Sequence record: MH355584.1
DNA: 64,000 nucleotides
Origin: Escherichia phage vB_EcoM_JB75
Direction: 5' to 3' (one strand)
Shown here: positions 1 through 64,000 of the stretch, piece after piece
Position numbering within the stretch: position 1 is the first letter of the stretch
Layout of the letters: every line of letters starts with the position of its first letter
Made by a program: the position numbers and the translations under genes
Notes under the pieces: generated by a model
Told to the model about the DNA's origin: nothing
Seen by the model: only the letters and a program-made list of their open reading frames with translations
Databases searched by the model: none

Positions 1-117
1 CGTATTATCATAAATGGTAAATATGCTTTAAGAATTATTTGTTATTATTAACTCATACCGCACTGATTAATACCCTCTATCATTAGGGGTTCTTGTTAGA
101 GAGCCTTTGTTAATAAT

Positions 118-190
118 TGGGAATTAGCCAAGTTGGTAAGGCATAGCACTTTGACTGCTAGATGCAAAGGTTCGAGTCCTTTATTCCCAG
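118..190 (+). tRNA. tRNA-Gln (anticodon UUG)
   Basis: Cloverleaf: 7-bp acceptor stem TGGGAAT/ATTCCCA, anticodon loop CUUUGAC, T-loop GGTTCGAGTCC; no encoded CCA. Confidence 0.85.
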
Positions 191-191
191 C

Positions 192-278
192 GCGAGAATG
201 GTCAAATTGGTAAAGGCACAGCACTTAAAATGCTGCGGAATGATTTCCTTGTGGGTTCGAGTCCCACTTCTCGCACCA
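192..278 (+). tRNA. tRNA-Leu (anticodon UAA), long variable arm
   Basis: Acceptor GCGAGAA/TTCTCGC, anticodon stem CAGCA/TGCTG with loop CUUAAAA, encoded CCA. Confidence 0.85.
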
Positions 279-283
279 AATTT

Positions 284-357
<74 letters not shown>

Positions 358-367
358 ATTTAATTTA

Positions 368-441
368 CTCCGTGTAGCTCAGTTTGGTAGAGCGTCTGCT
401 TTGGGAGCAGAATGTCGTAGGTTCAAATCCTGCCACGGAGA
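368..441 (+). tRNA. tRNA-Pro (anticodon UGG)
   Basis: Acceptor CTCCGTG/CACGGAG, anticodon loop UUUGGGA, T-loop GGTTCAAATCC; no encoded CCA. Confidence 0.85.
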
Positions 442-443
442 CT

Positions 444-533
444 GGAGGCGTGGCAGAGTGGTTTAATGCACCGGTCTTGAAAACCGGCAGTCGCTCCGGC
501 GACTCATAGGTTCAAATCCTATCGCCTCCGCCA
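444..533 (+). tRNA. tRNA-Ser (anticodon UGA), long variable arm
   Basis: Acceptor GGAGGCG/CGCCTCC, anticodon stem CCGGT/ACCGG with loop CUUGAAA, encoded CCA. Confidence 0.85.
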
Positions 534-538
534 GTTTT

Positions 539-614
539 GCTGATTTAGCTCAGTAGGTAGAGCACCTCACTTGTAATGAGGACGTCGGCGGTTCGATTCC
601 GTCAATCAGCACCA
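539..614 (+). tRNA. tRNA-Thr (anticodon UGU)
   Basis: Acceptor GCTGATT/AATCAGC, anticodon loop CUUGUAA, T-loop GGTTCGATTCC, encoded CCA. Confidence 0.85.
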
Positions 615-615
615 A

Positions 616-690
616 GGCCCTGTAGCTGGAAGGTTCAAGCAAGCGACTCATAATCGCCAGATGGTGGTTCAATTCCACCCAGGGCCACCA
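616..690 (+). tRNA. tRNA with CAU anticodon (Ile2-type AUA reader by analogy to T4 tRNA-Ile; Met not excluded)
   Basis: Acceptor GGCCCTG/CAGGGCC, anticodon loop CUCAUAA, encoded CCA; identity of CAU tRNAs cannot be decided from sequence alone. Confidence 0.75.
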
Positions 691-703
691 AATTAAGAAT
701 TAA

Positions 704-790
704 GGGGAGTTATCCCGTAGAGGTAGCGGTGTGGACTGTAAATCCATTGTCATTGCGACTCGGGTGGTTCGACTCCATCACTCCCCACCA
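704..790 (+). tRNA. tRNA-Tyr (anticodon GUA), long variable arm
   Basis: Acceptor GGGGAGT/ACTCCCC, anticodon loop CUGUAAA, T-loop GGTTCGACTCC, encoded CCA. Confidence 0.75.
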
Positions 791-794
791 ATTT

Positions 795-869
795 GGATGT
801 GTAGCTCAGTGGTAGAGCAGTTGACTGTTAATCAATTGGTCCATGGTTCGAATCCATGCATGTCCGCCA
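795..869 (+). tRNA. tRNA-Asn (anticodon GUU)
   Basis: Acceptor GGATGTG/CATGTCC (two G-U pairs), D-arm TAGCTCAGTGGTAGAGCA, anticodon loop CUGUUAA, encoded CCA. Confidence 0.75.
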
Positions 870-873
870 AATA

Positions 874-949
874 CGAGGCATAGCTCAGAAGGAAGAGCAA
901 GGACCTTCTAAGTCCTGGGTCGTAGGTTCGATCCCTACTGCCTCGACCA
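874..949 (+). tRNA. tRNA-Arg (anticodon UCU)
   Basis: Acceptor CGAGGCA/TGCCTCG, anticodon stem AGGAC/GTCCT with loop CUUCUAA, encoded CCA. Confidence 0.85.
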
Positions 950-1054
950 GACAAGAAGCCGGGTCGCTACCGGCAAGTCGTCGGACTGATGTTCCCTGTT
1001 TAAGGACTGGTATTAATAAATCTTTATGTTTTGTTAATGTCCCCTTATATCACA

Positions 1055-1216
1055 GCAGAAACGGCGCACCGAATTATCGATTCGAGGAAATATCTTTGCC
1101 GTAAGCCGAGTAGCGTTTTTGACGGAACGTTCGGATATGGTCGAGATATGGCCTTTTAAAAATATTGAGTAGCGTCAACTGCTTAATAACCGGGTTCGAA
1201 TCCCGGCGTTTCGTAC
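1055..1216 (+). ncRNA. Putative small stable RNA with tRNA-like T-arm (compare T4 species 1/2 RNAs downstream of the tRNA cluster)
   Basis: Non-coding stretch after tRNA-Arg with CCGGGTTCGAATCCCGG T-arm-like hairpin at about 1190-1208 and partially paired ends; boundaries approximate. Confidence 0.25.
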
Positions 1217-1262
1217 AAACACTTGCCTTAGCAGGTGGAACCCCGACAAGGTTGCCGCAAGG

Positions 1263-1296
1263 CTTAGCCCCGACCGAAAGGTTGGGGCTTTTTAGT
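1263..1296 (+). repeat. 34-bp direct repeat copy 1 (contains terminator hairpin)
   Basis: CTTAGCCCCGACCGAAAGGTTGGGGCTTTTTAGT, identical to 1818-1851. Confidence 0.9.
1266..1295 (+). terminator. Rho-independent terminator
   Basis: GC-rich stem AGCCCCGACC / GGTTGGGGCT, GAAA loop, T-run. Confidence 0.7.
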
Positions 1297-1303
1297 ATAA
1301 ATA
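1296..1303 (+). promoter_or_regulatory. T4-type late promoter TATAAATA
   Basis: Exact TATAAATA 37 nt upstream of the Ip-type gene start (1340). Confidence 0.5.
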
Positions 1304-1339
1304 AGTATATTAAAACCCCGAATTAAAACAGGAAATAAG

Positions 1340-1813
1340 ATGAAATCATATGCTCAATTTTTAAATGAAGCGGTGTTAAATGAAGCATCTAGCACCGAAA
1401 TTCAAGCTGTCGCAAAAGCAGCCATTGCAGCGGGTAAATATTCCTATAAAGATGCTTCTGACGAATCACGATTCCAATTTGCTCGCGACATGAAAGCAGA
1501 AGGATTTACGGGAAATGCAGTTAGTATGGCCTGGAAAAGTCTAGTTGCTACTGGCGCTGCTTTTGCAAAGGCTTCGGGTAAACCTGCTCCTAAAGCAGAT
1601 CCTAAAGCGGCACAAGAAAAAAATATCGTTAAAGGAATTATCGCTAAATATGAAGCTATCCTTAAAGAGCTTTTAGTAATCAAAACCGAAGGCCAAAAGT
1701 TAGCCCGTGCTTATAGTTTCAAAGATAATCCACATGTTCACTCTCTTGAGTATGTTGAAGACATCCAAAAAATTATTAAAGACCGCATTTGGTCTGCTAA
1801 ACAAATCAAATGA
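1340..1813 (+). CDS. Internal protein (Ip-type), N-terminal capsid-targeting sequence
   Basis: 157 aa; N-terminus MKSYAQFLNEA resembles the T4 IPI/II/III targeting sequence MKTYQEFIAE cut by the prohead protease; RBS AGGAAA. Confidence 0.7.
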   Translation: MKSYAQFLNEAVLNEASSTEIQAVAKAAIAAGKYSYKDASDESRFQFARDMKAEGFTGNAVSMAWKSLVATGAAFAKASGKPAPKADPKAAQEKNIVKGIIAKYEAILKELLVIKTEGQKLARAYSFKDNPHVHSLEYVEDIQKIIKDRIWSAKQIK

Positions 1814-1817
1814 CATT

Positions 1818-1851
1818 CTTAGCCCCGACCGAAAGGTTGGGGCTTTTTAGT
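1818..1851 (+). repeat. 34-bp direct repeat copy 2 (contains terminator hairpin)
   Basis: Perfect copy of 1263-1296. Confidence 0.9.
1821..1850 (+). terminator. Rho-independent terminator
   Basis: Same hairpin plus T-run as at 1266-1295. Confidence 0.7.
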
Positions 1852-1938
1852 TTGAATCACATAGAGAATGCTGCTACGGATAGTAACAAAGTAATAAATA
1901 ATTAATAACCAACCGATAAATTATTTCAAGGATTTTAA

Positions 1939-2502
1939 ATGAAAACCTATGCCGAATTTTTAACCGAAGCAGCAAAATTACCATCTGAAGCAGATCTTAC
2001 TAAAGTATTCTTCCAATTGGACCCAAAAGACCGCGGCGATTTTCTTAAGTGGAAAGCTAAAGCTATTGAAATGTACAACATCGATAATAGTTCTTTTACA
2101 ATGAGTCAAGAAAATAAATTCAATAAAGCATTTTTCAAAATTTCTAAGAAATTGGCATCTGGCGCTCAGGTTCCTAAATCTGTGTTAGCTACTCCTGAAC
2201 GCGCACCTGTTAAAATTTCTAAGAATATGTTCGACACTAAAAAATACGTTAATGCTTTGAATAAAGCTCTTGATGCATTGGATGATGCAAAGAAGGCAGC
2301 CCGCGATCTTCAAGACGTGTACACCGATTTTGACCGCAAAACTAAAGGTTCTATTTCAAATAGCGAACGCAATAGTGTAAGTGTTTATTCTGATAGCCTT
2401 GATGTTCTTGGCGATGCGTATACTGAAATTAAAAATCGTATTAACACTGCATCTAAGCTAAAAGCTGCTGCAGAAGCTATAATAACTAAACTAGGTAAAT
2501 AA
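1939..2502 (+). CDS. Internal protein (Ip-type), N-terminal capsid-targeting sequence
   Basis: 187 aa; N-terminus MKTYAEFLTEAA; lysine-rich. Confidence 0.7.
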   Translation: MKTYAEFLTEAAKLPSEADLTKVFFQLDPKDRGDFLKWKAKAIEMYNIDNSSFTMSQENKFNKAFFKISKKLASGAQVPKSVLATPERAPVKISKNMFDTKKYVNALNKALDALDDAKKAARDLQDVYTDFDRKTKGSISNSERNSVSVYSDSLDVLGDAYTEIKNRINTASKLKAAAEAIITKLGK

Positions 2503-2510
2503 TTTTAAAT

Positions 2511-2535
2511 CCCTATCTAAATGATAGGGCTTTTT
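2511..2535 (+). terminator. Rho-independent terminator
   Basis: Stem CCCTATC / GATAGGG followed by T-run. Confidence 0.6.
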
Positions 2536-2627
2536 GGTATCTAGGCCTTTCTGGACCTCTCTAGGCATCATTTAGTTTATACCCTTTATAATATATTATC
2601 CTATCCTTTAATTGCCCATCCCTGCCC

Positions 2628-2734
2628 TAGAATTCCCTAAAAATTTTTTCACAAAACTGTTTACATCTCTGTTCTTCCATGGTACTATACAACTATCAAC
2701 TACTGATACAGAAAACAACTTGGAGAATGAAATG
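2628..2734 (+). repeat. Promoter/5'UTR cassette copy A (near-identical to 45532-45631)
   Basis: About 100 nt shared, including early promoter, leader and RBS GGAGAATGAAATG. Confidence 0.85.
2659..2688 (+). promoter_or_regulatory. T4-type early promoter (sigma70-like)
   Basis: -35 GTTTAC, 18-bp spacer, -10 TACTAT, upstream A/T tract. Confidence 0.7.
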
Positions 2735-2995
2735 GATAATTACGGCGAACTGTTCAACTTCTTTATGAAATGCGTTTCAGAAGATTTCGGTCGTACAGTG
2801 AATGATATTAAAGTTATCGGTCCTGAACATCCGATGTTTGAAACTTACGCAGTAATGGGTAATGAAGACGGTCAGTGGTATACTGTAAAGGTTGTGATTA
2901 ACATGTTCACTGCTGAAAGTTATGTTAAACTGTCTTCTAAAGTTTACCATGATAACGACGAAATCGCTGAAGAATATTTCAATAATATGAAATAA
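2732..2995 (+). CDS. Hypothetical protein (87 aa)
   Basis: ORF-track frame 2612..2995 trimmed to the ATG after RBS GGAGA; the upstream part of the track ORF is the promoter. Confidence 0.55.
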   Translation: MDNYGELFNFFMKCVSEDFGRTVNDIKVIGPEHPMFETYAVMGNEDGQWYTVKVVINMFTAESYVKLSSKVYHDNDEIAEEYFNNMK

Positions 2996-3051
2996 GTTTA
3001 CATAGGTTCATGATTGAGATATTATGAGCCTATACAAATGAGGAAAACATT

Positions 3052-3387
3052 ATGAAACGTAACTTTAGTAAAGCTTTTTGTAATAGAAATAATTATCCTG
3101 AAGAGCTTTTTGAATCTAAGGACTTTAAAGAGTTTAACGAACGTTCTCAAAACATGCCTGTACAATGGGTGTTAGATTATGCCAAACGTATCTTTGAAGG
3201 CGTGCGGGATATTTGTCCTGATGATGAAGCTCCTTATTTTAAAAAGGCTTGGGAACTCGCCAACCAAGCATATATCAATGCTTTAGAATCTTCTAAAGGT
3301 ACTGACGATGATTTTATTTTATTGGCTATCAATGATGCCGTTATCGAGGCCATTGACGTCTTTATCGATGAGCTAGACGAAGAATAA
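3052..3387 (+). CDS. Hypothetical acidic protein (111 aa)
   Basis: ORF with RBS GAGGAAA; acidic C-terminus. Confidence 0.55.
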   Translation: MKRNFSKAFCNRNNYPEELFESKDFKEFNERSQNMPVQWVLDYAKRIFEGVRDICPDDEAPYFKKAWELANQAYINALESSKGTDDDFILLAINDAVIEAIDVFIDELDEE

Positions 3388-3443
3388 GTTTACAATCTAT
3401 TAAAACGTGATATTATCTAATTATACCAACCTAAGGAAATACT

Positions 3444-4037
3444 ATGAACACACTGAAGAAAATTGTTGAGTTTATTCGCACTAAACTTGGTTCTGCTATG
3501 GCTAAAAATCTATCTGTTGAAGAACAGTATACTGCTGCAGCAGCAAAACTGCTTGATAAAATTAAAGACCTAAAAACTGCTTCTGTTAAATCTATTAATG
3601 AAGAAAAACGTATTCGTGAACTTATTGTTGAAAAGAATAAGCAGGCCGAATCAAAAGAGCGTGAAATTCGCAAGCTTCTTTCTGAAGGTCAAGATGTAAC
3701 AATGCATGCTAAACTCGGTTTACTATATCGTCGAACAGCTGAGCAGTTGACTACTAAGGCTGACGGTTATGCTGAAATGCGAATTGAAATCGCCAAGAAA
3801 GTAGTTGAGTTAGATGATGCTCGTCAAGAACTTGCAGTTAAATTGGAATATATCCGTGAAACTCGTGCGGCAAATGCCCTTGGAATTAGTACTGCCGATG
3901 ATGTAGTTGAAATTGCAGCACTGACTAAGGTTGATATTGAAGATACCCTTGCTCGAGTTGAAACCTTTAATGGTAATATTTCTGGGGTTGAAACTACCTC
4001 TGCCGATGTTCAGGAATACATTAATTCTCTGAAATAA
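3444..4037 (+). CDS. Hypothetical alpha-helical coiled-coil protein (197 aa)
   Basis: Heptad-like charged helical sequence throughout; loosely PspA/IM30-like in composition. Confidence 0.6.
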
Positions 4038-4078
4038 TGATAAGGGGTTTCGGCCCCTTATACTTGGAGTAAATAGGA

Positions 4079-4693
4079 ATGAAAATGAAAATGCAAAGTG
4101 ATTTCAATTCAATGTTTGAAGAGTTCCAAAGACAGGTTGATGTTCCAGACCAATTACTAAATGCTCTTAAACGCATGGCAGAAGGACGTAATTACTATTG
4201 GGGGTCTTCATATGAAACTGATGAAAGCCTTTCCGGAAGATTTTCTAGAGGTAAAAAGTCTTTAATACGTCCTGGAATACTCATTAACAGTATTGAATCA
4301 ATTCATTCATTGACATGCGATTTTGATGTTGAATTTACTGATTTCATTTCTCCTGAATGGACGGTATGTTATTTAAACGACGATTTTGATTATCTCGGTG
4401 TTTATAGTTTAAGTGACGCATGGTTTAAACGTAATTTACAAAAGTCAAATTTATTCTATATTGATACTACAGTAAAATTTCAGGGAAAGAAATATTTCTT
4501 TACTCTTATAGTTGATTCTGAAACGAAGCATGAAAATAAACGTATTCTTAGTAAAAGAAATATCTTGAATATTGTTGATGATCTTTTTGATAAATTAGTG
4601 GAAAATCCTAATTTTGAAAGTGATTTATTACTAGAAAAATTTGTTAAGGAATGTAGAGAATATGTCAAAACCATCACTATACCTTCCAAGTAA
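4079..4693 (+). CDS. Hypothetical protein (204 aa)
   Basis: ORF with RBS GGAG; C-terminus KFVKECREYVK resembles the C-terminal motif of the three following ORFs. Confidence 0.6.
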   Translation: MKMKMQSDFNSMFEEFQRQVDVPDQLLNALKRMAEGRNYYWGSSYETDESLSGRFSRGKKSLIRPGILINSIESIHSLTCDFDVEFTDFISPEWTVCYLNDDFDYLGVYSLSDAWFKRNLQKSNLFYIDTTVKFQGKKYFFTLIVDSETKHENKRILSKRNILNIVDDLFDKLVENPNFESDLLLEKFVKECREYVKTITIPSK

Positions 4694-5054
4694 ACCGTTG
4701 AAGTATGAATTAAAGCGTCAGATAATTTCTACTGATGTGTTAATAGGTCCTGTTATACTCATATCATTTGTAATTCTATTGATTATTGGAGGTGTTTTAG
4801 ATGTTATGACTGATATTGATTCTGGCGAAATACTTGTGTTAATGCTAATTCTTCCATTAATAGTTCCACTTTTATTAGTACCCGTAAATTGGGTAGGATA
4901 CTGGTATCAAGGAAGGCATTATCGTAAACGCGTACGTGATTGGAAAGCACAGTGTAAAAAGATTAAAAAGGAACATCAGCTTAAACTTGCTGCGCATGAA
5001 TTTGATGAAATTATGAAATTTGTTAAGGAATCACGATGCAAAAGCCAAAACTAA
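4662..5054 (+). CDS. Small membrane protein, tandem paralog 1
   Basis: Two hydrophobic helices; C-terminal FVKESRCK motif; start chosen at internal ATG, uncertain. Confidence 0.5.
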   Translation: MSKPSLYLPSKPLKYELKRQIISTDVLIGPVILISFVILLIIGGVLDVMTDIDSGEILVLMLILPLIVPLLLVPVNWVGYWYQGRHYRKRVRDWKAQCKKIKKEHQLKLAAHEFDEIMKFVKESRCKSQN

Positions 5055-5398
5055 ATAAAGTCAAATATTCGTTTCCAGAGGCACTATTAATTCTTGCCGT
5101 ATCAGCATTTGCAGCTCTTGCAGGTAGTCTTATTGGATTGTTAATTGATTGTTTTATTTTAAACATCGACGGCACAGTAATTATAACAGAGGTTTGGAGT
5201 GAACTTCGTTTTACTATAGCGATTTCATTATTTTCATTCTTTGGTACCATGTTATATTTTCATTATGATAATTTTAAAATAAATTGGCAAAGAAAAAAGG
5301 ATTACAAAATACAATTAAAAGAATATAATAGCTACATGTCTTATATTGAAAATGAGTCAATGAAAGAGTTTGTGAGTGATTGTAGGAAAATTAAATGA
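5036..5398 (+). CDS. Small membrane protein, tandem paralog 2
   Basis: 120 aa; hydrophobic helices; C-terminal EFVSDCRKIK. Confidence 0.55.
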   Translation: MQKPKLNKVKYSFPEALLILAVSAFAALAGSLIGLLIDCFILNIDGTVIITEVWSELRFTIAISLFSFFGTMLYFHYDNFKINWQRKKDYKIQLKEYNSYMSYIENESMKEFVSDCRKIK

Positions 5399-5513
5399 TT
5401 TTAAAAACTCGCTGGTATGATTTAGATGATGGGGATGATGGCATTTCAGTTGATAGAGTTGACTGGAATGGTTGTTCCGAAGATATGAAAATTTGTTGAT
5501 TAGGGAGTTTAGA

Positions 5514-5878
5514 ATGGGATATCAAGCAGCTAAGCCATTTACTGTAACAGATGATAAGTTCGTATGTATTCAAAACGGTCGCGCTAAGTTAACGAATGCT
5601 GATTGGTTCACAGATAAGAAGGTTCTTCTGTGGTATATCATTAGTCTTCCTATATCATCGTTCGTATTTTACTTTTTTATAAAAAATCCAATGGACAGAA
5701 TAGGAGATTGGGTTCTTTTAACTATACTTGTTAATATTTTTACAGCAGCAGTATTATCAGGAATATGGCGTATGTTCATTGAAATGCCATGGCGTTTACG
5801 CAGACAACAAAAGATTTTTGATGAAAAGAAATATACTCAAAATTTAAATAACTTTATCACTGAATGCAGGAAATTAAA

Positions 5879-5882
<4 letters not shown>
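5514..5882 (+). CDS. Small membrane protein, tandem paralog 3
   Basis: Start at ATG after RBS GGGAG; hydrophobic helices; C-terminal NFITECRKLK. Confidence 0.55.
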
Positions 5883-6851
<969 letters not shown>

Positions 6852-6855
6852 AGTT

Positions 6856-6885
6856 GTTTACTTTCTCCTAGAATTGTGATAGTAT
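6856..6885 (+). promoter_or_regulatory. T4-type early promoter
   Basis: -35 GTTTAC, 18-bp spacer, -10 TAGTAT. Confidence 0.65.
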
Positions 6886-6939
6886 ATTCACAGTTGCTTG
6901 AAGAGACAAATTACTAATTAAAATATTTAAAGGAAACAT

Positions 6940-7413
6940 ATGAAAACATATCAAGAATTTATCACTGAAGCAGCTATTAATTCTCAAATTATTGCTGAAT
7001 CTTTTACTGATCTTTTGAAATTTAAAAAAGGTCAAAAAATTACTGCTGTATTGGATGATGGTACAGAAGTTGAGATGGATGTACAGGGATATAATTATGC
7101 AGTAGATGGAAAACTGTATAATAAATCTCATGCTAAATTTGATTCATTTGACGACTTTGTTAATACAGTTGAAGATGAAAAAACTCGTCGATCCATTGCA
7201 ACTGGTGATGCTAAGGTTCTTATGGCACATGGTCATGAACGCATTCGCGCTAAACAGAATAAAATGGGTGAAGATAATTTTGCATTAGTTGGTTATCAAT
7301 CTGGTAAACAAACTTATGGCTATCAACGTACTGCTACAATGTATAATAAAAATGGTAAAATTGCCTTTGTAAATAGTAAAGGTTCTATTCAGTACGTTAA
7401 ATCGTTCAAATAA
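6940..7413 (+). CDS. Internal protein (Ip-type), N-terminal capsid-targeting sequence
   Basis: 157 aa; N-terminus MKTYQEFITEAA; sits where T4 has ipIII, downstream of e. Confidence 0.7.
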   Translation: MKTYQEFITEAAINSQIIAESFTDLLKFKKGQKITAVLDDGTEVEMDVQGYNYAVDGKLYNKSHAKFDSFDDFVNTVEDEKTRRSIATGDAKVLMAHGHERIRAKQNKMGEDNFALVGYQSGKQTYGYQRTATMYNKNGKIAFVNSKGSIQYVKSFK

Positions 7414-7566
7414 GCAAATAAGAAATATGGGAACAAACTGGACCTCATGATTCTATGAGGGATTCCCGCCAACCTGTAATAAGGTCGAGCCTGAGTGCGG
7501 TAATGGGTAAATACAGAAATGGACAATTCATGCGCCATGGAATGGCCCAAATTTAGAGAGAATAAA

Positions 7567-8106
7567 ATGAGAACATTTTTAACTGGTCCTTATCTATCCC
7601 TGATGAATGCTTTTACACACCATTCTGATGCTAGAGTAGAAGAAATTTGTAAAAACGATTATATCCCACCATTTGAAGACTTACTTAAACAGTATTGCAC
7701 ACTTCGACTAGATGGTGGACGTCAATCCGGTAAATCAATTGCTGTGACTAACTTCGCTGCTAATTGGTTGTATGATGGCGGAACAGTTATTGTTCTTTCT
7801 AATACTTCAGCTTACGCTAAAATTTCTGCAAATAACATTAAAAAGGAATTTTCGCGTTATTCTAATGATGATATACGTTTTCGTTTATTTACTGATTCTG
7901 TGCGCAGTTTTATTGGTAATAAAGGAAGCAAGTTCAGAGGTTTATCGCTTTCACGAATTTTGTATATAATTGATGAGCCTGTTAAATCTCCTGATATGGA
8001 TAAAATTTACGATATTCATATTGAAACTGTGCAACACTGCTGCAATAGTAAATGTTGCATTGGTGGTATTACTCGTCCACAGTTTTTCGTAATCGGAATG
8101 CAATGA
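7567..8106 (+). CDS. Hypothetical P-loop protein
   Basis: Walker A-like GGRQSGKS; start ambiguous (ATGs at 7519, 7537, 7567). Confidence 0.5.
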   Translation: MRTFLTGPYLSLMNAFTHHSDARVEEICKNDYIPPFEDLLKQYCTLRLDGGRQSGKSIAVTNFAANWLYDGGTVIVLSNTSAYAKISANNIKKEFSRYSNDDIRFRLFTDSVRSFIGNKGSKFRGLSLSRILYIIDEPVKSPDMDKIYDIHIETVQHCCNSKCCIGGITRPQFFVIGMQ

Positions 8107-8432
8107 TGACAGACACTCAGCTTTTCGAATATCTTTATTTTTCGCCAAAAACTATTAAAAATAAATTGGTGAATCATTTTGAAATTTTAGCAAATAATAA
8201 CATTTTGAGCGAATTTTATCCCAAGCAATACAAATTACAAAAAGGTGTATTCAAAGGATGCAGAGTTTTGTGCACTGCTCCTAATGCAAGATTAATGAAT
8301 AAAATTCCGTATTTTACCATGGAATTTATTGATGGACCTTTTAAAGGATTAATTACGCAAAGTTTAATGGCATATGATTCTGAGCCGTTTTTAATTAAAG
8401 AACAATCTTGGATAAATTTATTTTCTAATTGA
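8103..8432 (+). CDS. Hypothetical protein (109 aa)
   Basis: ATG overlaps upstream stop codon. Confidence 0.5.
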
Positions 8433-8439
8433 GGTTTAT

Positions 8440-8802
8440 ATGAAAGCATATCAAATTCTTGAAGGCACACACAAAGGCACTATTTATTTTGAAGATGGTA
8501 TTCAAGCACGAATTATCGTTTCTAAAACCTTTAAAGAGGACTCTTTTGTAGACCCAGAAATTTTCTATGGTTTGCATGCCCGTGAAATTGAAATTGAGCA
8601 ACAGCCTACAGTTAAAATTGAAGGTGGTCAACACCTGAACGTTAACGTTCTGCGTCGTGAAACTCTGGAAGATGCAGTTAAGCATCCGGAAAAATATCCG
8701 CAGCTGACCATCCGTGTATCCGGTTATGCAGTTCGCTTTAACTCTCTGACTCCGGAACAGCAGCGCGACGTTATCGCTCGTACCTTTACCGAGAGTTTGT
8801 AA
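8440..8802 (+). CDS. Autonomous glycyl-radical cofactor, GrcA/YfiD-like
   Basis: C-terminal ~58 aa ([60 protein letters not shown]) match recalled E. coli GrcA, including the glycyl-radical motif RVSGY. Confidence 0.85.
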
Positions 8803-9023
8803 TGGCAAAGATAATTATTGAAGGTTCTGAAGATGTGCTAAATGCTTTCGCCGAGTGGTTTAGTAATTCAGGCGAACAGCAATTTAATGAAGCCTGGAAT
8901 ATGGGTGATATTGATGGAATTTATCCTACGACAGAAATTTCTGTTCAGGGATATGGCATTCATGAACCTATTCGTTTAGTTGAATACGATTTATGCACTG
9001 GTGAGGAAGTCAAATATGATTGA
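8802..9023 (+). CDS. Hypothetical protein (73 aa)
   Basis: ATG overlapping upstream stop (TAATG). Confidence 0.5.
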   Translation: MAKIIIEGSEDVLNAFAEWFSNSGEQQFNEAWNMGDIDGIYPTTEISVQGYGIHEPIRLVEYDLCTGEEVKYD

Positions 9024-9282
9024 AGATATTAAGGGTTATAAACCACATACCGACGAAAAAATCGGTAAAGTAAATGCTATTAAAGACGCTGAAGTTCGTT
9101 TAGGACTTATCTTTGATGCTTTATATGATGAATTCTGGGAAGCGTGGGACGATTGCGAAGACTTTGAACTCGCGAAGAATTATGCTGAAAGCCTCGATCA
9201 GTTAGCTATTGCTAAAACGAAACTCAAAGAAGCCAGTATGTGGGCTTGTCGTGCTGTGTTCCAACCAGAGGAAAAATACTAA
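9016..9282 (+). CDS. Hypothetical protein (88 aa)
   Basis: ATG after RBS GAGGA; acidic and aromatic-rich. Confidence 0.5.
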
Positions 9283-9560
9283 TGGCTCAATTAAGCGCAG
9301 GGTTTGGTTATGAGTATTATACTGCCCCTCGTCGTGTGTCTGCTGCTCCTAAGAAAATTCAAAGTCTTGATGACTTCCAGGAAGTAGTCCGTAACGCTTT
9401 CCAGGACTATGCACGGTATCTTAAAGAAGATTCACAGGACTGTCTCGAAGAAGATGAAATTGCTTACTATACGCAGCGTCTTGAACAGCTCAAAAATCTA
9501 CATGAGGTTCGTGCAGAAGTTTCAAAGTCTATGAATAAATTGATTAGATTTAAAGAATAA
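9282..9560 (+). CDS. Hypothetical protein (92 aa)
   Basis: ATG overlapping upstream stop; helical C-terminus. Confidence 0.5.
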
Positions 9561-9562
9561 CT

Positions 9563-9592
9563 GTTTACTTTTCCTCTTGACTGTGGTATAAT
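9563..9592 (+). promoter_or_regulatory. T4-type early promoter
   Basis: -35 GTTTAC, 18-bp spacer ending TGTGG, -10 TATAAT. Confidence 0.75.
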
Positions 9593-9619
9593 TTTTCTAT
9601 CAGTTAAGAGGAGAACAAC

Positions 9620-10081
9620 ATGACTATCAATACAGAAGTTTTTATCCGTCGAAATAAGCTTCGTCGTCACTTTGAGTCGGAGTTTCGTCAAATTAACAAT
9701 GAGATTCGTGAGGCATCAAAAGCAGCAGGAGTCTCATCGTTTCATCTAAAATATTCTCAACATCTTCTTGATCGTGCAATTCAACGGGAGATTGATGAGA
9801 CATATGTTTTTGAATTATTCCATAAAATAAAAGACCATGTTTTAGAAGTTAATGAATTCCTGAGTATGCCTCCGCGTCCTGACATTGACGAGGATTTTAT
9901 TGATGGGGTTGAATATCGTCCTGGACGTTTAGAAATCACAGATGGAAATCTTTGGCTTGGATTTACGGTTTGTAAGCCTAATGAGAAGTTCAAAAACCCG
10001 TCACTTCAATGCAGGATGGCAATTATCAACAGTCGTCGTTTACCAGGAAAGGCTTCTAAAGCAGTAATTAAAACTCAATGA
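9620..10081 (+). CDS. regB: Site-specific endoribonuclease RegB
   Basis: 153 aa, matches recalled T4 RegB sequence and position. Confidence 0.85.
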   Translation: MTINTEVFIRRNKLRRHFESEFRQINNEIREASKAAGVSSFHLKYSQHLLDRAIQREIDETYVFELFHKIKDHVLEVNEFLSMPPRPDIDEDFIDGVEYRPGRLEITDGNLWLGFTVCKPNEKFKNPSLQCRMAIINSRRLPGKASKAVIKTQ

Positions 10082-10088
10082 GGTAAGC

Positions 10089-10634
10089 ATGAGAAAAGCA
10101 CTACTCGCTGGTCTATTGGCCATTTCAATGATGGCACATAGCTCCGAGCATACTTTCAGTAATGTCCAACTCGATAACATGCGTTACGCGTATCAATTCG
10201 GGGAACAATTTTCTAAGGATGGAAAATATAAAACACACAAAAATATCCACAAGAGCGGATTAGGTCATATAATGGCTGCTATTTTATGGCAAGAAAGCTC
10301 TGGCGGAGTTAATTTAAAATCTAAACCAAAGCATCACGCTTATGGAATGTTCCAAAATTATTTGCCTACTATGCGAGCAAGAGTTAAGGAACTTGGTTAT
10401 AATATGACCGATGCTGAAATAAAAAGAATGTTGAATAAACGATCCAATTCAGCTTCCTGGGCGTACATTGAACTTTCTTATTGGTTAAATATACATAAGG
10501 GCGATATAAGAAAAGCAATATCATCTTATAATTCGGGATGGAATGTTAAAGCAGGTTCTAAATATGCTTCTGAAGTCCTAGAAAAGGCTAATTACCTTAA
10601 AAATAATAAACTTTTGGAAATAGTAAATGACTAA
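10089..10634 (+). CDS. Secreted lytic-transglycosylase-like protein
   Basis: N-terminal signal peptide; SLT-like motifs WQESSGG and AYGMFQ. Confidence 0.65.
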   Translation: MRKALLAGLLAISMMAHSSEHTFSNVQLDNMRYAYQFGEQFSKDGKYKTHKNIHKSGLGHIMAAILWQESSGGVNLKSKPKHHAYGMFQNYLPTMRARVKELGYNMTDAEIKRMLNKRSNSASWAYIELSYWLNIHKGDIRKAISSYNSGWNVKAGSKYASEVLEKANYLKNNKLLEIVND

Positions 10635-10974
10635 AATTTTGGTTTTATGTATAGGATTAATTTCATTTTCTGCTTCTGCGTCAGCAGATACATCATATAC
10701 TGAAATTAGAGAATATGTAAATCGCACTGCGGCAGATTATTGTGGGAAAAATAAAGCATGCCAAGCTGAATTTGCGCAGAAATTAATATATGCATATAAA
10801 GACGGAGAAAGAGATAAATCAAGCAGATACAAAAACGATACATTATTAAAACGATATGCTAAAAAGTGGAATACCTTAGAATGTTCAGTTGCGGAGGAGA
10901 AAGATAAAGCCGCTTGTCATTCAATGGTTGACCGTTTGGTAGATTCTTATAATCGAGGATTGAGTACTAGATGA
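10627..10974 (+). CDS. vs: Secreted small protein at the position of T4 vs
   Basis: 115 aa with signal peptide; size and position between regB and tk match T4 vs; sequence identity not verified. Confidence 0.5.
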   Translation: MTKILVLCIGLISFSASASADTSYTEIREYVNRTAADYCGKNKACQAEFAQKLIYAYKDGERDKSSRYKNDTLLKRYAKKWNTLECSVAEEKDKAACHSMVDRLVDSYNRGLSTR

Positions 10975-11438
10975 TTGTAAAATATATCAAGGGCGATATT
11001 GTCGCCCTTTTCGCTGAAGGTAAAAATATTGCGCATGGATGCAATTGTTTTCATACTATGGGTTCAGGCGTAGCGGGTCAATTAACCAAAGCTTTCCCTA
11101 AAATTTTGGAAGCTGATAAATTACAGACTGAATGGGGTGATGTAACTAAACTCGGTTCTTACTCAGTCTATGAAAAATACTTTAGGACTCATAAAGCGTA
11201 TTGCTTCAACCTTTATACTCAATTTCAACCAGGGCCAAATTTTGAGTATTCCGCTTTAATGAATTGTATGTTAGAATTAAATGAGTTTGGTGAAAATAAA
11301 CTGATTAAACCTACAATCTATATGCCTAGGATTGGTGCAGGCATAGGTAAAGGGAACTGGGATATTATTGAGGGGATTTTAGATACATATTCCTCTAAAT
11401 TAGAAATTGTGATTGTTGATTGGGAACCGTTATTATGA
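10971..11438 (+). CDS. Macro-domain protein (ADP-ribose binding / hydrolase fold)
   Basis: N-terminal GDIV...AHGCNCFHTMGSGVAGQL pattern typical of macro domains; glycine-rich loop IGAGIGKG. Confidence 0.65.
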   Translation: MIVKYIKGDIVALFAEGKNIAHGCNCFHTMGSGVAGQLTKAFPKILEADKLQTEWGDVTKLGSYSVYEKYFRTHKAYCFNLYTQFQPGPNFEYSALMNCMLELNEFGENKLIKPTIYMPRIGAGIGKGNWDIIEGILDTYSSKLEIVIVDWEPLL

Positions 11439-11647
11439 ATATACATTATCCACATCCATATGACCCAAAGAATAAGGCAGTAATTATTCGTCAATGGGAA
11501 CGCATTTGCCGTACTAAATGTCCAATTAATAGTCCGCATGATGTAGATAAAGACTACATTGGAACATTCGTTGAATATACCTTTATTGATAAGAAAGGTC
11601 GTAAACAGCATGTAGAAGAATACTGCTTAAAGGTTACATGGTTATGA
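11435..11647 (+). CDS. Hypothetical protein (70 aa)
   Basis: ATG overlaps upstream stop (ATGA). Confidence 0.45.
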   Translation: MNIHYPHPYDPKNKAVIIRQWERICRTKCPINSPHDVDKDYIGTFVEYTFIDKKGRKQHVEEYCLKVTWL

Positions 11648-11850
11648 GCCAAACTAGTATTCTTAAAAATGCCCATTGTGAAAGGTGTAAATGGCCAGTT
11701 GTTTTTGCTTTATGCAACGATGAAATGGCTTGTGATTTCGATTATTGGTGCTATTGTTCTAATAAAGGATGCATCAATCATAAAGGTGAAGGATTTTATT
11801 CGGGATTTTATCCTTATCCAGATTTCGTTAAAGAAGGTAAACCGAAATGA
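11638..11850 (+). CDS. Hypothetical Cys-rich protein
   Basis: 70 aa with 8 Cys (CxxC pairs), possible zinc binding. Confidence 0.5.
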   Translation: MVMSQTSILKNAHCERCKWPVVFALCNDEMACDFDYWCYCSNKGCINHKGEGFYSGFYPYPDFVKEGKPK

Positions 11851-12020
11851 ATAGTTTTGAGTTACAGTATGAAGTGTTACGTGAGCTTGATAATTTAATT
11901 GAACTCGCTGTCAATAAAGGTTTTGCCATTGGAATCGGTCAAAAAGATACTGGTCATTTAACTATGGAAATATTTAAGCAAAAGCGAATTATTTTAAAAC
12001 TCCTGGAAATTAATATATGA
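11847..12020 (+). CDS. Hypothetical small protein (57 aa)
   Basis: ATG overlaps upstream stop; fills an otherwise uncovered gap; not in ORF track (<60 aa). Confidence 0.35.
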   Translation: MNSFELQYEVLRELDNLIELAVNKGFAIGIGQKDTGHLTMEIFKQKRIILKLLEINI

Positions 12021-12202
12021 GTCTGAGTAAAGAACAAAAAGATAAATTGTTTGAGCTTATCCATGAACTTCTAGATGAGCATACAGAAGCAAACACCTTT
12101 TATGATGAATACGGCCCGTTATCTCCCGAACAGCAGGAAGAATTTGCTGATCGGTTTGATAAGAAAGAAAATGAATTAATAGCTTATGTGAATACGCTTT
12201 AA
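12017..12202 (+). CDS. Hypothetical acidic protein (61 aa)
   Basis: ATG overlaps upstream stop. Confidence 0.5.
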   Translation: MSLSKEQKDKLFELIHELLDEHTEANTFYDEYGPLSPEQQEEFADRFDKKENELIAYVNTL

Positions 12203-12211
12203 GAAGGTGAT

Positions 12212-12793
12212 ATGGCGAGTTTAATTTTTACTTATGCAGCAATGAATGCTGGAAAATCTGCTTCTCTTTTGACTGCCGCACATAATTATAAAGAACGTGG
12301 AATGAGTGTATTAGTTCTTAAACCCGCTATTGATACTCGCGATTCTGTCTGTGAAGTTGTTTCTCGCATTGGAATTAAACAGGAAGCGAATATTATTACA
12401 GATGATATGGATATTTTCGAGTTCTATAAATGGGCTGAAGCACAAAAAGATATTCATTGCGTATTTGTAGATGAAGCCCAGTTTTTAAAAACTGAACAGG
12501 TGCATCAATTAAGTCGAATTGTTGATACATATAATGTTCCTGTTATGGCTTATGGATTAAGGACTGATTTCGCTGGAAAATTGTTTGAAGGTTCTAAAGA
12601 ACTTTTAGCGATTGCAGATAAACTTATTGAACTAAAGGCGGTTTGTCATTGCGGTAAAAAAGCGATTATGACAGCTCGATTAACGGAAGATGGAACACCA
12701 GTTAAAGAAGGTAATCAAATCTGTATTGGTGATGAAATTTATGTTTCTTTGTGTAGAAAACATTGGAATGAATTAACTAAAAAGCTCGGTTAG
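12212..12793 (+). CDS. tk: Thymidine kinase
   Basis: 193 aa; P-loop GKSASLL; Zn-ribbon Cys pairs; matches T4 Tk. Confidence 0.95.
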   Translation: MASLIFTYAAMNAGKSASLLTAAHNYKERGMSVLVLKPAIDTRDSVCEVVSRIGIKQEANIITDDMDIFEFYKWAEAQKDIHCVFVDEAQFLKTEQVHQLSRIVDTYNVPVMAYGLRTDFAGKLFEGSKELLAIADKLIELKAVCHCGKKAIMTARLTEDGTPVKEGNQICIGDEIYVSLCRKHWNELTKKLG

Positions 12794-12802
12794 TGCAAAA
12801 GT

Positions 12803-12810
12803 TATAAATA
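12803..12810 (+). promoter_or_regulatory. T4-type late promoter TATAAATA
   Basis: Exact TATAAATA upstream of ORF 12836 and rI. Confidence 0.45.
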
Positions 12811-12835
12811 GGTTTATCTAACTAAAGGGGTATAT

Positions 12836-13048
12836 ATGCTACAATTAACTGAAAAGCAACTTCGCAATCTTACTGTTCTTCAATTAGATGAAATTCGTAG
12901 GGAAGTTGGAAATATCATTTCAGCTTTGCGTCGAGAAGTATCACTCAACCAATCTCCGGCAGACTATACTAGATTGCGAAATTTTGAAAAATACCTTGAT
13001 AAAGTTAAGGCCGTGCATCGGCATAAAGTAAATACAGGACAAAAATGA
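12836..13048 (+). CDS. Hypothetical protein (70 aa)
   Basis: RBS AAGGGG; basic helical protein. Confidence 0.5.
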
Positions 13049-13060
13049 TAGGAGGCCTTT

Positions 13061-13354
13061 ATGGCCTTAAAAGCAACGGCACTATTTGCCATGCTAGGAT
13101 TAGCGTTTGCTTTATCTCCACCAATTGAAGCGAATGTCGATCCTCATTTTGATAAATTTATGGAATCTGGTATTAGACACGTTTATATGCTTTTTGAAAA
13201 TAAAAGCGTAGAATCATCTGAACAGTTCTATAGTTTTATGCGAACGACTTATAAAAATGACCCGTGCTCTTCCGATTTTGAATGTATAGAGCGAGGCGCG
13301 GAGATGGCACAATCATACGCTAGAATTATGAACATTAAATTGGAGACTGAATGA
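13061..13354 (+). CDS. rI: Lysis-inhibition regulator rI (antiholin)
   Basis: 97 aa with signal-anchor; matches recalled T4 RI (MALKATALFAMLGL...). Confidence 0.8.
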   Translation: MALKATALFAMLGLAFALSPPIEANVDPHFDKFMESGIRHVYMLFENKSVESSEQFYSFMRTTYKNDPCSSDFECIERGAEMAQSYARIMNIKLETE

Positions 13355-13737
13355 AATTCAGCGACTTTTCACAAAGTGGAAAACCTTCAAAGGCAGATGA
13401 ATACTTAGGTTTATTAATGGCTGCACAAGCTTATTTTCATTCTGCGCATTTTGAAACTAAAAGTTATGCTAGACACAAAGCATACGATTTTATTTTCTCT
13501 GAGTTGCCAGATCTGATTGATAAATTTGGTGAGCAATATTTGGGGTATTCTGGTAGAAAATACACGCCTTCTATTCCAGATGCCAGTAAACTTCCTACCG
13601 ACACAATTAAAATGATTGATCGCATACTAGACCAATCTAACAGCATTTATAAAGAAATGCCTCCAGCCATTCAAAGCACGATAGATGATATTACTGGAAT
13701 GTTTTACCAGAGTAAGTATCTTCTTTCCCTCGAATAA
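13351..13737 (+). CDS. Hypothetical protein (128 aa)
   Basis: ATG overlaps rI stop; followed by terminator. Confidence 0.55.
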
Positions 13738-13741
13738 CATT

Positions 13742-13765
13742 AGTCTCCTTCGGGAGACTTTTTTC
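13742..13765 (+). terminator. Rho-independent terminator (UUCG tetraloop)
   Basis: AGTCTCC-TTCG-GGAGACT plus T6. Confidence 0.7.
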
Positions 13766-13774
13766 ATTTTGCCG

Positions 13775-13804
13775 GTTTACTTTCCGTTTGAGCTGTGGTA
13801 CTAT
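13775..13804 (+). promoter_or_regulatory. T4-type early promoter
   Basis: -35 GTTTAC, 18-bp spacer, -10 TACTAT. Confidence 0.7.
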
Positions 13805-13832
13805 ACAACTATCGGATAAAGAGGAGAACATC

Positions 13833-14021
13833 ATGAAAATTGAAGCACTTAATCAAGAAGGAAATATCTACGTCATCATTAATGGTGATTTTTTCGTCGA
13901 CATGGATGAAGTTACTAGTGAAGAACTTGTAGAACTTCTTAAGAAACGTTATGATATGTGTGATGAAGCTGCAACTCATATGGCGTGTGCAATATTCTCT
14001 CTTTCATATGTGGTGGAATAA
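13833..14021 (+). CDS. Hypothetical acidic protein (62 aa)
   Basis: ATG after RBS AGAGGAG. Confidence 0.5.
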
Positions 14022-14224
14022 TGACTAGAATTGAACAAGCAGATAAAATTAAAGAATTGGTAGCTTTAATTCGCAAAGCAGATGAGGAACTTAGTGACTT
14101 TGCTTGGTTTTCGGCAGGCATTGCAAATAAAGGTATTGAAAAATTTGAAGCTAAAGTTGATAATGCTTTAGAAGCGTTAGATATGTTTCTTGATGAAATT
14201 ATCGATCATAATACGAGAGTGTAA
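14021..14224 (+). CDS. Hypothetical protein (67 aa)
   Basis: ATG overlaps upstream stop. Confidence 0.5.
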   Translation: MTRIEQADKIKELVALIRKADEELSDFAWFSAGIANKGIEKFEAKVDNALEALDMFLDEIIDHNTRV

Positions 14225-14226
14225 GT

Positions 14227-14421
14227 ATGCTAACACGCGAACAGTTTGAAAAAATCATTAAATTAGCACGTGATATTGAAATAGATTCATATCAATTAGC
14301 AGTTGAGCATTGTGAAGGATATTCATACGATGGTATAGAAGCAGCTAAAAAGGATTTGGATAAATCTAAAGCTAAGTTAGTTCAATATCTTGAAATGATT
14401 AGGTGGAATAATGAAAACTGA
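14227..14421 (+). CDS. Hypothetical protein (64 aa)
   Basis: ATG after RBS; helical. Confidence 0.5.
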   Translation: MLTREQFEKIIKLARDIEIDSYQLAVEHCEGYSYDGIEAAKKDLDKSKAKLVQYLEMIRWNNEN

Positions 14422-14584
14422 AAAGCAGATGTTTTTAATGAAGCTAATTGAAGAATATGCTAATGCAGTTTCTGACTATGAATGTTCTTCTCGTGAAAGA
14501 GGTACAGCTTTCGCTAAAGAAGAATTGAAAATCATGGTTGATGCTCATACAAAGCTTCAGAATTTTATTGAAAACGTCATTTAA
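14411..14584 (+). CDS. Hypothetical small protein (57 aa)
   Basis: ATG after GGAATAATG; not in ORF track (<60 aa). Confidence 0.35.
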   Translation: MKTEKQMFLMKLIEEYANAVSDYECSSRERGTAFAKEELKIMVDAHTKLQNFIENVI

Positions 14585-14586
14585 TG

Positions 14587-14616
14587 GTTTACAAGTTGGC
14601 AAGGTTATGGTATAGT
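14587..14616 (+). promoter_or_regulatory. T4-type early promoter
   Basis: -35 GTTTAC, 18-bp spacer, -10 TATAGT; imperfect inverted repeat flanks the -10. Confidence 0.65.
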
Positions 14617-14751
14617 AATCTTGTCAACTGCCAAGGAGAAGAGAATGAAAATTTTGTTTGTTGTGTATGTGATGATTCAATATAATTACCCAATGTTTAC
14701 TTATAATCTAGTGAACAACATTATTGATATTATTCAAAGGAGTATGTAATT

Positions 14752-15309
14752 GTGAGTGAGTCGAAGAGAATCAATATGAAACGATTAGTATTAGAAGTTA
14801 GTCCGCTTTTTGGTGAATTGGCTATAGAAAAAGTAAATAACATGTATCGTTTGACACAAGAAGACGATATGCTGTATTTTACGCCTAGTGAAATCATTCA
14901 TTTAACCCAAATTGAATATCCTTATACTGATAAAATAGTAAGCATCAATGATGAGCACAAAATTCATTTTTATTCTTCATGCCCAGGATTTAATATTAAA
15001 AGTGAGTCAATGTGTTTATCAGTTATTCATTGGGATAGTTTTATAGCTAAGATTAAATATTTTTATTATTCTAATGAAAGAAAACATAGTTTAAAATGGC
15101 TCAAAAATTGCAATGCTATTATTACTAACGATTGCAATCAGAATGATGAAACTCTTTTAAATGTATCAAAATGTTATGAAGAGGGAGATGTCTTAACTAT
15201 TCGTCAAATTGATGATTTTCGATCACATATTGTCACATTTACCAAAGACGAAGCTATTGCGCTAAAGACTTATCTTGATTCTGTCATTCCAACTATGATT
15301 TCAAAGTGA
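14752..15309 (+). CDS. Hypothetical protein, tandem paralog A
   Basis: GTG start 9 nt after AAGGAG (alternative ATG at 14776); C-terminal motif shared with next ORF. Confidence 0.55.
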   Translation: MSESKRINMKRLVLEVSPLFGELAIEKVNNMYRLTQEDDMLYFTPSEIIHLTQIEYPYTDKIVSINDEHKIHFYSSCPGFNIKSESMCLSVIHWDSFIAKIKYFYYSNERKHSLKWLKNCNAIITNDCNQNDETLLNVSKCYEEGDVLTIRQIDDFRSHIVTFTKDEAIALKTYLDSVIPTMISK

Positions 15310-15315
15310 GGAAAT

Positions 15316-15837
15316 ATGTTTATTTCAAGTGAAAGTGGTTTAATTCGTGTTGAATTTAAAAATGACATCTTCCTTATTCAAGGAGATGATATTATTAAAA
15401 TGAGTTATGACGAAATCAAGAAAATTTGTCATGCTCTTGAAATCCGTGGAAAAGTAAATGCTACTATCGATATAGGTGATTTATGGGTGACACTTTATGA
15501 AGTATCCGAAGGATTTAACATTGAAGATGAAAACAACATCTTAGCTATTGATAAAAGAAGTGATTTGTTTGATGTGTTAAAAGTTTATGAACAGTCAAAC
15601 GGTGGAAGAAAAGCTGCATTGATTTATCAAAAACCACATTCATGTGGAACTGCTTCAATCGTTTCAAATATTGAAGATGAAACTGATACTTATATGTGTG
15701 TTTTAAAAGCTGGTGGTGACCGTCATCCGGATTTTATTTCTATTCGTCAAAACAATGGAGAAATTTCATTATCAAAATCAGAAGCTGAAGCTATGATTAA
15801 GTATTTAACAACTGTTACACCTTCAATGAAAGGATAA
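15316..15837 (+). CDS. Hypothetical protein, tandem paralog B
   Basis: 173 aa; C-terminus EAEAMIKYLTTVTPSM parallels EAIALKTYLDSVIPTM of paralog A. Confidence 0.55.
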   Translation: MFISSESGLIRVEFKNDIFLIQGDDIIKMSYDEIKKICHALEIRGKVNATIDIGDLWVTLYEVSEGFNIEDENNILAIDKRSDLFDVLKVYEQSNGGRKAALIYQKPHSCGTASIVSNIEDETDTYMCVLKAGGDRHPDFISIRQNNGEISLSKSEAEAMIKYLTTVTPSMKG

Positions 15838-15839
15838 TT

Positions 15840-16301
15840 ATGATTATTAATGAAAGCTCTTGGCATTATAAATTATTCAAAATGTTTAACGACGAATGGA
15901 AACGACCTAAGACACTGTGTGCGTATTTTTGGTCTATTGTTATTCCTACATTTTTTGTTTCTTTTTTCGGATGTACTATACTCGCAGGTCTAACTATTAT
16001 CTGCGCAGAAATCATGCAGAAATGGCTTATTTTCGGTAGTTTATGGACTCTTATTCCATCAGCATTTATACTTGCTATTTTGCTTGTTTTACTTATTATT
16101 GGTTCATTTGTTATTCCTGCACAACTACATGAAAAATATAAAGATTATAAATGGAAAAAGGATTATGCTTTACATGTAGAAAATATTGATAGGGCGTATA
16201 AAGGTTTACCTCCTATTCAACCCAAGAAATCTATTATCGTCGAATTTTTAAAAGCGCGTAAAGCTAAAGTATGTCCTGTTATTGAATATAAGGCTGAATG
16301 A
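15840..16301 (+). CDS. Integral membrane protein (153 aa)
   Basis: 3-4 predicted transmembrane helices. Confidence 0.55.
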   Translation: MIINESSWHYKLFKMFNDEWKRPKTLCAYFWSIVIPTFFVSFFGCTILAGLTIICAEIMQKWLIFGSLWTLIPSAFILAILLVLLIIGSFVIPAQLHEKYKDYKWKKDYALHVENIDRAYKGLPPIQPKKSIIVEFLKARKAKVCPVIEYKAE

Positions 16302-17311
16302 TGAAAACAGTAATGAAAAGCTATTTTGGTAGTCATCTTTATGGAACTTCTACTCCAGAATCTGATGTAGATTTTAAAGAAATCTTTGTTCCTCCTGCTC
16401 GTGATATTCTTATCGGAAATGTTAAAGAGCATATGAGTAAAAACACTAACAACACATCATCTAAAAACACTAAAGATGATATTGACCACGAATTGTATAG
16501 TCTTAAATATTTCTTTAAATTAGCAGCAGATGGTGAAACTGTAGCGTTAGATATGCTTCACACTCCACCTGAGTTAGTGGTTAAATCTGATTTGCCTGAT
16601 GTGTGGAAGTTTATTCAAGACAACCGTTCTCGTTTTTATACGACTAACATGAAATCCTATTTAGGATATGTCCGTAAGCAAGCTTCTAAATACGGCGTTA
16701 AGGGTTCTCGTTTGGCTGCATTACGCGATGTATTGAAAGTAGTTAATCAAATCCCTGAGCAATGGGTTGATTACCAAGAAGATGGTTCTATTAAGCAACG
16801 TCGCACTAAAGTTGAAGATATTAAGCATCGTCTTCCAGAAAACGAGTTCTGTGAATGGGTGTTCCATAATCATGAGAAAACAGGCCCACAAACGTTCTAC
16901 ACTGTGTTGGGTCGTAAATATCAGACAACACTTTCTCTTATTGAGCTTAAGCAGTCTTTGAATAAACTTGATGCCGAATACGGTGAACGCGCTCGTAAGG
17001 CTGAAGCGAATGAGGGCATTGACTGGAAAGCTTTGAGTCATGCTTGTCGTGGTGGACTCCAACTATTGGAAATTTACAAAACTGGTGACTTAGTCTATCC
17101 ACTTCAAGACGCTCCATTTATTCTCGACGTGAAGTTGGGTAAACATCCATTTAAAACTGTTCAAGAGTTTTTGGAAGATGTGGTCGATCAAGTAGAAGCA
17201 GCATCTACTGAAGCTTCTAAGAACGGTATGCAGCAAAAAGTAGACATGGGTTTCTGGGATGACTTCCTTGAGAAGGTCTATCTCGAAAACCATCGAAGTT
17301 ATTATAAATGA
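16298..17311 (+). CDS. Nucleotidyltransferase-fold protein (Pol-beta superfamily minimal NTase motif)
   Basis: N-terminal GS-x9-SDVDF matches the hG[GS]x9-13Dh[DE]h NTase signature; 337 aa with helical C-terminal domain. Confidence 0.6.
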   Translation: MMKTVMKSYFGSHLYGTSTPESDVDFKEIFVPPARDILIGNVKEHMSKNTNNTSSKNTKDDIDHELYSLKYFFKLAADGETVALDMLHTPPELVVKSDLPDVWKFIQDNRSRFYTTNMKSYLGYVRKQASKYGVKGSRLAALRDVLKVVNQIPEQWVDYQEDGSIKQRRTKVEDIKHRLPENEFCEWVFHNHEKTGPQTFYTVLGRKYQTTLSLIELKQSLNKLDAEYGERARKAEANEGIDWKALSHACRGGLQLLEIYKTGDLVYPLQDAPFILDVKLGKHPFKTVQEFLEDVVDQVEAASTEASKNGMQQKVDMGFWDDFLEKVYLENHRSYYK

Positions 17312-17313
17312 TA

Positions 17314-17337
17314 GGGAGCCTTCGGGCTCCCTTTTTT
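17314..17337 (+). terminator. Rho-independent terminator (UUCG tetraloop)
   Basis: GGGAGCC-TTCG-GGCTCCC plus T6. Confidence 0.75.
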
Positions 17338-17361
17338 ATTTAAAAATTTTTTCACAAAATT

Positions 17362-17391
17362 GTTTACAAGCATAAAGCTTTATGGTACTAT
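17362..17391 (+). promoter_or_regulatory. T4-type early promoter
   Basis: -35 GTTTAC, 18-bp spacer, -10 TACTAT; diverged copy of the cassette at 2628. Confidence 0.7.
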
Positions 17392-17428
17392 ACAACTATC
17401 AAAACAAACACTTAAACGGAAAAACAAA

Positions 17429-17578
17429 ATGAAAATTACACCAATTGAAGTAAAAAAGTTGATTGACACAGAAGAAATTTCAGAGTGTTTTGAAAGTTTC
17501 TTAGAAGATGCAACTGAAGATAATGCAGTTTATCTCGCTCAGAAAATTATCGAAACTTATTTGGAGAAGAATCAATGA
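17429..17578 (+). CDS. Hypothetical small protein (49 aa)
   Basis: ATG downstream of promoter; the track ORF 17360 start lies inside the promoter. Confidence 0.4.
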   Translation: MKITPIEVKKLIDTEEISECFESFLEDATEDNAVYLAQKIIETYLEKNQ

Positions 17579-17838
17579 CAGTTTACGTAGATGTTTTAAT
17601 GAATCATGGATGGAAACTTCGCGGTCATCCAACTAAAAATTGTCATATGTTCACTGATGGAGATATTGAAGAGCTTCATGAAATGGCAGAAGCAATAGGA
17701 ATGAAACGTTTTTGGTTTCAAGATAAACGCATTAAACATTATGACTTACACGCTCGCCGACGCCAAAAAGCTGTAGAACTTGGAGCTGTAGAAGTATCTC
17801 GCCGTGAAGCGGTAAAAATTTGGCGAACGTTAAAATAA
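17575..17838 (+). CDS. Hypothetical protein (87 aa)
   Basis: ATG overlaps upstream stop. Confidence 0.5.
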   Translation: MTVYVDVLMNHGWKLRGHPTKNCHMFTDGDIEELHEMAEAIGMKRFWFQDKRIKHYDLHARRRQKAVELGAVEVSRREAVKIWRTLK

Positions 17839-17841
17839 ATT

Positions 17842-17871
17842 GTTTACAGAAGGGTAGTAGTGTGATACTAT
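17842..17871 (+). promoter_or_regulatory. T4-type early promoter
   Basis: -35 GTTTAC, 18-bp spacer, -10 TACTAT; inverted repeat AGGGTAGTAGT/ACTATTACCCT spans the -10. Confidence 0.65.
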
Positions 17872-17907
17872 TACCCTATCAAAACAAATGTGAGATTGGA
17901 GAATAAA

Positions 17908-18876
17908 ATGAAAACTGTAACTATCAATAAGGGTATCTACTTCGGTAAAGAAATCTCTGGAACTTTTGAGCTCTTAGGTGAATGGTTCCCAGATAATGCT
18001 CCGGTAGATGCACAAGGAGATGGTAAAGTTTTTGTTGAAATTGACGGTAAGCGTCGCGGTGTTTGGGTTTACAAATCAGACATTTCATATGATGGTGTAA
18101 AAGTTGAAGAAGTTAAAGAATCATATGAAGATATGAAAACCCGCATTAATAAAAGATTTAATGTTATGGGAATGATGACGAATGGTATTATTAACGGAAA
18201 CATTCGTTCATTAATTATCTCGGGAGCAGCAGGTATTGGTAAAACGTATTCTTTAGATAAAGCTTTAAATAAAGCAAATGATATTGGATACATTGAATAT
18301 AAAAGCATTAACGGTAAAATCTCTGGTATCGGTCTTTATGAACAGCTCTGGAATAATCGTGAAGAGAATTCTGTCCTTTTGATTGATGATGTGGATGTTT
18401 TCTCTGATATGGACATTCTTAATCTTCTGAAAGCTGCTCTGGACACTGGAGAGACCCGTAAAGTCTGCTGGAGCACTGCATCTTCTTACTTAGAAGAAAA
18501 AGGCATTGAGCGTGAGTTTGAATTTAAAGGAACGATTGTTTTTATCACAAACGTTGATATTGACCGCGAATTAGACCGTGGTACTAAACTTGCTCCACAT
18601 TTACAAGCATTAGTGTCCCGCTCAGTTTATTTAGATTTGGGTGTTCACACTAATGAAGAAATTATGGTCAGGGTTGAAGATGTTATTCTTTCAACCGACA
18701 TGATGCAAAAGCGCGGTCTTTCTGATGAAGAAACTTATAAAGCATTATCATGGATGAAAGTTAATGTTAATCGTTTACGCAATGTTTCACTGCGTACTGC
18801 TCTTTATCTTGCTGACTTTATTATGACCGACAAAAACGGTTGGGAAGAAATCGCTGAGGTTACTCTTCTGAAATAA
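17908..18876 (+). CDS. AAA+ family ATPase
   Basis: Walker A GAAGIGKT, Walker B LLIDDVD; 322 aa. Confidence 0.7.
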   Translation: MKTVTINKGIYFGKEISGTFELLGEWFPDNAPVDAQGDGKVFVEIDGKRRGVWVYKSDISYDGVKVEEVKESYEDMKTRINKRFNVMGMMTNGIINGNIRSLIISGAAGIGKTYSLDKALNKANDIGYIEYKSINGKISGIGLYEQLWNNREENSVLLIDDVDVFSDMDILNLLKAALDTGETRKVCWSTASSYLEEKGIEREFEFKGTIVFITNVDIDRELDRGTKLAPHLQALVSRSVYLDLGVHTNEEIMVRVEDVILSTDMMQKRGLSDEETYKALSWMKVNVNRLRNVSLRTALYLADFIMTDKNGWEEIAEVTLLK

Positions 18877-18975
18877 ATTCATAAGAGGACTTCTATGACA
18901 AAAAGGCAGTTCAGAAATAGATTATATGGACTGCCATTAAAAAGATGACTAGAATTAAACTGGTGAATGGAGGTA

Positions 18976-19281
18976 ATGATGTTATACTCAAAGGCTCGTG
19001 AAATTTACGAAACTAAAATTAAAGAAGCAGTATTTAAGTTCGCAACGACAATGCGATGGACAAATGACTGGGAGTATTCAAAAAATCATAAGAAGCCCAT
19101 GGTGACAAGAAAGGCTCATATGTTAGTGTTAATAGACCGTGAGCAGATTAAAGCCCGAGAAGCCCTCCAGAATCATAAAAAGGCTGCCTTTGAATGGTTT
19201 ATGGATAACACTGCTCCTGAGACTAAGAAAGCGGTAAGCGCATGGTTCAGTGGAAAAAATTGTGAAAGAAGTTTCTTTTAG
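18976..19281 (+). CDS. Hypothetical protein (~101 aa)
   Basis: RBS GGAGG; start ambiguous among ATGs at 18967, 18976, 18979. Confidence 0.45.
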   Translation: MMLYSKAREIYETKIKEAVFKFATTMRWTNDWEYSKNHKKPMVTRKAHMLVLIDREQIKAREALQNHKKAAFEWFMDNTAPETKKAVSAWFSGKNCERSFF

Positions 19282-19283
19282 TG

Positions 19284-19313
19284 GTTTACAAGACTGTTCC
19301 TCTGTGGTACTAT
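19284..19313 (+). promoter_or_regulatory. T4-type early promoter
   Basis: -35 GTTTAC, 18-bp spacer, -10 TACTAT. Confidence 0.7.
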
Positions 19314-19340
19314 ACAACTATCAACTACGGAGGAACAAAA

Positions 19341-19868
19341 ATGAATGCTAAAGATATTTTCAACTTGGTAAACTACAATGATGGTAAATTTAAATCTGAA
19401 GCTCAAAGCAAGTTCTTTAATGATGTCTCAATCGGTGGTGAAATCACGGTTGATGGAGGACAAATTTACAAATCCCGTTGGAATTGGATCGTTATTATTG
19501 ATGAGATTGGTATTGTAGAAATTTACAAGAATACGAATAAAAATCGTACATTACACTGGTCTCGTGATACTAACGAACAGTACAAAAAGGATAAAGCATC
19601 TAAATTATCTCGTGTAACTCAAGAAGATATTGAGTTCATCAAGAAAGATATTTTGATGTATGATAACTTAATTGCTGAAGAGCAAGCTGTTATTGATAAA
19701 TTTGATGAGATTAAAGCTTCTCGTGAAATTCCTGATTTTATGAAAGAATCAGTAAATGAACGATACACTCTCATTTCAGAGCGTATTGAAACTTACAAAA
19801 AGCAAAGAGCTGAACGCCAGAATACTCTTCGGAAGTTTGAAGAACGGTTAAAGACGGTACTCGCATAA
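19341..19868 (+). CDS. Hypothetical protein (175 aa)
   Basis: ATG after RBS GGAGGAA; helical C-terminus. Confidence 0.55.
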   Translation: MNAKDIFNLVNYNDGKFKSEAQSKFFNDVSIGGEITVDGGQIYKSRWNWIVIIDEIGIVEIYKNTNKNRTLHWSRDTNEQYKKDKASKLSRVTQEDIEFIKKDILMYDNLIAEEQAVIDKFDEIKASREIPDFMKESVNERYTLISERIETYKKQRAERQNTLRKFEERLKTVLA

Positions 19869-19923
19869 CCGCTTTATACCAAGGATGGTATAATGGTTCT
19901 AAGCCCTTTTAATTGAGATTATT

Positions 19924-20328
19924 ATGAAACAGTTGATAATTAAAAGATTGAATTTATTGATATGTTGTTTATGTGTAGTAGTTGCATATGGTTATTATGC
20001 AATTAATGATTATATGCATTATAAAGATTATGATGTTACTGTAGTTAATACCCTTACAGGAACTCAAGGAAAGGGGTCTAGTTTATCGTTTATTGCCGTA
20101 TATGAACTCAAAGACGGTTATAGATTTAGTGAATATATTTCACCAGAGATGTATTCATCAATAGAAAAAGGCGATAATATTACTGTAAGTTTACGTCCTT
20201 TCGACGTAAAACAGACATTGTTTGATAATATTGTTTGGTTCTTTGGAATGGTATTAGTTCAATCTGTATGCGGTGCTTATATAGTCTTTTCCATCATATT
20301 CTGTGTATTTAGTAAAATTGAAAATTGA
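19924..20328 (+). CDS. Membrane protein (134 aa)
   Basis: N- and C-terminal hydrophobic helices. Confidence 0.55.
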   Translation: MKQLIIKRLNLLICCLCVVVAYGYYAINDYMHYKDYDVTVVNTLTGTQGKGSSLSFIAVYELKDGYRFSEYISPEMYSSIEKGDNITVSLRPFDVKQTLFDNIVWFFGMVLVQSVCGAYIVFSIIFCVFSKIEN

Positions 20329-20339
20329 GTGAGGAAAAT

Positions 20340-21230
20340 ATGTCAGTAGTAATTAATAATGTCAATGCAGTAATTAAATCTTTAGTTAATAAAAAAATGA
20401 TGAATGAATGGACTGTACTTCGTCGTGGAGAGCCAGATAAATTTTTTCATAGATTTAACCCAACTTTGGATTTGAATGTTATTGACAGAGATGTTCATGC
20501 CAAAATTTTAGATAAATTTAAAGTTGATATTGGATTTGGATTAGAAAAACATTTACAGCGAACAAACGGGTCTGGAATGAGTTTATCTAATCGCATCATG
20601 AAAGCCCTTAATAAAATTGGAGCGTTGTCTCGTATTAACGCGAGTGAAATCCTTCGCAATTATAATAAAGGATATGACCTTTATGGTCGACTAATGCCGA
20701 AATTATCATTTGACCAAATGATTGCGGATTTGTGGGAAAATCAACGACGATTATTAGCATTAGGCGCTCGATTAGCTAAAGGTCTAGATAAACAAATGAT
20801 TTTTAAGACCAATAATACAGAAGACCTTAAATGCTTTAAATTTAGTACTCGTGGAGATGATTATTACATCAGAGCTCACTCTACAGATTATGTCAATATG
20901 GGGCATCATCTCTGTTTAGCTTTTGAAGTTTTAAAAGAAGCTGGAACATTAGAATATTCATCTGGTGCTAAATGTCCGATTGGTTCAAGTTGTATTTTAA
21001 TTTATCGCCCGGATGAATCCAGTTCATCTAAATTACCTACAAAACCTGTACCAGTTCGCAGTAATGAAAAACATTCTGAACAAATTGCTTATTTTAATAA
21101 GCAGATTGAAGAGCTAAATATTTCTATTCAGCAATATGATGATGAAATTTTCAGACTATCTGGATTGAGTAGTAAAGCTAAATCTGAGCGTGAAAAATTA
21201 ATTAAAATCGTTGATTTACTTAAATCTTAA
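20340..21230 (+). CDS. Coiled-coil-tailed paralog family member 1
   Basis: 296 aa; variable N-domain, K-P-x-P linker, ~45-aa C-terminal amphipathic helix. Confidence 0.6.
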   Translation: MSVVINNVNAVIKSLVNKKMMNEWTVLRRGEPDKFFHRFNPTLDLNVIDRDVHAKILDKFKVDIGFGLEKHLQRTNGSGMSLSNRIMKALNKIGALSRINASEILRNYNKGYDLYGRLMPKLSFDQMIADLWENQRRLLALGARLAKGLDKQMIFKTNNTEDLKCFKFSTRGDDYYIRAHSTDYVNMGHHLCLAFEVLKEAGTLEYSSGAKCPIGSSCILIYRPDESSSSKLPTKPVPVRSNEKHSEQIAYFNKQIEELNISIQQYDDEIFRLSGLSSKAKSEREKLIKIVDLLKS

Positions 21231-21238
21231 GGAACACC

Positions 21239-22267
21239 ATGAAAACTCGTTCTCAAATTGAAGATATGGTTCGTAATGCCAGCTATACTCGTGATGTTAT
21301 GACATTTTTGTGTGAAAATAATTTAGACCCTGATAAAGTTAATCGTGTTATTCATCACTTTAAGTATACGAATAGCAGTGAATGGGTGCGTAATTTTAGT
21401 AAAGCAGGGTATATTACACAAATGACTGCTCGTGAACAGCTCACCGATTTCTGTAAAACTATTGATTATAAAAATCCTTTGATTGTTCAAGGCGTTGGTC
21501 AAAGTAAGGTCGATTTATCATCTGGATTTTTCAATCCAAATCATTATCGAATTGAATGGAGATTTATTGCTCTGTTCCGTAGACAATTAAAGCAAATTTT
21601 GTCGACGGCTAGTCGATTAAAAGGTTCTGACATTAACTTAAAGAACCTGAAATTTGATGGTTATACTCTTCAGATGGAAGTAAGACCGTTAAAAGAAAAT
21701 AATAGAACTGCACGAATTAGCTTTAAGCCTAATACTAAAAATTCTCTTTCAATTTGTGAATGTCTTAAATCACAGCTGACAGAAGCATTTAAGTATATGG
21801 ATGTTGTTGCTGCTGTTCAATCTAAGATTTTACCTCGTTTTGAGCGAAATTGGGAACATACAACAACATATGAACTTGATATGATCGTTTCATTTAAATA
21901 TGAATTTTTGAGAAAGGATGAAATTGTTCAAGAGAAAAAGCAGGAAGTGCAAGATACCTTAAATTTAAATTTATCCAATTACTTATCAAACGATCCTAAA
22001 TGTTGGATGTACAGTTCAAGTAACATAGATGCATGTAAACTTAATAAAGTGAGTTTTCTTCCTACTGAAAATTCAAATTTTAAACCTGTAGAAAAATGGC
22101 ACGCTGATGCGATTGAAAAGTCTCTTAAGGCAGTAGATGATGAACTCGTTAAAGCGACCAATGAAATGCTAGAAGCTGAAAAGGCGTTAGAACAAGCTCA
22201 GTCAAGGGTTCAAAATCTGGCAAAGCAACGTTCTAAACTGAACAATGCACTAAATGCACTGAACTAG
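21239..22267 (+). CDS. Coiled-coil-tailed paralog family member 2
   Basis: 342 aa; same architecture, C-terminal helix ...LEAEKALEQAQSRVQNLAKQRSKLNNALNALN. Confidence 0.6.
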   Translation: MKTRSQIEDMVRNASYTRDVMTFLCENNLDPDKVNRVIHHFKYTNSSEWVRNFSKAGYITQMTAREQLTDFCKTIDYKNPLIVQGVGQSKVDLSSGFFNPNHYRIEWRFIALFRRQLKQILSTASRLKGSDINLKNLKFDGYTLQMEVRPLKENNRTARISFKPNTKNSLSICECLKSQLTEAFKYMDVVAAVQSKILPRFERNWEHTTTYELDMIVSFKYEFLRKDEIVQEKKQEVQDTLNLNLSNYLSNDPKCWMYSSSNIDACKLNKVSFLPTENSNFKPVEKWHADAIEKSLKAVDDELVKATNEMLEAEKALEQAQSRVQNLAKQRSKLNNALNALN

Positions 22268-22296
22268 TTTACTTTGCCACAAGGATGTGGTATAAT
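22267..22296 (+). promoter_or_regulatory. T4-type early promoter
   Basis: -35 GTTTAC, 18-bp spacer ending TGTGG, -10 TATAAT. Confidence 0.7.
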
Positions 22297-22324
22297 GTTT
22301 TTACTTTCTACTGAGGAGATTATT

Positions 22325-23326
22325 ATGACTCGTAACGAATATATCAAATCATTCAATAGCGTTATTGATGATAAAGCTATACCGATGTTTGGCCAAAATA
22401 GCGTTCTTTCTATTATCAATCAATGGCTCAATAGTGTTGATGCAAGTATTGTTTCTTCTACTAAATTTATTCATGAAATTCGTAAAATTTCTAGCCGTGT
22501 AGATAAAGATGTTATCAAGAAAACCTTTAAAGAGTCTCGTCTTCTTTCATATTTGGTTAATCGGGATATTCTTGGTAATTTTGGGAAAGAAATTAAACGA
22601 ACTAAAGATGTAGTAGGATACAATTGGTTCGGTGATGTTAATTCTTATCATCTTAATATTAAAGAAGACCCTGAGAATATTTTTACTCGTCGTTGGATCA
22701 GTAATTTCAGACTTTTTAAGAAACAAATTCTAAAATCAGCTTCTAAATTATGTTATGGCGATTATCGTCAAATTCATCCTTTGGCTTCTGATATGATTAT
22801 CATAAAAGAATATGAACTTGATAAAAATAAAGTATCTATTTTTGTGAATTATGGATTTTTTACACCAGAAACTAACCAAAAGAATATTAATAAATTTTTC
22901 TCAATTGCTAGCACTATAACTCGTCAATTAGAGACCGCATTACTTTGTATGGAAACAGTAGAAAATATTCATACATATCCTTTTAAGAATATATGCGGTT
23001 GGGAAGGATATAAACTCGTAATTAGCCTTCGTGAAGTGAAATGTGCTTATTCACCTACTGATAAAGAAATTTACCAACAAAAATGTGATGAAATTGTGAA
23101 TACTCCTAAAGAAGAAACTACCCTTGAGGAACTAATGGAATGTCTTGATGATTCACCTGAACCGATAGAAATTCGTCCAGAAGTTATTGCACTAGAAAAA
23201 GCTTATAAAGAAGTTCTAGAAATTTCTAATAAAGCGCAGAAAGAATATGAGCAGGCTAAAAGGATTTGGGAAGAATCTGTTAATCGTCTTGATCGTCTGG
23301 AACAAGCTTTACAGTTAATTAAGTAA
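22325..23326 (+). CDS. Coiled-coil-tailed paralog family member 3
   Basis: 333 aa; start at ATG after RBS GAGGAG downstream of promoter. Confidence 0.6.
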   Translation: MTRNEYIKSFNSVIDDKAIPMFGQNSVLSIINQWLNSVDASIVSSTKFIHEIRKISSRVDKDVIKKTFKESRLLSYLVNRDILGNFGKEIKRTKDVVGYNWFGDVNSYHLNIKEDPENIFTRRWISNFRLFKKQILKSASKLCYGDYRQIHPLASDMIIIKEYELDKNKVSIFVNYGFFTPETNQKNINKFFSIASTITRQLETALLCMETVENIHTYPFKNICGWEGYKLVISLREVKCAYSPTDKEIYQQKCDEIVNTPKEETTLEELMECLDDSPEPIEIRPEVIALEKAYKEVLEISNKAQKEYEQAKRIWEESVNRLDRLEQALQLIK

Positions 23327-23378
23327 TTTAAAGCCAAGGATGGCTCGGAGTATAAATCATTAACCAAGTGAGAAGAAC

Positions 23379-24305
23379 ATGAAAACTCGTAAACATTATA
23401 TTGATTATTTTGACAGTCTTATTACTAAACATCGTAATTATCAGATAGGACACAGAGCAGTAATCAATAATATTCTTCGTGATTTTTTAGACTATATTGG
23501 ATGGGAAAACCATATTTGTAAAGATACACAAAATGCGTATTCACATTCTCTTGGTTCTTTGCTCGAGTGGTTCAAACGTTCCCGATTACTATCTTCTGTG
23601 ATAGCTGTTAATAATGTTAAAAAATTTATGTATCCAAGCTACATTGAGACTAATGTATCAAATGCTAGTGTTGTTACATTTAATATTATTAACGACGTGA
23701 AAAGAACTTATTTAGAAGAATGGTTTTCTAAAGATAGTAAAGAAAAATTTGCTAGTGAATTTTCACACGAATTCAATAATAACGTGAATATGCTTTTTAA
23801 GCATTCTCGTAGACTGTTTTGTCATGGTGATAACCGTACTATTAATGTGAATGTAAAAGACTGGGTTACGGCTAAATTCACTCCATCGTCCCAGAATGGG
23901 CAATTTGAATTGTCAATTATCATTTGTGCTCCGCACGAGATATATAAAAATCTTCCGTATATGAAACCACGCGAAGCTAATAAACACAATGAAACTATTA
24001 GTTCTTTGGCTTATAATTTACGCGTGTTATTATCTGATATGGATGTAGTCAAATCCTTTGATGATAATACGAATTATGGTCTTTCGCTGTTTGAAACTAA
24101 ATTTGTTATTAAATTAAAGGACCCTAGTGAATTTAAACCTACCCCAAAATCCAATCATGGAAATGATACTATGAAAGAAGAACGCGAATATCTCAGTGCC
24201 CGTTTGATTGAAGTTGAAAAACAGATTGAAGAGCATACTAAAGTTCTTAAGGCTTTAACCGCCAAAGCAAATGGTTTACGTAATGCTATTGAGGTATTGA
24301 AATGA
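23379..24305 (+). CDS. Coiled-coil-tailed paralog family member 4
   Basis: 308 aa; begins MKTR like member 2; C-terminal helix. Confidence 0.6.
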   Translation: MKTRKHYIDYFDSLITKHRNYQIGHRAVINNILRDFLDYIGWENHICKDTQNAYSHSLGSLLEWFKRSRLLSSVIAVNNVKKFMYPSYIETNVSNASVVTFNIINDVKRTYLEEWFSKDSKEKFASEFSHEFNNNVNMLFKHSRRLFCHGDNRTINVNVKDWVTAKFTPSSQNGQFELSIIICAPHEIYKNLPYMKPREANKHNETISSLAYNLRVLLSDMDVVKSFDDNTNYGLSLFETKFVIKLKDPSEFKPTPKSNHGNDTMKEEREYLSARLIEVEKQIEEHTKVLKALTAKANGLRNAIEVLK

Positions 24306-24691
24306 AAAAGCGTTTATTAGAAGACATTGCAGCTTCAAGTAATTCCAGTTTAATTAAAATTATTATGGCTGGTGAGGAAGATGATATGGAAATGCGTGGA
24401 AAGATTCACGGCTGCGACGATTTAGATTTTAAACCTCCAGCATGGGATGCTATTATGGCTATGGTTGAACGACGTGAAAGAGCTTCTAAAAACGTTCCTA
24501 ATTGCCCTGAATGCGGTACTGAACAAGTTCAATTGATTAACTGGCGTAAACCAGAGCTTGAATATAAATGCCGTCAATGTAAACATAAATTCAGTAAGCA
24601 TGCTCCGGAAATGGTTAAATTGCCTGACTCTACTGAGTTCTTTAAAGAACTTGTGAGTGTTCAACCAATGCCTAATAATATTTTGGATTAA
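24302..24691 (+). CDS. Hypothetical zinc-ribbon protein
   Basis: CPECG...CRQC four-Cys motif. Confidence 0.55.
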
Positions 24692-24693
24692 AA

Positions 24694-24936
24694 ATGACCA
24701 AGCGTAAAGAATATATGGAGGCTGCTGAAAAGGCAGTCCGTGAATTAGCAATAGCTTATTATAATGAACATGGTAAATTTCCTGATAGATACAGCGTGCT
24801 TAAATCTGCTTTAACTCGTTCATATAAAAATATGCTATCAGAAGTAAGTGATATTATATACAAACATAAAGAACAAACGGGCCAAAGTCTTGATTACGAC
24901 GAGACTTTTAAACAAGTACTAGGAATTAAGGAATAA
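24694..24936 (+). CDS. Hypothetical protein (80 aa)
   Basis: ORF immediately upstream of nrdC. Confidence 0.5.
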
Positions 24937-24937
24937 T

Positions 24938-25201
24938 ATGTTTAAAGTATATGGTTATGATAGCAACATTCATAAATGTGTGTATTGCGATAATGCAAAA
25001 CGTCTTTTGACCGTGAAGAAACAGCCGTTTGAATTTATCAACATTATGCCGGAAAAAGGTGTTTTTGATGATGAGAAAATTGCTGAGCTTCTGACTAAAC
25101 TAGGTCGTGATACTCAAATCGGCTTGACAATGCCCCAGGTATTTGCTCCTGATGGAAGTCATATTGGTGGATTTGACCAACTGCGAGAATATTTTAAATG
25201 A
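24938..25201 (+). CDS. nrdC: Glutaredoxin/thioredoxin NrdC
   Basis: 87 aa; CVYC active site; matches recalled T4 NrdC. Confidence 0.9.
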   Translation: MFKVYGYDSNIHKCVYCDNAKRLLTVKKQPFEFINIMPEKGVFDDEKIAELLTKLGRDTQIGLTMPQVFAPDGSHIGGFDQLREYFK

Positions 25202-25413
25202 TGCTCGAAGGAACTGACTATATTCATGATTACCGCGGAAGCGCGGTATATGTAGGTGATGAAGTTGCAGTTTATTATGGGTATGGAACTTTGATGACAG
25301 CCAAGGTTATTCAAATTAAAAATAATCGTGCTAAACTCGAAGTTTATTATTCTAATGGTGAAAAGTCTATTTCTAAGTGGAAATACGGCGATTGTATGGT
25401 TAAATTGGGGTAA
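25198..25413 (+). CDS. Hypothetical protein (71 aa)
   Basis: ATG overlaps nrdC stop. Confidence 0.5.
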   Translation: MMLEGTDYIHDYRGSAVYVGDEVAVYYGYGTLMTAKVIQIKNNRAKLEVYYSNGEKSISKWKYGDCMVKLG

Positions 25414-25415
25414 AT

Positions 25416-25586
25416 ATGATTTACGATATTAATGTATCAAGAACTCCGTCAATGGTTACTATTCCAGCCGAAGAACTAGATCGTCTTCAGAAAATTGAAG
25501 AGCTTCTTTGGGAAATTGAATCTGATTTGCCATCAGGATTAGAATCCTGGATTGATTATGAAGAACTTAATAAGCTTCGGGGTTAA
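25416..25586 (+). CDS. Hypothetical small protein (56 aa)
   Basis: ATG 2 nt after upstream stop; not in ORF track (<60 aa). Confidence 0.35.
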   Translation: MIYDINVSRTPSMVTIPAEELDRLQKIEELLWEIESDLPSGLESWIDYEELNKLRG

Positions 25587-25708
25587 ACCTTGGTGGGCGG
25601 CTAGATGGGAAACTGTAGAGCCAGAGCCGGAAGAACCGGTTTACACTGATGAAGAAACAGTATATAATGAACCAACGATAAATGACTTAATTGATATGGA
25701 GATGGGAC

Positions 25709-26194
25709 ATGATTACAGTAGATAAGTGGTTTAGAATTAATCGTGTTGATACAGGGCTATGTAATTACTGGCCGGAACTTAGTGCAGGTACTGTCTTTAA
25801 AGTTCGTGAACTTGCAAAAGAATGTGAAGATGATATAGAACCTGATACTGGAATTATTGAAATTGAACTTTCCGACGGAAAGATTATTAACATCTATGAT
25901 AAGCCAATTACATACTGGTGTTTGTGGAATACTGAATCCGTTGAAAATGGCGAAATTGAAGAAGTTGTAGAGAGAACTAGCCAAGATGTTCAGAAGCCTA
26001 AAGCCGCTTTTCAAGGTGAACGTATTTCATACGCATTAGCTAAATTAGCTGCGCAAGAAAATAATGATGGCTATGAAGGTAACCTGATGCAAGCTGCCGC
26101 AGAGTACATTGAATGGCTTGAAACTCAAATTTCTTTTTCTGACCAAAAGATTCGGCAATATAAGCGATTGCATCAAATGTTTTACAATACTTGA
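25709..26194 (+). CDS. pin: Protease inhibitor Pin-like protein
   Basis: 161 aa; position between nrdC and gene 49 and size match T4 pin; sequence not verified. Confidence 0.6.
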   Translation: MITVDKWFRINRVDTGLCNYWPELSAGTVFKVRELAKECEDDIEPDTGIIEIELSDGKIINIYDKPITYWCLWNTESVENGEIEEVVERTSQDVQKPKAAFQGERISYALAKLAAQENNDGYEGNLMQAAAEYIEWLETQISFSDQKIRQYKRLHQMFYNT

Positions 26195-26195
26195 A
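26149..26195 (+). repeat. Direct repeat copy a (3' end of pin)
   Basis: About 46 nt, ~90% identical to 26362-26408. Confidence 0.7.
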
Positions 26196-26230
26196 AAAAC
26201 TCAAAATTCTTTTTCTGACAGGACATTTTA

Positions 26231-26407
26231 ATGAAAACCGAATTGGTTTATACTGAAAAGTTAAATGGCGGTAAGGTTTGGAAACTTTTTATTAAAGGAC
26301 ATTCTACGGACCCTCATATGACCACTTGCGTAGGAACCTATTCTCGTCCTACTAAAAAGATGATTCGACAGTATAAACGATTGCATCGAATGTTTTACAA
26401 TACTTAA
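26231..26407 (+). CDS. Hypothetical small protein whose C-terminus duplicates the Pin C-terminus
   Basis: 58 aa; last 16 aa KKMIRQYKRLHRMFYNT versus Pin QKIRQYKRLHQMFYNT; followed by terminator-like hairpin. Confidence 0.4.
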   Translation: MKTELVYTEKLNGGKVWKLFIKGHSTDPHMTTCVGTYSRPTKKMIRQYKRLHRMFYNT

Positions 26408-26408
26408 A
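26362..26408 (+). repeat. Direct repeat copy b
   Basis: Imperfect copy of 26149-26195. Confidence 0.7.
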
Positions 26409-26449
26409 AATAATAAATACCCTTATCTATTTAAGGTAAGGGTTTTATT

Positions 26450-26923
26450 ATGTTATTGACTGGCAAATTATACAAAGAAGAAAAACAGAAATTTTATAAT
26501 GCACAAAACGGTAAATGCTTAATTTGCCAACGAGAACTAAATCCTGATGTTCAAGCTAATCACCTCGACCATGACCATGAATTAAATGGACCAAAAGCAG
26601 GAAAGATACGTGGATTGCTTTGTAATCTCTGCAATGCCGCAGAAGGTCAAATGAAGCATAAATTTAATCGTTCTGGCTTAAAGGGACAAGGTGTTGATTA
26701 TCTTGAATGGTTAGAAAATTTACTTACTTATTTAAAATCCGATTACACCCAAAATAATATTCACCCTAACTTTGTTGGAGATAAATCAAAGGAATTTTCT
26801 CGTTTAGGAAAAGAGGAAATGATGGCCGAGATGCTTCAAAGAGGATTTGAATATAATGAATCTGACACCAAAACACAGTTAATAGCTTCATTTAAGAAGC
26901 AGCTTAGAAAGAGTTTAAAATGA
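26450..26923 (+). CDS. 49: Endonuclease VII (Holliday junction resolvase)
   Basis: 157 aa; near-identical to recalled T4 gp49 (MLLTGKLYKEEKQKFY...). Confidence 0.95.
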   Translation: MLLTGKLYKEEKQKFYNAQNGKCLICQRELNPDVQANHLDHDHELNGPKAGKIRGLLCNLCNAAEGQMKHKFNRSGLKGQGVDYLEWLENLLTYLKSDYTQNNIHPNFVGDKSKEFSRLGKEEMMAEMLQRGFEYNESDTKTQLIASFKKQLRKSLK

Positions 26924-27457
26924 CAATTGAAAAAGAAATTGAAGGATTGATTCATAAAACTAATAAAGACCTTTTAAACGAGAATGCTAATAAAGATTCT
27001 CGTGTTTTTCCAACTCAACGGGACCTTATGGCTGGTATTGTGTCTAAACACATTGCCAAAAATATGGTCCCGTCTTTTATTATGAAAGCGCATGAAAGCG
27101 GAATTATTCATTTCCATGATATTGATTATTCCCCTGCTCTTCCATTTACTAATTGCTGTTTAGTAGATTTAAAAGGAATGCTTGAGAACGGATTTAAGCT
27201 TGGTAATGCACAGATTGAAACTCCTAAATCAATTGGCGTTGCTACTGCAATTATGGCACAAATTACTGCACAGGTTGCTTCTCACCAATACGGCGGAACT
27301 ACATTTGCTAATGTCGATAAAGTACTTTCTCCTTATGTTAAACGCACCTACGCAAAACATATTGAGGATGCAGAAAAATGGCAAATCGCTGATGCGTTGA
27401 ATTATGCTCAATCTAAAACAGAAAAAGACGTATACGATGCATTCCAAGCTTATGAGT
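26920..27457 (+). CDS. nrdD: Anaerobic ribonucleotide reductase NrdD, exon 1
   Basis: N-terminal NrdD sequence; frame interrupted by group I intron; 3' boundary inferred. Confidence 0.8.
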
Positions 27458-28490
27458 TAATTTAATTCAGGCTCATGTAAAACCGGTCTAAACGGGGAAC
27501 CTCTCTAGTAGACAATCCCGTGCTAAATGTTCTTTTGAACTAAATGCCTAACGACTAACCGTGATGAATGTAGCGGTGTAGAATAGAAGCTAATGCTATT
27601 CGAAACGGCCGGCATCGAAAGATGAAGATATAGTCTAATCTGCATGGCGACATGCAGCAGTCATCTTGTATAAATAAGATTATCTTATGAATACGAGGTG
27701 AAACAATGAAATGGATAAAAAGACGTTGTACTAAAATAAAAGATAAAGACGCATTTACATACTTAGTTAAGTTTTCTAATGGCGACATTTATATCGGTTA
27801 TAAAAAATTTAGAACAATTAAAAACAAGCCCACAAACTGGAAAACTTACACAACGTCATCTAAGTATATAAATGAACGCTTAAAAACTGATACACCTACT
27901 AAATGGATAATTTTAAAAACATTTGATAGTTATAAAGATGCATTAAAACATGAAGAAGAGGTCATACGTAAGTATTTTTATAGCAAAAAATGTTTAAATA
28001 AATCCATAGGCGGTAAAAAGTTTTATAAGCATCCGGATACTGAAGAACATATTCAAAAATTAAGAGATGCTCATAAGGGTAAAGTGTTATCCGAATCTCA
28101 TAAAAACAATATAAAATCTTCTGTAGCTGAATATTATGCTAAAAACGGAAGATCTAAGGAACATGTGCAAAATAATATCAATAGTCGAAAAAGTAAAAAA
28201 CAAGTATCGATAAAGCTTAAAAATAAAACTTTTAGAAGTTTTAAAAAAGCAGCGGAATATTTAAATTGCACTGAAAGTGAAGTCGAAACTCATCCTCTTG
28301 TTTTGAGTATTAAGACTACTATTCATAAAGTTCCTGAATATGTGGTTGTTGACGGTATTAAGTATACGTCTTATATAGAAGCAGCTAAAGCGCTAAATTT
28401 TCATCCTAGCACTATAAAAGAACGTTGCATATCTATGGACTATCCAAATTTTGTTGTTTCATATAAACGGGCATGAATTTGCGACTCATG
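27458..28490 (+). mobile_element. Group I intron in nrdD carrying a homing endonuclease ORF
   Basis: Boundaries inferred: if the intron is 1033 nt as recalled for T4, this is the only placement with U before the 5' splice site and terminal G that restores the frame. Confidence 0.6.
27706..28476 (+). CDS. Intron-encoded homing endonuclease, I-TevII-like
   Basis: 256-aa basic ORF entirely inside the nrdD interruption, as for T4 I-TevII. Confidence 0.8.
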   Translation: MKWIKRRCTKIKDKDAFTYLVKFSNGDIYIGYKKFRTIKNKPTNWKTYTTSSKYINERLKTDTPTKWIILKTFDSYKDALKHEEEVIRKYFYSKKCLNKSIGGKKFYKHPDTEEHIQKLRDAHKGKVLSESHKNNIKSSVAEYYAKNGRSKEHVQNNINSRKSKKQVSIKLKNKTFRSFKKAAEYLNCTESEVETHPLVLSIKTTIHKVPEYVVVDGIKYTSYIEAAKALNFHPSTIKERCISMDYPNFVVSYKRA

Positions 28491-29782
28491 CTGAATATAA
28501 TGATGAAGTAAATACACTTTTCAGCTCTAATGGACAAACGCCTTTTGTAACAATTACATTTGGTACGGGAACTGACTGGACTGAACGAATGATTCAGAAA
28601 GCAATTCTGAAAAATCGTATTAAAGGTCTTGGTCGTGATGGGATAACTCCTATTTTCCCTAAGCTTGTTATGTTTGTTGAAGAAGGTGTTAATCTTTATA
28701 AAGACGATCCGAACTATGATATTAAGCAGCTTGCTCTAGAGTGCGCAAGCAAAAGAATGTATCCTGATATTATTTCAGCTAAGAACAATAAAGCTATCAC
28801 CGGCTCATCTATTCCTGTTTCTCCAATGGGTTGCCGCAGTTTCTTGAGTGTGTGGAAAGATTCAACCGGTAATGAAATTCTTGATGGACGTAATAATCTT
28901 GGTGTTGTAACACTGAATCTTCCTCGTATCGCATTAGATTCTTATATTGGAACACAGTTCAATGAACAGAAATTTATCGAATTGTTCAATGAGCGAATGG
29001 ATTTATGTTTTGAAGCTTTGATGTGTAGAATTAGTTCCTTAAAAGGAGTTAAAGCTACTGTTGCTCCTATTCTTTATCAAGAAGGTGCATTCGGGGTTCG
29101 TCTTAAACCTGATGACGATATAATTGAGTTATTTAAAAACGGCAGAAGTTCAGTGTCTTTAGGATACATTGGTATTCACGAATTGAATATTCTTGTCGGT
29201 CGTGATATTGGACGAGAAATTTTAACTAAAATGAATGCTCATCTTAAACAGTGGACTGAAAGAACCGGATTTGCTTTTAGTTTATATTCGACTCCTGCTG
29301 AAAACCTTTGTTATCGCTTCTGTAAACTTGATACAGAAAAATATGGAAGTGTAAAAGATGTTACCGATAAAGGCTGGTACACTAACAGTTTCCATGTTTC
29401 AGTAGAAGAAAATATTACTCCGTTTGAAAAGATTTCTCGTGAAGCGCCATATCATTTCATTGCGACAGGTGGTCACATTTCTTATGTTGAACTTCCTGAT
29501 ATGAAAAATAACTTGAAAGGTCTTGAGGCCGTATGGGATTATGCTGCACAACATTTAGATTATTTTGGTGTTAACATGCCGGTAGATAAATGTTTTACAT
29601 GCGGAAGTACCCATGAAATGACTCCTACTGAAAACGGATTTGTTTGTTCTATTTGTGGAGAAACTGATCCTAAAAAGATGAATACCATAAGAAGAACGTG
29701 TGGTTATTTGGGAAATCCTAACGAACGCGGATTTAATCTCGGTAAAAATAAAGAAATCATGCATAGGGTTAAACACCAATGA
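28491..29782 (+). CDS. nrdD: Anaerobic ribonucleotide reductase NrdD, exon 2
   Basis: C-terminal glycyl-radical domain (RTCGYLG) and Zn-ribbon CxxC...CxxC; 5' boundary inferred. Confidence 0.8.
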
Positions 29783-30249
29783 ATTATGATAGATTTTATC
29801 CTTGCGATTTTGTGAATGGCCCTGGTTGCAGGGTCGTTCTTTTCGTTACAGGTTGTTTGCATAAATGCGAAGGGTGTTATAATAAATCAACATGGAATGC
29901 TAGAAATGGTATTCCATTCACTGGTGAAACACTAGAACAATTAATTGAATGTTTGAATAATGATTATATAGAAGGATTAACTATAACTGGAGGAGACCCT
30001 CTCTATCCTGATAATCGAGATGTTATTCATTGCATCGTTCAAACAGTAAAAAATCTTTATCCCAATAAAAGCATTTGGTTGTGGACAGGATATAAGTTTG
30101 AAGATATTAAACAACTAGAAATGCTTAAATATGTTGATGTTATTATTGATGGGAAGTATGAGAAAAATCTTCCGACTAAAAAGCTATGGAGAGGATCAGA
30201 TAATCAGCGGCTTTGGTCAAATACCGATGGGGTGTGGAAACATGATTAA
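29779..30249 (+). CDS. nrdG: Anaerobic RNR activating enzyme NrdG (radical SAM)
   Basis: 156 aa; CxxxCxxC cluster (CLHKCEGC). Confidence 0.9.
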   Translation: MNYDRFYPCDFVNGPGCRVVLFVTGCLHKCEGCYNKSTWNARNGIPFTGETLEQLIECLNNDYIEGLTITGGDPLYPDNRDVIHCIVQTVKNLYPNKSIWLWTGYKFEDIKQLEMLKYVDVIIDGKYEKNLPTKKLWRGSDNQRLWSNTDGVWKHD

Positions 30250-30364
30250 ATTGAATTACATTATGGATACTATAAATGATATGATTTTTCATTTTGGTCC
30301 AGAATTTTATTCGCAGTATAGTTTAGTGCTTATCAATGCTTGGTTAATTAATTAAGGGTAAAAT

Positions 30365-30580
30365 ATGTATAAATTTCGTAAAGGTTTAGCTGATTTTCTT
30401 ACAACTGTAACATTCTTTCTGTTTATGGCAGTTGGAGCTATTTTCCTTATTCCTTTTATTGCTATATTTTTCGTGATTAGTTTGATTTCTCCAGAAAAGG
30501 GCTTATCTTCTAGTGAGTTCAATGAGCGTCTGGATAAAATTACTAACAAGCTGAATTCTGTTCTTGATAAAAAGGCTTAA
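30365..30580 (+). CDS. Small membrane protein (71 aa)
   Basis: Central transmembrane segment. Confidence 0.5.
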   Translation: MYKFRKGLADFLTTVTFFLFMAVGAIFLIPFIAIFFVISLISPEKGLSSSEFNERLDKITNKLNSVLDKKA

Positions 30581-30582
30581 TT

Positions 30583-30894
30583 ATGATTAGTTTTGAGCGG
30601 TATGTGGTAGAGAGTTGGAAGGGTTTTGACATGTTCGGTAATGACTATTATTTTTACGAATGTAGTCTAAATCCTAGTTTTTGGGCTGGACGTGAACGAG
30701 ATCTCGAAGAAATTAATGCTCGTGCCGAATTGTTAGGTGAACTGCCTACGGTTTATTTTACCTTTGATGCGTCTGGATTTGTTATCCAGGTTTATTTTCC
30801 TGAAGAAAACTCTGGTGAGGATTCTGTTAATCCTCCTTATTGGGCTTACCAAGGAATTATTTCTCGTGGAACAAAACTCGAACTTAAAGAATAA
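30583..30894 (+). CDS. Hypothetical protein (103 aa)
   Basis: ATG 2 nt after upstream stop. Confidence 0.5.
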   Translation: MISFERYVVESWKGFDMFGNDYYFYECSLNPSFWAGRERDLEEINARAELLGELPTVYFTFDASGFVIQVYFPEENSGEDSVNPPYWAYQGIISRGTKLELKE

Positions 30895-31189
30895 GATTGA
30901 AGTCTATGGAATTCCAGATGAAGTAGGTCGTTGTCCTGGATGTCAATCAGTTACAAAACTTCTAAAGGAGCTCAATGCTCCTTTTACTTTCTATAAAGTT
31001 CTTACAAATAACGGTAAGATTGAGTATGATCGTCCACTGATTGTATCTCTTGCTAAACGCGCTGGATTCACATCTCTTAACATTCGTTATCCAGTCATTT
31101 TCATTAATGATTCTAGACAAAAGAACATTAAACACTTCAAAGAAACTCTCATTTCACTTGGATATGATAGAGATATCATAGAAGACTAA
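30866..31189 (+). CDS. Glutaredoxin-like protein (NrdH-like)
   Basis: CPGC active-site motif; no in-frame ATG, likely GTG start at 30866 (10 nt after AAGGA) overlapping the upstream ORF. Confidence 0.55.
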   Translation: MEQNSNLKNKIEVYGIPDEVGRCPGCQSVTKLLKELNAPFTFYKVLTNNGKIEYDRPLIVSLAKRAGFTSLNIRYPVIFINDSRQKNIKHFKETLISLGYDRDIIED

Positions 31190-31192
31190 GAC

Positions 31193-31215
31193 AGGCCCTC
31201 TGGGCCTTTCTTTCT
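31193..31215 (+). terminator. Terminator-like hairpin
   Basis: AGGCCC-TCTG-GGCCT followed by T-rich run. Confidence 0.5.
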
Positions 31216-31287
31216 CACATTCTGTATATTACCATTCTAAGCTATCGTTCCTTTCTTATCATTCCCTAAAATAATTTTCACAAAGTT

Positions 31288-31317
31288 GTTTACAAGAAGT
31301 TCAAACTGTGGTATTAT
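31288..31317 (+). promoter_or_regulatory. T4-type early promoter
   Basis: -35 GTTTAC, 18-bp spacer, -10 TATTAT. Confidence 0.65.
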
Positions 31318-31347
31318 TAACATATGAATTACCTTTGAGGATTTGAT

Positions 31348-31530
31348 ATGGTTATGATTGATAAAGAAATTAAAAAGGGACAGTATTATCTTATTAATGG
31401 TAATGCTGTTCGCGTTACTTACGTAAATGGTTATGATGTTTATTATCTTATACTTAAGTTACATAAACACATGATTTGCGATCGTGCTGCATTTAGTTCA
31501 GTTGCTAAGGAAATTAAACTCCATGGGTAA
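31348..31530 (+). CDS. Hypothetical protein (60 aa)
   Basis: ATG after RBS GAGGA. Confidence 0.45.
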   Translation: MVMIDKEIKKGQYYLINGNAVRVTYVNGYDVYYLILKLHKHMICDRAAFSSVAKEIKLHG

Positions 31531-31816
31531 AACGTATCGTCGTAAAGACTTGAAAGTTCGTGATTATGACTATTTCGGAAAGCGTAAAGCTCCTGATGGT
31601 GTAAGTCATAAAGATATGGTTGAAAACATTTTTCGCTCAGATAAATGGCGTAGAATGAAAGGTATTGATTCAGAAGTTAAAGATGAGTTAAATCGTCAAT
31701 TACGCGGTGAAGTAAGAAAGTTGAAAAAATCAGTTTACATTGACGATGATTTTGATTATAATACTTCTCAACGAGTTGCTAAACGTAAATCAAACGAGTG
31801 TTATCGTTATAGCTGA
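31523..31816 (+). CDS. Hypothetical basic protein (97 aa)
   Basis: ATG overlapping upstream ORF end. Confidence 0.5.
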   Translation: MGKTYRRKDLKVRDYDYFGKRKAPDGVSHKDMVENIFRSDKWRRMKGIDSEVKDELNRQLRGEVRKLKKSVYIDDDFDYNTSQRVAKRKSNECYRYS

Positions 31817-31823
31817 GGAAAAT

Positions 31824-31955
31824 ATGAATATCAAACGAATGCTTTTTAAGCAGGGGTTATATACTTTAAATGTTACTCCAAAAGGCGATACAACTAAGTG
31901 GTCAGTAAATGACTGGATTAAATTTATTGATGAAAATGGCAATTGGGAAATTTAA
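31824..31955 (+). CDS. Hypothetical small protein (43 aa)
   Basis: ATG after RBS GAGGAAAA. Confidence 0.4.
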   Translation: MNIKRMLFKQGLYTLNVTPKGDTTKWSVNDWIKFIDENGNWEI

Positions 31956-32156
31956 ATGAATCCTGAATCTAAATTATCGCAGCGAATTGCTGAAGAACGC
32001 GCCAAATTTTTCCAGAACATGAAACACAATGGTATTGAGGATGAAGTTTTTCTAAATTGGTTCTGGAATAATAAGTATGCAGCATGTGAAGGAGCTTTGT
32101 CATTGTCAGTCGCAATGATGTACGAAGGCTGGAAGGGTGCCAAAAAGTTTAGCTAA
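31956..32156 (+). CDS. Hypothetical protein (66 aa)
   Basis: ATG directly after upstream stop. Confidence 0.5.
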   Translation: MNPESKLSQRIAEERAKFFQNMKHNGIEDEVFLNWFWNNKYAACEGALSLSVAMMYEGWKGAKKFS

Positions 32157-32174
32157 GGGCTTCGGCCCTTTTTG
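32155..32174 (+). terminator. Rho-independent terminator (UUCG tetraloop)
   Basis: AAGGGC-TTCG-GCCCTT plus T-run. Confidence 0.65.
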
Positions 32175-32208
32175 GATAATAAAATTTTAACGTAATTGAG
32201 GATAATGT

Positions 32209-32535
32209 ATGACTATTCAAATTAAAAACGTCATTAATTCTTACGCATATGATAAAGTAGTTTCTTTGCTAGAAAAAGGCGATATTGTAACTCCTCAAAT
32301 TTTGGATAAATGGGAAAAAGAGCTTCATCAGACGATGAAACAGAATGATCAGAAGATTGGACGCAATACTGTCCGTGAATTGTTGGTTCAATATATCTTG
32401 TCAGAATTTGATGTTAAAGCTTTTGGTGTAGAATCTAAAGCTTATCAAAAGCATGAAATTTCCGATAAAACTATTCGTCGCATGAAAAATCAACGCAAGA
32501 AAAAATTTGCAGACCTGAAAATTACTAAGGTATAA
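32209..32535 (+). CDS. Hypothetical protein (108 aa)
   Basis: ATG after RBS GAGGA. Confidence 0.55.
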   Translation: MTIQIKNVINSYAYDKVVSLLEKGDIVTPQILDKWEKELHQTMKQNDQKIGRNTVRELLVQYILSEFDVKAFGVESKAYQKHEISDKTIRRMKNQRKKKFADLKITKV

Positions 32536-32537
32536 TT

Positions 32538-32753
32538 ATGAACGAAGCTCTTATTAACGATTTACGTCTTGCTGGGTATGAAGTAAATACAAATGGCATT
32601 GGTTTAACTCAAATTGAAGGAAACGGATTCATCCTTGAGTATGAATTTAGCCAATGGTGGTTATATGCTAATTATGGCGAATTGATTGAATATGTTGATC
32701 AATTTGATTCACTAGATGCAGCTCTTGAAGCGGCTAAGTTGATGAATGTATGA
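32538..32753 (+). CDS. Hypothetical protein (71 aa)
   Basis: ATG 2 nt after upstream stop. Confidence 0.5.
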   Translation: MNEALINDLRLAGYEVNTNGIGLTQIEGNGFILEYEFSQWWLYANYGELIEYVDQFDSLDAALEAAKLMNV

Positions 32754-33019
32754 AATTTATTAATATTTCTATTACTATTGAAAATTATGGCATTTTCTAT
32801 GTTGACCAATACATGAAAATTTCATTTTTCCCAAATAAGACTGGTGTTGGATATTGGGAAAGCCATGTTTCTGAATTAAATGAAAGTGAATATGTTAGTA
32901 CACATGAAAAGTTTTTAGACTTTTTATATCATGCTGATTTAACTAGTCATTACATAGATATTCATGAATTTAAAAAGATGATGGAAAAAGTGTTCCAAGC
33001 ATACTGTTTACTTAGATAA
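32750..33019 (+). CDS. Hypothetical protein (89 aa)
   Basis: ATG overlaps upstream stop. Confidence 0.5.
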   Translation: MKFINISITIENYGIFYVDQYMKISFFPNKTGVGYWESHVSELNESEYVSTHEKFLDFLYHADLTSHYIDIHEFKKMMEKVFQAYCLLR

Positions 33020-33097
33020 CTGATATCCTCTATGCTTTAAGATAGATCTTCAAATATTATGATATAATAGATCTATGAATTGAGCTAAGAGGTGAAA

Positions 33098-33655
33098 ATG
33101 TCAGAAACTAAGCCTAAATATAATTACGTAAACAATAAAGAGCTTTTACAAGCTATTATTGATTGGAAAACAGAATTAGCAAATAATAAAGACCCAAATA
33201 AAGTAGTTCGTCAGAATGATACTATCGGATTAGCCATTATGCTTATTGCAGAAGGCTTATCTAAACGTTTCAACTTTTCAGGATACACCCAGTCTTGGAA
33301 ACAAGAAATGATTGCAGATGGTATAGAAGCTTCTATTAAGGGGCTTCACAATTTTGATGAAACGAAATATAAAAACCCGCATGCATATATAACTCAAGCT
33401 TGTTTTAATGCATTCGTCCAACGTATTAAAAAAGAACGTAAGGAAGTTGCAAAGAAATACAGTTACTTCGTTCACAATGTCTATGACAGCCGTGACGACG
33501 ATATGGTTGCGTTAGTAGATGAAACTTTTATTCAAGACATCTACGATAAAATGACGCATTACGAAGAATCAACCTATAGAACACCGGGGGCTGAAAAGAA
33601 AAGTGTTGTAGACGATTCTCCTAGTTTGGATTTTTTATATGAGGCTAACGATTAA
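33098..33655 (+). CDS. 55: Late-transcription sigma factor gp55
   Basis: 185 aa beginning [17 protein letters not shown], matches recalled T4 gp55. Confidence 0.95.
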
Positions 33656-33857
33656 CCTCTCCGGATTCTTGGAAGAAATACCTGAAGTTGAAGCTATTCC
33701 CTATTTACTTAAAATGTATCTCAGGGAAGTTTTAGCTCTTGACATTGATATTGATCCAGAAAATCCGTATGATACCGCTTTTAAATCTAATGGTGTAGAA
33801 TTAAATTACAGGTATCATTTAACAGATGATGATTTTTATTTTATATTAGAGAAATAA
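33639..33857 (+). CDS. Hypothetical protein (72 aa)
   Basis: ORF overlapping the gene 55 end. Confidence 0.45.
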
Positions 33858-33858
33858 T

Positions 33859-34176
33859 ATGACTGATAAACCCGAAATTAATGATGAAGTGGAAAAGCTT
33901 ATTTCTTCTATTGAAGAAAAGAACCGTCTTGAAGCAGAAAGAAAAGCAAATAAGTTATTGTCTAAAAACAAACGCGAACTGAATCGTCTTTATAAGCACG
34001 CTCAGATCGCAGCTGAAAACAATAATTTTGCTCAATACGAATATGCTATCAAGAAAAGTCGGGATATTCTGAAACAGCCATATAACGATGAACTCATCAG
34101 TATTCTTTGGAAGACTACTAGGTCGCAGATTGAGGATATGATTGATGCTTACACACGTAAAATTCAAGCGTCTTAA
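33859..34176 (+). CDS. Hypothetical protein (105 aa)
   Basis: ATG 1 nt after upstream stop. Confidence 0.5.
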   Translation: MTDKPEINDEVEKLISSIEEKNRLEAERKANKLLSKNKRELNRLYKHAQIAAENNNFAQYEYAIKKSRDILKQPYNDELISILWKTTRSQIEDMIDAYTRKIQAS

Positions 34177-34348
34177 AATTAATGCAGGATTTACTGAATC
34201 TTTGAATGGTCATCTTTGTGTGAAAATTTCTGAAAAAGAATACCATGATAGTTCAATTAAAGAAGTTAATCCTCCTATTGTAAGAGCAGACCCCAATATG
34301 AAAGTGTGGGTTGATTCTTATCAAGTCAAAAAATGGTGGCAGTTATGA
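34145..34348 (+). CDS. Hypothetical protein (67 aa)
   Basis: Overlaps upstream ORF; start uncertain. Confidence 0.4.
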   Translation: MLTHVKFKRLKINAGFTESLNGHLCVKISEKEYHDSSIKEVNPPIVRADPNMKVWVDSYQVKKWWQL

Positions 34349-34524
34349 AAGATGAACACCAGACTTCTGAAATAGATTATAATAAAATTCGTTCCTCTCA
34401 AGAGGAAATGATGAGACGCTTTAAAGAGTCTCATGATAAAGCTAAAGCAGAAGGAACTATAAAATATAAGCGCATAAAATTTAAAAGTTCTAACGAGCCT
34501 CTGTATGGCGTATTATGTGGATAG
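34345..34524 (+). CDS. Hypothetical protein (59 aa)
   Basis: ATG overlaps upstream stop (ATGA). Confidence 0.4.
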   Translation: MKDEHQTSEIDYNKIRSSQEEMMRRFKESHDKAKAEGTIKYKRIKFKSSNEPLYGVLCG

Positions 34525-34590
34525 GAGCTTCGGCTCCTATATTGCTTTATAAATTTTTGGTAAAATAAACCAAAACAAAGAGGATATTAA

Positions 34591-35793
34591 ATGAAAGTAT
34601 GTATTTTTATGGCTCGAGGTCTTGAAGGTTGTGGTGTAACAAAATTCTCACTCGAGCAACGTGATTGGTTTATTAAAAATGGTCATGAAGTAACTTTGGT
34701 TTATGCTAAAGATAAATCATTTACTCGTAATTGCGCGCATGATTATAAATCATTTTCAATTCCGGTTTTATTGGCAAAAGAATATGATAAAACACTTAAG
34801 CTGGTAAATGATTGTGATATTCTAATTATTAATTCAGTTCCTGCTACTTCGGTTGAAGAAGACACTATTAATAACTATAAAAAAATTATTGATAACATTA
34901 AACCTTCTGTTCGTGTTGTAGTTTATCAACATGACCATTCTTCTCTTTCTTTGCGTCGAAATTTGGGATTAGAAGAAACTGTTCGTCGAGCTGATGTTAT
35001 TTTTAGCCATTCTGATAATGGTGATTTTAATAAAGTTCTGATGAAAGAATGGTATCCAGAAACAGTTTCTCTGTTTGATGATATTGAAGAAGCGCCGACT
35101 GTATATAACTTTCAGCCTCCTATGGATATTGCGAAGGTTCGGTCAACCTACTGGAAAGATGTTTCTGAAATTAACATGAATATCAACCGTTGGATTGGTC
35201 GTACGACTACATGGAAAGGTTTTTATCAGATGTTTGATTTTCATGAAAAGCATCTTAAACCTGCAGGACTAAGTACTATTATGGAAGGTCTGGAACGTTC
35301 TCCAGCGTTCATTCCTATTAAAGAAAAAGGAATTCCATACGAGTATTATCGTCTTCATCAAGTAGACCAAATTAAAATTGCTCCTAATTTGCCAACGCAA
35401 ATTCTTGACCGTTATGTAAATAGCGAAATGCTTGAACGCATGAGTAAATCCGGATTTGGTTATCAGTTGAGTAAGTTGGATAAAAAATATCTGCAACGTT
35501 CTTTAGAATATACTCATCTCGAGCTTGGTGCATGTGGAACAATTCCGGTATTTTGGAAATCTACTGGCGAAAATTTAAAATTCCGTGTTGATAATACTCC
35601 TTTGACCTCGCATGATAGCGGTATCATTTGGTTTGATGAAAATGATATGGAATCAACGTTTGAACGTATTAAAGAACTGTCATCTGACCGAGCTCTTTAT
35701 GACCGTGAGCGAGAAAAAGCATATGAATTTTTGTATCAGCATCAAGATTCAAGCTTCTGCTTTAAAGAACAGTTTGACATTATTACAAAATAA
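34591..35793 (+). CDS. agt: DNA alpha-glucosyltransferase
   Basis: 400 aa, near-identical to recalled T4 alpha-gt (…CIFMARGLEGCGVTKFSLEQRDWFIKNGHEV…). Confidence 0.95.
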   Translation: MKVCIFMARGLEGCGVTKFSLEQRDWFIKNGHEVTLVYAKDKSFTRNCAHDYKSFSIPVLLAKEYDKTLKLVNDCDILIINSVPATSVEEDTINNYKKIIDNIKPSVRVVVYQHDHSSLSLRRNLGLEETVRRADVIFSHSDNGDFNKVLMKEWYPETVSLFDDIEEAPTVYNFQPPMDIAKVRSTYWKDVSEINMNINRWIGRTTTWKGFYQMFDFHEKHLKPAGLSTIMEGLERSPAFIPIKEKGIPYEYYRLHQVDQIKIAPNLPTQILDRYVNSEMLERMSKSGFGYQLSKLDKKYLQRSLEYTHLELGACGTIPVFWKSTGENLKFRVDNTPLTSHDSGIIWFDENDMESTFERIKELSSDRALYDREREKAYEFLYQHQDSSFCFKEQFDIITK

Positions 35794-35832
35794 AGGGCTT
35801 CGGCCCTTTAGCTTTATACGGAGTTTGATATA

Positions 35833-35973
35833 ATGATATTTCTTGGATATGTGATACTTTTTCTTGCATTTTATCTATTCACTAGAGCATGCTGGATTGG
35901 TTTCTTTAGCACACCAGATGGGTTTATTTCAATAATTTTATTTTGCATTTCAATGACGGTTCTTGATATATGA
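35833..35973 (+). CDS. Small hydrophobic protein (46 aa)
   Basis: Two hydrophobic segments; not in ORF track (<60 aa). Confidence 0.35.
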   Translation: MIFLGYVILFLAFYLFTRACWIGFFSTPDGFISIILFCISMTVLDI

Positions 35974-36989
35974 AAATTTTAAATTTAGGTGATTGGCATT
36001 TAGGCGTTAAAGCTGATGATGAGTGGATTCGCGGTATTCAAATTGATGGAATTAAGCAAGCGATAGAATATTCTAAGAAAAATGGAATTACTGTATGGAT
36101 TCAATATGGTGATATTTTTGATGTGCGAAAAGCAATCACGCATAAAACTATGGAGTTTGCCCGTGAAATAGTTCAAATGCTTGATGGTGCTGGAATCACA
36201 TTACATACTATTGTAGGAAATCACGATCTCCACTATAAAAATGTAATGCATCCAAATGCCTCTACTGAGCTTTTGGCTAAATATCCTAATGTTAAAGTAT
36301 ATGATAAGCCTACTACAGTAGATTTTGACGGATGTTTAATTGATTTAATTCCTTGGATGTGTGAAGAAAATACTGGTGAAATTCTTGAGCATATCAAAAC
36401 TTCATCTGCTTCTTTTTGTGTTGGTCACTGGGAACTGAATGGATTTTATTTTTATAAAGGAATGAAATCTCATGGTCTTGAACCTGATTTCCTTAAGACT
36501 TATAAAGAAGTGTGGTCTGGTCACTTCCATACTATTTCTGAGGCTGCTAACGTCAGATATATTGGGACACCATGGACACTAACAGCAGGTGACGAGAATG
36601 ACCCTCGTGGGTTCTGGATGTTTGATACAGAAACAGAACGAATGGAATTTATTCCAAATAATACTACCTGGCATCGTAGAATTCATTATCCATTTAAAGG
36701 AAAAATTGACTATAAAGATTTTACAAATCTATCAGTACGTGTTATAGTAACTGAAGTAGACAAAAATCTGACGAAGTTCGAATCTGAACTAGAGAAAGTT
36801 GTGCATTCATTACGAGTTGTGTCAAAGATTGATAACTCTGTCGAGTCAGATGACAGTGAAGAAGTTGAAGTTCAATCGCTTCAGACATTGATGGAAGAAT
36901 ACATTAATGCAATTCCAGACATCACCGATTCTGACCGTGAAGCACTTATTCAATATGCAAATCAGCTATATGTAGAGGCAACACAATGA
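35970..36989 (+). CDS. 47: Recombination nuclease subunit gp47 (Mre11-like)
   Basis: 339 aa; phosphoesterase motifs GDWH, GNHD, GHFH. Confidence 0.95.
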   Translation: MKILNLGDWHLGVKADDEWIRGIQIDGIKQAIEYSKKNGITVWIQYGDIFDVRKAITHKTMEFAREIVQMLDGAGITLHTIVGNHDLHYKNVMHPNASTELLAKYPNVKVYDKPTTVDFDGCLIDLIPWMCEENTGEILEHIKTSSASFCVGHWELNGFYFYKGMKSHGLEPDFLKTYKEVWSGHFHTISEAANVRYIGTPWTLTAGDENDPRGFWMFDTETERMEFIPNNTTWHRRIHYPFKGKIDYKDFTNLSVRVIVTEVDKNLTKFESELEKVVHSLRVVSKIDNSVESDDSEEVEVQSLQTLMEEYINAIPDITDSDREALIQYANQLYVEATQ

Positions 36990-37249
36990 CTTTTGATGAA
37001 TTTAAAAATGTTATGATGAGTCAGCATTTTGAATGCGAAGTAAAAGATGATATTGGGCATAAAGAAATTATTGAATATTGGTTTGAACCGCTAGAGGTTG
37101 AAGATAATTGTATTAAAAAGGTTACGGTCTGCACTGACTGGGCTGTATCCTTTAACTTCAACATTTTAGATAATGACACACCTAAATCATTACGAGATAT
37201 GGCCGTATCTTGTATTAAGGATGCATACTGTGAAGTTTTCGACATTTGA
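36986..37249 (+). CDS. Hypothetical protein (87 aa)
   Basis: ATG overlaps gene 47 stop. Confidence 0.55.
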   Translation: MTFDEFKNVMMSQHFECEVKDDIGHKEIIEYWFEPLEVEDNCIKKVTVCTDWAVSFNFNILDNDTPKSLRDMAVSCIKDAYCEVFDI

Positions 37250-37436
37250 CATTAATGATGAATTCATAGCAAACATTGATTATACCGAAGAAGATTCTAG
37301 ATATGTTGGAATAATTTATATTACATCAAAAACAGCACAAGGCGTTGTTTGCATGGCTGAATTTGATGAATACTTTTTAGATTATGATGATATGATAGAA
37401 TGGTCTAAAAGATACATTAAAAGGAATCTTTTGTGA
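37221..37436 (+). CDS. Hypothetical protein (71 aa)
   Basis: ATG after RBS AAGGA, overlaps upstream ORF end. Confidence 0.45.
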   Translation: MHTVKFSTFDINDEFIANIDYTEEDSRYVGIIYITSKTAQGVVCMAEFDEYFLDYDDMIEWSKRYIKRNLL

Positions 37437-39115
37437 AGAATTTTAAACTAAACCGAGTTAGGTATCAAAATATAATGTCAGTAGGTGGAAATCCTATTGA
37501 CATTCAATTAGATAAGGTTCAAAAAACTCTTATTACTGGACGAAATGGCGGTGGTAAGTCTACTATGTTAGAAGCCATCACATTTGGGCTTTTTGGCAAG
37601 CCATTTCGTGATGTAAAGAAAGGCCAATTAATAAACAGCACAAATAAGAAAGAACTTTTAGTTGAACTGTGGATGGAATATGATGAGAAAAAGTACTATA
37701 TCAAAAGAGGACAAAAACCGAACGTTTTTGAAATCACCGTTAACGGTACACGTCTTAATGAATCTGCCAGCAGTAAAGATTTCCAAGCAGAATTTGAACA
37801 GCTTATCGGAATGTCATATGCCAGTTTCAAGCAGATTGTTGTCCTTGGTACAGCAGGGTATACCCCTTTCATGGGTTTGTCGACCCCTGCGCGAAGAAAG
37901 CTTGTGGAAGACCTGCTTGAGGTAGGAACATTAGCTGAAATGGATAAGCTTAATAAAGCACTAATACGTGAATTAAATTCACAAAACCAAGTGCTTGACG
38001 TTAAAAAAGATAGTATTATCCAACAAATTAAAATATATAATGATAACGTTGAACGCCAGAAAAAATTAACGGGTGACAATCTTACTCGTCTGCAAAATAT
38101 GTATGATGATTTGGCAAAAGAAGCTAGAACGCTAAAATCGGAAATAGAAGAAGCTAATGAAAGATTAGTTAATATTGTTTTAGATGAAGACCCGACTGAT
38201 GCATTTAATAAAATCGGTCAAGAAGCAGTTTTAATTAAATCAAAAATTGACTCGTATAATAAAGTCATTAATATGTATCACGAAGGTGGATTATGTCCAA
38301 CCTGTTTGTCACAATTGAGTTCCGGTGATAAAGTTGTTTCTAAAATTAAAGATAAAGTTTCTGAATGTACGCATTCGTTTGAACAGCTTTCAACACATCA
38401 TGATAATTTAAAAGTTCTTGTTGATGAATACCGAGATAATATTAAAACCCAACAGTCGTTGGCAAATGATATTCGCAATAAAAAGCAATCTCTGATCGCA
38501 GCAGTAGATAAAGCTAAAAAGGTTAAAGCGGCTATAGAAAAAGCATCTTCTGAGTTTATTGACCATGCTGATGAAATAGCACTGCTTCAAGAAGAACTTG
38601 ATAAAATTGTTAAGACAAAAACTAATTTAGTAATGGAAAAATACCACCGAGGAATTTTGACTGATATGCTCAAAGATTCTGGTATTAAAGGTGCTATTAT
38701 TAAAAAGTACATTCCATTATTTAATAAGCAGATTAACCATTATCTTAAAATAATGGAAGCGGATTATGTGTTTACATTAGATGAAGAATTTAATGAGACA
38801 ATTAAATCCCGTGGTCGCGAAGATTTTAGTTATGCTTCATTCAGTCAAGGTGAAAAAGCACGAATTGATATTGCTCTTTTATTTACTTGGCGTGATATTG
38901 CTGAAAAAGTTTCAGGTGTTAAAATAAACACGTTAATTCTTGACGAAGTTTTTGATTCAGCGACCGACGTTGAAGGTGTAAAAGCTATTTCAACTATTTT
39001 AGATAGTTTAAAAAATACTAACGTTTTTGTTATTTCACATAGAGACCATGACCCGCAAGCATACGGTCAGCATCTTCAAATGAAGAAAGTTGGTCGATTT
39101 ACTGTAATGGTTTAA
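37433..39115 (+). CDS. 46: Recombination ATPase gp46 (Rad50/SbcC-like)
   Basis: 560 aa; Walker A GRNGGGKST; zinc hook CPTC; GTG start overlapping upstream stop. Confidence 0.95.
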   Translation: MKNFKLNRVRYQNIMSVGGNPIDIQLDKVQKTLITGRNGGGKSTMLEAITFGLFGKPFRDVKKGQLINSTNKKELLVELWMEYDEKKYYIKRGQKPNVFEITVNGTRLNESASSKDFQAEFEQLIGMSYASFKQIVVLGTAGYTPFMGLSTPARRKLVEDLLEVGTLAEMDKLNKALIRELNSQNQVLDVKKDSIIQQIKIYNDNVERQKKLTGDNLTRLQNMYDDLAKEARTLKSEIEEANERLVNIVLDEDPTDAFNKIGQEAVLIKSKIDSYNKVINMYHEGGLCPTCLSQLSSGDKVVSKIKDKVSECTHSFEQLSTHHDNLKVLVDEYRDNIKTQQSLANDIRNKKQSLIAAVDKAKKVKAAIEKASSEFIDHADEIALLQEELDKIVKTKTNLVMEKYHRGILTDMLKDSGIKGAIIKKYIPLFNKQINHYLKIMEADYVFTLDEEFNETIKSRGREDFSYASFSQGEKARIDIALLFTWRDIAEKVSGVKINTLILDEVFDSATDVEGVKAISTILDSLKNTNVFVISHRDHDPQAYGQHLQMKKVGRFTVMV

Positions 39116-39170
39116 TTTATAAGAGATTATGCTTTAATTTATTAGAGTATAATCTCTATGGAGGAAAAAC

Positions 39171-39359
39171 ATGGAATATTCAACCGGACAGCATCTATTA
39201 ACTATTCCTGAAATAAAACGATATATTCTGAGAAATAATTTTTCTAATGAAGAGCATATAGTTACTGAATCTATGCTTAGGAATGCATTTAAAGCAGAAT
39301 ATACAAAAATAATGTCCAATAGAAATGAAGCTTGGACTGTTACTGATTATTATGACTAA
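39171..39359 (+). CDS. Hypothetical protein (62 aa)
   Basis: ATG after RBS GGAGGAAAA. Confidence 0.5.
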   Translation: MEYSTGQHLLTIPEIKRYILRNNFSNEEHIVTESMLRNAFKAEYTKIMSNRNEAWTVTDYYD

Positions 39360-39368
39360 AGGTGTATT

Positions 39369-39758
39369 ATGACTAAAATTACTGTGAATTATACTGTTGA
39401 TGTAAAAGATATTCAGCCAAAACACGTGCGTTCTGAATCAAATCCACAAAACCAAAATAAAATTCGTCGAGCATGGGTTTTGTCTCTTTCTGATAACGCA
39501 ATGGAAGTTATTCAGAACAAAATTAAATCTGCACCTGCTCGTCATGCGTATTATGAAGCTATCGATCGTGAAGTAAGTAATAAATGGATTGAACTAATGC
39601 GCAAACATACTACAGAATCCCTAAACGCCGGTGCTAAATTTATTATGACTTCATGTGGTGAACGTCTTGAAGATGATTATTGCGGTAATGCAGATGAACG
39701 TCTAATTGTTGCTGCTCAAATTGTTGCGGAAACAATTGCGGCTGATTTTAATCGTTAA
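39369..39758 (+). CDS. rpbA: RNA polymerase binding protein RpbA
   Basis: 129 aa immediately upstream of gene 45, as T4 rpbA. Confidence 0.75.
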
Positions 39759-39784
39759 TTGCTTTATTAAATTAGTTATAAAAT
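39758..39784 (+). promoter_or_regulatory. Putative MotA-dependent middle promoter for gene 45
   Basis: MotA-box-like TTGCTTTA about 12 nt upstream of -10 TATAAA/TAAAAT. Confidence 0.45.
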
Positions 39785-39813
39785 TAAATCTCATTTGAAT
39801 TGAAGGAAATTAC

Positions 39814-40500
39814 ATGAAACTGTCTAAAGATACTACTGCTCTGCTTAAAAATTTCGCTACTATTAACTCTGGCATTATGCTTAAATCCGGTCAATTTATT
39901 ATGACTCGCGCAGTTAATGGTACAACTTACGCGGAAGCAAATATTTCTGACGTTATTGATTTTGATGTAGCAATTTACGATTTGAACGGTTTTCTCGGTA
40001 TTCTGTCGCTAGTTAATGATGATGCAGAAATTTCCCAGTCAGAAGATGGAAATATTAAAATTGCTGATGCCCGTTCAACAATTTTTTGGCCAGCAGCCGA
40101 TCCGAGTACAGTAGTTGCTCCTAATAAACCAATTCCATTCCCGGTAGCATCTGTTGTTACCGAAATTAAAGCTGAAGACCTTCAACAGTTGTTGCGTGTA
40201 TCTCGCGGTCTGCAGATTGATACAATTGCTATCACAGTAAAAGAAGGTAAAATCGTAATTAACGGTTTTAATAAAGTAGAAGATTCTGCTTTGACTCGTG
40301 TTAAATATTCTTTGACTCTTGGTGATTATGATGGTGAAAACACATTTAATTTCATTATCAATATGGCAAATATGAAAATGCAACCAGGAAATTATAAACT
40401 TCTGCTTTGGGCAAAAGGTAAACAAGGCGCTGCTAAATTTGAAGGTGAACATGCGAATTATGTAGTAGCTCTTGAAGCTGATTCTACCCATGATTTTTAA
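39814..40500 (+). CDS. 45: Sliding clamp gp45
   Basis: 228 aa, matches recalled T4 gp45. Confidence 0.97.
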   Translation: MKLSKDTTALLKNFATINSGIMLKSGQFIMTRAVNGTTYAEANISDVIDFDVAIYDLNGFLGILSLVNDDAEISQSEDGNIKIADARSTIFWPAADPSTVVAPNKPIPFPVASVVTEIKAEDLQQLLRVSRGLQIDTIAITVKEGKIVINGFNKVEDSALTRVKYSLTLGDYDGENTFNFIINMANMKMQPGNYKLLLWAKGKQGAAKFEGEHANYVVALEADSTHDF

Positions 40501-40551
40501 TAGAGGGCTTCGGCCCTTTATAATTTACACTAAAACTTGAATGAGGAAATT

Positions 40552-41511
40552 ATGATTACCGTAAATGAAAAAGAACACATTCTTGAACAGAAATATCGTC
40601 CATCTACTATCGATGAATGTATTCTTCCCGCCTTTGATAAAGAAACCTTTAAATCTATTACAAGTAAAGGTAAGATTCCACATATTATTCTTCATTCTCC
40701 TTCTCCAGGAACAGGTAAAACAACTGTAGCAAAAGCATTGTGTCATGATGTAAATGCTGATATGATGTTTGTGAATGGTTCAGATTGTAAAATTGATTTC
40801 GTTCGTGGTCCTTTGACTAATTTTGCCAGCGCCGCTTCATTTGATGGTCGTCAAAAAGTAATCGTTATTGATGAATTTGACCGTTCAGGTTTAGCAGAAT
40901 CTCAGCGACATCTTCGTTCCTTTATGGAAGCTTATAGTTCAAACTGTAGTATTATTATTACTGCTAACAATATTGATGGTATTATTAAACCACTTCAGTC
41001 ACGCTGCCGAGTTATTACGTTCGGTCAACCGACCGATGAAGATAAAATTGAAATGATGAAGCAGATGATTCGTCGATTGACTGAAATCTGTAAGCATGAA
41101 GGAATTGCTATAGCTGATATGAAAGTTGTAGCAGCTTTGGTTAAAAAGAATTTTCCTGATTTTCGTAAAACTATTGGCGAGCTCGATAGTTATTCATCTA
41201 AAGGTGTTTTGGATGCTGGTATTTTATCACTGGTTACTAACGATCGTGGTGCTATTGATGATGTTCTTGAGTCTCTCAAAAATAAAGATGTTAAACAACT
41301 CAGAGCTTTAGCACCAAAATATGCAGCTGATTATTCGTGGTTCGTTGGTAAACTTGCCGAAGAAATCTATTCACGTGTAACTCCGCAGAGTATTATTCGT
41401 ATGTACGAAATTGTAGGCGAAAATAATCAGTATCATGGTATTGCAGCTAATACTGAATTGCATTTAGCTTATCTTTTCATTCAATTAGCATGCGAAATGC
41501 AGTGGAAGTGA
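40552..41511 (+). CDS. 44: Clamp loader large subunit gp44
   Basis: 319 aa from ATG (MITVNEKEH) after GAGGAA; Walker A GTGKTT. Confidence 0.97.
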
Positions 41512-41512
41512 T

Positions 41513-42076
41513 ATGAGCTTATTTGAAGATGATATTCAATTAAACGAGCATCAAGTTGCTTGGTATTCAAAAGATTGGACAGCTGTCCAATCCGCTGCTG
41601 ATTCTTTTAAAGAAAAAGCTGAAAATGAATTTTTTGAAATAATTGGAGCTATTAATAATAAAACTAAATGCTCTATTGCTCAAAAAGATTATTCAAAATT
41701 CATGGTTGAAAATGCATTATCACAATTTCCAGAGTGCATGCCAGCTGTATATGCTATGAATTTAATCGGTTCTGGATTAAGTGATGAAGCTCATTTTAAT
41801 TATCTAATGGCTGCAGTTCCTCGTGGTAAAAGATATGGTAAATGGGCAAAACTGGTTGAAGATTCCACCGAAGTATTGATTATTAAGTTACTTGCTAAGC
41901 GGTATCAAGTTAATACAAATGATGCAATTAACTATAAATCAATTCTTACTAAAAATGGAAAACTTCCTTTAGTATTAAAAGAACTAAAAGGTTTAGTCAC
42001 GGATGATTTTTTGAAAGAAGTGACTAAGAACGTAAAAGAACAGAAACAACTCAAAAAACTAGCATTGGAATGGTAA
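41513..42076 (+). CDS. 62: Clamp loader small subunit gp62
   Basis: 187 aa directly after gene 44. Confidence 0.9.
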
Positions 42077-42077
42077 A

Positions 42078-42446
42078 ATGATTGAAATTACTCTTAAAAA
42101 ACCTGAAGATTTTCTGAAAGTAAAAGAAACTTTGACTCGTATGGGAATTGCTAATAATAAAGATAAAGTTCTGTATCAGTCCTGTCATATTCTTCAGAAA
42201 AAAGGACTATACTATATCGTTCATTTTAAAGAAATGCTTCGTATGGATGGTCGCCAGGTTGAAATGACAGAAGAAGATGAAGTTCGTCGTGATTCGATTG
42301 CATGGCTATTAGAAGATTGGGGACTGATTGAAATCGTTCCTGGTCAAAGAACTTTTATGAAAGATTTAACTAATAACTTCCGAGTTATTTCTTTTAAACA
42401 AAAACATGAATGGAAACTCGTTCCTAAATATACGATTGGTAATTAA
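42078..42446 (+). CDS. regA: Translational repressor RegA
   Basis: 122 aa directly after gene 62. Confidence 0.9.
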   Translation: MIEITLKKPEDFLKVKETLTRMGIANNKDKVLYQSCHILQKKGLYYIVHFKEMLRMDGRQVEMTEEDEVRRDSIAWLLEDWGLIEIVPGQRTFMKDLTNNFRVISFKQKHEWKLVPKYTIGN

Positions 42447-42447
42447 T

Positions 42448-42615
42448 ATGACTGCTATAACTCCGCAAGAATACATGGCGTCTCTTAAAGAAAAATATAA
42501 TCTTTCTGCAACAGAAACACTTTTCGATTTACCAGAAAACCTTCAACTAAAATTTCAGGTAGAATTTCAAAAAATTAGTTCACCCAGAACAAAAACACTT
42601 TACTGCAGTCGTTAA
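42448..42615 (+). CDS. Hypothetical small protein (55 aa)
   Basis: ATG 2 nt after regA stop. Confidence 0.45.
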   Translation: MTAITPQEYMASLKEKYNLSATETLFDLPENLQLKFQVEFQKISSPRTKTLYCSR

Positions 42616-42673
42616 GTCAATTAATGCAGATGGATTGACAATTTTCACCCGACAAATAGTACTAATTTAAGCA

Positions 42674-42693
42674 AGGGGCTTCGGCCCCTTATT
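42674..42693 (+). terminator. UUCG-tetraloop hairpin (attenuator or processing site upstream of gene 43)
   Basis: AGGGGC-TTCG-GCCCCT, weak T-run. Confidence 0.45.
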
Positions 42694-42748
42694 TGGAGTA
42701 TAATATATCAAGAGCCTAATAACTCGGGCTATAAACTAAGGAATATCT

Positions 42749-45445
42749 ATGAAAGAATTTTATATCTCTATCGAAACAGTCGGAAATAACATTGTTGAAC
42801 GTTATATTGATGAAAATGGAAAGGAACGTACTCGCGAAGTAGAATATCTTCCAACTATGTTTAGACATTGTAAGGAAGAGTCAAAGTACAAAGACATCTA
42901 TGGTAAAAATTGCGCTCCTCAAAAATTTCCATCAATGAAAGATGCTCGAGATTGGATGAAGCGAATGGAAGACATCGGTCTCGAAGCTCTTGGTATGAAC
43001 GATTTTAAACTCGCTTATATCAGTGATACGTATGGTTCAGAAATTGTTTATGACCGAAAATTTGTTCGTGTAGCTAACTGTGACATTGAGGTTACTGGTG
43101 ATAAATTTCCTGATCCAATGAAAGCTGAATATGAAATTGATGCTATCACTCATTATGATTCAATTGATGATCGTTTTTATGTTTTCGACCTTTTGAATTC
43201 AATGTACGGTTCAGTATCAAAATGGGATGCAAAGTTAGCTGCTAAGCTTGACTGTGAAGGTGGTGATGAAGTTCCTCAAGAAATTCTTGACCGAGTAATT
43301 TATATGCCATTCGATAATGAGCGTGATATGCTCATGGAATATATCAATCTCTGGGAACAGAAACGACCTGCTATTTTTACTGGTTGGAATATTGAGGGAT
43401 TTGACGTTCCGTATATCATGAATCGTGTTAAAATGGTTCTCGGTGAACGTAGTATGAAACGCTTCTCTCCAATCGGTCGAGTAAAATCTAAACTAATTCA
43501 AAATATGTACGGTAGCAAAGAAATTTATTCTATTGATGGCGTATCTATTCTTGATTATTTAGATTTGTACAAGAAATTCGCTTTTACTAATTTGCCGTCA
43601 TTCTCTTTGGAATCAGTTGCTCAACATGAAACCAAAAAAGGTAAATTACCGTATGATGGTCCTATTAATAAACTTCGTGAGACTAATCATCAACGATACA
43701 TTAGTTATAACATCATTGACGTAGAATCAGTTCAAGCAATTGATAAAATTCGCGGGTTTATCGATCTAGTTTTAAGTATGTCTTATTATGCTAAAATGCC
43801 TTTTTCTGGTGTAATGAGTCCTATTAAAACTTGGGATGCTATTATTTTTAACTCATTGAAAGGTGAACATAAGGTTATTCCTCAACAGGGTTCGCACGTT
43901 AAACAGAGTTTTCCGGGTGCATTCGTATTTGAACCTAAACCAATTGCTCGTCGATATATTATGAGTTTTGACTTGACGTCTCTGTATCCGAGCATTATTC
44001 GTCAGGTTAACATTAGTCCTGAGACTATTCGTGGTCAGTTTAAAGTTCATCCAATTCATGAATATATTGCAGGAACAGCTCCTAAACCGAGTGATGAATA
44101 TTCTTGTTCTCCGAATGGATGGATGTATGATAAGCATCAAGAAGGTATCATTCCAAAGGAAATCGCTAAAGTATTTTTCCAGCGTAAAGACTGGAAAAAG
44201 AAAATGTTCGCTGAAGAAATGAATGCCGAAGCTATTAAAAAGATTATTATGAAAGGCGCAGGGTCTTGTTCAACTAAACCAGAAGTTGAACGATATGTTA
44301 AGTTCAGTGATGATTTCTTAAATGAACTGTCGAATTATACTGAATCTGTTCTCAATAGTCTGATTGAGGAATGTGAAAAAGCTGCTACACTTGCTAATAC
44401 AAATCAGCTGAACCGTAAAATTCTTATTAACAGTCTTTATGGTGCTCTTGGTAATATTCATTTCCGTTACTATGATTTGCGAAATGCTACTGCTATCACA
44501 ATTTTCGGCCAAGTTGGTATTCAGTGGATTGCTCGTAAAATTAATGAGTATCTGAATAAAGTATGTGGAACTAATGGCGAAGATTTCATCGCAGCAGGTG
44601 ATACTGATTCGGTATATGTTTGTGTAGATAAAGTTATTGAAAAAGTTGGTCTTGACCGATTCAAAGAGCAGAACGATTTGGTTGAATTTATGAATCAGTT
44701 CGGTAAGAAAAAGATGGAACCTATGATTGATGTTGCATATCGTGAGTTATGTGATTATATGAATAACCGCGAGCATCTGATGCATATGGACCGTGAAGCT
44801 ATTTCTTGCCCTCCACTTGGTTCAAAGGGTATTGGTGGATTTTGGAAAGCGAAAAAGCGTTATGCTCTGAACGTTTATGATATGGAAGATAAACGATTTG
44901 CTGAACCGCATCTAAAAATCATGGGTATGGAAACTCAGCAGAGTTCAACGCCTAAAGCGGTCCAAGAAGCTCTCGAAGAAAGTATTCGTCGTATTCTTCA
45001 AGAAGGTGAAGAGTCTGTCCAAGAATACTACAAGAACTTCGAGAAAGAATATCGTCAACTTGACTATAAAGTTATTGCTGAAGTAAAAACTGCGAACGAT
45101 ATAGCGAAATATGATGATAAAGGTTGGCCAGGATTTAAATGCCCGTTCCATATTCGCGGTGTGCTAACTTATCGTCGAGCTGTTAGCGGTTTAGGTGTAG
45201 CTCCAATTTTGGATGGAAATAAAGTAATGGTTCTTCCATTGCGTGAAGGAAATCCATTTGGTGACAAATGCATTGCTTGGCCGTCGGGTACAGAACTTCC
45301 AAAAGAAATTCGTTCTGACGTACTGTCTTGGATTGACTACTCAACTTTGTTCCAAAAATCGTTTGTTAAACCGCTTGCGGGCATGTGTGAATCGGCTGGT
45401 ATGGACTATGAAGAAAAAGCTTCGTTAGACTTCCTGTTTGGCTGA
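42749..45445 (+). CDS. 43: DNA polymerase gp43 (family B)
   Basis: 898 aa; exonuclease and polymerase motifs (YGDTDS); matches T4 gp43 length. Confidence 0.98.
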   Translation: MKEFYISIETVGNNIVERYIDENGKERTREVEYLPTMFRHCKEESKYKDIYGKNCAPQKFPSMKDARDWMKRMEDIGLEALGMNDFKLAYISDTYGSEIVYDRKFVRVANCDIEVTGDKFPDPMKAEYEIDAITHYDSIDDRFYVFDLLNSMYGSVSKWDAKLAAKLDCEGGDEVPQEILDRVIYMPFDNERDMLMEYINLWEQKRPAIFTGWNIEGFDVPYIMNRVKMVLGERSMKRFSPIGRVKSKLIQNMYGSKEIYSIDGVSILDYLDLYKKFAFTNLPSFSLESVAQHETKKGKLPYDGPINKLRETNHQRYISYNIIDVESVQAIDKIRGFIDLVLSMSYYAKMPFSGVMSPIKTWDAIIFNSLKGEHKVIPQQGSHVKQSFPGAFVFEPKPIARRYIMSFDLTSLYPSIIRQVNISPETIRGQFKVHPIHEYIAGTAPKPSDEYSCSPNGWMYDKHQEGIIPKEIAKVFFQRKDWKKKMFAEEMNAEAIKKIIMKGAGSCSTKPEVERYVKFSDDFLNELSNYTESVLNSLIEECEKAATLANTNQLNRKILINSLYGALGNIHFRYYDLRNATAITIFGQVGIQWIARKINEYLNKVCGTNGEDFIAAGDTDSVYVCVDKVIEKVGLDRFKEQNDLVEFMNQFGKKKMEPMIDVAYRELCDYMNNREHLMHMDREAISCPPLGSKGIGGFWKAKKRYALNVYDMEDKRFAEPHLKIMGMETQQSSTPKAVQEALEESIRRILQEGEESVQEYYKNFEKEYRQLDYKVIAEVKTANDIAKYDDKGWPGFKCPFHIRGVLTYRRAVSGLGVAPILDGNKVMVLPLREGNPFGDKCIAWPSGTELPKEIRSDVLSWIDYSTLFQKSFVKPLAGMCESAGMDYEEKASLDFLFG

Positions 45446-45458
45446 TAGAATAAATCTA

Positions 45459-45479
45459 GGGACCTCCGGGTCCCTTTTT
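45459..45479 (+). terminator. Rho-independent terminator
   Basis: GGGACC-TCCG-GGTCCC plus T5. Confidence 0.75.
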
Positions 45480-45531
45480 CATACAAGTAATATAAATCTA
45501 TACTTATGAAAAACAGATGATTCTGGACATT

Positions 45532-45631
45532 TAGAATTCCCTAAAAAATTTTCACAAAACTGTTTACATCTCTGTTCTTCCATGGTACTATACAACTATC
45601 AACTACTGATACGGATTTGGAGAATGAAATG
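45532..45631 (+). repeat. Promoter/5'UTR cassette copy B (near-identical to 2628-2734)
   Basis: First ~80 nt differ from copy A by about 2 changes; shared RBS/ATG context. Confidence 0.85.
45562..45591 (+). promoter_or_regulatory. T4-type early promoter
   Basis: -35 GTTTAC, 18-bp spacer, -10 TACTAT. Confidence 0.7.
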
Positions 45632-45865
45632 AAAATTGTTATGGGATGCTTAGCAGTTTGTTTAGTTGCATTAGCAGCAGTTCCATTTGTTAGTGTTGAA
45701 AATGATACTCAACCTGTGATTGAATCTAGCACCGTTATTCACACTAATGGTAAAATATCAGTTAAAATTGATGATAATCTTCATGTGAATACAAATGGAT
45801 CTTTAGGTGTGCAAATGGGTAATACCTGCATAAGCACTACTGGAGTAATTACTACTTGCATTTGA
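45629..45865 (+). CDS. Small secreted/membrane protein (78 aa)
   Basis: N-terminal hydrophobic signal-like segment; start at ATG after cassette RBS. Confidence 0.5.
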   Translation: MKIVMGCLAVCLVALAAVPFVSVENDTQPVIESSTVIHTNGKISVKIDDNLHVNTNGSLGVQMGNTCISTTGVITTCI

Positions 45866-45875
45866 GGAAATTATT

Positions 45876-46256
45876 ATGAAAATCGCTATTTTGGTTATTG
45901 CATTAGGTCTTACTGGTTGTGTAGCTCAAGGACCGGTAGTAAATCAGTCTGATGTAGGAAAAATTGTAAACTGTTCAAGCAAATTTTATAATCCTAATGT
46001 CAAGTGTTATAAAGAAGCTCCAAAGCAAACAGTCGAACAAATGCAGGCGAATTTTGACGAAGCTATTCGTCCAGATGAATCTGCTCAAGCATATCGTAAT
46101 TCTGATGTAATTACACACGAAGAAAAAATTGAAAACTACTGCGCCGAAATTTGGGCTAATTGGGCTAATAATTACCAATGGCGTACTGGTAAAAATGCTC
46201 CGATGGAGTATGTAGTGAATTCTTATAATTCATGTGTAAAAAATTTGACTAAGTGA
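45876..46256 (+). CDS. Putative lipoprotein (126 aa)
   Basis: Signal peptide with lipobox LTGC; RBS GAGGAAA. Confidence 0.6.
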   Translation: MKIAILVIALGLTGCVAQGPVVNQSDVGKIVNCSSKFYNPNVKCYKEAPKQTVEQMQANFDEAIRPDESAQAYRNSDVITHEEKIENYCAEIWANWANNYQWRTGKNAPMEYVVNSYNSCVKNLTK

Positions 46257-46263
46257 GGAAAAC

Positions 46264-46515
46264 ATGGAAACTTTAGTAGCAGGTTCAATTTTTATGGTTT
46301 TAGTTTCAGGTGTGTTGGCTATTATTATATACATGCTTCCATGGTTTATTGCTTTGATGCGTGGGTCAAAATCGACAGTAGGAATCTTTTTCACATCTTT
46401 ACTGTTTAACTGGTCAATTATTGGTTGGTTTATTACATTTATTTGGTCAATTGCGGGTGAAACTAAAAAGTCTGCACAACCAAATCAGGTAATTATCATC
46501 AGAGAGAAGGAATGA
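46264..46515 (+). CDS. imm: Immunity (superinfection exclusion) membrane protein Imm
   Basis: 83 aa, two TM helices; position between 43 and 42 as T4 imm. Confidence 0.8.
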   Translation: METLVAGSIFMVLVSGVLAIIIYMLPWFIALMRGSKSTVGIFFTSLLFNWSIIGWFITFIWSIAGETKKSAQPNQVIIIREKE

Positions 46516-46661
46516 AAAGCAAAATTATAGCAGTGTTGCTTTTAATCTTGATGATTATAATAAGTATATACTATAGTGTAACGGTTCCTCTTATGATTCC
46601 AACTATTATTTTAGGTTGGAGTTTATTACTGTTACAAGTTAAATATGAATGTATCAATTGA
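46512..46661 (+). CDS. Small hydrophobic protein (49 aa)
   Basis: ATG overlaps imm stop; not in ORF track (<60 aa). Confidence 0.4.
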   Translation: MKSKIIAVLLLILMIIISIYYSVTVPLMIPTIILGWSLLLLQVKYECIN

Positions 46662-46668
46662 GGTTTAA

Positions 46669-47409
46669 ATGATTAGTGACTCTATGACAGTTGAAGAAAT
46701 CCGTCTTCATTTGGGGCTTGCATTAAAAGAAAAAGATTTCGTAGTTGATAAAACTGGTGTTAAAACTATTGAAATTATTGGCGCATCATTTGTAGCAGAT
46801 GAACCGTTTATTTTTGGCGCTCTTAATGATGAATACATTCAGCGTGAACTTGAATGGTATAAATCTAAGAGTTTGTTTGTTAAAGATATTCCAGGTGAAA
46901 CACCAAAGATTTGGCAGCAGGTAGCATCTTCTAAAGGCGAAATTAACTCGAATTATGGTTGGGCTATTTGGTCAGAAGATAACTATGCCCAGTATGATAT
47001 GTGTTTAGCTGAACTTGGTCAAAATCCTGATTCTCGACGTGGTATCATGATTTATACTCGTCCATCTATGCAGTTTGACTACAATAAAGATGGTATGTCA
47101 GATTTCATGTGTACTAATACAGTACAGTACTTGATTCGTGATAAGAAAGTCAATGCGGTAGTAAGCATGCGCTCAAATGACGTGGTCTTCGGATTCCGTA
47201 ATGATTATGCATGGCAAAAATACGTATTAGATAAATTAGTATCTGATTTGAATGCAGGCGATTCAACTCGTCAGTATAAAGCAGGTTCTATTATATGGAA
47301 TGTTGGAAGTCTTCATGTATATTCTCGTCATTTTTATTTGGTTGATCATTGGTGGAATACTGGCGAAACTCATATTGTGAAAAAAGACTATAAAGGTGAG
47401 TGGAAATGA
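46669..47409 (+). CDS. 42: dCMP hydroxymethylase gp42
   Basis: 246 aa, near-identical to recalled T4 gp42. Confidence 0.97.
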   Translation: MISDSMTVEEIRLHLGLALKEKDFVVDKTGVKTIEIIGASFVADEPFIFGALNDEYIQRELEWYKSKSLFVKDIPGETPKIWQQVASSKGEINSNYGWAIWSEDNYAQYDMCLAELGQNPDSRRGIMIYTRPSMQFDYNKDGMSDFMCTNTVQYLIRDKKVNAVVSMRSNDVVFGFRNDYAWQKYVLDKLVSDLNAGDSTRQYKAGSIIWNVGSLHVYSRHFYLVDHWWNTGETHIVKKDYKGEWK

Positions 47410-48248
47410 TTCAATTCGTAATTCCAAGTTATCAACGTGTCGGGGCAGTTTCTGCCCTTGATATGTTTCCGACTGATTATGAACCGCATATTATAGTGCG
47501 TGAACACGAAGAAAAAGCTTATTATGATGCCTATGGGTCTAGAGCTAAAATTATAACTATTCCTGATGATGTAAACGGAATTGCCGGTACTCGTAAAGCA
47601 ATTACTGATATGTATGCAGGTCAACGAATCTGGATGATTGACGATGATACTACTATTCGTATGAGTTCAATACGAAAGAGAGACGATAAACGGCGCGTAG
47701 ATAAAATTAATCAATTAACTCGTGAACAGTTCTATGAATTGATTCAATACGTTGAGGATGCCATGGATTGCGGGTATTATCATGGTCATGCTCGTCTACC
47801 AATTTTTAAAATTACTTCATCTTGGGGTAATTATCGTGAAAACTCATATGGATTCACGAATACATGGTATGACCTCGGAAAACTTACGACAGAACAAATT
47901 GGGTATGGAAAAATTGATTTGTGCGAAGATATGTATGCATTTCTCAATTTAATTAATCAAGGTTATCCGCATTTGGCCTTGTTCAAATATCTGGTTGTAT
48001 CTGGAAAAGCACAAGCTCCTGGCGGGTGCAGTTCAATTCGTAGTAATTCTAAACATAATAGAGCGCTTGAGCAAATCAATAGAGAGTTTCCAGAGCAAGC
48101 TCGTTGGAAAACTTCTAATATTGAAAAACGAAAATCGTTGGGTGAAGAAGATGAGCCATTAAAGGTTCTTCGCATGTGTGTTTCGCGTAAAGAAAAATCA
48201 GAAGCATTTCATAAGTTTAATGCTATTCATCCAATAGCAGTTGATTAA
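47406..48248 (+). CDS. GT-A fold glycosyltransferase in the beta-gt locus
   Basis: 280 aa; DXD-like WMIDDDT; differs in length and sequence from recalled T4 beta-gt (351 aa). Confidence 0.65.
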   Translation: MIQFVIPSYQRVGAVSALDMFPTDYEPHIIVREHEEKAYYDAYGSRAKIITIPDDVNGIAGTRKAITDMYAGQRIWMIDDDTTIRMSSIRKRDDKRRVDKINQLTREQFYELIQYVEDAMDCGYYHGHARLPIFKITSSWGNYRENSYGFTNTWYDLGKLTTEQIGYGKIDLCEDMYAFLNLINQGYPHLALFKYLVVSGKAQAPGGCSSIRSNSKHNRALEQINREFPEQARWKTSNIEKRKSLGEEDEPLKVLRMCVSRKEKSEAFHKFNAIHPIAVD

Positions 48249-48325
48249 TGCCTAAATTTATTGTGTTATAATTACTTTATCTTTAACCAGTGAGGAAAAT
48301 ATAATGATGCCTATGGAAAAAATGA

Positions 48326-49507
48326 ATGTCTATTGCAGATTTAAAATCCCGTTTGATTAAAGCTTCCACTTCTAAAATGACTGCTGAACTGACTACATCT
48401 AAATTCTTTAATGAAAAGGATGTAATCCGTACAAAAATCCCAATGCTTAATATTGCTATTTCTGGTGCGATTGATGGCGGTATGCAGTCTGGTTTAACTA
48501 TTTTCGCAGGGCCTTCTAAACACTTTAAATCAAATATGTCTTTGACTATGGTTGCGGCATATTTAAACAAATATCCTGACGCGGTTTGTCTATTCTATGA
48601 TAGTGAATTTGGTATTACTCCAGCTTATTTGCGATCCATGGGAGTTGACCCGGAACGAGTAATTCATACGCCAATTCAGTCAGTTGAACAGCTGAAAATT
48701 GATATGGTGAACCAGCTTGAAGCTATTGAGCGTGGTGAAAAGGTTATTGTATTCATCGACTCAATTGGTAATATGGCTTCTAAGAAAGAAACGGAAGATG
48801 CCTTGAATGAAAAATCTGTGGCAGATATGACTCGTGCTAAATCACTGAAGTCATTATTCCGTATTGTTACTCCTTATTTTAGCATTAAAAATATTCCATG
48901 TGTTGCGGTTAACCATACAATTGAAACCATTGAAATGTTTAGTAAAACCGTGATGACAGGTGGTACAGGCGTAATGTATTCGGCTGATACTGTATTCATT
49001 ATCGGTAAGCGTCAGATTAAAGATGGTTCTGATCTTCAGGGGTATCAATTTGTTCTAAATGTAGAAAAATCTCGTACCGTTAAAGAAAAAAGTAAATTCT
49101 TTATTGATGTTAAATTTGACGGTGGTATCGATCCTTATTCTGGATTGTTAGATATGGCTCTAGAATTAGGATTTGTAGTAAAACCTAAAAATGGTTGGTA
49201 TGCTCGTGAATTTCTTGACGAAGAAACTGGCGAGATGATTCGCGAAGAAAAATCTTGGCGTGCAAAAGATACCAACTGCACTACATTCTGGGGTCCTTTA
49301 TTTAAGCATCAACCATTCCGAGATGCTATTAAACGTGCTTATCAGTTAGGTGCTATTGATAGTAATGAAATTGTTGAAGCTGAAGTTGATGAATTGATTA
49401 ACTCAAAGGTTGAAAAATTTAAATCTCCAGAAAGTAAAAGTAAATCAGCTGCTGATTTAGAAACTGACCTCGAACAGTTAAGTGATATGGAAGAATTTAA
49501 TGAATAA
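48326..49507 (+). CDS. uvsX: Recombinase UvsX (RecA-like)
   Basis: 393 aa, near-identical to recalled T4 UvsX; Walker A GPSKHFKS. Confidence 0.97.
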   Translation: MSIADLKSRLIKASTSKMTAELTTSKFFNEKDVIRTKIPMLNIAISGAIDGGMQSGLTIFAGPSKHFKSNMSLTMVAAYLNKYPDAVCLFYDSEFGITPAYLRSMGVDPERVIHTPIQSVEQLKIDMVNQLEAIERGEKVIVFIDSIGNMASKKETEDALNEKSVADMTRAKSLKSLFRIVTPYFSIKNIPCVAVNHTIETIEMFSKTVMTGGTGVMYSADTVFIIGKRQIKDGSDLQGYQFVLNVEKSRTVKEKSKFFIDVKFDGGIDPYSGLLDMALELGFVVKPKNGWYAREFLDEETGEMIREEKSWRAKDTNCTTFWGPLFKHQPFRDAIKRAYQLGAIDSNEIVEAEVDELINSKVEKFKSPESKSKSAADLETDLEQLSDMEEFNE

Positions 49508-49844
49508 AGATGATTTAGATTTAGATCTAGAAATTATCGATGAATCCCCCTCTTCGGAGGGGGAAGAAGAAAGAAAAGAACGTCTTTTTAATGAGTCTCT
49601 TAAGATAATTAAATCCGCTATGGAAAATGTTATCCAGGAGATTGTCATTAAACTAGAAGATGGTTCTACACATATAGTGTATGTAACTAAACTGGATTGG
49701 GTTGATGGAAAGGTTGTAATGGACTTTGCTGTTCTTGACCAAGAAAGAAAAGCTGAGTTAGCTCCTCATGTAGAAAAATGTATTACAATGCAACTGCAAG
49801 ATGCATTCAATAAAAGGTCAAAGAAAAAGTTTAAATTCTTTTAA
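49500..49844 (+). CDS. 40: Head assembly protein gp40
   Basis: 114 aa between uvsX and 41 as T4 gene 40; start overlaps uvsX end. Confidence 0.7.
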   Translation: MNKDDLDLDLEIIDESPSSEGEEERKERLFNESLKIIKSAMENVIQEIVIKLEDGSTHIVYVTKLDWVDGKVVMDFAVLDQERKAELAPHVEKCITMQLQDAFNKRSKKKFKFF

Positions 49845-49853
49845 GGAGTAAGT

Positions 49854-51281
49854 GTGGTAGAAATTATTCTTTCTCATCTCATATTTGATCAAGCTTATTT
49901 TTCAAAAGTTTGGCCATATATGGATTCAGAATATTTTGAAAGTGGTCCAGCTAAAAATACATTCAAATTAATTAAATCTCATGTTAATGAGTATCATAGC
50001 GTTCCATCTATTAATGCGTTAAATGTTGCATTAGAAAATAGTTCATTTACTGAAACAGAATATTCTGGTGTAAAAACACTTATTTCAAAACTGGCTGATT
50101 CTCCGGAAGACCACAGTTGGTTAATAAAAGAAACAGAAAAATATGTTCAGCAAAGGGCGATGTTTAATGCTACGTCTAAAATAATCGAAATTCAAACTAA
50201 TGCTGAGCTTCCTCCGGAAAAACGAAATAAGAAAATGCCAGATGTAGGTGCTATTCCTGACATCATGCGCCAAGCATTATCAATTTCATTTGATAGTTAC
50301 GTTGGTCATGATTGGATGGATGACTACGAAGCACGTTGGCTATCTTATATGAATAAAGCTCGTAAGGTTCCATTTAGACTCAAAATTCTAAATAAAATTA
50401 CTAAAGGTGGAGCTGAAACTGGAACACTGAACGTTTTAATGGCTGGCGTTAACGTTGGTAAGTCATTAGGTCTGTGTTCATTGGCAGCAGATTATTTGCA
50501 GCTCGGACATAATGTTCTTTATATCTCCATGGAAATGGCAGAAGAAGTCTGTGCTAAGCGTATTGATGCTAATATGCTTGATGTTTCTCTTGATGACATT
50601 GATGATGGACATATTTCTTACGCTGAGTATAAAGGAAAAATGGAAAAATGGCGTGAGAAATCTACTCTCGGTCGTTTAATCGTTAAACAATATCCTACTG
50701 GTGGGGCAGATGCTAACACATTCAGGTCTCTCTTGAATGAATTGAAGCTCAAAAAGAATTTTGTTCCAACAATCATTATTGTCGACTATCTGGGTATTTG
50801 TAAATCTTGTCGCATCAGAGTTTATTCAGAAAATAGTTACACAACTGTTAAAGCTATTGCAGAGGAATTGCGTGCTCTTGCTGTTGAAACAGAAACTGTT
50901 CTTTGGACTGCAGCACAGGTTGGTAAACAAGCTTGGGACTCTTCCGATGTTAACATGAGCGATATTGCAGAATCTGCCGGTCTTCCAGCAACAGCTGATT
51001 TTATGCTTGCGGTCATTGAAACCGAGGAGCTAGCAGCTGCTGAACAACAACTCATTAAGCAAATCAAATCACGATATGGTGATAAGAATAAGTGGAATAA
51101 GTTTTTGATGGGTGTTCAAAAAGGAAACCAAAAATGGGTAGAAATTGAACAAGATTCTACTCCAACTGAAGTGAACGAAGTAGCAGGTTCACAGCAAATT
51201 CAGGCTGAACAGAATCGCTATCAAAGAAACGAATCCGCTCGAGCTCAGTTAGATGCTTTGGCAAATGAATTAAAATTTTAG
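49854..51281 (+). CDS. 41: Replicative helicase gp41 (DnaB-like)
   Basis: 475 aa; GTG start 6 nt after AAGGAG; Walker A GVNVGKS; near-identical to recalled T4 gp41. Confidence 0.97.
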   Translation: MVEIILSHLIFDQAYFSKVWPYMDSEYFESGPAKNTFKLIKSHVNEYHSVPSINALNVALENSSFTETEYSGVKTLISKLADSPEDHSWLIKETEKYVQQRAMFNATSKIIEIQTNAELPPEKRNKKMPDVGAIPDIMRQALSISFDSYVGHDWMDDYEARWLSYMNKARKVPFRLKILNKITKGGAETGTLNVLMAGVNVGKSLGLCSLAADYLQLGHNVLYISMEMAEEVCAKRIDANMLDVSLDDIDDGHISYAEYKGKMEKWREKSTLGRLIVKQYPTGGADANTFRSLLNELKLKKNFVPTIIIVDYLGICKSCRIRVYSENSYTTVKAIAEELRALAVETETVLWTAAQVGKQAWDSSDVNMSDIAESAGLPATADFMLAVIETEELAAAEQQLIKQIKSRYGDKNKWNKFLMGVQKGNQKWVEIEQDSTPTEVNEVAGSQQIQAEQNRYQRNESARAQLDALANELKF

Positions 51282-51311
51282 TTTACAAGCTGACAAGACT
51301 ATGGTATAGTA
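51282..51311 (+). promoter_or_regulatory. T4-type early promoter
   Basis: -35 GTTTAC, 18-bp spacer, -10 TATAGT; perfect 8-bp inverted repeat ACAAGACT/AGTCTTGT flanks it. Confidence 0.65.
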
Positions 51312-51339
51312 GTCTTGTTGGTTAAATGAGGAGATTGTT

Positions 51340-51522
51340 ATGGAATTGGTAAAGGTAGTTTTTATGGGGTGGTTTAAGAACGAAAGCATGTTTACTAAAG
51401 AGATCACAATGATGAAAGATGACGTTCAATGGGCTACTACTCAATATGCTGAAGTTAATAAAGCACTAGTTAAAGCTTTCATTGATGACAAGAAGGTATG
51501 TGAAGTGGATTGCCGAGGATAA
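51340..51522 (+). CDS. dmd: Dmd-like protein
   Basis: 60 aa, first ORF after gene 41; size and position match T4 dmd (61.5); sequence not verified. Confidence 0.55.
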   Translation: MELVKVVFMGWFKNESMFTKEITMMKDDVQWATTQYAEVNKALVKAFIDDKKVCEVDCRG

Positions 51523-51523
51523 T

Positions 51524-51781
51524 ATGCATATCGTTTTATTTAAACCTACTCCGTATAATGTCAGGAAAAATACTCAATTCAAAGCACTTATTGCAGATAC
51601 GTGGGAATTAGTATTAGATATTCCGGCAGAAGAAAGCCCTCCATTTGGTCGAGTGGAATTTATTAAGTTTGCTGTGCGCCCTACAAAGCGACAGATTCGT
51701 CAATGCAAAAGATACTTTCGTAAAATCGCCAAGTTAGAGAAACAGTTTGTAACATGTGATTATGCAGAAGTTTTAAAATAA
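51524..51781 (+). CDS. Hypothetical basic protein (85 aa; T4 61.4 position)
   Basis: ATG after RBS GAGGA, 2 nt after upstream stop. Confidence 0.5.
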   Translation: MHIVLFKPTPYNVRKNTQFKALIADTWELVLDIPAEESPPFGRVEFIKFAVRPTKRQIRQCKRYFRKIAKLEKQFVTCDYAEVLK

Positions 51782-51783
51782 CT

Positions 51784-51813
51784 GTTTACTTTTATTGGAA
51801 ATTGAGATACTAT
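51784..51813 (+). promoter_or_regulatory. T4-type early promoter
   Basis: -35 GTTTAC, 18-bp spacer, -10 TACTAT. Confidence 0.65.
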
Positions 51814-51841
51814 ATAAACATAAACTACTGAGGAGATTATC

Positions 51842-52135
51842 ATGAAAAAATTTATCTTTGCTGCAATTTTTGCTTTATCTTCTTGCGCTGCTCAGCCTGC
51901 TATGGCGGGTTATGACAAAGATTTGTGCGAATGGTCTATGACTGCAGATCAGACTGAAGTTGAAATTCAAATTGAAGCGGATATTATGAATATCGTTGAA
52001 CGTGATCGTCCTGAAATGAAAGCTGAAGTGCAAAAACAACTTAAATCTGGTGGTGTAATGCAGTATAATTATGTTCTGTATTGCGATAAAAACTTTAATA
52101 ATAAAAATATCATCGCTGAAGTGGTAGGTGAGTAA
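51842..52135 (+). CDS. sp: Spackle-like periplasmic protein
   Basis: 97 aa with signal peptide MKKFIFAAIFALSSCAA; size and position match T4 sp (61.3). Confidence 0.6.
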   Translation: MKKFIFAAIFALSSCAAQPAMAGYDKDLCEWSMTADQTEVEIQIEADIMNIVERDRPEMKAEVQKQLKSGGVMQYNYVLYCDKNFNNKNIIAEVVGE

Positions 52136-52147
52136 TTAGAGGTTAGT

Positions 52148-52504
52148 ATGTATAGTTCTGAATTTTCATATTTAAAAATGGAAAAAATTTCATACGATTT
52201 TATAGATGAAAAGGTTTATTACAGTTTCCATGAACCACGTTTTAATAGTGAGGTTGGGTTTATTGTAGTAAAAGACAATTTTATTTTAAAAATATATTCA
52301 GCATTAAAGGATTTTCATTACGAAAATATTAACCTAAAATTTAATAAAGAAAACGTTCGTAATTGCGCAGTAACAATTACAGGAAATAAAGGTACATGTG
52401 TTATGCTATCTGATGAAATTAATGATTTGCTAAATGATGCAGAAAATATTACTGCGCCATCTATTGATGACCAAATTTTTAATGCTTTTATGAATAGAGG
52501 TTAA
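52148..52504 (+). CDS. Hypothetical protein (118 aa; T4 61.2 position)
   Basis: ATG after RBS AGAGG. Confidence 0.55.
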   Translation: MYSSEFSYLKMEKISYDFIDEKVYYSFHEPRFNSEVGFIVVKDNFILKIYSALKDFHYENINLKFNKENVRNCAVTITGNKGTCVMLSDEINDLLNDAENITAPSIDDQIFNAFMNRG

Positions 52505-52505
52505 T

Positions 52506-52670
52506 ATGAAAACATATAAAGAATTTATTAAAGAAGATATGGTCGCTGGAGATTCAGGTGGTAATCCTGAAAATATCTCTACTGGAACAACGTCAGGTGC
52601 TGTAGTAAATAAAGGTCCTGAACAGATTCCTAAAAAGAAAAAAGAGGAATCTAAAGAAAAAGAAGAGTAA
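52506..52670 (+). CDS. Small protein with capsid-targeting-like N-terminus (54 aa; T4 61.1 position)
   Basis: N-terminus MKTYKEFIKE resembles the Ip targeting sequence; rest is Gly/Ser/Lys-rich low complexity; RBS AGAGG. Confidence 0.5.
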   Translation: MKTYKEFIKEDMVAGDSGGNPENISTGTTSGAVVNKGPEQIPKKKKEESKEKEE

Positions 52671-52672
52671 AA

Positions 52673-53701
52673 ATGTCATCAATACCTTGGATTGATAATG
52701 AGTTTGCGTATCGTGCATTAGCTCATTTACCTAAATTCACACAAGTAAATAATAGTTCAACTTTTAAATTGCGGTTTAGATGCCCTGTTTGTGGAGATTC
52801 AAAAACCGACCAGAATAAAGCTCGTGGATGGTATTATGGTGATAATAATGAAGGAAATATTCATTGTTATAACTGTAACTATCATGCACCAATCGGAATA
52901 TATCTAAAGGAGTTTGAACCTGATTTATATCGTGAGTATATCTTTGAAATAAGAAAAGAAAAAGGTAAAAGTCGTCCAGTAGAAAAACCTAAAGAACTTC
53001 CTAAACAACCTGAGAAGAAAATAATTAAATCTCTTCCGTCATGCGTTAGATTAGATAAACTGGCGGAAGACCATCCAATTATAAAATACGTAAAAGCTCG
53101 TTGTATTCCAAAGGATAAATGGAAATATCTTTGGTTTACAACTGAATGGCCTAAATTAGTTAATAGCATAGCACCGGGAACATACAAAAAGGAAATTTCT
53201 GAGCCTCGTCTTGTTATTCCAATTTATAATGCTAATGGAAAAGCTGAGTCTTTTCAAGGACGTGCATTAAAGAAAGATGCTCCTCAAAAATATATCACCA
53301 TTAAAGCTTATCCTGAGGCAACAAAAATCTATGGAGTCGAACGAGTTAAAGATGGTGATGTATATGTTCTAGAAGGACCTATAGATTCGCTTTTTATTGA
53401 AAATGGTATAGCTATTACGGGTGGTCAATTAGACCTAGAAGTTGTTCCATTTAAAGATAGACGCGTGTGGGTTTTAGATAATGAACCTCGTCATCCTGAC
53501 ACTATTAAGCGAATGACTAAATTAGTTGATGCAGGAGAAAGGGTTATGTTTTGGGATAAATCTCCCTGGAAATCAAAAGATGTTAATGATATGATTAGAA
53601 AGGAAGGTGCAACCCCTGAACAAATTATGGAATATATGAAAAATAATATTGCCCAGGGGTTAATGGCTAAAATGCGGTTATCTAAATATGCCAAGATTTA
53701 A
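52673..53701 (+). CDS. 61: DNA primase gp61
   Basis: 342 aa; N-terminal zinc ribbon CPVCGDS...CYNC; near-identical to recalled T4 gp61. Confidence 0.97.
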   Translation: MSSIPWIDNEFAYRALAHLPKFTQVNNSSTFKLRFRCPVCGDSKTDQNKARGWYYGDNNEGNIHCYNCNYHAPIGIYLKEFEPDLYREYIFEIRKEKGKSRPVEKPKELPKQPEKKIIKSLPSCVRLDKLAEDHPIIKYVKARCIPKDKWKYLWFTTEWPKLVNSIAPGTYKKEISEPRLVIPIYNANGKAESFQGRALKKDAPQKYITIKAYPEATKIYGVERVKDGDVYVLEGPIDSLFIENGIAITGGQLDLEVVPFKDRRVWVLDNEPRHPDTIKRMTKLVDAGERVMFWDKSPWKSKDVNDMIRKEGATPEQIMEYMKNNIAQGLMAKMRLSKYAKI

Positions 53702-53898
53702 ATTAACCCAACTAAAGCAAATGCTAGATCTACGAATGTATCAAGAGTAACTACTGGAATATTAACACCATGCGCAATTGCAATTGGTGATAAAATAAAG
53801 TTCCAGAGTAAAATTCCTACCATAGCAGAAATAGTAAAAGCTATACGTTTTTTATTACCTTTTATGGCATTAACAAGTGCCATTAATTTTTGTGCCAT
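53698..53898 (-). CDS. Small membrane protein on the minus strand (66 aa)
   Basis: Strong SD AAGGAGGA 3 nt before ATG; two hydrophobic helices; convergent with gene 61, stop codons overlap; no + strand ORF covers this interval. Confidence 0.55.
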   Translation of the reverse strand: MAQKLMALVNAIKGNKKRIAFTISAMVGILLWNFILSPIAIAHGVNIPVVTLDTFVDLAFALVGLI

Positions 53899-53942
53899 AT
53901 GTCCTCCTTTAAATTAATATTTATCACAAATTTCATAAATTT

Positions 53943-53972
53943 GTTTACTTTCTCAGCTTGTTATGGTATTAT
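53943..53972 (+). promoter_or_regulatory. T4-type early promoter
   Basis: -35 GTTTAC, 18-bp spacer, -10 TATTAT; drives ORF 53998. Confidence 0.65.
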
Positions 53973-53997
53973 AAAATAAATTGCTGAGGATGATATA

Positions 53998-55337
<1,340 letters not shown>

Positions 55338-55397
55338 TTGCTTACATACTCAAATGATATAATTATTTAACTTATTGATGAATTGAAAGGAAAAATA

Positions 55398-55916
55398 ATG
55401 GCTTACTTTAACGAATGTAGTCAACTGATCGAAGGCGCTGATAAAGCTCAAAATGAATATTGGGATATTCTCGGTGATGAAAAAGACCCGCTGCAGGTAA
55501 TGCTTGACATGCAGAAATCTCTGCAGATTCGTTTAGCTAAAGATAAACCTGAATATAACCGTCATCCTGATGATTTGGCTACTGCAGGTGAAGTTGTTGA
55601 TTGGCTGCGTAATCAGAAAGATTATATTGATGATGAATTCCGCGAACTTCTGACTTCTCTTGGTGGTATGAGCAATGGTGAAAAAGATGCATCTGCTGTA
55701 TGGAAGCCTTGGAAAGCTCAACATGGTGAACGACGTGAAACTCTGATTACTGATTTGTCTCCACAAGACCAGTTGGAAATTAAATTCGAAATGATTGATA
55801 TTCTTCATTTCGTTCTGAACATGTTCCAAGGCCTCGGTCTTACGGCTGAAGAAATCTTTAAACTTTATTATCTGAAAAATGCTGAAAATTTCGCTCGTCA
55901 AGACCGAGGTTATTAA
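55398..55916 (+). CDS. 56: dCTP pyrophosphatase gp56
   Basis: Starts MAYFNECSQLIEG; position between dam and soc. Confidence 0.9.
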   Translation: MAYFNECSQLIEGADKAQNEYWDILGDEKDPLQVMLDMQKSLQIRLAKDKPEYNRHPDDLATAGEVVDWLRNQKDYIDDEFRELLTSLGGMSNGEKDASAVWKPWKAQHGERRETLITDLSPQDQLEIKFEMIDILHFVLNMFQGLGLTAEEIFKLYYLKNAENFARQDRGY

Positions 55917-55946
55917 CAGCTCGTCTTAAAAGCCGCGAGAATTTAT

Positions 55947-55954
55947 TATAAATA
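55947..55954 (+). promoter_or_regulatory. T4-type late promoter TATAAATA (soc)
   Basis: Exact TATAAATA 31 nt upstream of the soc start. Confidence 0.6.
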
Positions 55955-55984
55955 ATCATGTAATTTAAATAAAAGGAGAATTAC

Positions 55985-56230
55985 ATGGCTAGTACTCGCG
56001 GTTATGTTAATATCAAAACATTTGAGCAGAAATTAGATGGAAATAAGAAAATTGAAGGAAAGGAAATTTCAGTAGCTTTCCCTCTTTATTCTGACGTTCA
56101 CAAAATTTCTGGTGCTCATTACCAGACGTTCCCTTCAGAAAAAGCAGCATATACTACTGTATATGAAGAAAATCAGCGTACTGAATGGATTGCTGCAAAC
56201 GAAGATTTGTGGAAAGTAACTGGTGGTTAA
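55985..56230 (+). CDS. soc: Small outer capsid protein Soc
   Basis: 81 aa beginning MASTRGYVNIKTFEQKLDG, matches recalled T4 Soc. Confidence 0.9.
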   Translation: MASTRGYVNIKTFEQKLDGNKKIEGKEISVAFPLYSDVHKISGAHYQTFPSEKAAYTTVYEENQRTEWIAANEDLWKVTGG

Positions 56231-56238
56231 TAATTCAA

Positions 56239-56262
56239 GGACTCCTTCGGGAGTCCTTTTTT
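56239..56262 (+). terminator. Rho-independent terminator (UUCG tetraloop)
   Basis: GGACTCC-TTCG-GGAGTCC plus T6. Confidence 0.75.
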
Positions 56263-56272
56263 CATTTAAATG

Positions 56273-56302
56273 GTTTACTTTCCAAAATGAGTATGGTATA
56301 AT
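56273..56302 (+). promoter_or_regulatory. T4-type early promoter
   Basis: -35 GTTTAC, 18-bp spacer, -10 TATAAT. Confidence 0.7.
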
Positions 56303-56328
56303 AGAATTATCTTATAGAGGAGAGCGCT

Positions 56329-56535
56329 ATGTTAAATCGTTGGATTAAACCGAATGAAGATTTAGATATTATCATTTCACGACACGTAATGAAGAAATAT
56401 GAACTACAACCATGGTCTACAGAAGTTGTTGTGCATTCATTTATGATGTACGCAGATGGTTCTGTCGAATTTAATGCAGAAATTCGATATGATTATGGTG
56501 AGAAGCAAGTCGAATTCAAGAAAGGCTTTTTGTAA
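56329..56535 (+). CDS. Hypothetical protein (68 aa)
   Basis: ATG after RBS AGAGGAGAG. Confidence 0.5.
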   Translation: MLNRWIKPNEDLDIIISRHVMKKYELQPWSTEVVVHSFMMYADGSVEFNAEIRYDYGEKQVEFKKGFL

Positions 56536-56876
56536 TGTTTATCTTTAATTGGTTTAAAAGTTTCTTTACAGATTTTTTCTCTACAACTCCCGGAGAAGGT
56601 GTAGTTCCTATTTCAAATGACTACCTTCCTTTAACTGTAGTTGAGTATGTTTATATGGGAGATGGAACAGTAGAAGCAGTTACTATGACTTATGAAGAAG
56701 CCCAAGAATATTATAAAAATCCTTGGCGCTGGTCAACACCTACTACATCATCTAATGCACAGAAAACACAGTCTAGTTCTGATTCATATGATACAAATGT
56801 TCCTGTTCACGTATGGGCAGGTGATTCATGTGGAAGTTCTTGTGATTCTAGTTGTTCATCTACATCTTGTGATTGA
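56535..56876 (+). CDS. Hypothetical protein with Cys/Ser-rich C-terminus
   Basis: 113 aa; N-terminal hydrophobic segment; tail [18 protein letters not shown]. Confidence 0.5.
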
Positions 56877-56884
56877 GGAAAATT

Positions 56885-57370
56885 ATGGAAGCAATTTTGT
56901 TTGAAATGTTTATCAATAGTATTAGTATGGCGTTTGTCAAGGATGTTCCAATTACCGTAGCAGTAATGATTGATAAAAGATATGACAATAACATGTATCT
57001 AGTAGAAGATTTTATTTCAATGCCAATTCCAGAAGATGTTGAAATAAAACTTAAAAAGATCGGAATTATTGAAACTGTACAAAATTCTCCATTTATGGCA
57101 ATTCAAGCATTTACTAAATCTAACTATATTGATGTTAGTGAAGCATATTATAATAATAAACCGTTATCCTTCTATTCATATGATTCAATATATGATTGGA
57201 AAATAGATAAAGGAAATAAATTTATAATTACGGACGAAAGTGCGCTATCATATTTTATTACCTCTTTATGGAATAAGTTAAATCCAAATTTACTAAAAAT
57301 TCATAAATTTGACGATGCTCCTACTATTGTTTTAGGTAAAATAAATGAAAGCTCCCAAGAAGATTCTTGA
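56885..57370 (+). CDS. Hypothetical protein (161 aa)
   Basis: ATG after RBS GAGGAAAA. Confidence 0.5.
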
Positions 57371-57548
57371 ATGGTTCAATAGACCAAACTCAATGTATAT
57401 TGATGATGGCTGGGTTGAACAAGCAAATAAAGAAATGCAGAACGAATCGGAAGAATGGATGAAATCAATGATTAGTGCTGAGAAAGAAAAGAAATTAGAA
57501 CGCTCAGCGCTTAAATTGATGAGAGACATCTATGGGGATAAATCGTGA
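57345..57548 (+). CDS. Hypothetical protein (67 aa)
   Basis: Overlaps upstream ORF end; weak RBS. Confidence 0.4.
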
Positions 57549-57556
57549 ACAAAGAT

Positions 57557-57709
57557 ATGACGCTGGAAGAGGCTAAAGCTAAAGCAAATGAAGCACTGGA
57601 TTTGCTTCTTAAAATTGGCAGTAAAATGATGGAAGAAAATGAGAAATATATCCAGGAAAACAAAATTCCCGATGGTCCATTAGTAGGCAAAAGGAAATCA
57701 CATGATTGA
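57557..57709 (+). CDS. Hypothetical small protein (50 aa)
   Basis: Fills gap; alternative GTG start at 57545; not in ORF track. Confidence 0.3.
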
Positions 57710-58172
57710 AGTAGCAAAACATTATTCAGTAGAATTCATGTCTAAAGAAGGTAAATCAGTAAATACTCTTGGTAAAAAATGCTCATTAATTATTCCTTTA
57801 GCAGAAAATCCGGATTTTTTAATTAAAGATATAAAAGAAAGAAAATATCCAGAAAATGTTATTCTAATTATAAAGCATACTGAAGATATTTTGCAGAATA
57901 CTGATTCACCGTTTTCTTCTTCTGAAGCTTTAACTATTAAAGGCTATAAAAGAGCTCATGAATATGGTCTTTTTGACCTGTTTGAAGATGATAAAGTTAA
58001 ATTAGCGAGTCAACCTTCGAAAAGTAAAACATTCATTATTGAAGATATTAAAGATATAAATGCATTTGTTAAGATGGTCTGGGCTCATTTTGACGTTGGA
58101 CTACGCTGGAGAATGTCCGAAGAAGAAAGAAAGATTATTGAAGCTAATCGTCAATTTGGTTTTTATCGCTAG
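57702..58172 (+). CDS. Hypothetical protein (156 aa)
   Basis: ATG overlaps upstream stop. Confidence 0.55.
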
Positions 58173-58180
58173 GAATTAAT

Positions 58181-58363
58181 ATGGATTTATTTGAGATGTT
58201 AGAAGATAATCATTCTACGAATAACCAGAATGATTCTAGTGATTATAAGAAAGAGTACCGTATAGTATTACAGAATTATGGAATTGAAGCCCCAGATGCT
58301 CTTCTAGAAGAACTAGCTTCATACCATCTTGACCCTCCGCCTTGGGCTCCCTGGGCAAAATAA
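58181..58363 (+). CDS. Hypothetical acidic protein (60 aa)
   Basis: ORF from track. Confidence 0.45.
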   Translation: MDLFEMLEDNHSTNNQNDSSDYKKEYRIVLQNYGIEAPDALLEELASYHLDPPPWAPWAK

Positions 58364-58374
58364 TTCAAAAAGTT

Positions 58375-58404
58375 GTTTACTTTCCTTTCTAACGATGATA
58401 TGAT
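58375..58404 (+). promoter_or_regulatory. T4-type early promoter
   Basis: -35 GTTTAC, 18-bp spacer, -10 TATGAT. Confidence 0.6.
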
Positions 58405-58430
58405 AGCTTCTGAAGTATACGGAGGCTATC

Positions 58431-59054
58431 ATGATTATTAATCTTGCAGATGTTGAACAGTTATCTATAAAAGCTGAAAGCGTTGATTTTCAACATGATA
58501 TGTATAAAAAGGTCTGTGAAAAATTTACTGACTTTGAACAATCAGTTCTTTGGCAATGTATGGAAGCCAAAAAGAATGAAGCTCTTCATCGGCAGTTGAA
58601 TAAAATCATTAAAAAGCATTTAACTGAATCACCTTATCAGTTATATCGTGGTATATCAAAATCGACAAAAGAACTCATTAAAGATTTACAAGTTGGAGAA
58701 GTGTTTTCAACGAATAGGGTAGATTCATTTACTACTAGTTTGCACACAGCATGTGGTTTTTCTTATGTTGAGTATTTCACTGAAATAATATTTCGCTTAA
58801 AAACTGATAAAGCTTTTAATTATTCTGACCATATCAGCGATATTATACTTTCTTCTCCTAATACTGAGTTTAAGTACACGTATGAAGATACTGATGGGCT
58901 AGATTCAGAGCGTACTGATAACTTAATGATGATTGTGCGTGAACAAGAATGGATGATTCCAATTGGAAAGTATAGAATAACTTCTATTTCAAAAGAAAAA
59001 TTACACGATTCATTTGGAACATTTAAAGTTTATGATATTGAGGTAGTTGAATGA
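58431..59054 (+). CDS. modB: ADP-ribosyltransferase, ModB-like
   Basis: 207 aa; ART fold motifs (YRG, S-T-x, catalytic EQEWMIP); size matches T4 ModB. Confidence 0.75.
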   Translation: MIINLADVEQLSIKAESVDFQHDMYKKVCEKFTDFEQSVLWQCMEAKKNEALHRQLNKIIKKHLTESPYQLYRGISKSTKELIKDLQVGEVFSTNRVDSFTTSLHTACGFSYVEYFTEIIFRLKTDKAFNYSDHISDIILSSPNTEFKYTYEDTDGLDSERTDNLMMIVREQEWMIPIGKYRITSISKEKLHDSFGTFKVYDIEVVE

Positions 59055-59653
59055 AATACTCAGTAATGCAACTAAAAGATTTTAAAATAAAATCAATGGA
59101 TGCATCGGTGCGTGCTTCTATTCGTGAAGAATTACTTTCTGAAGGGTTTAATTTATCTGAAATTGAACTTTTAATTCATTGTATTACTAATAAACCAGAT
59201 GACCATACTTGGTTAAATGAAATAATCAAATCTCGTTTGGAACCAAACGATAAACCTCTTTGGAGAGGTGTTCCAGCTGAGACTAAGCAAGTATTAAATC
59301 AAGGAATTGATATTATTACATTTGATAAAGTCGTATCAGCTTCATATGATAAAAATATAGCTCTACATTTTGCTTCCGGTTTAGAGTATAACACACAAGT
59401 TATTTTTGAATTCAAAGCTCCTATGGTATTCAATTTCCAGGAGTATGCTATAAAAGCTCTACGTTGTAAAGAATACAATCCAAACTTTAAGTTTCCGGAT
59501 AGCCATCGTTATCGTAATATGGAATTAGTTTCAGATGAACAAGAAGTAATGATACCAGCTGGAAGTGTATTTAGAATTGCAGATAGATATGAGTACAAAA
59601 AGTATTCAACATACACTATCTATACTCTTGATTTTGAAGGATTTAATCTATAA
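59051..59653 (+). CDS. modA: ADP-ribosyltransferase, ModA-like
   Basis: 200 aa; paralog of previous (WRG, S-x-S, EQEVMIP). Confidence 0.75.
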   Translation: MKYSVMQLKDFKIKSMDASVRASIREELLSEGFNLSEIELLIHCITNKPDDHTWLNEIIKSRLEPNDKPLWRGVPAETKQVLNQGIDIITFDKVVSASYDKNIALHFASGLEYNTQVIFEFKAPMVFNFQEYAIKALRCKEYNPNFKFPDSHRYRNMELVSDEQEVMIPAGSVFRIADRYEYKKYSTYTIYTLDFEGFNL

Positions 59654-59709
59654 TGGAAGGACTTAGATTCATTATACCATGAAAGTTTTAAAGCATTTTT
59701 ACATAAAGT

Positions 59710-59739
59710 TGTTTACAAGTTAAGGTAAAAATGTTATAG
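59710..59739 (+). promoter_or_regulatory. T4-type early promoter
   Basis: -35 GTTTAC, 18-bp spacer, -10 TATAGT. Confidence 0.65.
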
Positions 59740-59776
59740 TATAAGTAGTTAACCGTCCGTAAGATGTGAGAAAAAT

Positions 59777-60523
59777 ATGAAGCTGTCTAATAACCAAATT
59801 CGTAAAATTAAACGTCGTCTAGAGCATACTCAGGCATCTGCAAAAAGACGTTCTAAAGATTTTAACTTAGACTTCAATTATATTAAGAATATTTTAGAAC
59901 AAAAAGTTTGTGCCTATTCAGGAGAACCTTTTGATAATCGTATTGAAGGAGAGAAATTATCATTAGAACGTTTTGATAATAACGTTGGATACATTAAAGG
60001 GAATGTTATTGCAGTAAAGAAAAAGTATAATACATTTCGTTCTGATTATACTTTAGAGGAGTTGATTGAAAAGCGTGATTTATTTGCTTTGCGAATTGGT
60101 CGTTCATCTGCGAAAAAAGTTCATAAACTAAATTTAGATGAAAAGAAATGGGCTAAAATCAAAAAGACTTATAATCAAATTAAAGCTATACAGAAAAAAC
60201 GTGAAAACCGAATTGAACACATTTCTCAGCTTTCTAAATCAAAACAGACCTCTGACATTAAGCTAAGGATTATAGCACTTAAAGCTCGTATTGATGGTTC
60301 TCACATAGCAGAAGGCGCTGAAGTTGTTAAATTGAACGTTCTTCTTAAAGGCTCGGATTGGAAAATTGTGAAAAAGTTGTCAGAGGCAGAAATGCAATAT
60401 GATATGTGTGATAAAATTATTCAAGGTGTAGAGCGGTATCAAAACTTGTCTTTTATTGATAAACTTAAACTGAAAAGAGGATATCCGCTAAATTGTTCAA
60501 TTTTTAAACTTATCCGAGGATAA
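59777..60523 (+). CDS. srd: Srd-like protein
   Basis: 248-aa basic protein at the T4 srd position between modA and dda. Confidence 0.5.
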   Translation: MKLSNNQIRKIKRRLEHTQASAKRRSKDFNLDFNYIKNILEQKVCAYSGEPFDNRIEGEKLSLERFDNNVGYIKGNVIAVKKKYNTFRSDYTLEELIEKRDLFALRIGRSSAKKVHKLNLDEKKWAKIKKTYNQIKAIQKKRENRIEHISQLSKSKQTSDIKLRIIALKARIDGSHIAEGAEVVKLNVLLKGSDWKIVKKLSEAEMQYDMCDKIIQGVERYQNLSFIDKLKLKRGYPLNCSIFKLIRG

Positions 60524-60524
60524 T

Positions 60525-60836
60525 ATGGTTTATGTATATGCGATAGTTTACCGAGACAAAGACGGATTTACGGCGCCAGTTCCGCTTGATGAACATCGTC
60601 CTGCTGTATTTTTTGAATGGAATATTGCTGATAAAGTATTTACTACTCTTAAAGAGCAGTATCGATTAGCTTTAGGTAAGGGAATTCCAAGATTAGTTGA
60701 GACTCCACGCAAGTTTTGGTTTAATAAAATAGAAGTTAAACATGTTAAGCCTGACGTAGACACACAAAGATTATATCAGCGAATTTTAGATACTGGGCGT
60801 ATTGTTAGTATACCAATTGCAGGGAATTTACGATGA
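60525..60836 (+). CDS. Hypothetical protein (103 aa)
   Basis: ATG 2 nt after upstream stop. Confidence 0.5.
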   Translation: MVYVYAIVYRDKDGFTAPVPLDEHRPAVFFEWNIADKVFTTLKEQYRLALGKGIPRLVETPRKFWFNKIEVKHVKPDVDTQRLYQRILDTGRIVSIPIAGNLR

Positions 60837-62152
60837 CATTTGATGATTTGACCGAAGGCCAGAAAAATGCCTTTAACATCGTTATGAGGGCTATTAAAGA
60901 AAAGAAACATCATGTAACTATTAATGGACCTGCTGGTACTGGTAAGACTACTCTTACTAAGTTCATCATTGAAGCTTTAATATCAACAGGCGAAACTGGT
61001 ATCATTTTGGCAGCTCCTACACATGCAGCTAAAAAGATTCTTTCAAAACTGTCGGGGAAAGAAGCGAGTACTATTCACAGTATTCTTAAAATTAACCCAG
61101 TTACGTATGAAGAAAACGTTCTTTTTGAACAGAAGGAAGTACCAGATTTAGCTAAATGCAGGGTATTAATCTGCGACGAAGTGTCAATGTATGATAGAAA
61201 GCTATTTAAAATTCTGCTTTCAACTATTCCACCTTGGTGTACTATAATTGGAATAGGTGATAATAAGCAAATTAGACCTGTTGATCCAGGAGAAAATACT
61301 GCTTATATCAGTCCATTCTTTACACACAAAGATTTTTATCAGTGTGAACTTACTGAAGTTAAACGCAGTAATGCTCCTATTATTGATGTAGCTACTGACG
61401 TTCGTAACGGTAAGTGGATTTATGATAAAGTTGTTGACGGGCATGGAGTACGTGGATTTACTGGTGATACCGCTTTACGCGATTTTATGGTAAATTATTT
61501 TTCAATCGTCAAATCTCTAGATGATTTGTTTGAAAATCGCGTAATGGCATTTACGAATAAATCTGTTGACAAGTTAAATAGCATTATTCGTAAAAAGATT
61601 TTTGAAACTGATAAAGATTTTATTGTCGGTGAAATTATTGTAATGCAGGAACCATTAATTAAAACATATAAAATTGATGGAAAGCCTGTGTCAGAAATTA
61701 TTTTTAATAACGGACAATTAGTTCGTATCATAGAAGCAGAGTATACATCAACGTTTGTTAAAGCTCGTGGTGTTTCTGGAGAATATTTAATTCGTCATTG
61801 GGATTTAACAGTAGAAACTTACGGCGATGATGAATATTATCGTGAAAAGATTAAAATAATTTCATCTGATGAAGAGCTATATAAGTTTAATTTATTTTTA
61901 GGTAAAACGGCAGAAACTTATAAAAATTGGAACAAAGGCGGAAAAGCTCCGTGGAGTGATTTTTGGGATGCTAAATCACAGTTCAGTAAAGTGAAAGCAC
62001 TTCCTGCATCAACATTCCATAAAGCGCAAGGTATGTCTGTAGACCGTGCTTTCATTTATACGCCTTGTATTCATTATGCAGATGCTGAATTAGCTCAACA
62101 ACTTCTTTATGTTGGTGTTACCCGTGGTCGTTATGATGTGTTTTATGTGTGA
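60833..62152 (+). CDS. dda: DNA helicase Dda (SF1B)
   Basis: 439 aa; Walker A GPAGTGKT; near-identical to recalled T4 Dda. Confidence 0.97.
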   Translation: MTFDDLTEGQKNAFNIVMRAIKEKKHHVTINGPAGTGKTTLTKFIIEALISTGETGIILAAPTHAAKKILSKLSGKEASTIHSILKINPVTYEENVLFEQKEVPDLAKCRVLICDEVSMYDRKLFKILLSTIPPWCTIIGIGDNKQIRPVDPGENTAYISPFFTHKDFYQCELTEVKRSNAPIIDVATDVRNGKWIYDKVVDGHGVRGFTGDTALRDFMVNYFSIVKSLDDLFENRVMAFTNKSVDKLNSIIRKKIFETDKDFIVGEIIVMQEPLIKTYKIDGKPVSEIIFNNGQLVRIIEAEYTSTFVKARGVSGEYLIRHWDLTVETYGDDEYYREKIKIISSDEELYKFNLFLGKTAETYKNWNKGGKAPWSDFWDAKSQFSKVKALPASTFHKAQGMSVDRAFIYTPCIHYADAELAQQLLYVGVTRGRYDVFYV

Positions 62153-62158
62153 GGATAT

Positions 62159-62419
62159 ATGATTAACATCAATTCAAAATATTTAAATCGTCTAATAGAT
62201 GGTATAAGGAAGCATACTAATAAGCAAGACAATCTTAATGTTATGGTAACAGGAGCTGAGCTCCTTCATAAGCTTTATCTTATAAGTGATACTATATTAG
62301 CAATTAAACGAATTGAAAAACAATCATATCACAGTAATACAGATACGGTAATTACACTAGATGAAAGTGTCTGTAAATTACTAATTAAATTTGAGGAAGC
62401 TATTCGTGGAAATAACTAA
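62159..62419 (+). CDS. Hypothetical protein (86 aa)
   Basis: ORF from track. Confidence 0.5.
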   Translation: MININSKYLNRLIDGIRKHTNKQDNLNVMVTGAELLHKLYLISDTILAIKRIEKQSYHSNTDTVITLDESVCKLLIKFEEAIRGNN

Positions 62420-62651
62420 AGATCAGTTTTATCTTCTTCAAGATAAAGTAAGCGAAATTTATGAAATAGCTTATAGCAAAAATCGTGAAACTGTAAAAAT
62501 TGAATCTGGTAAGTTAATGCTTCAATTGGAAGAAATTGAACGAGATTTGATTGCGTTAGAATTCTTTTGTGGTGAAGTTAAAACTGTTACAATCAGTGAT
62601 TATGTTTTAGGCGAAATTAGCTATCTTTATAAGGCGATTATTAATGATTGA
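62406..62651 (+). CDS. Hypothetical protein (81 aa)
   Basis: GTG start 6 nt after GAGGAAG; C-terminal half resembles next ORF. Confidence 0.45.
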   Translation: MEITKDQFYLLQDKVSEIYEIAYSKNRETVKIESGKLMLQLEEIERDLIALEFFCGEVKTVTISDYVLGEISYLYKAIIND

Positions 62652-62886
62652 ATTAAGTTGGTACCAGTTTAAATCTCTTATGACAAATGTTAAAGCTGTC
62701 ATTAAAGAAAATCCAGGTCCTAATAATGTTACTATTCGCGAAAAAGCTTCAAAGATAGTATACAGTCTTGAAGAGATACAAAAAGATATTGAATCTATGG
62801 CAAAATTTATTGATGAACCTATTAATAAAGTTTATATTCAAGATTATACTGTAGGCCAAATTCGCGATCTAGCGAGGAAAATTTAA
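62644..62886 (+). CDS. Hypothetical protein (80 aa)
   Basis: Shares ...TV(T)I.DYT.GEI... pattern with previous ORF. Confidence 0.5.
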   Translation: MIELSWYQFKSLMTNVKAVIKENPGPNNVTIREKASKIVYSLEEIQKDIESMAKFIDEPINKVYIQDYTVGQIRDLARKI

Positions 62887-63569
62887 TGTTTGATTTTATT
62901 ATAGATTTTGAAACAATGGGAAGCGGTGAAAAAGCAGCTGTTATTGATTTGGCTGTAATTGCTTTTGACCCTAATCCGGAAGTCGTTGAAACGTTTGATG
63001 AATTAGTTTCACGTGGCATTAAAATCAAATTTGATTTAAAAAGCCAAAAAGGACATCGTCTTTTTACTAAAAGCACTATTGAATGGTGGAAAAATCAATC
63101 ACCTGAAGCTAGAAAAAATATTGCACCATCAGATGAAGATGTAAGCACTATTGACGGTATTGCAAAATTTAATGATTACATCAATGCACATAATATCGAT
63201 CCTTGGAAATCTCAAGGCTGGTGCCGTGGAATGTCGTTTGATTTTCCAATTTTAGTCGATCTTATTCGTGATATTCAACGTTTTAATGGTGTTTCTGAGA
63301 ATGAGCTTGACACATTTAAGTTAGAACCATGTAAATTCTGGAATCAGCGTGATATTCGTACCAGAATTGAAGCACTTCTGCTTGTTCGTGATATGACCAC
63401 ATGCCCTCTTCCAAAGGGAACTTTAGATGGATTCGTTGCGCATGATTCTATTCATGACTGTGCGAAAGATATTCTGATGATGAAGTATGCTTTGCGATAT
63501 GCTATGGGTCTTGAAGATGCTCCATCAGAGGAAGATTGCGATCCTCTATCTCTTCCAACAAAACGATAA
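62886..63569 (+). CDS. dexA: Exonuclease A (DexA, DEDD 3'-5' exonuclease)
   Basis: 227 aa; near-identical to recalled T4 DexA; DFETMG motif. Confidence 0.95.
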   Translation: MFDFIIDFETMGSGEKAAVIDLAVIAFDPNPEVVETFDELVSRGIKIKFDLKSQKGHRLFTKSTIEWWKNQSPEARKNIAPSDEDVSTIDGIAKFNDYINAHNIDPWKSQGWCRGMSFDFPILVDLIRDIQRFNGVSENELDTFKLEPCKFWNQRDIRTRIEALLLVRDMTTCPLPKGTLDGFVAHDSIHDCAKDILMMKYALRYAMGLEDAPSEEDCDPLSLPTKR

Positions 63570-63575
63570 AAAGTT

Positions 63576-63605
63576 GTTTACTTCCTCGGTTAGTTGTGGT
63601 ATTAT
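63576..63605 (+). promoter_or_regulatory. T4-type early promoter
   Basis: -35 GTTTAC, 18-bp spacer ending TGTGG, -10 TATTAT. Confidence 0.65.
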
Positions 63606-63632
63606 AACACCATAGCTACTGAGGATAATAAA

Positions 63633-64000
63633 ATGAAAATTTATCGTGTTGAATCATCGTTTAGTATTCTTGATTATGAAGATGCTATAACAATACGTCG
63701 AAATCTTTGTGTTCAAATAACGCCGTACAGGAGTATAATAGATTCATGGAGCGAAGAGTGGCTATTACACGTAGGTTATGACAGACCTAATTTTATGCAT
63801 CATAGCGATAATAATAATAAAAGAATTCCTTTACCACACGAAGATAAACTATTAGTTAAAAACGCTAATATAGTAATTAATACTAAGTTCAAGAAAGATT
63901 ATGTTGGAGTAGAATATCATATTCCAGGATGGTTTATAGGTCTTTATCATTTTGCTTTCGCTAGTGAATATGATATGATGAGATGGTTCACACGAGAAGA
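63633..64000 (+). CDS. motB: MotB-position protein, 5' partial (runs off window end)
   Basis: ATG after RBS GAGGATAA; open frame to window end; T4 has motB after dexA. Confidence 0.55.
   Translation, partial: MKIYRVESSFSILDYEDAITIRRNLCVQITPYRSIIDSWSEEWLLHVGYDRPNFMHHSDNNNKRIPLPHEDKLLVKNANIVINTKFKKDYVGVEYHIPGWFIGLYHFAFASEYDMMRWFTRE

Follow-up and report, generated by a model that had tools for sequence, protein, structure and literature searches.

The interval between rnaC and e.8 in T4-like phages is probably a variable site that carries late-gene cassettes bounded by terminators, with hairpins that would act in both transcription and recombination and an arrangement that would be old and polymorphic; we give this reading a probability of about 0.7. 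The sequence analyzed, here called the window, is a stretch of 64,000 nucleotides from Escherichia phage vB_EcoM_JB75 (MH355584.1). In the proposed arrangement, the site contains zero, one, or two units, each consisting of a late promoter, a leader-bearing gene, and an intrinsic terminator, and the window would contain two of them: cassette 1 (1297–1851) with ORF1 and cassette 2 (1852–2535) with ORF2. The observations behind this reading are the repeat-bounded cassettes, alternative junctions that are exact to the base, a mosaic breakpoint at the left hairpin, and a hairpin that is conserved in structure.

Results

Genomic setting of the site

The window is part of a Tequatrovirus (T4-like) genome and is written in the orientation opposite to that of the T4 map. 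Positions 950–2700 are 99.5% identical to Tequatrovirus LF73P1, and part of this region is matched by 735 phage records. The features of the region are summarized in Table 1. The tRNA genes occur in the same order as in the T4 tRNA region, the rnaD and rnaC homologues are the last genes of this operon, and the e.8 homologue is followed by homologues of e.7 and e.6. The window has no second terminator-plus-late-promoter composite like the one formed by termA copy 1 and the motif TATAAATA. The annotation of phage fPS-90 includes a predicted late promoter at the place equivalent to TATAAATA and a terminator at copy 2, and terminator features also underlie the region in other records. Both fPS-90 and phiE142 have AATAAATA at the corresponding position.

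Table 1. Features of the rnaC–e.8 interval and its surroundings in the window.
Feature	Position	Strand	Remarks
Ten tRNA genes (Gln, Leu, Gly, Pro, Ser, Thr, Met, Tyr, Asn, Arg)	118–949	+	ARAGORN, Rfam
rnaD homologue	954–1070	+	blastn against annotated T4 rnaD, 85% identity
rnaC homologue	1077–1215	+	blastn against annotated T4 rnaC, 98.6% identity
termA copy 1, predicted terminator of the tRNA/rnaD/rnaC operon	1263–1296	+	Hairpin 1266–1289, T run 1289–1293
T4-type late promoter motif TATAAATA	1296–1303	+	2 nt past the T run, 37 nt upstream of the ORF1 start codon
ORF1, 157 aa, candidate internal head protein, phrog_2280	1340–1813	+	Leader MKSYAQFLNE, then A
termA copy 2, identical to copy 1, closes cassette 1	1818–1851	+	Followed by TTTGAATC
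Variant late-promoter-like motif AATAAATA (weak call)	1893–1900	+	39 nt upstream of the ORF2 start codon
ORF2, 187 aa, second candidate internal protein	1939–2502	+	Leader MKTYAEFLTE, then A
termB hairpin CCCTATCTAAATGATAGGGCTTTTT, closes cassette 2	2511–2535	+	−10.4 kcal/mol, weaker than termA
e.8 homologue, conserved right-hand neighbour of the variable site	2732–2995	+	97.7% identical to T4 e.8
Gene at the ipIII position	6940–7413		

The 34-bp repeat and its hairpin

The initial annotation had described an exact 34-bp direct repeat of a terminator hairpin that brackets an Ip-type gene and its late promoter, and each element of this description was borne out. The 34-mer CTTAGCCCCGACCGAAAGGTTGGGGCTTTTTAGT occurs at 1263–1296 and 1818–1851 on the + strand with no mismatch between the copies, and no further match was found elsewhere in the 64-kb window when up to three mismatches were allowed; in 100 dinucleotide-shuffled sequences, the number of matches was 0. 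The repeats enclose the ORF at 1340–1813 together with TATAAATA. When extended, the repeat becomes 40 nt long with 38/40 identity (1263–1302 against 1818–1857), and the repeat search also reported a third copy, 65% alike, at 2505–2544, giving spacings of 555 and 687 bp. Through the two differences in the extended repeat, the motif TATAAATA next to copy 1 becomes TTTGAATC next to copy 2. The duplicated unit therefore comprised both the terminator and the late promoter, and the second promoter has decayed. The identity between the copies also includes bases outside the stem (CTTA and AGT) in addition to the decayed promoter, which indicates that the second copy arose by duplication and not by convergence.

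Each copy is predicted to form a 10-bp stem with seven G–C pairs and a GAAA loop, followed by a TTTTT run (−20.3 kcal/mol, z = −5.2), and a terminator scan of the window picked up both copies. Among 16 distinct hairpin variants from related phages, which is a small sample for covariation analysis, 91% of the stem cells pair, and two stem pairs show changes on both sides (C–G to G–C in the Dhakavirus variant and C–G to U–A in ESh30). The observed covariation score was matched by none of 500 shuffles, and all controls in a slid register scored lower. Since both pairing and covariation are kept, the hairpin is likely to be under selection as a structure, and the 34-bp copies fit predicted intrinsic terminators. 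The hairpin family is confined to the rnaC–e.8 locus, with two copies in the window at ≤ 3 mismatches and about 1.2–1.3 matched places per record for the junction probes. The only sequence that termB shares with termA is GGGCTTTTT, a stretch of 9–10 bp.

Four alleles in related phages

In public Tevenvirinae genomes, four alleles were found at the rnaC–e.8 site, and their junctions were read base by base in 16 genomes. In the empty allele (T4 and T6, and T2 by junction-probe match only), rnaC and termA are followed by the e.8 flank. The ORF1-only allele (JK38, KNP5, PE37, teqhad, Sf22, and others) has the order termA, late promoter, ORF1, a second hairpin termA', and the e.8 flank, whereas in the ORF2-only allele (RB14 and LF73P3), termA is followed by AGTTTGAATC, ORF2, termB, and the e.8 flank. 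The allele with both cassettes is arranged as in the window and was read in fPS-90, ZN18, Pu-Krd-SF3, and phiE142. All junctions coincide with the T run that closes a terminator (GGG(G)CTTTTT), directly after GGGGCTTTTT of termA or GGGCTTTTT of termB. These junctions, and the coexistence of empty and cassette-bearing alleles, support the earlier suggestion that the unit is a terminator-bounded cassette, and the proposed alignment of related genomes did reveal single-terminator sites.

In T4 this hairpin occurs a single time, roughly 50 nt past rnaC, and is followed directly by GGTATCTAAGCC, which in the window stands after the third hairpin (termB); similarly, the flank GGTATCTAGG follows termB in the window and comes directly after termA in T4. 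T6 also has a single termA at the same position after rnaC, joined straight to the e.8 flank. Because the single hairpin of T4 occupies this same position, copy 1 corresponds to the terminator resident at the end of the tRNA/rnaD/rnaC operon, and T4 represents the empty site.

The abundance of each allele was estimated with 90-base junction probes at ≥ 80% coverage, and the counts of records include duplicates between RefSeq and GenBank. The empty junction was found in about 63 records, T2 among them, the ORF1–termA–e.8 junction of the ORF1-only allele in about 276, and the ORF1–termA–ORF2 junction of the allele with both cassettes in 115; records with the two-copy layout number about 115–127. 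The ORF2-only probe also joined some two-piece matches; its count was restricted to one-piece matches and amounts to at least 18 records (RB14, LF73P3, and at least 16 more). The cassette DNA itself was found in 494 records for ORF1 and 164 for ORF2. In IMG/VR, a collection poor in T4-like genomes, the exact 34-mer occurs in only two contigs. We rejected an assembly artefact as the source of the two-copy layout, which is present in more than 100 independently sequenced genomes. In BYEP02, 81 bp ending at termA are duplicated in tandem; unless this reflects an error of assembly, it is a further rearrangement at the termA hairpin.

Three points were not part of the initial annotation: the identification of copy 1 with the resident operon terminator, the decayed promoter after copy 2, and a second, paralogous cassette containing ORF2.

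Age and mosaicism of the arrangement

Across the genomes that share the layout of the window, the ORF2 DNA is 94–100% identical to that of the window, whereas the identity of the ORF1 cassette falls to 73–78% in Pu-Krd-SF3 and phiE142. In these two phages the identity to the window is 95–100% up to termA copy 1, 50–62% immediately after it, and ≥ 88% by termA copy 2. The divergent block is sharp at its left edge only, and the identity climbs back gradually over the 3' half of ORF1. The profile indicates that the ORF1 allele has been exchanged and that the ORF2 cassette stayed in place.

The types of ORF1 allele cross genus lines, and related hairpins flank ORF1 homologues in Dhakavirus and Mosigvirus. 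The variant hairpin of Dhakavirus, GGCCCTTCCGAAAGGTTGGGCC, also brackets a gene for a 184-aa protein without a leader (phrog_2143); whether it precedes or follows the leader-bearing gene varies between phages. In ESCO10, and likewise in GRNsp7, hairpin variants characteristic of two different genera occur together, and a hairpin variant seems to travel with its cassette. In fPS-90, ZN18, and one IMG/VR contig, a 31-nt core of the repeat is exact in both copies, and the ORF1 cassettes differ from that of the window by 1.5–3%. In many ORF1-only genomes the second copy is imperfect, with the loop changed from GAAA to AAAA, a pattern that gives no general support to concerted evolution between the copies of one genome.

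The flanks of the site are 2–10% diverged in every compared genome whose cassette content is unlike that of the window. A recent deletion of ORF1 linking LF73P3 to LF73P1, the near-twin of the window, was ruled out because the flanks of this pair are 3–10% diverged. The initial annotation had taken the repeat as the mark of a recently rearranged locus, and this part of its interpretation did not hold, given the layout in about 115–127 records, the diverged ORF1 alleles, the homologues in Dhakavirus and Mosigvirus, and the divergence of the flanks. It had also stated that the same two copies with diverged flanks in all related genomes would argue for an old conserved arrangement; an old and shared two-copy layout is indeed what we found, although not all relatives carry both copies. 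The two-copy arrangement is best read from these comparisons as old, polymorphic, and still variable, not recent. Parsimony favors a loss in T4, T2, and T6 over an ancestrally empty site.

Products of ORF1 and ORF2

ORF1 and ORF2 have T4-type capsid-targeting leaders, which resemble that of T4 IPIII (MKTYQEFIAE, then A). In the IPIII leader, residues 4 and 7 serve targeting and residues 8 and 10 serve processing by gp21, with L/I-x-E as the cleavage site (PMC9026906), and the ORF1 leader carries Y4, F7, L8, and E10 at these positions. The predicted mature proteins have masses of 16.0 kDa (ORF1) and 19.7 kDa (ORF2), both with a pI of 9.5. For ORF1, the leader residues, the size, and the pI are all in keeping with the label "Ip-type" that it had been given. 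ORF1 and ORF2 are only 25% identical, yet both belong to phrog_2280 ("unknown function"), and their family profiles align end to end (hhalign: probability 93%, E = 2.7e-7); the two are old, distant paralogues.

A comparison of both proteins with T4 IPI, IPII, and IPIII detected no similarity outside the leader. The AlphaFold2 model of ORF1 is all-helical (pLDDT 71, pTM 0.42), and a Foldseek search of the PDB with it returned no match with E below 2. Pfam gave nothing usable for either protein, only a sub-threshold match of ORF2 to cytochrome b562. All homologues of ORF1 in protein databases are named "hypothetical protein," and no virion proteomic data for the products of ORF1 and ORF2 were found. 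In the most likely scenario, both products enter the head, where the prohead protease would cut them after Glu10, and are injected along with the DNA.

Discussion

A model for the variable site

In the model that we favor, copy 1 would be the resident terminator, and copy 2 would be its duplicate, with a late promoter that is now decayed, ending cassette 1. At the RNA level, the hairpins would stop the transcripts of the tRNA operon and the late transcripts and so insulate each gene, a role suggested by the sequence and the covariation of the stem. At the DNA level, they would provide short homology for the recombination system of the phage, leading to the deletion, duplication, or swapping of cassettes, as the junctions suggest; misalignment during replication would be an alternative route at direct repeats. 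In T4, deletions arise between short direct repeats, and recombination becomes less frequent when the shared homology is shorter than about 50 bp. In the window, recombination of one 34-bp copy with the other would produce exactly the ORF2-only junction of RB14 and LF73P3, and the equivalent event in a phage with ORF1 only would yield the single-terminator site of T4, T2, and T6. At the right end of cassette 2, the 9–10 bp shared with termA amount to microhomology and not to a real repeat. The termA/termB junction recalls, by analogy, the ends of a set of T4 deletions, about half of which were located at GGGC/GCCC motifs (Mosig, 1998, as cited in PMC2839356). The junction pattern marks the end points of past events, not their frequency or direction, and existing alleles can spread through ordinary recombination in the long conserved rnaC and e.8 flanks with the terminators uninvolved.

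Alternative explanations

The main rival explains the site by function only: termA would be an efficient terminator that was copied and kept under selection, without any special role in recombination, and a few old illegitimate events would have made the alleles, which then spread through the rnaC and e.8 flanks, possibly aided by co-conversion that starts from a cut of the homing endonuclease SegB in the nearby tRNA region. The covariation of the stem agrees with this, since it points to selection on the hairpin itself, and so do the flanks, which are 92–98% identical over hundreds of bases, the differences between the two copies in many genomes, the short identity (just 9–10 bp) at the termA/termB junction, and a homing endonuclease gene in the tRNA cluster of T4, T6, fPS-90, ESh30, GRNsp7, and Pu-Krd-SF3. 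However, the repetition of non-stem bases and of the decayed promoter points to duplication, and if breakpoints were spread over the flanks, neither the drop in identity exactly at termA copy 1 nor the position of all four allele junctions at the T run would be expected; the tandem duplication in BYEP02 likewise ends at termA. We consider this explanation unlikely, though it deserves some weight.

A recent insertion or duplication of cassette 1 in the lineage of the phage, with the 34-bp identity as a fresh scar, is highly improbable. The 34/34 identity of the copies speaks for such an event, as does the one-base difference in the second copy of many ORF1-only genomes, but the tract is too short for dating: at 3% divergence, only about one difference is expected. 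The exact 31-nt core is also present in both copies of fPS-90, ZN18, and the IMG/VR contig, whose ORF1 cassettes have diverged from that of the window, and the layout is common to more than a hundred records, including Pu-Krd-SF3 and phiE142 with their strongly diverged ORF1 cassette DNA. We see just as little likelihood that the site is a dedicated mobile element whose hairpins are recognition sites for a specific recombinase or nuclease, comparable to integron attC sites or transposon ends. Single-gene cassettes bounded by hairpin-forming direct repeats, in an order that differs between phages, would suit such an element, but genes for a recombinase, integrase, or transposase are absent from the site and from its neighbours, which are the tRNA genes, rnaC/rnaD, and e.8–e.6; the hairpin family is limited to a single locus; and the hairpin with its T run already has the complete anatomy of an intrinsic terminator.

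Comparison with known systems

The closest precedent is the description of conserved promoter/stem-loop repeats that flank the internal-protein genes at two Ip loci of T-even phages and were proposed to mediate shuffling (Repoila et al., 1994, EMBO J 13:4181), as this work is represented in Arbiol et al. (2010), Comeau et al. (2014), Rao and Black (2010), and Silas et al. (2025). According to these later accounts, genes with a capsid-targeting leader of about 10 residues are flanked on both sides by a stem-loop repeat, and related phages differ in how many of these genes they carry, in their order, and in their identity, as they do at the rnaC–e.8 site. In contrast, the present site lies outside the ipI and ipII/ipIII loci, which on the T4 map are located beyond trna.4 (ipI) and beyond e (ipIII/ipII), and it is empty in T4, T2, and T6. 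In the same accounts, the elements at the Ip loci are built on early promoters, and their stem-loops are AT-rich and weaker; the annotated flanking elements at the ipI locus of fPS-90 are early promoters, whereas the site studied here has a strong, GC-rich predicted terminator with a GAAA loop and a late promoter. The genes differ as well, as phrog_2280 carries no internal-protein annotation. "Two Ip loci" were named in 2010 and again in 2025 (PMC12373910). In the literature searched, which did not extend to Repoila et al. (1994) or Comeau et al. (2007, Virology), we found no description of rnaC–e.8 as an Ip locus, and an earlier one may exist.

A second related system is the promoter-early stem-loops (PeSLs) described in the phage pairs RB49/phi1, PST/T4, and nt-1/KVP40 (Arbiol et al., 2010, PMC2839356; Comeau et al., 2014, PMC4122927). 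PeSLs, too, are linkers that combine a terminator with a promoter; they separate small, non-essential genes within a hyperplastic region, and a gene with two linkers in one phage can correspond to a single linker in a relative (RB49 ORF192; PMC2839356), just as T4 and T6 have a single termA. In both systems the repeat contains a stem-loop terminator and the cassettes are transcriptionally insulated, which at the present site is a prediction from sequence. Unlike the PeSL, which has a strong sigma-70-like early promoter with −35 and −10 elements, the composite described here has the late motif TATAAATA, and no sigma-70-type promoter was found on the + strand at 1263–1340 or 1818–1938. Its terminator precedes its promoter without overlap, and its repeat family occupies one locus, whereas PeSL copies are many and dispersed in the genome; PeSLs are also described as forming mini-circles.

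Lambdoid morons are similar in that a single accessory gene with its own promoter and terminator stands between resident genes; however, they are not thought to move via conserved flanking sequences, whereas here the repeated terminator marks every junction. The gene products share with the T4-type internal head proteins the leader positions Y4, F7, L/I8, and E10 followed by Ala, the small size, the basic character, and the late promoter motif upstream; they differ from them past the leader and are candidates for packaging, cleavage, injection, and possible anti-restriction activity.

Implications

We regard the site as an instance of the known gene shuffling of T4-type phages, namely, a late-promoter form of the promoter/stem-loop linkers. 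What is added is modest and consists of an apparent third locus for leader-bearing genes, a complete series of alleles, and two unannotated families of candidate injected proteins. The four natural alleles with base-exact junctions offer a clean case for measuring repeat-driven gene gain and loss in T4-type phages. Annotators could mark the homologues of ORF1 and ORF2, which hundreds of records now list as "hypothetical protein," as candidates for internal proteins.

T4 Ip1, Ip2, and Ip3 each inhibit a distinct GmrSD-type restriction enzyme (PMC12373910), and by analogy the ORF1 and ORF2 proteins may block host defences such as GmrSD-type restriction. A more far-reaching interpretation, which we offer tentatively and hold to be somewhat less probable than its opposite, is that rnaC–e.8 is a third hotspot for injected proteins, overlooked because the site holds no cassette in the laboratory phages T4, T2, and T6. 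The proteins encoded there (ORF1, ORF2, and the 205-aa relative in JS98) would then be new packaged anti-defence proteins, for example, against GmrSD enzymes that Ip1–3 miss, and the linker would be a landing pad for gain, loss, and exchange between genera. Leader-bearing genes are present at rnaC–e.8 in most sequenced Tequatrovirus genomes and in none of T4, T2, and T6, and for this reason they are candidates for host-range and anti-defence functions.

Variation at and around the terminator hairpin

The 34-bp hairpin terminator of the tRNA/rnaD/rnaC operon, termA, occurs in further forms among the related phage records compared with the window (designated by L-numbers). In Escherichia phage BYEP02 (L031, OR757454.1), the 3' tail of rnaC and termA are duplicated in tandem at 1478-1597 as a unit of 81 bp; the number of termA copies in this genome is thus three, with a spacing of 81 bp between two of them. 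This duplication represents either a further rearrangement at the hairpin or an assembly error. Directly 5' of the first termA copy of the window lies CCCCGACAAGGTTGCCG, which shares 7 + 7 bases with the hairpin core CCCCGACCGAAAGGTTGGGG, and this stretch is also present in T4. It may be a decayed additional copy of the hairpin, or the resemblance may have arisen by chance.

Variation was also found on both sides of the site. The tRNA cluster itself differs among the phages compared. In the window it includes genes for Tyr and Asn tRNAs and lacks a homing endonuclease; in T4 (L002), segB separates the tRNA genes for Ile (CAU-anticodon) and Arg, and in fPS-90 (L001) a homing endonuclease gene occupies the position of T4 segB. 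Some relatives have an additional His tRNA gene. The region directly 3' of e.8 is variable too (compared with L001, L025, and L014); both the window and T4 have e.7, which is missing from fPS-90, and an ORF of 54-58 aa is found in this region in other phages.

Additional features of the window
Feature	Position	Strand	Family or remark
tRNA cluster	118-949		variable
Hairpin-like stretch	1239-1258		
Region 3' of e.8	2996-3443		variable
e.7	3052-3387		
Leader-bearing gene, MKTYQEFITE|A (bar, predicted cleavage point), 157 aa	6940-7413	+	phrog_3155, "internal virion protein"
54-aa ORF, leader-like N-terminus MKTYKEFIKED, highly charged tail	52506-52670	+	phrog_1823, unknown function

Genes with and without the leader

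Two other window genes begin with a capsid-targeting leader or a similar N-terminus. The phrog_3155 gene lies downstream of the lysozyme gene e, in the position of T4 ipIII, and its product is dissimilar to IPIII; upstream is an early-type promoter-like sequence, GTTTAC...TAGTAT, rather than a terminator and late promoter. The phrog_1823 ORF is distant from every Ip locus. ORF1, the candidate internal protein gene between the termA copies, is split or truncated in ESh30 (L027, 1644-2114) and ECO4 (L028, 1644-1982), where the annotation gives two fragments or a product of 112 aa, reflecting either gene decay in some lineages or sequencing error.

Hairpins of the termA family also flank a leaderless phrog_2143 gene of 184 aa (MKLLKYLSW...), both in Dhakavirus-type alleles and in Tequatrovirus GRNsp7 (records with this gene at the site: L019/L020, JS98-type; L021; L022; L032; L036). 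The product may be a membrane protein, as its N-terminus is hydrophobic. The order of this gene and the leader-bearing gene varies from phage to phage, and in some of these phages an additional small hairpin, AGCCCCGTCTGGGGC, lies between them.

In the more distant Yersinia phage fHe-Yen9-01 (L013), two phrog_2280-like genes with variant leaders (MLQYNEFLKE and MLEYSEFLKE) occur in tandem at 2348-3572, preceded by a terminator and TATAAATA. The hairpins flanking them are unrelated to termA, so that both the site and its layout appear to predate the termA repeat.

Follow-up and report, generated by a model that had tools for sequence, protein, structure and literature searches.

Introduction

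Early transcription in phage T4 starts from promoters with an UP/-35/TGn/-10 architecture, which out-compete the promoters of the host (Hinton 2010, PMC2988021). The common consensus of these promoters reaches well past the -35 and -10 elements, and the phage proteins Alt and ModA act on them via the interaction between alpha-CTD and the UP element (PMC2988021). Two aspects of this phase, the abrupt shut-off of early promoters and the promoter-specific stimulation by Alt, involve mechanisms that reviews call not understood (PMC2988021, PMC3014915). At the level of the transcript, strong cleavage sites of RegB/S1 follow the consensus GG*AGRAYARAA (Uzan and Miller 2010, PMC3014915).

Early promoters have also been linked to genome rearrangement. 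Promoter-early stem-loops (PeSLs) were defined in RB49/phi1 (Arbiol et al. 2010, PMC2839356) and then for T4/PST (Comeau, Arbiol and Krisch 2014, PMC4122927), and a role of this type had been foreshadowed for internal-protein loci. In RB49/phi1, inverse PCR demonstrated mini-circles between neighbouring PeSLs, and the T-even elements were described by the authors as analogues built on T4 early promoters, not as homologues (PMC2839356). A T4/PST PeSL consists of a stem-loop, an AT-rich tract, the motif TTTACW-N17-TAYWAT, a Shine-Dalgarno (SD) sequence and a start codon, and such elements lie near indels between close relatives (PMC4122927).

Here, we analyse two similar cassettes in a 64-kb stretch (64,000 nt) of Escherichia phage vB_EcoM_JB75 (MH355584.1), hereafter the window, which belongs to a Tequatrovirus (T4-like phage) and whose + strand is the strand of T4 early transcription. 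An original prediction had read them as mobile PeSL-type cassettes that shuffle recently acquired, niche-specific genes. We conclude, with a probability of roughly 0.8, that the two are paralogues from a dispersed family of early-promoter cassettes of the T4 type, and that members of this family serve as homology patches for swaps of small genes.

Results

Two near-identical early promoters 43 kb apart

The two segments that the original prediction had called near-identical were found at exactly the coordinates it gave. Copy A (107 nt) and copy B (100 nt) match in 97 of 107 alignment columns, the remainder being 3 mismatches and 7 gap columns from one 1-nt and one 6-nt indel (Table 1). They are direct repeats ~43 kb (42.9 kb) apart and have in common an uninterrupted run of 64 nt (2646-2709 and 45549-45612). 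This run is the longest exact direct repeat of the window; the runner-up, a pair of terminators, reaches 34 nt. The ORFs behind the copies are indeed unrelated, as had been claimed, the 87-aa ORF being T4 e.8 (phrog_2678) and the 78-aa ORF a member of phrog_4189.

Compared with hundreds of T4-like genomes, the A region of the window is 92-98.5% identical and the B region up to 99.7%. T4 itself has the orthologous pair, one copy upstream of e.8 and one upstream of imm.1; the duplication is therefore ancestral to Tequatrovirus and no peculiarity of this phage, which speaks against the proposal that the pair marks recent acquisitions through shuffled cassettes. The UP region of copy A is polymorphic, with a 10-11 nt indel among A loci: T4, KRT47, RB6, HY01, T2 and wV7 have the CCCTAAAACTTTTTAAAAATTTTTTCAC form, and the window, G29, ECP2301 and SH7 have the CCCTAAAAATTTTTTCAC form. 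Because its UP region is of the short form, copy A aligns with B up to TAGAATTCCC in this phage.

Table 1. Coordinates of the cassette copies, their parts and adjoining features in the window.
Feature	Position	Strand	Remarks
Hairpin resembling an intrinsic terminator, closing the upstream 187-aa ORF	2511-2535	+	dG -10.5, z -2.0; 125 nt upstream of the -35 of A, outside the repeat
Copy A: early promoter, leader and SD of e.8	2628-2734	+	orthologous T4 sequence upstream of e.8
Copy A, UP-like tract	2639-2659	+	
Copy A, -35 TTTACA	2660-2665	+	
Copy A, TGG and -10 TACTAT	2680-2688	+	
Copy A, predicted transcription start	near 2695	+	
Copy A, GGAGAATGAAATG	2722-2734	+	
e.8 (87 aa, phrog_2678)	2732-2995	+	conserved gene, no accessory gene
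mobD.5-type family member	13743-13835	+	hairpin 13743-13758; -35 at 13776; TGGTACTATACAACTATC 13796-13813; SD and ATG 13821-13835
Family member with adjoining hairpin	17314-17431	+	hairpin 17314-17331; -35 at 17363; core 17383-17400; ATG 17429; classic PeSL layout
Polymorphic insert of two small ORFs (49 aa; 87 aa with DUF4031)	17429-17838	+	
Second tandem early promoter (TGATACTATTACCCTATC), partial family relative	17843-17910	+	GGAGAATAAAATG 17898-17910; drives nrdC.10; 3' boundary of the insert
Family member upstream of nrdC.8	19285-19343	+	leader AACTACGGAGGAACAAAAATG
Partial relative	31261-31317	+	only the far-upstream ATTCCCTAAAA..TTTTCACAAAGTTGTTTACAAG part in common
Terminator hairpin after gene 43	45458-45481	+	dG -13.9, z -4.2; 88 nt upstream of the -35 of B, outside the repeat
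Copy B: early promoter, leader and SD between gene 43 and the 78-aa ORF	45532-45631	+	T4 orthologue upstream of imm.1
Copy B, UP-like tract	45543-45562	+	
Copy B, -35	45563-45568	+	
Spacer patch TCT (AGA in the closest relatives)	45569-45571	+	makes the B spacer identical to the window's own A; candidate conversion tract
Copy B, TGG and -10	45583-45591	+	
Copy B, GGAGAATGAAATG	45619-45631	+	
78-aa ORF (phrog_4189)	45629-45865	+	polymorphic slot occupant between promoter B and imm.1
imm.1 (126 aa, DUF5481, lipoprotein-like start) with its own RBS	45864-46256	+	RBS GAGGAAATTATTATG 45864-45878, 3' boundary of the slot

Each copy carries every recognition element of a T4 early promoter (PMC2988021). 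TTTACA, a 17-nt spacer and TG plus TACTAT are present at 2660-2688 in A and at 45563-45591 in B. Upstream lies an A/T tract resembling an UP element. A motif search with the UP-element consensus, AAAWWTWTTTTNNNAAA followed by NNNN and TTTAC, gave 0 mismatches in A and 2 in B; consensus plus TTTAC was matched 4 times in the window, against 0.56 expected. What sets A and B apart from the general T4 early consensus is their non-consensus -10, TACTAT, together with the invariant start region ACAACTATC, neither of which that consensus requires (PMC2988021). A promoter is annotated at a paralogous copy in T4 (GenBank X75802), and a predicted one in fPS-65. A literature search for papers naming e.8 or imm.1 promoters returned none.

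As the T4 early consensus extends beyond the -35 and -10 (PMC2988021), A and B might be no more than very good matches to it that became alike by convergence, with neither descent nor exchange behind them. We therefore catalogued the convincing early-type promoters on the + strand of the window, 18 in number, and compared them ungapped, anchored on the -10. All 18 have GTTTAC and TGnTAnnAT in common, a likeness that convergence on a consensus would account for. From -35 to -10, however, A and B are identical at 29 of 29 positions (median identity over the 153 promoter pairs, 0.59), and they also agree at all 14 non-consensus spacer positions, where the median is 0.29; the likeness then continues through the leader, within the 64-nt exact run and past it. 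A spacer identity so far above that of other promoter pairs, together with the identity in the leader, argues for common descent or conversion and against convergence on the consensus, and so does a relic of coding sequence, the first 12 nt of imm.1, at the T4 ndd locus (see below). We regard convergence as effectively refuted.

Other promoters of the window also have close paralogues. The early promoters at 14588-14624 and 51282-51318 are 87% identical over 38 nt, with a spacer and start region that form an inverted CAAG..CTTG, and further early promoters at 6840, 53927, 58359 and 63560 likewise belong to the close paralogous pairs or families. The pattern is thus a general one, of which A and B are the most extreme instance.

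The leaders of both copies are predicted to be unstructured, folding no better than shuffled sequences (z of +1.2 for A and -0.07 for B), and an Rfam scan of positions 1-3200, which include copy A, returned no family match; we accordingly rejected a structured RNA element in the leader. The ribosome-binding site (RBS) common to A and B, GGAGAATGAAA, agrees with the strong RegB site at 10 of 11 positions, and its variant GGAGAATAAAA, present at 17898 of the window and in T4, G29 and others, at all 11. As in described RegB/S1 targets, the early transcript has its GGAG in a translation initiation region that is rich in A and unstructured (PMC3014915). Different from those targets, the sites of A and B are recognized by motif match, and over the whole window the motif shows no enrichment (15 matches versus 11.2 expected), so that RegB targeting is something we infer. 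Taken with the analogy to the T4 literature, these features suggest that A and B function as early promoters whose transcripts are RegB substrates.

A dispersed family with an invariant core

The 17-mer GGTACTATACAACTATC, which covers the -10 of both copies, occurs five times exactly in the window (2681, 13797, 17384, 19306 and 45584), always on the + strand, where 0.02 copies are expected. Four of these sites had been listed correctly before; the one at 13797 had been overlooked. The sequence TGGTACTATACAACTATC is common to all five copies, and there are more in the ndd region of T4. The positions of the five members are conserved across the window, T4, G29, ECP2301 and KRT47, but in spacer and leader they are mosaics of one another. 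The promoter and leader of the nrdC.8 type, for instance, are also found at locus B in T2 and ECP2301.

The conservation of this module could have a different cause, namely purifying selection on a cis-regulatory element spanning -10, +1 and leader, as in a co-regulated subclass of promoters, with any role in recombination incidental. TGGTACTATACAACTATC is exact at five loci despite diverged spacers and upstream sequences, it is nearly invariant across the genomes examined although its -10 departs from the consensus, and e.8 of a more distant genus has a related start region, ..TACTATAGACCTATCAA, in front of it. Selection of this kind leaves unexplained the mosaic spacers and leaders, the clustered multi-nucleotide patches and the indel junctions inside the cassettes, and RB27 tolerates four changes within the 17-mer core (GGTACTATATCAATATC) plus one in the leader. 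As the main cause of the identity we consider such selection possible, if somewhat doubtful; it is compatible with a family of homology patches, and neither excludes the other. A bolder reading, that TGGTACTATACAACTATC, comprising the non-consensus -10, the discriminator and the first transcribed bases, might mark out a subclass of T4 early promoters with a function of its own, is a speculative suggestion to which we give little weight.

Outside the window, the ndd region of T4 (GenBank X75802, 660-790 and 962-1030) contains another cassette copy, nearly complete and with a promoter annotated on it. This copy has a leader of the B type (imm.1 type), followed by the first 12 coding nucleotides of imm.1 (ATGAAAATCGCT, MKIA) and a stop after 8 codons. 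Hence, the cassette and the start of its gene have been copied ectopically at least once. A second promoter nearby carries the spacer that T4 has at its locus B.

Copy A drives a conserved gene

The ORF behind copy A had been proposed to be a recent, niche-specific acquisition. In all 15 Tequatrovirus genomes in which the A locus was read (14 with paired loci, plus RB27), e.8 lies directly 3' of copy A, and tblastn hits to it come from 596 records, RB69 (93% amino acid identity) and Enterobacter phages (39%) among them. In a more distant group, an early-type promoter of different sequence still precedes the gene. Such wide conservation rules out a recent acquisition and argues against an annotation of e.8 as one. 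The gene has also been given another name, the e.8 CDS in T4 GenBank record L13089 (L13089.1) being called 'msp1'.

While the gene driven by A is invariant, the slots next to it vary: the e.7 slot downstream, and the site upstream where phrog_2280 ORFs alternate with rnaC/rnaD. The first of these (2997-3387 in the window) contains e.7 (111 aa) in the window, T4 and RB27 (110 aa in RB27), a 58-aa ORF in RB6 and T2, and an ORF of ~172 aa in wV7 and HY01; in SH7, a 54-aa ORF stands between e.8 and e.7. Both e.7 and e.6 have early promoters of their own, at 2997-3025 and 3389-3416.

Upstream, between the tRNA cluster and copy A (1263-2545), lie two tandem paralogous ORFs of phrog_2280, at 1340-1813 (157 aa) and 1939-2502 (187 aa). 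Each ends in a terminator (1821-1844 and 2511-2535), and a further terminator is located at 1266-1289; those at 1266-1289 and 1821-1844 have a 34-nt exact repeat in common. In T4 and RB6 the site is occupied by rnaC/rnaD, in further genomes by one ORF or by other ORFs, and the junction of this variation appears to be the terminator tail CTTTTTGGTATCTA. The ORF starts at 1338, 1937, 6938 and 52504 have a 33-nt segment in common (ATGAAAACATAT..GAATTT.., encoding MK(T/S)Y.EF), which suggests a dispersed family of small genes, each member behind an early promoter.

A slot with three alleles behind copy B

Locus B presents another picture. The order in the window is gene 43 (DNA polymerase, ..SLDFLFG*, ending at 45445), copy B, the 78-aa ORF, imm.1, imm, a 49-aa ORF and gene 42. 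The position of the 78-aa ORF is a slot with three alleles. The first is the 78-aa ORF itself, found in 321 records by DNA and 325 by protein. In the second, an unrelated 83-aa ORF (MKNIQTNF..) takes its place, in 31 records that include T2, RB27, RB51, RB68 and ECP2301. In the third, seen in T4, RB6, SH7 and others, no ORF intervenes and the leader is fused straight to imm.1. Locus B was present in ~540 records, RefSeq/GenBank duplicates included, from which the fused allele comes to roughly 190 by subtraction, not by direct count.

The 5' junction of the slot lies inside the cassette. All arrangements have ..TACAACTATCAACTA in common, past which ECP2301 and T2 change to GGAGGAACACAAAATG, a leader of the nrdC.8 type. 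The B copy of T2 is of the nrdC.8 type from spacer to leader, and that of ECP2301 combines an A-like spacer with an nrdC.8-type leader. The 3' junction is the RBS of imm.1. At this locus T4 lacks exactly the stretch between two ATGAAAAT octamers; its empty slot may result from a deletion between the octamers or may be the ancestral state.

Neither the occupants of this slot nor e.8 could be tied to a function: Pfam returned nothing for e.8, the 78-aa ORF or the 83-aa ORF, and PHROGs gave only families of unknown function. The 78-aa ORF has a hydrophobic N terminus (MKIVMGCLAVCLVALAAVPF), on the strength of which its product is a putative secreted protein. At its start (45632-45643, AUGAAAAUUGUUAUGGGA), 12 nt agree exactly with the RegA SELEX consensus aaAAUUGUUAUGUAA and overlap a second in-frame AUG, which suggests translational repression by RegA; at up to 1 mismatch the window has 5 matches where 2.3 are expected, so this one may be due to chance.

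Tandem promoters bound a two-ORF indel upstream of nrdC.10

A second variable site is bounded by early promoters on both sides. The two-ORF insert upstream of nrdC.10, with the tandem promoters at 17363 and 17843 as its borders, is present in G29 and in 154 records and missing from T4, ECP2301 and KRT47, where a single promoter leads straight into nrdC.10. The nrdC.10 promoter of T4 is no simple recombinant of the two tandem promoters of the window, since its leader is B-like. The larger ORF of the insert (17575-17838, 87 aa) matches DUF4031 (Pfam E = 3e-21), and the insert also occurs in Enterobacter phage genomes of ~172 kb.

Replacement at fixed slots

How far do these cassettes resemble PeSLs? 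The original prediction had matched them to this class and suggested a test of whether the downstream ORFs are present or absent in close relatives. By this test, the match holds in part. The composite layout of T4/PST elements is there, with AT-rich tract, TTTACW-N17-TAYWAT, SD and start codon, and a replacement or indel adjoins the cassette at B (three alleles) and at 17363/17843 (the two-ORF indel), with junctions at the cassettes themselves; e.8, behind copy A, does not vary. Nor do the terminator-like stem-loops near A and B (2511-2529 and 45458-45475) belong to the repeat, outside of which they lie 125 and 88 nt upstream of the respective -35. At the copies with their -35 at 13776 and 17363, which show the classic PeSL layout, the hairpins end 17-31 nt upstream, the one at 13776 being a terminator hairpin at 17 nt.

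The same comparison can be made with each published system. With T4/PST PeSLs (PMC4122927), the cassettes have in common the phage group, the composite layout and the link to small ORFs that are inserted, deleted or replaced between close relatives; the ndd.4/.5 example of that paper comes from the T4 region that holds another close cassette copy. They differ in that the stem-loop of A and B, 88-125 nt upstream, is no part of the repeated unit, and in that A drives a conserved gene. With RB49/phi1 PeSLs (PMC2839356), they share the principle that repeated early promoter/terminator cassettes provide homology for modular shuffling, and the crossovers mapped there between -10 and ATG resemble the junctions at B and nrdC.10. 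Unlike our cassettes, the RB49/phi1 elements have a near-perfect TTGACA/TATAAT and a GGGG..CCCC stem, and their mini-circles were shown by experiment, whereas the cassettes of the window are known from sequence.

The mini-circles found in RB49/phi1 by inverse PCR (PMC2839356) raise the question of whether units of PeSL plus ORF, possibly with a dedicated recombinase, are truly mobile and carry ORFs between loci and genomes. The start of imm.1 in the ndd copy of T4 would fit, as a cassette with some adjoining coding sequence has evidently been copied ectopically at least once. To see whether any ORF recurs at a second locus, DNA and protein searches were run with the 78-aa ORF, the 83-aa ORF and the two-ORF insert. 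They placed each one at essentially a single site per record, which was the same locus in every case where the orientation could be checked, so mobility of these ORFs between loci was rejected. No recombinase is associated with them, and general recombination of the T4 type needs only short homology. Truly mobile units are thus an unlikely explanation. The variable ORFs being confined to one locus each, the evidence is for allelic replacement at fixed slots, with the cassette as homology, in place of the shuffling of mobile cassettes that had been proposed.

A candidate conversion patch in the spacer of copy B

If family members serve as homology patches, exchange between distant copies might be visible in individual genomes. 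At locus A, the spacer starts with ATC[CT][CT][TC] in every genome. At locus B, it starts with AAGA[CA]T in 8 of 14 genomes, including T4, and is A-like in the other 6. The nearest relatives of the window at B are CHD2BS1 and Shinka. CHD2BS1 differs at 6 of 2001 positions, three of them adjacent (45569-45571, AGA to TCT) and all three changed to the bases of copy A, which gives the B spacer of the window the ATCTCT of its A. We found no database record identical to the window across B. Outside the window, ATCTCT at B is found in HP3 alone, whose own A also has ATCTCT; G29 and one other genome have ATCTCT at A and lack it at B, and in wV7 the two loci have a rare variant in common. As an aside, the taxonomy line of the HP3 RefSeq record (NC_041919.1) reads 'Rosemountvirus' although it is a 168-kb T4-like genome.

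Since short repeats are prone to mis-polishing, and the window departs from its nearest relatives exactly inside the repeat, one might suspect that assembly or polishing homogenised the two copies into their perfect 64-nt identity. This is exceedingly improbable: the repeat spans only ~100 nt between unique flanks, copy B has kept its own indel (45547) and the G in GATACGG (45613), and the independently sequenced HP3 has the same B allele. The spacer patch is most parsimoniously read as the trace of an ectopic conversion that now and then copies short tracts from A to B; the tract here would measure between 3 and 64 nt. Alternatively, there may have been just one older conversion, with the window acquiring its B allele from an HP3-like phage through ordinary allelic recombination.

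Such conversion does not amount to general concerted evolution of A and B, a scenario we rejected after a pairing-permutation test. Within-genome covariation of the two loci over -35..+22 in 14 genomes was 2.93 observed versus 3.02 permuted (P = 0.28), so conversion is sporadic and not pervasive. The paired A/B loci were drawn from GenBank records in place of IMG/VR, which contains only ~10 T4-like contigs.

Discussion

Together, these observations are consistent with the following course of events. With a near-consensus UP element, the -35 TTTACA, a 17-nt spacer, an extended -10 (TGG TACTAT) and the start region ACAACTATC, each copy would be fired by the sigma-70 RNA polymerase of the host immediately after infection. 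The ~35-nt unstructured leader, ending in a GGAG Shine-Dalgarno sequence close to the RegB/S1 consensus, would let the mRNA be translated efficiently and then be inactivated by a RegB cut within the GGAG. In a highly recombinogenic genome, 60-100 nt of near-identity in addition turns the copies into homology patches, as the comparison of genomes shows. Closely spaced copies bound insertions and deletions of small ORFs, and at a fixed slot one promoter is found in front of different ORFs. Between copies 43 kb apart, the exchange is limited to short conversion patches, because a crossover between them would delete essential replication genes, leaving conversion products as the ones presumably recoverable. 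The patch at 45569-45571 would then be the reason for the perfect 64-nt identity of A and B in this phage.

The role of the cassettes at junctions is already known in kind. It corresponds to the published PeSL-type mechanism (PMC2839356, PMC4122927) and introduces no new kind of element. Accordingly, the main use of the analysis is calibration: what stood out as a 100-bp repeat preceding unrelated genes proves orthologous to a pair of T4 early promoters. For annotation, the sites are best labelled early promoters with RegB-type Shine-Dalgarno sequences.

Beyond that, the two cassettes illustrate how genes of T4-like phages are shuffled as modules by the published PeSL-type route, and they add several incremental points. 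One is a countable three-allele slot for accessory genes beside the superinfection-immunity genes, with junctions inside a promoter cassette. Another is sequence evidence of short conversion patches exchanged by copies 43 kb apart, and a third is an SD sequence that follows the RegB consensus. The last is the invariant -10/start module TGGTACTATACAACTATC. Should it mark a promoter subclass after all, it might be, for example, the cis-target of early-promoter shut-off or of promoter-specific stimulation by Alt, and the module could serve to probe the unexplained shut-off of early promoters in T4-like phages.

Follow-up and report, generated by a model that had tools for sequence, protein, structure and literature searches.

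The e to regB interval of Escherichia phage vB_EcoM_JB75: a T4-like early-gene block with one Ip4 cassette, no recognizable denV, and a candidate structured RNA upstream of vs.8

In phage T4 the interval between genes e and regB carries ipIII, ipII, denV (pyrimidine-dimer glycosylase) and a series of small vs genes. The original prediction for phage vB_EcoM_JB75, made on a 64,000-nucleotide stretch of its DNA (record MH355584.1; this whole stretch is called the window below), was that the interval lacks a recognizable denV and carries a P-loop ORF instead. We therefore asked what occupies this part of the JB75 chromosome and what its relationship is to the T4 arrangement. With a probability of roughly 0.9, it is the e to regB early-gene block of a Tequatrovirus of the RB32/AR1/OE5505 type, with a single Ip4 cassette, no denV, and a structured RNA in front of vs.8; for the gene block we found nothing of weight that speaks against this.

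Gene content and relatives of the block

The ORF list of the window places every ORF where the original prediction had put it. The nearest complete genome is that of OE5505, which is 99.7% identical over positions 6300-10100 (megablast), and RB32 (DQ904452) and AR1 (AP011113) have 96.6% DNA identity to the interval (megablast). Both of the latter are annotated with the JB75 gene order (e, Ip4, vs.8, vs.7, vs.6, vs.5, vs.4, vs.3, regB), lack denV, and differ from JB75 by point differences only; hundreds of further Tequatrovirus records are annotated with the same arrangement. T4 (NC_000866) is collinear with JB75 from vs.8 to regB at 88-100% protein identity, and its proteins from vs.8 through vs match the window at that level in tBLASTN searches, but in T4 ipIII-ipII-denV occupies the slot that is held by Ip4 here. 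A generic sigma-70 promoter and terminator scan of the region was uninformative. The features of the block are as follows.

6856-6885, plus strand: early-promoter-like sequence GTTTAC-18 nt-TAGTAT heading the Ip4 cassette (four-phage alignment)
6940-7413, plus strand: Ip4, internal virion protein, 157 aa (Pfam DUF7412, phrog_3155)
7567-8106, plus strand: vs.8, single-domain P-loop (RecA-like/ASCE) NTPase, 179 aa
8103-8432, plus strand: vs.7, 109 aa (T4 Vs.7 match, phrog_2049)
8440-8802, plus strand: vs.6, GrcA-like autonomous glycyl-radical cofactor, 120 aa (T4 Vs.6 match, Pfam)
8802-9023, plus strand: vs.5, intact 73-aa form overlapping the vs.4 start (phrog_1986)
9016-9282, plus strand: vs.4, predicted Acb2-family cyclic-dinucleotide sponge, 88 aa (T4 Vs.4, PDB 7UQ2, Pfam)
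9282-9560, plus strand: vs.3, 92 aa (T4 Vs.3 match, phrog_2037)

When the T4 Vs proteins were aligned to the window by tBLASTN, the four small ORFs proved to be vs.7, vs.5, vs.4 and vs.3, and the GrcA-like gene proved to be vs.6. The two ORFs that had been said, from their position, to lie where T4 has vs.3 and vs.4 are indeed Vs.4 (9016-9282) and Vs.3 (9282-9560), with 93% and 99% identity to their T4 counterparts, and Vs.7 and Vs.6 are 99% and 98% identical to theirs. Vs.6 matches Pfam Gly_radical (PF01228, E 2.5e-18) and its translation contains the RVSGY glycine loop that marks the GrcA type, so it is predicted to act as a GrcA-like spare glycyl-radical domain. Vs.5 gives a full-length match to phrog_1986 (E 9.6e-44) and is intact in JB75, whereas in the T4 reference a 1-nt deletion in vs.5 cuts the protein short at 58 aa.

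The suggestion that one of these small ORFs could be the counterpart of the T4 anti-CBASS sponge also holds. Judged by its sequence, ORF 9016-9282 is Vs.4, an Acb2-family cGAMP sponge: it matches Acb2_Tad1_hairpin (PF24729) with 73.7 bits against a Pfam cut-off of 27 (E 1.3e-20), and it matches the PDB entry 7UQ2 "Vs.4" with E 3.7e-52, 82 of the 88 residues (93%) being identical. The residues reported to contact cGAMP (Y8, H11, K23, R79, F82) and those at the hexamer interface (L29, A66, A73, A77; PMC10097602) are all among the residues kept in the 7UQ2 alignment, which comprise Y8, H11, T12, K23, L29, F33, A66, A73, S74, A77, R79 and F82. The six substitutions relative to the 7UQ2 protein of Jenson et al. 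2023 (PMC10097602), E13D, L44W, N46D, C50F, F52L and T64A, include none at a reported functional position. Vs.4 is thus predicted to be a hexameric sponge that would sequester cGAMP and so blunt CBASS immunity, and JB75 appears to retain it intact.

denV and the variable slot after gene e

The claim that the interval has no recognizable denV was borne out. With two DenV variants as tBLASTN queries, the best match of T4 DenV in the whole 64-kb window had an E value of 3.8, with no homolog in the interval, and the best in the remaining 105 kb of OE5505, the part beyond the window, had an E value of 4.8; none of the interval's ORFs has a pyrimidine-dimer glycosylase domain by Pfam. It might be argued that denV is present but diverged past recognition, or has relocated in the genome, since the window is about 64 kb of a genome of about 168 kb and since the absence rests on tBLASTN and Pfam rather than on a DenV profile run over all ORFs. 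We regard this as very improbable, because neither DenV variant has a match in the window or across the remainder of OE5505, because every ORF in the interval is assigned to a T4 ortholog, and because of where denV occurs: it is found in 287 phage records (853 records match this locus), is single-copy in all 287, and lies near 57-65 kb, which is this locus, among the records listed that share T4 numbering. denV would then be a dispensable cassette that is wholly missing from this lineage, and JB75 should be UV-sensitive, as a T4 denV mutant is.

The P-loop ORF at 7567-8106 is about 90% identical to residues 26-219 of T4 Vs.8 (tBLASTN) and matches phrog_1488, the Vs.8 family, with E 1.4e-79; that family comprises 27 clusters, and those with a source name all come from T4-like phages or carry the label E. 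coli. The protein has the features of a P-loop ASCE/RecA-like NTPase, namely a Walker A motif of the form GxxxxGK[ST] (GGRQSGKS, residues 50-57, nt 7714-7737), a Walker B motif of the form hhhhDE (ILYIIDE, nt 7957-7977) and a RecA-like alpha/beta fold, and its match to Pfam AAA_14 is below threshold. The second RecA or nuclease domain that would mark a large terminase or helicase is absent from its 179 aa, and we found nothing relevant on vs.8 in the literature. That this ORF was acquired in denV's place and might substitute for it, as its Walker A motif and its nearness to the T4 location of denV could suggest, is scarcely credible and we rule it out, since T4 holds denV and vs.8 side by side, denV-bearing phages such as Jbel have vs.8 too, the fold is that of a RecA-like ATPase domain and not of a glycosylase, and T4 gene order and 90% identity make the ORF vs.8. 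The original prediction was therefore right about a P-loop ORF with GGRQSGKS and a missing denV, but not about the word "instead": because T4 has the same gene immediately downstream of denV, the ORF is neither a replacement for denV nor new.

What does differ from T4 is the segment directly after e. The one Ip gene that had been noticed there is Ip4, and not ipII or ipIII; it matches DUF7412 (Pfam, E 5.7e-96) and phrog_3155 "internal virion protein" (E 6e-102), and the name Ip4 is carried in the RB32 and AR1 annotations. Its translation begins MKTYQEFITE|A, the capsid-targeting sequence of T4-type internal proteins, and in tBLASTN searches its resemblance to T4 ipII and ipIII is confined to this N-terminus. 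The targeting sequence together with the family membership assigns Ip4 to the T4-type internal (Ip) proteins. In the four-phage alignment the sequence at 6856-6885 is nearly identical to those that precede ipIII in T4 and denV in Jbel, and we infer that it is the promoter for the Ip4 cassette; it is missing from the output of the generic sigma-70 scan. In Jbel denV lies between e and an Ip4-like gene and does not adjoin vs.8. The same alignment finds a promoter and leader common to the cassettes, and T4 ipII and ipIII have a 74-nt direct repeat in common. The site right after e would thus be a hypervariable cassette slot, which in T4 would contain ipIII, ipII and denV, each with its own early promoter, and in JB75 Ip4 alone. 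The simplest source of cassette gain, loss and reordering would be recombination between repeats, namely the promoter, the leader and the capsid-targeting sequence. Descriptions of polymorphic Ip genes in T-even phages date from the 1990s.

Because every component of the original prediction (the denV absence, the swapping of Ip genes, vs.8 and the Vs.4 sponge) is already documented in annotated T4-like genomes and the literature, that finding is known biology and, as written, changes nothing. The novelty in the interval is the structured RNA at 7429-7519 alone.

A candidate structured RNA upstream of vs.8

The short segment between Ip4 and vs.8 contains the following elements.

7429-7519, plus strand: conserved structured RNA element of about 91 nt (conservation, covariance model, covariation)
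7429-7433/7463-7467, plus strand: RNA helix P1
7438-7440/7514-7516, plus strand: putative RNA pseudoknot
7443-7448/7455-7460, plus strand: RNA helix P2
7469-7471/7504-7506, plus strand: RNA helix P5
7472-7475/7482-7485, plus strand: RNA helix P3, with hexaloop GUAAUA
7489-7490/7497-7498, plus strand: RNA helix P4
7520-7548, plus strand: 3' extension AUGGA...GCCA[UGGAA]UGGCCC with a hairpin at 7534-7537/7543-7546 (T4-like phages only)

The RNA is predicted to fold into a 5' domain, in which a hairpin is enclosed by a helix, and a three-way junction with a T-loop-like hexaloop, and the two are probably tied together by the pseudoknot. Positions 7429-7519 are nearly invariant in four Tequatroviruses, and an indel just 3' of them shifts the reading frame (four-phage alignment). 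A covariance model gives the element 120.7 bits, with one copy per genome; the T4 copy is at 64848-64938 (4349-4439 of L004). In all, 1044 phage records match, unrelated phages among them, and model matches in other phages have E values of 1e-5 to 1e-28. The element also occurs in rV5-like, Flaumdravirus (Pseudomonas) and Vibrio phages, where it lies within or beside tRNA gene arrays; in T4-like phages it lies about 6.5 kb from the tRNA cluster and outside it, and the window has this single model match and none in its tRNA cluster at 118-949.

Substitutions in the element preserve its pairing. In the alignable core, the only part for which the model alignment was used, pair 71:104 is AU in 11, UA in 4, UG in 4 and CG in 3 cases with no mismatches, a P4 pair is CG in 19 and UA in 3, and none of 500 shuffles reached the observed covariation score. 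The 5' domain was segmented by hand because the covariance-model alignment across lineages is too messy there. Between close relatives, compensatory changes are found in P1 (GGGAA/UUCCC to GGGAG/CUCCC, and AAAGG/CCUUU to both AAAGC/GCUUU and AAAGA/UCUUU), in P2 (CCUCAU/AUGAGG to CCUUAU/AUAAGG) and in the pseudoknot (CGGAA/UUCCG to CGGUU/AGCCG). Across distant lineages the P1, P2 and pseudoknot columns are 98.9% paired, a value that is partly by construction since those columns were located by complementarity. Complementary pseudoknot segments are present in every lineage and their strand order fits a nested double pseudoknot, but a naive tail-shuffling test gave a combined p of 0.075, which is not significant. 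Minimum-free-energy z-scores were unremarkable (-1.15 to +0.5).

No Rfam 15 family, tRNA included, has a match overlapping the element, with E values of up to 10 admitted for the window and of up to 1 for seven other lineages. ARAGORN does not call it either, and we rejected a tRNA, a tmRNA or a known Rfam family as its identity. A scan of bacterial genomes for the core returned 120 loci that are apparently chance matches to a pattern too degenerate for this use (14 specified bases); of 100 such loci the covariance model scored two, with E values of 0.14-0.21, both apparently in coding sequence. Scans of IMG/VR with two variant patterns, P4 as U-A and the hexaloop of the KIL2 type, gave one locus each and nothing new. 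Searching the literature for comparable phage RNA motifs, or for the core sequence string, returned nothing relevant, and the RNA upstream of vs.8 seems to be in nobody's annotation. We put it at even odds that 7429-7519 is the T4-group member of an undescribed class of structured RNA that is present in about ten lineages of large virulent phages. Its members would have in common a three-way junction whose strands read CGA and GGUAA, a T-loop-like hexaloop, GUAAUA, that does not vary, and a pseudoknot that reaches the 5' hairpin domain.

Other readings of the element and its possible role

HDV-like theta ribozymes are known beside phage tRNAs (PMC10879173), and the element might be a self-cleaving ribozyme of this type, whose cut at the 5' end of the element would separate an upstream message or tRNA from what lies downstream. 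The order of its strands (P1, 5' pseudoknot strand, hairpin, P1', branched domain, 3' pseudoknot strand) is that of a nested double pseudoknot, it begins 0-15 nt past the stop codon of the upstream gene, and in L189 it lies 17 nt after a tRNA. We nevertheless consider this unlikely. HDV-like ribozymes are defined by a catalytic cytosine at the first position of J4/2 (PMC10879173), and the equivalent position here is G, C, U or A, so that membership fails on the non-conserved catalytic C. The inner hairpin, moreover, is missing from two members (L173 and L189) and is dispensable there; the conserved nucleotides form a large invariant core in the three-way junction, where theta ribozymes have a variable or absent P4; no Rfam HDV-family model matches; and the support for the pseudoknot is tentative. 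Like theta ribozymes (PMC10879173), it is a small RNA of large tailed phages that often has tRNA genes for neighbours, and it may have the strand order of a nested double pseudoknot, but the JB75-type RNA is found in phages of Proteobacteria and theta ribozymes in gut phages of Bacteroidota and Bacillota.

The stretch 7429-7556 might also be read as coding for protein, whether as added N-terminal sequence of Vs.8 or as the 33-aa ORF that is present at 7455-7556. T4 is annotated with a 219-aa Vs.8 that starts inside the RNA element, at the ATG equivalent to 7455, and the vs.8 genes annotated in RB32 and AR1, at 189 and 195 aa, likewise start further upstream and reach into it. There is little to recommend this reading, since the stretch and vs.8 are in different frames in JB75, RB32 and Jbel, and since 18 members of the Vs.8 family, down to 40% identity, all begin MRTFL or MKTFL. 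The stretch is also near-invariant at every codon position, the changes that do occur compensate base pairs, and unrelated phages have the same core between the genes of tRNA arrays, where no ORF is conserved. If the RNA class is true, the T4 annotation of Vs.8 is in error over its N-terminal 45 residues and the T4 vs.8 gene model should be corrected; few genomes have been studied as well as that of T4, and even there an RNA with strong conservation and covariation would have gone unannotated inside a gene annotation.

Non-tRNA RNAs of unknown function, such as T4 rnaC and rnaD and the large GOLLD and ROOL RNAs, lie beside phage tRNA genes. The JB75-type RNA resembles them as a structured non-tRNA RNA associated with phage tRNA gene arrays, but it has no sequence or model similarity to them and, at 76-91 nt, is far below the size of GOLLD and ROOL. 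The element of about 91 nt would be transcribed in JB75 together with the early genes of the block. Since the same RNA sits in or beside tRNA gene arrays in other phage groups, we infer that it is most likely a processed stable small RNA or an RNA-processing signal, and that it works with some factor that gamma-proteobacterial hosts have conserved. Were the class to prove true, it would be a new RNA family for phage biology, either a processed stable RNA of tRNA size or else a ribozyme or processing signal of a new kind, and its role would be linked to tRNA or translation or to host takeover.

The 3' extension at 7520-7548 shows no covariation and is conserved in 11 diverse T4-like phages. Two GGA motifs lie within it.

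Gene order between e and regB

By megablast, 853 phage records match 6300-10100; at full length the best match is Escherichia phage vB_EcoM_OE5505 (99.7% identity), followed by ESCO58 (99.4%), and RB32 (DQ904452), AR1 (AP011113) and many others are about 96.6% identical, also at full length. These relatives make the window a segment of a Tequatrovirus (T4-like) genome. Genes are read from left to right on the + strand throughout the segment, and T4 proteins NudE to Vs, translated from the T4 record, were aligned to the whole window by tBLASTN:

Matches of T4 proteins (all + strand; percent identity to the T4 protein)
5864-6316, NudE, 95%
6357-6848, e (lysozyme), 97%
7519-8103, Vs.8 (T4 residues 26-219), 90%
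8103-8429, Vs.7, 99%
8440-8799, Vs.6, 98%
within 8802-8976, Vs.5, as two pieces in different frames
9016-9279, Vs.4, 93%
9282-9557, Vs.3, 99%
9620-10078, RegB, 99%
10089-10631, Vs.1, 100%
10627-10971, Vs, 100%

The ORFs that the original prediction placed in this interval are all present at its coordinates, and its small ORFs match Vs.7, Vs.5, Vs.4 and Vs.3. RB32 and AR1 are annotated with the same order as the window (e, Ip4, vs.8, vs.7, vs.6, vs.5, vs.4, vs.3, regB), and the unusual content first noticed here is largely explained by known biology, namely an RB32/AR1-type arrangement.

Positions 118-949 encode ten tRNAs (Gln, Leu, Gly, Pro, Ser, Thr, Met(CAT), Tyr, Asn and Arg). The annotated array of OE5505 differs in having a His gene and a CDS inside it, and T4 has fewer tRNA genes, eight. 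Since the set thus differs even from the closest relative over e-regB, the tRNA island is another variable region.

The cassette slot and the absence of denV

The absence of denV from the interval is borne out: tBLASTN of T4 DenV found no homolog in the whole 64-kb window (best E 3.8, outside the interval), and none of the interval's ORFs has a Pfam glycosylase domain. Because the window covers only part of the genome, the remainder of OE5505 (70,000-168,756 and 1-8,000) was queried with the DenV proteins of T4 and Salmonella phage Jbel, which gave nothing better than E 4.8; the absence is almost certainly real and genome-wide.

The P-loop ORF (7567-8106) had been proposed to stand in the place of denV. 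We reject this, since T4 itself carries the same gene, vs.8, directly downstream of denV, and RB32 and AR1 are annotated in the same order. The difference lies in the variable slot after e, which holds ipIII-ipII-denV in T4 and, as predicted, a single Ip gene in the window. That gene (6940-7413) is Ip4 (DUF7412; phrog_3155, "internal virion protein"); IpII and IpIII match at 6940 solely through the common N-terminal capsid-targeting sequence. Jbel has the order e-denV-Ip4-like-vs.8, and denV is therefore a movable, dispensable cassette, missing from the window's lineage; it is present in 287 phage records, against the 853 matched by the e-regB locus.

Ip genes of T-even phages have been described as polymorphic since the 1990s. 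Alignment of the window, RB32, Jbel and T4 places the same early-promoter-like sequence and leader at the head of different cassettes, and T4 ipII and ipIII have in common a 74-nt direct repeat that spans leader, ribosome-binding site and targeting sequence. Recombination between such promoter/leader/targeting repeats would be the simplest source of the polymorphism. In T4 the 3' end of e also recurs as 20 nt (ACTTGGGACGC...) shortly past ipIII, a repeat that looks like the scar of a cassette insertion by recombination (positions in L004, the T4 comparison locus):

5305-5324, repeat copy downstream of ipIII
6011-6030, repeat copy at the 3' end of e

Products of vs.8, vs.5 and vs.4

The Vs.8 family is small (27 clusters, every source-named one from a T4-like phage or labelled E. 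coli). Eighteen aligned members, down to 40% identity, begin with MRTFL or MKTFL and have invariant DGGRQSGK[ST] (Walker A), IIDEP (Walker B), R113 and R124. The AlphaFold model is a single alpha/beta domain (pLDDT 81, pTM 0.82), which indicates a stand-alone RecA-like NTPase domain; having no second domain, Vs.8 cannot by itself be either a helicase or a terminase. Several homolog records (P0003, P0007 and the ESCO58 annotation) are named "endoribonuclease", a label without basis in the Vs.8 sequence or predicted fold that may have been carried over from neighbouring regB.

T4 Vs.8 is annotated with 219 aa (NC_000866 64253-64912), and its first 32 residues match window 7455-7550 in a different frame from the remainder. 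Between the cassette slot and the vs.8 start, the nucleotide sequence of a stretch of about 120 nt hardly varies among the window, RB32, Jbel and T4, and an indel just after it places the T4 N-terminus in another frame; upstream of MRTFL, the family-wide conserved start at window 7567, the sequence is out of frame with vs.8 in the window, RB32 and Jbel. The T4 reference gene model probably begins too far upstream, and over-long starts are also annotated in RB32 and AR1 (189 and 195 aa).

The reference T4 vs.5 has a 1-nt deletion (TTCG-CGAG vs TTCGCCGAG) and is frame-shifted to 58 aa (L004 2882-3058, the counterpart of window 8802-9023). In the window and RB32 the gene is intact: the 73-aa ORF runs into the start of vs.4, and its PHROG profile matches along the entire length.

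The suggestion that either 9016-9282 or 9282-9560 encodes the vs.4 sponge holds for the former; the latter is vs.3. ORF 9016-9282 is well above threshold for Pfam Acb2_Tad1_hairpin and differs at six positions from the sequence crystallised as "Vs.4" in 7UQ2 (E 3.7e-52). Jenson et al. (PMC10097602) found T4 Vs.4 to be hexameric, with three cGAMP molecules bound per hexamer at a Kd of ~30 nM. All residues named there are identical in the ORF: the cGAMP contacts (Y8, F82, H11, K23, R79), the interface residues (L29, A66, A73, A77 and F33) and the escape-mutation sites (T12, S74). By these sequence measures it is vs.4, the known anti-CBASS sponge.

A structured RNA between the cassette slot and vs.8

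The vs.8 gene, the vs.4 sponge and the absence of denV are known biology, and the interval's sole candidate novelty is an unannotated structured RNA, for which we put the odds of being new at about even. Its parts are as follows:

7429-7548 (+), RNA with extension, between the Ip/denV slot and vs.8; T4 NC_000866 ~64,810-64,940 (L004 4349-4439)
7429-7433/7463-7467, P1
7443-7448/7455-7460, P2
7469-7471/7504-7506, P5
7472-7475/7482-7485, P3
7489-7490/7497-7498, P4
7438-7440/7514-7516, putative pseudoknot
7520-7548, 3' extension

The T4 annotation reads this RNA as codons 1-45 of vs.8. By sensitive blastn 1044 phage records match 7425-7556, and 7465-7509 also matches unrelated phages (rV5-like Vequintavirus, Pseudomonas phage KIL2, Vibrio phages RYC and F94) in intergenic DNA or beneath doubtful tiny ORFs; exact-pattern scans of IMG/VR and metagenomes added further lineages. 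Within the rV5-like, Flaumdravirus and Vibrio phages the core is located inside or next to tRNA arrays.

The fold was derived by comparing about ten lineages. P1 encloses hairpin P2; one nucleotide after P1, P5 opens a three-way junction whose arms are P3 (ACCU/AGGU, closed by hexaloop GUAAUA) and the short P4, and whose strands CGA and GGUAA are invariant among these lineages. The tail after P5 is complementary to a segment in the P1 internal loop, a possible pseudoknot. A covariance model built on five Tequatrovirus sequences finds a single copy in the window (7429-7519, 120.7 bits), matches all other lineages (E 1e-28 to 3e-3) and finds no second copy in the OE5505 remainder.

Aligned by the model itself, 22 sequences show 97% pairing in the core helices. 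The P5 closing pair is AU 11, UA 4, UG 4 and CG 3 times with zero mismatches, a P4 pair is CG 19 and UA 3 times, one P3 pair is flipped in KIL2, and none of 500 shuffles reached the observed covariation score. Between close, trivially alignable relatives, compensatory changes are seen in P1 (GGGAA/UUCCC to GGGAG/CUCCC; AAAGG/CCUUU to AAAGC/GCUUU and AAAGA/UCUUU) and P2 (CCUCAU/AUGAGG to CCUUAU/AUAAGG), and two metagenomic members change the pseudoknot (CGGAA/UUCCG to CGGUU/AGCCG). Pairing in the digest alignment is 98.9%, a partly circular figure because the P1, P2 and pseudoknot columns were placed by complementarity; folding energy does not set the RNA apart from shuffled sequences, and the pseudoknot-only shuffle test gives p = 0.075. 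The nested helices are well supported, the pseudoknot only probable.

No Rfam 15 family matches the RNA in any lineage, and its core sequence was not found printed in the literature searched. Its strand order resembles that of HDV-like ribozymes, of which the "theta ribozymes" adjoin phage tRNAs (PMC10879173), but their defining catalytic cytosine is not conserved here and two members have no inner hairpin, which makes that identity unlikely. It is not called as a tRNA by ARAGORN. Judging from context, our best guess is that it would be a small RNA, processed and stable, or else a processing signal recognised by a conserved host factor.

In T4-like phages, 0-15 nt separate the start of the RNA from the last cassette gene's stop codon, and in T4 the RNA abuts that of denV. 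Its usual place is ahead of vs.8, yet some phages have it between a pair of Ip genes, and it is thus not a vs.8-specific leader. The 3' extension is a conserved addition seen only in T4-like phages, with no covariation within 7520-7548. It carries two GGA motifs about 20 nt apart (AUGGA and hairpin loop UGGAA), a spacing and presentation that resemble CsrA-type binding sites.

All non-T4-like lineages have the RNA within or next to a tRNA array, in the same orientation as the tRNA genes: KIL2, L025 and L173 have it inside the array, and in rV5-like phages tRNA-Arg follows about 500 nt downstream. In L189 a tRNA ends 17 nt before it and a weak tRNA-like match follows after 18 nt, as though it occupied a tRNA slot. 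Past the core, rV5-like phages have about 100 nt with additional hairpins (ACCCA/UGGGU, GUCCAG/CUGGAC, GCAGGG/CCCUGC; L005 1556-1680, L028 181-260), and the RNA may extend further in them; after these hairpins come the gene for a small basic protein (MADTTKKRRRRGRPLKEESN...) and, beyond it, tRNA-Arg.

Follow-up and report, generated by a model that had tools for sequence, protein, structure and literature searches.

The T4-like phage gene vs.6, predicted from near-identity to T4 Y06I to encode a spare part for pyruvate formate-lyase (PFL), carries an internal tract of 172 nt that was, with a probability of about 0.9, converted from the grcA gene of Escherichia coli. The window analyzed here is a 64,000-nt stretch of the Escherichia phage vB_EcoM_JB75 genome (MH355584.1), and all coordinates are counted from its first letter (Table 1). 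Within the gene, the perfectly matching tract (172/172) is bordered on the left by sequence of only 49.7% identity to grcA and on the right by four codons that differ synonymously from those of the host. We first establish what the gene is, then consider the tract, its boundaries, its donor, and the alternatives to a host origin.

Table 1. Coordinates of vs.6, its parts, and neighboring features in the window
Feature	Position	Strand	Basis or property
T4 lysozyme	6357-6851		ORF list of the window
GAGG, Shine-Dalgarno-like, 5 nt upstream of the vs.6 ATG	8431..8434	+	Read from the sequence; putative function
vs.6/Y06I ortholog, phage GrcA-like cofactor, 120 aa	8440..8802	+	ORF, ATG start, profile matches, synteny
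Phage-lineage 5' part, diverged homolog of the GrcA N-terminal half	8440..8617	+	GC 0.348, GC3 0.23
Host-derived conversion tract, 172 nt	8618..8789	+	172/172 identical to E. coli grcA
Glycyl-radical motif RVSGYAV	8713..8733	+	Codon alignment; Pfam Gly_radical match
Phage-type tail: last base of ACC, then GAG AGT TTG TAA	8790..8802	+	Codon alignment
vs.5-like gene, 73 aa	8802..9023	+	ORF; phrog_1986, 148 bits; annotated vs.5 in RB69

Orthology of the ORF with T4 vs.6

The window is a segment of a Tequatrovirus genome whose gene order is that of T4, namely internal virion protein, vs.8-like, vs.7-like, the vs.6 ORF, vs.5, regB, and macro-domain protein. The vs.7-vs.6-vs.5 order is annotated alike in T4, RB69, and Escherichia phage vB_EcoM_OE5505, with the flanking genes belonging to families phrog_2049 and phrog_1986. 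ORF 8440-8802 was 100% identical to its OE5505 counterpart, and the comparison with T4 Y06I that a first-pass annotation of this sequence had proposed gave 97.8% DNA identity over all 363 nt, with one residue different. Hence, the ORF and T4 vs.6 (Y06I), whose product is an autonomous glycyl-radical cofactor of the GrcA/YfiD type (IPR011140), are Tequatrovirus orthologs, and public annotations already name the protein GrcA. According to Nolan et al. (PMC1524935), vs.6 is among the few T4 ORFs of unknown function that were kept in all T4-like genomes compared.

The protein matched phrog_1209 over its full length (211 bits, E 5.7e-63, residues 1-120 on profile positions 1-121), Pfam PF01228 Gly_radical over residues 60-101 (67 bits, cutoff 22.2), and the E. 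coli YfiD/GrcA structure (PDB 6OWR) with an E value of 9e-42. It also aligned to PFL residues 697-759 (E 5e-26), and its C-terminal glycyl-radical domain is of the PFL type, with the motif RVSGYAV. Phage Gly95 (codon 8722-8724) aligns with Gly102, the established radical site of GrcA, and is accordingly assigned as the radical glycine of the phage protein. The score against the GrcA model TIGR04365 was 154.9 bits over residues 20-120, below the trusted equivalog cutoff of 170 bits because the N-terminal half is diverged. The most apt description of the vs.6 protein is therefore a phage homolog with GrcA-like action that lies outside the bacterial equivalog definition.

With its own start codon, Shine-Dalgarno-like GAGG, and stop codon, the 120-aa ORF encodes a small stand-alone protein. 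The stop codon of the vs.7-like ORF upstream shares bases with the GAGG, and the start codon of vs.5 overlaps the vs.6 stop (TAATG), an arrangement consistent with translational coupling of vs.6 and vs.5. Promoter-like sites between 6300 and 11500 were no commoner than in shuffled sequences (21 versus 20.6), and an Rfam scan of positions 1-9000 returned tRNAs only, with no RNA element in or near vs.6.

A Host-Identical Tract within vs.6

The tract comprises GrcA codons 68-123 and reaches into codons 67 and 124; almost the entire structured glycyl-radical domain, with the radical glycine, lies within it. The first-pass annotation had given about 58 C-terminal residues, motif included, as identical to E. 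coli GrcA; codon-by-codon alignment upheld the identity and the inclusion of the glycyl-radical motif, and extended the match to the last 60 residues (E61-L120 of the phage protein, E68-L127 of GrcA). It had also described a switch from phage-like to host-like DNA at about 8625, lasting to the end of the gene. The switch is real, yet it lies at 8618, and identity to the host ends at 8789, not at the stop codon. Over the whole of 8618-8802, identity to E. coli grcA was 97.8%.

The match was present in every complete E. coli genome (5426/5426), and the patch was at least 99% identical in 5156 of the 5432 matching E. coli records. In a comparison that drew on a small number of host alleles (three of E. 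coli, a single one of a sister Escherichia species, and seven of the Klebsiella pneumoniae complex), the tract nested within the host species and not merely within the gene family, being identical at 172/172 positions in E. coli, at 170/172 (98.8%) in the sister species Escherichia sp. MOD1, and at no more than 92% in other genera. The rest of the 64-kb window gave no megablast match to any E. coli chromosome.

Consistent with the shift in GC content and codon usage that had been noticed in the 3' part, the patch has a GC content of 0.494, compared with 0.348 in the 5' part and a mean of 0.343 in the window. Segments of 172 nt that reach the GC of the patch made up 0.8% of the 64-kb window, and all others lay in the tRNA cluster. 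GC3 was 0.43 in the patch, equal to that of E. coli grcA, and 0.23 in the 5' part. All five leucine codons of the patch are CTG, against 3/79 in neighboring genes, and all three proline codons are CCG, against 4/26.

Protein Conservation Does Not Account for the Match

Given the strong conservation of the glycyl-radical domain, the DNA of phages that encode the same protein segment is an informative control. The RB16-like phages L094-L096 match E. coli GrcA at every one of the 61 C-terminal residues and at only 82.5% of nucleotides; therefore, protein conservation cannot explain the match of the tract. At a per-site identity of 82.5%, the probability of 172 consecutive matches is about 4e-15. 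Similarly, 13 host loci from several genera encode the identical 61 residues, with at most 92% DNA identity to the patch outside Escherichia, and nucleotide identity between enterobacterial genera ranges from 77 to 92%. The first-pass annotation had proposed acquisition from the host, to be abandoned if nucleotide identity were no higher than protein conservation alone would give. Identity was in fact 100% over 172 nt, compared with about 82% in phages with the same protein segment, and the proposal stands.

That no transfer took place, and that the nucleotide identity reflects extreme purifying selection or converging codon usage on a conserved domain, is extremely unlikely. The domain is indeed extremely conserved at the protein level, and several unconverted phages have 97 to 100% amino acid identity to the GrcA C terminus of their own host; however, those same phages are only 82 to 84% identical in DNA, and enterobacterial orthologs with an identical protein reach at most 92%. 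Moreover, the match at synonymous sites is specific to E. coli, and Klebsiella phages match Klebsiella instead, down to a GC3 of 0.66. The RB16 and Miro controls refute this explanation in practice.

Host reads misassembled into the phage genome are a still more improbable source of the tract, which is short and identical to DNA of the propagation host, as such an artifact would be. Independent sequencing of 642 phage genomes, T2, T4, and RB69 among them, recovered the tract at no less than 95% identity and with an unchanged left junction; the reading frame runs through it, with phage-type codons on either side; and Klebsiella phages have a Klebsiella version of it.

The direction of transfer was from host to phage, because E. 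coli grcA is continuous with its orthologs and the tract has host composition. Compared with Citrobacter, E. coli grcA was 88.4% identical in the 5' part and 91.9% in the patch, with no discontinuity. These data support a host origin of the 3' part of vs.6.

The 5' Half Is a Diverged GrcA Homolog of Phage Lineage

The gene had originally been read as a chimera in which a phage-specific N terminus was fused to a host C terminus. The host-derived 3' part survives this analysis; the fusion does not, since the N-terminal half is itself a diverged GrcA. The 5' half had no blastn match in E. coli, and in aligned codons the 5' part matched E. coli grcA at 49.7% of nucleotides and 19 of 59 amino acids. 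Homology to GrcA residues 1-60 became apparent when profiles of the N-terminal ~60 residues alone, built from ten phage proteins and ten host GrcAs, were aligned with hhalign (96.8% probability, E 2.4e-10, 58 columns). Full-length genes of the same architecture that lack host-identical DNA occur in the RB16, Miro, CC31-like, and T5-like lineages. From the N-terminal homology, these full-length unconverted relatives, and the phage-type codons at the end of the gene, it follows that vs.6 is an old phage homolog in which an internal tract was replaced.

It is very unlikely that the gene arose de novo, by illegitimate recombination that joined a 3' fragment of host grcA to an unrelated phage ORF. 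The sharp change in composition and identity at 8618 would fit such an event, as would the lack of any Pfam or NCBIfam family match for the 5' 60 residues taken alone. Against it stand the aligned N-terminal profiles and the architecture shared with the unconverted lineages, and the last four codons, being of phage type, place the right junction inside a pre-existing homologous gene. Host-like DNA was found in the 5' half of no phage, with at most 33% of a 584-nt E. coli query covered per record.

The left junction follows GTTAAAATT, at the start of a conserved block of 10 residues, and was the same in every E. coli phage examined. In unconverted phage genes, exact blocks of 20 to 35 nt in common with host grcA are confined to the 3' domain. 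The tract is bounded by homology, its left edge falling where phage-host homology ends.

On the right, the last four codons differ from the host only synonymously (phage ACC GAG AGT TTG, host ACT GAA AGC CTG), and here the junctions vary: T4 has ACT GAA AGT TTG, L084 has ACT GAG AGT CTG, and most Mosigvirus have GAG AGT CTA. GAG AGT is also common to the unconverted Miro and RB16 lineages. The GAGAG at 8791-8795, 6 nt upstream of the vs.5 ATG (8802), is likely the ribosome-binding site of vs.5, and in the phage Miro record the homologous GAG carries the annotation of a ribosome-binding site for the gene that follows. Such a constraint may make the tail resistant to conversion, though not absolutely, as T4 strain 147 has the host-type GAA. 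We discarded a candidate host flank beyond the stop codon in Mosigvirus, where megablast extended 7 nt past the grcA stop, as a gapped chance match over the start of vs.5; TAATGGCTAAA versus TAAGGCTTAAG is that chance match, and no host 3' flank is left.

A Second, Klebsiella-Derived Tract in Jiaodavirus

The sequences indicate that an independent second conversion occurred in Klebsiella-infecting Jiaodavirus, with a K. pneumoniae-derived tract in the same position. Seven grcA alleles of the K. pneumoniae complex were obtained via the protein database; long-read Klebsiella loci carry an upstream frameshift, and only their 3' 216 nt were used. Against these alleles, KPV15 and PSE-D1 each differed at 4 of 168 core positions, with longest exact matches of 140 and 104 nt, respectively, and KP185 differed at 7 to 8 of 168 (45 nt) and has the same Ser codon as K. 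variicola alleles. The Slopekvirus Miro differed at 30 to 33 of 168 positions, with a longest exact match of 17 nt. Core GC3 was 0.66 both in PSE-D1 and in K. pneumoniae, against 0.25 for the 5' part of PSE-D1. In Jiaodavirus, the tail (ACA GAG GCA CTA) is of phage type, and the junctions are in the same places as in E. coli phages. Pseudocitrobacter, the best Jiaodavirus donor candidate (90 to 93.5%) in a first host panel that lacked K. pneumoniae, was superseded by the K. pneumoniae-complex alleles.

Distribution, Age, and Recurrence of the Tract

Searched against phage genomes, the E. coli-type tract matched 642 at 95% identity or more, 2 at 90 to 95%, and 107 at 80 to 90%; the K. pneumoniae-type tract matched 106, 28, and 526, respectively. 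The distribution of the two tract types over about 750 phage genomes was thus reciprocal and bimodal, a pattern that, together with the existence of the Klebsiella-type tract, shows that at least two independent host-specific replacements took place.

Between the window and the Mosigvirus HX01, there were 21 differences in the 178 nt of the 5' part and 2 in the 172 nt of the patch, from which it follows that the patch dates from well after these phage genera had diverged. Unconverted lineages differed among themselves at 54/178 positions in the 5' part and 39/172 in the patch region. The patch was either installed repeatedly or installed once, recently, and then spread by recombination between phages.

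Three of the four sampled Escherichia polymorphic sites (42, 96, and 105) are polymorphic in phages with the same base, which is suggestive, and only suggestive, of several donors. As proof of multiple conversions these sites were rejected, being synonymous third positions with the same states in unconverted phages.

A single conversion in the Tequatrovirus/Mosigvirus ancestor, with one more in Jiaodavirus, followed by phage-phage spread and homogenization and not by ongoing conversion, is a real possibility, though we lean against it. T-even phages recombine freely in co-infection, most phage variants within the patch are singletons, and all E. coli phages examined share one left junction, a point that fits repeated events equally well. 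On the other side, patch divergence between genera is far below that of the 5' part, right junctions differ among the window, T4, and L084, and the shared Escherichia polymorphisms recur with the same base; all of these points are, however, also compatible with one recent event and lateral spread.

We tentatively advance, at just short of even odds, a broader reading in which vs.6 evolves with the grcA of its current host, its glycyl-radical domain being repeatedly overwritten and then ameliorated under selection for an exact fit to PflB and the PFL-activating enzyme (PFL-AE). Overwriting would have come from E. coli in Tequatrovirus and Mosigvirus and from K. pneumoniae in Jiaodavirus. Thereafter, the DNA would drift slowly toward phage codon usage with the protein held identical to that of the host, as may be seen in RB16 and Miro.

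Mechanism and Selection

A full-length grcA homolog, adapted to the phage, has long been part of T4-like genomes. In a T4-type infection the host DNA is broken up and the phage relies on recombination to replicate, so pieces of host grcA can invade the homologous 3' part of vs.6 and be copied. Homologous recombination with host grcA during infection of E. coli would then have exchanged positions 8618-8789 by gene conversion, with the right edge of the tract stopping before the last codons, at the probable ribosome-binding site of vs.5.

The GrcA C termini of RB16 and Miro are 100% identical to those of E. coli and K. pneumoniae, respectively, although the DNA is not identical, and the only residues that distinguish the two phages are the two host-variable ones (E/L and K/E). 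Because these phages keep a host-identical protein without host-identical DNA, the comparison argues that a match to the host's part is under strong selection, with conversion as one way of getting there. The host-identical state may be kept for its fit to PflB and PFL-AE, or it may simply follow from how often the phage recombines with homologous host DNA.

A Spare Part for Pyruvate Formate-Lyase

Oxygen cleaves PflB at Gly734, and both YfiD and Y06I bind the cleaved enzyme, whereupon PFL-AE places a radical on their glycine and PFL activity returns (PMC8683613). In YfiD, residues 61-127 form a structured domain with the fold of PFL 693-759, and residues 1-60 are disordered yet needed for tight binding to cleaved PFL (PMC8683613). 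As cited in that paper, Wagner et al. (2001) found that T4 Y06I is activated by PFL-AE and restores cleaved PFL. The role first proposed for the JB75 gene, repair of oxygen-cleaved PFL, agrees with these data on the T4 protein, from which it is transferred.

By analogy with T4 Y06I, to which it is nearly identical, the vs.6 product is predicted to serve as a PFL spare part. Its C-terminal domain would replace the PflB segment lost on oxygen cleavage, and host PFL-AE would install the radical on the vs.6 glycine and so restore PFL activity. Restored PFL could keep up fermentative production of acetyl-CoA and formate in the infected cell under microaerobic conditions.

A function other than PFL repair, whether in phage nucleotide metabolism (for example, with the anaerobic NrdD) or as a decoy that titrates host PFL-AE, is improbable. 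T4-like phages do encode NrdD, another oxygen-sensitive glycyl-radical enzyme; a role in nucleotide metabolism was suggested for vs.6 by Nolan et al. (PMC1524935); and the literature searched yielded no vs.6 mutant phenotype. The domain, however, is of the PFL/GrcA type and not the NrdD type, and the NrdD-like C termini in neighboring phage ORFs (RRVSGYL/RRVCGY) show only 13 to 15% identity. Likewise, the vs.6 domain does not differ from the segment of the host protein that fits PflB, and in vitro cleaved PFL was restored by T4 Y06I.

Significance and Comparison with Known Systems

Gene, family, and biochemical role were all known before, as was host-phage intragenic mosaicism in other systems, and recurrent host-specific conversion is a modestly interesting evolutionary detail. 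A full-text literature search found no paper on the nucleotide-identical tract or its Klebsiella counterpart, which is not proof that they were never noted. A BLAST comparison of T4 with E. coli would reveal the tract to anyone.

The tract indicates that strictly lytic T4-like phages take up short homologous pieces of host DNA despite degrading the host chromosome and carrying hydroxymethylcytosine in their own DNA. As a simple marker, it can reveal a recent association with a host, and vs.6 offers a tractable system for studying rates of host-to-phage gene conversion and the selective value of an exact match to a host enzyme. Were the cycle of conversion and amelioration true, vs.6 would keep a natural record of the hosts that T4-like phages have recently used and would provide a rare documented case of ongoing homologous DNA flow from host to phage in phages that degrade host DNA and modify their cytosine.

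To our knowledge, no PFL spare part other than T4 Y06I and YfiD has been validated. T4 vs.6 resembles the gene described here in its neighbors (vs.7 and vs.5), its tract, and its left junction, and the single amino acid difference is Q54P in T4 strain 147. In that strain, the exact match to E. coli extends to 178 nt with the host-type ACT GAA, compared with 172 nt and the phage-type ACC GAG in the window. E. coli GrcA (YfiD, 6OWR) shares with the phage protein the last 60 residues, the 172 nt that encode most of them, the motif, the radical glycine, and the two-part architecture. Unlike GrcA, the vs.6 protein has an N-terminal half that is 7 residues shorter and matches at only 19/59 residues, its 5' part uses phage codons, and the gene belongs to a phage operon in which the next gene overlaps it, whereas E. 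coli grcA lies between ung and eamB.

Among phages, Jiaodavirus (the KP15/KPV15 group) has a vs.6 of the same 5' lineage (71% N-terminal identity), with the same mosaic anatomy and junctions; its donor, by contrast, was grcA of the K. pneumoniae complex, and its tract lies somewhat further from the host alleles sampled than the E. coli tract does. The RB16, Miro, CC31-like, and T5-like genes are full-length homologs of the same architecture that differ in being 73 to 84% identical in nucleotides to any host, with longest exact matches of 17 to 35 nt and a smaller compositional step than in the converted phages. Outside the T4-like phages, cyanophage psbA reportedly carries intragenic host-derived patches, and there too a phage copy of a host metabolic gene exchanges internal segments by homologous recombination. 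The gene, the host, and the phage family are different, and the vs.6 phage has modified DNA and degrades that of its host. In vs.6, unlike psbA, the tract is 100% identical to the host and falls on the one domain that is required to fit the host enzyme.

Phage vs.6 genes that match host GrcA in protein

The C-terminal 61 residues encoded by the vs.6-type gene of Klebsiella phage Miro were 100% identical to Klebsiella pneumoniae GrcA, while those of the RB16-like phages were 100% identical to Escherichia coli GrcA, and the positions that separate the two phage types were precisely the two that vary between hosts (LLDAVEH in Miro versus LEDAVKH in the RB16-like phages). Host-identical DNA was nevertheless absent from Miro and the RB16-like phages, with nucleotide identity of 82 to 84%. 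Carrying a host-identical protein without host-identical DNA, these phages track their hosts at the protein level, with no recent transfer.

Coordinates of features in the window and in related records
Feature	Record	Position	Remark
vs.6-type gene, Klebsiella phage Miro	L169	160-522	
vs.6-type gene, RB16-like phages	L094-L096	1501-1863	
grcA-like gene	L111 (IMG/VR contig, 19 kb)	1612-1794	core (3' glycyl-radical-domain part) 91% identical to Yersinia grcA
tRNA gene cluster, n = 10	window	118-949	Gln, Leu, Gly, Pro, Ser, Thr, Met, Tyr, Asn, Arg
Internal virion protein gene	window	6940-7413	phrog_3155
vs.8-like ORF	window	7567-8106	phrog_1488

Other viral contigs encode an NPDKY variant (L101-L106) or the full NNPDKY variant (L118 and L120), both resembling Haemophilus-type GrcA (NNPDKY); nucleotide identity was 83 to 86% for L103 and L118, the two contigs of this type that were measured. 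Together with L111, these contigs may represent more cases of host-tracking, or may be host DNA wrongly filed as viral. Separately, an enterobacterial-type grcA was found on a record titled Vagococcus sp. WN89Y (L032; Firmicutes), where it clusters with Klebsiella and Kluyvera; the assembly behind this record has probably been contaminated or mislabelled.

In Escherichia phage vB-Eco-KMB39 (L170), vs.6 is annotated as two CDS because a 55-nt segment (AGTTAAAATTGAAGG...GAAACT), duplicated perfectly in tandem at 471-580, splits the gene. The host tract, the stretch identical to E. coli grcA, has its left junction 8 nt downstream of the point where the duplication starts. The duplication could be a trace of aberrant recombination at that junction; a sequencing or assembly error could also have produced it.

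Region between lysozyme e and vs.6

The interval from lysozyme e to vs.7 (window 6851-8440) holds one internal virion protein gene, and a tblastn search of the window returned no homolog of T4 denV, a result to be read as a lead only. Between the internal protein gene and the vs.8-like ORF, GC climbs locally to 0.47 (7400-7560). No Rfam match was obtained for this stretch, in which the annotation of the Escherichia phage vB_EcoM_OE5505 places a hypothetical ORF of 33 aa (7455-7556). The vs.8-like product also showed weak similarity, over residues 45-149, to the family of large terminase subunits (phrog_2, E 7.7e-6), which suggests a P-loop ATPase-like fold.

The tRNA cluster and adjacent GC-rich stretch

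Besides the grcA patch, the sole E. coli matches of the window fell in the Tyr-Asn tRNA stretch (698-855), which shares ~85% identity with plasmid-borne tRNA arrays in 255 E. coli genomes. The plasmid records bearing these arrays are ~110 kb each and may be phage-plasmids. Immediately 3' of the tRNA cluster, window 1097-1296 is GC-rich, on par with the grcA patch, and matched neither a tRNA nor an Rfam family; it might be the counterpart of the small stable RNAs in the T4 tRNA region.
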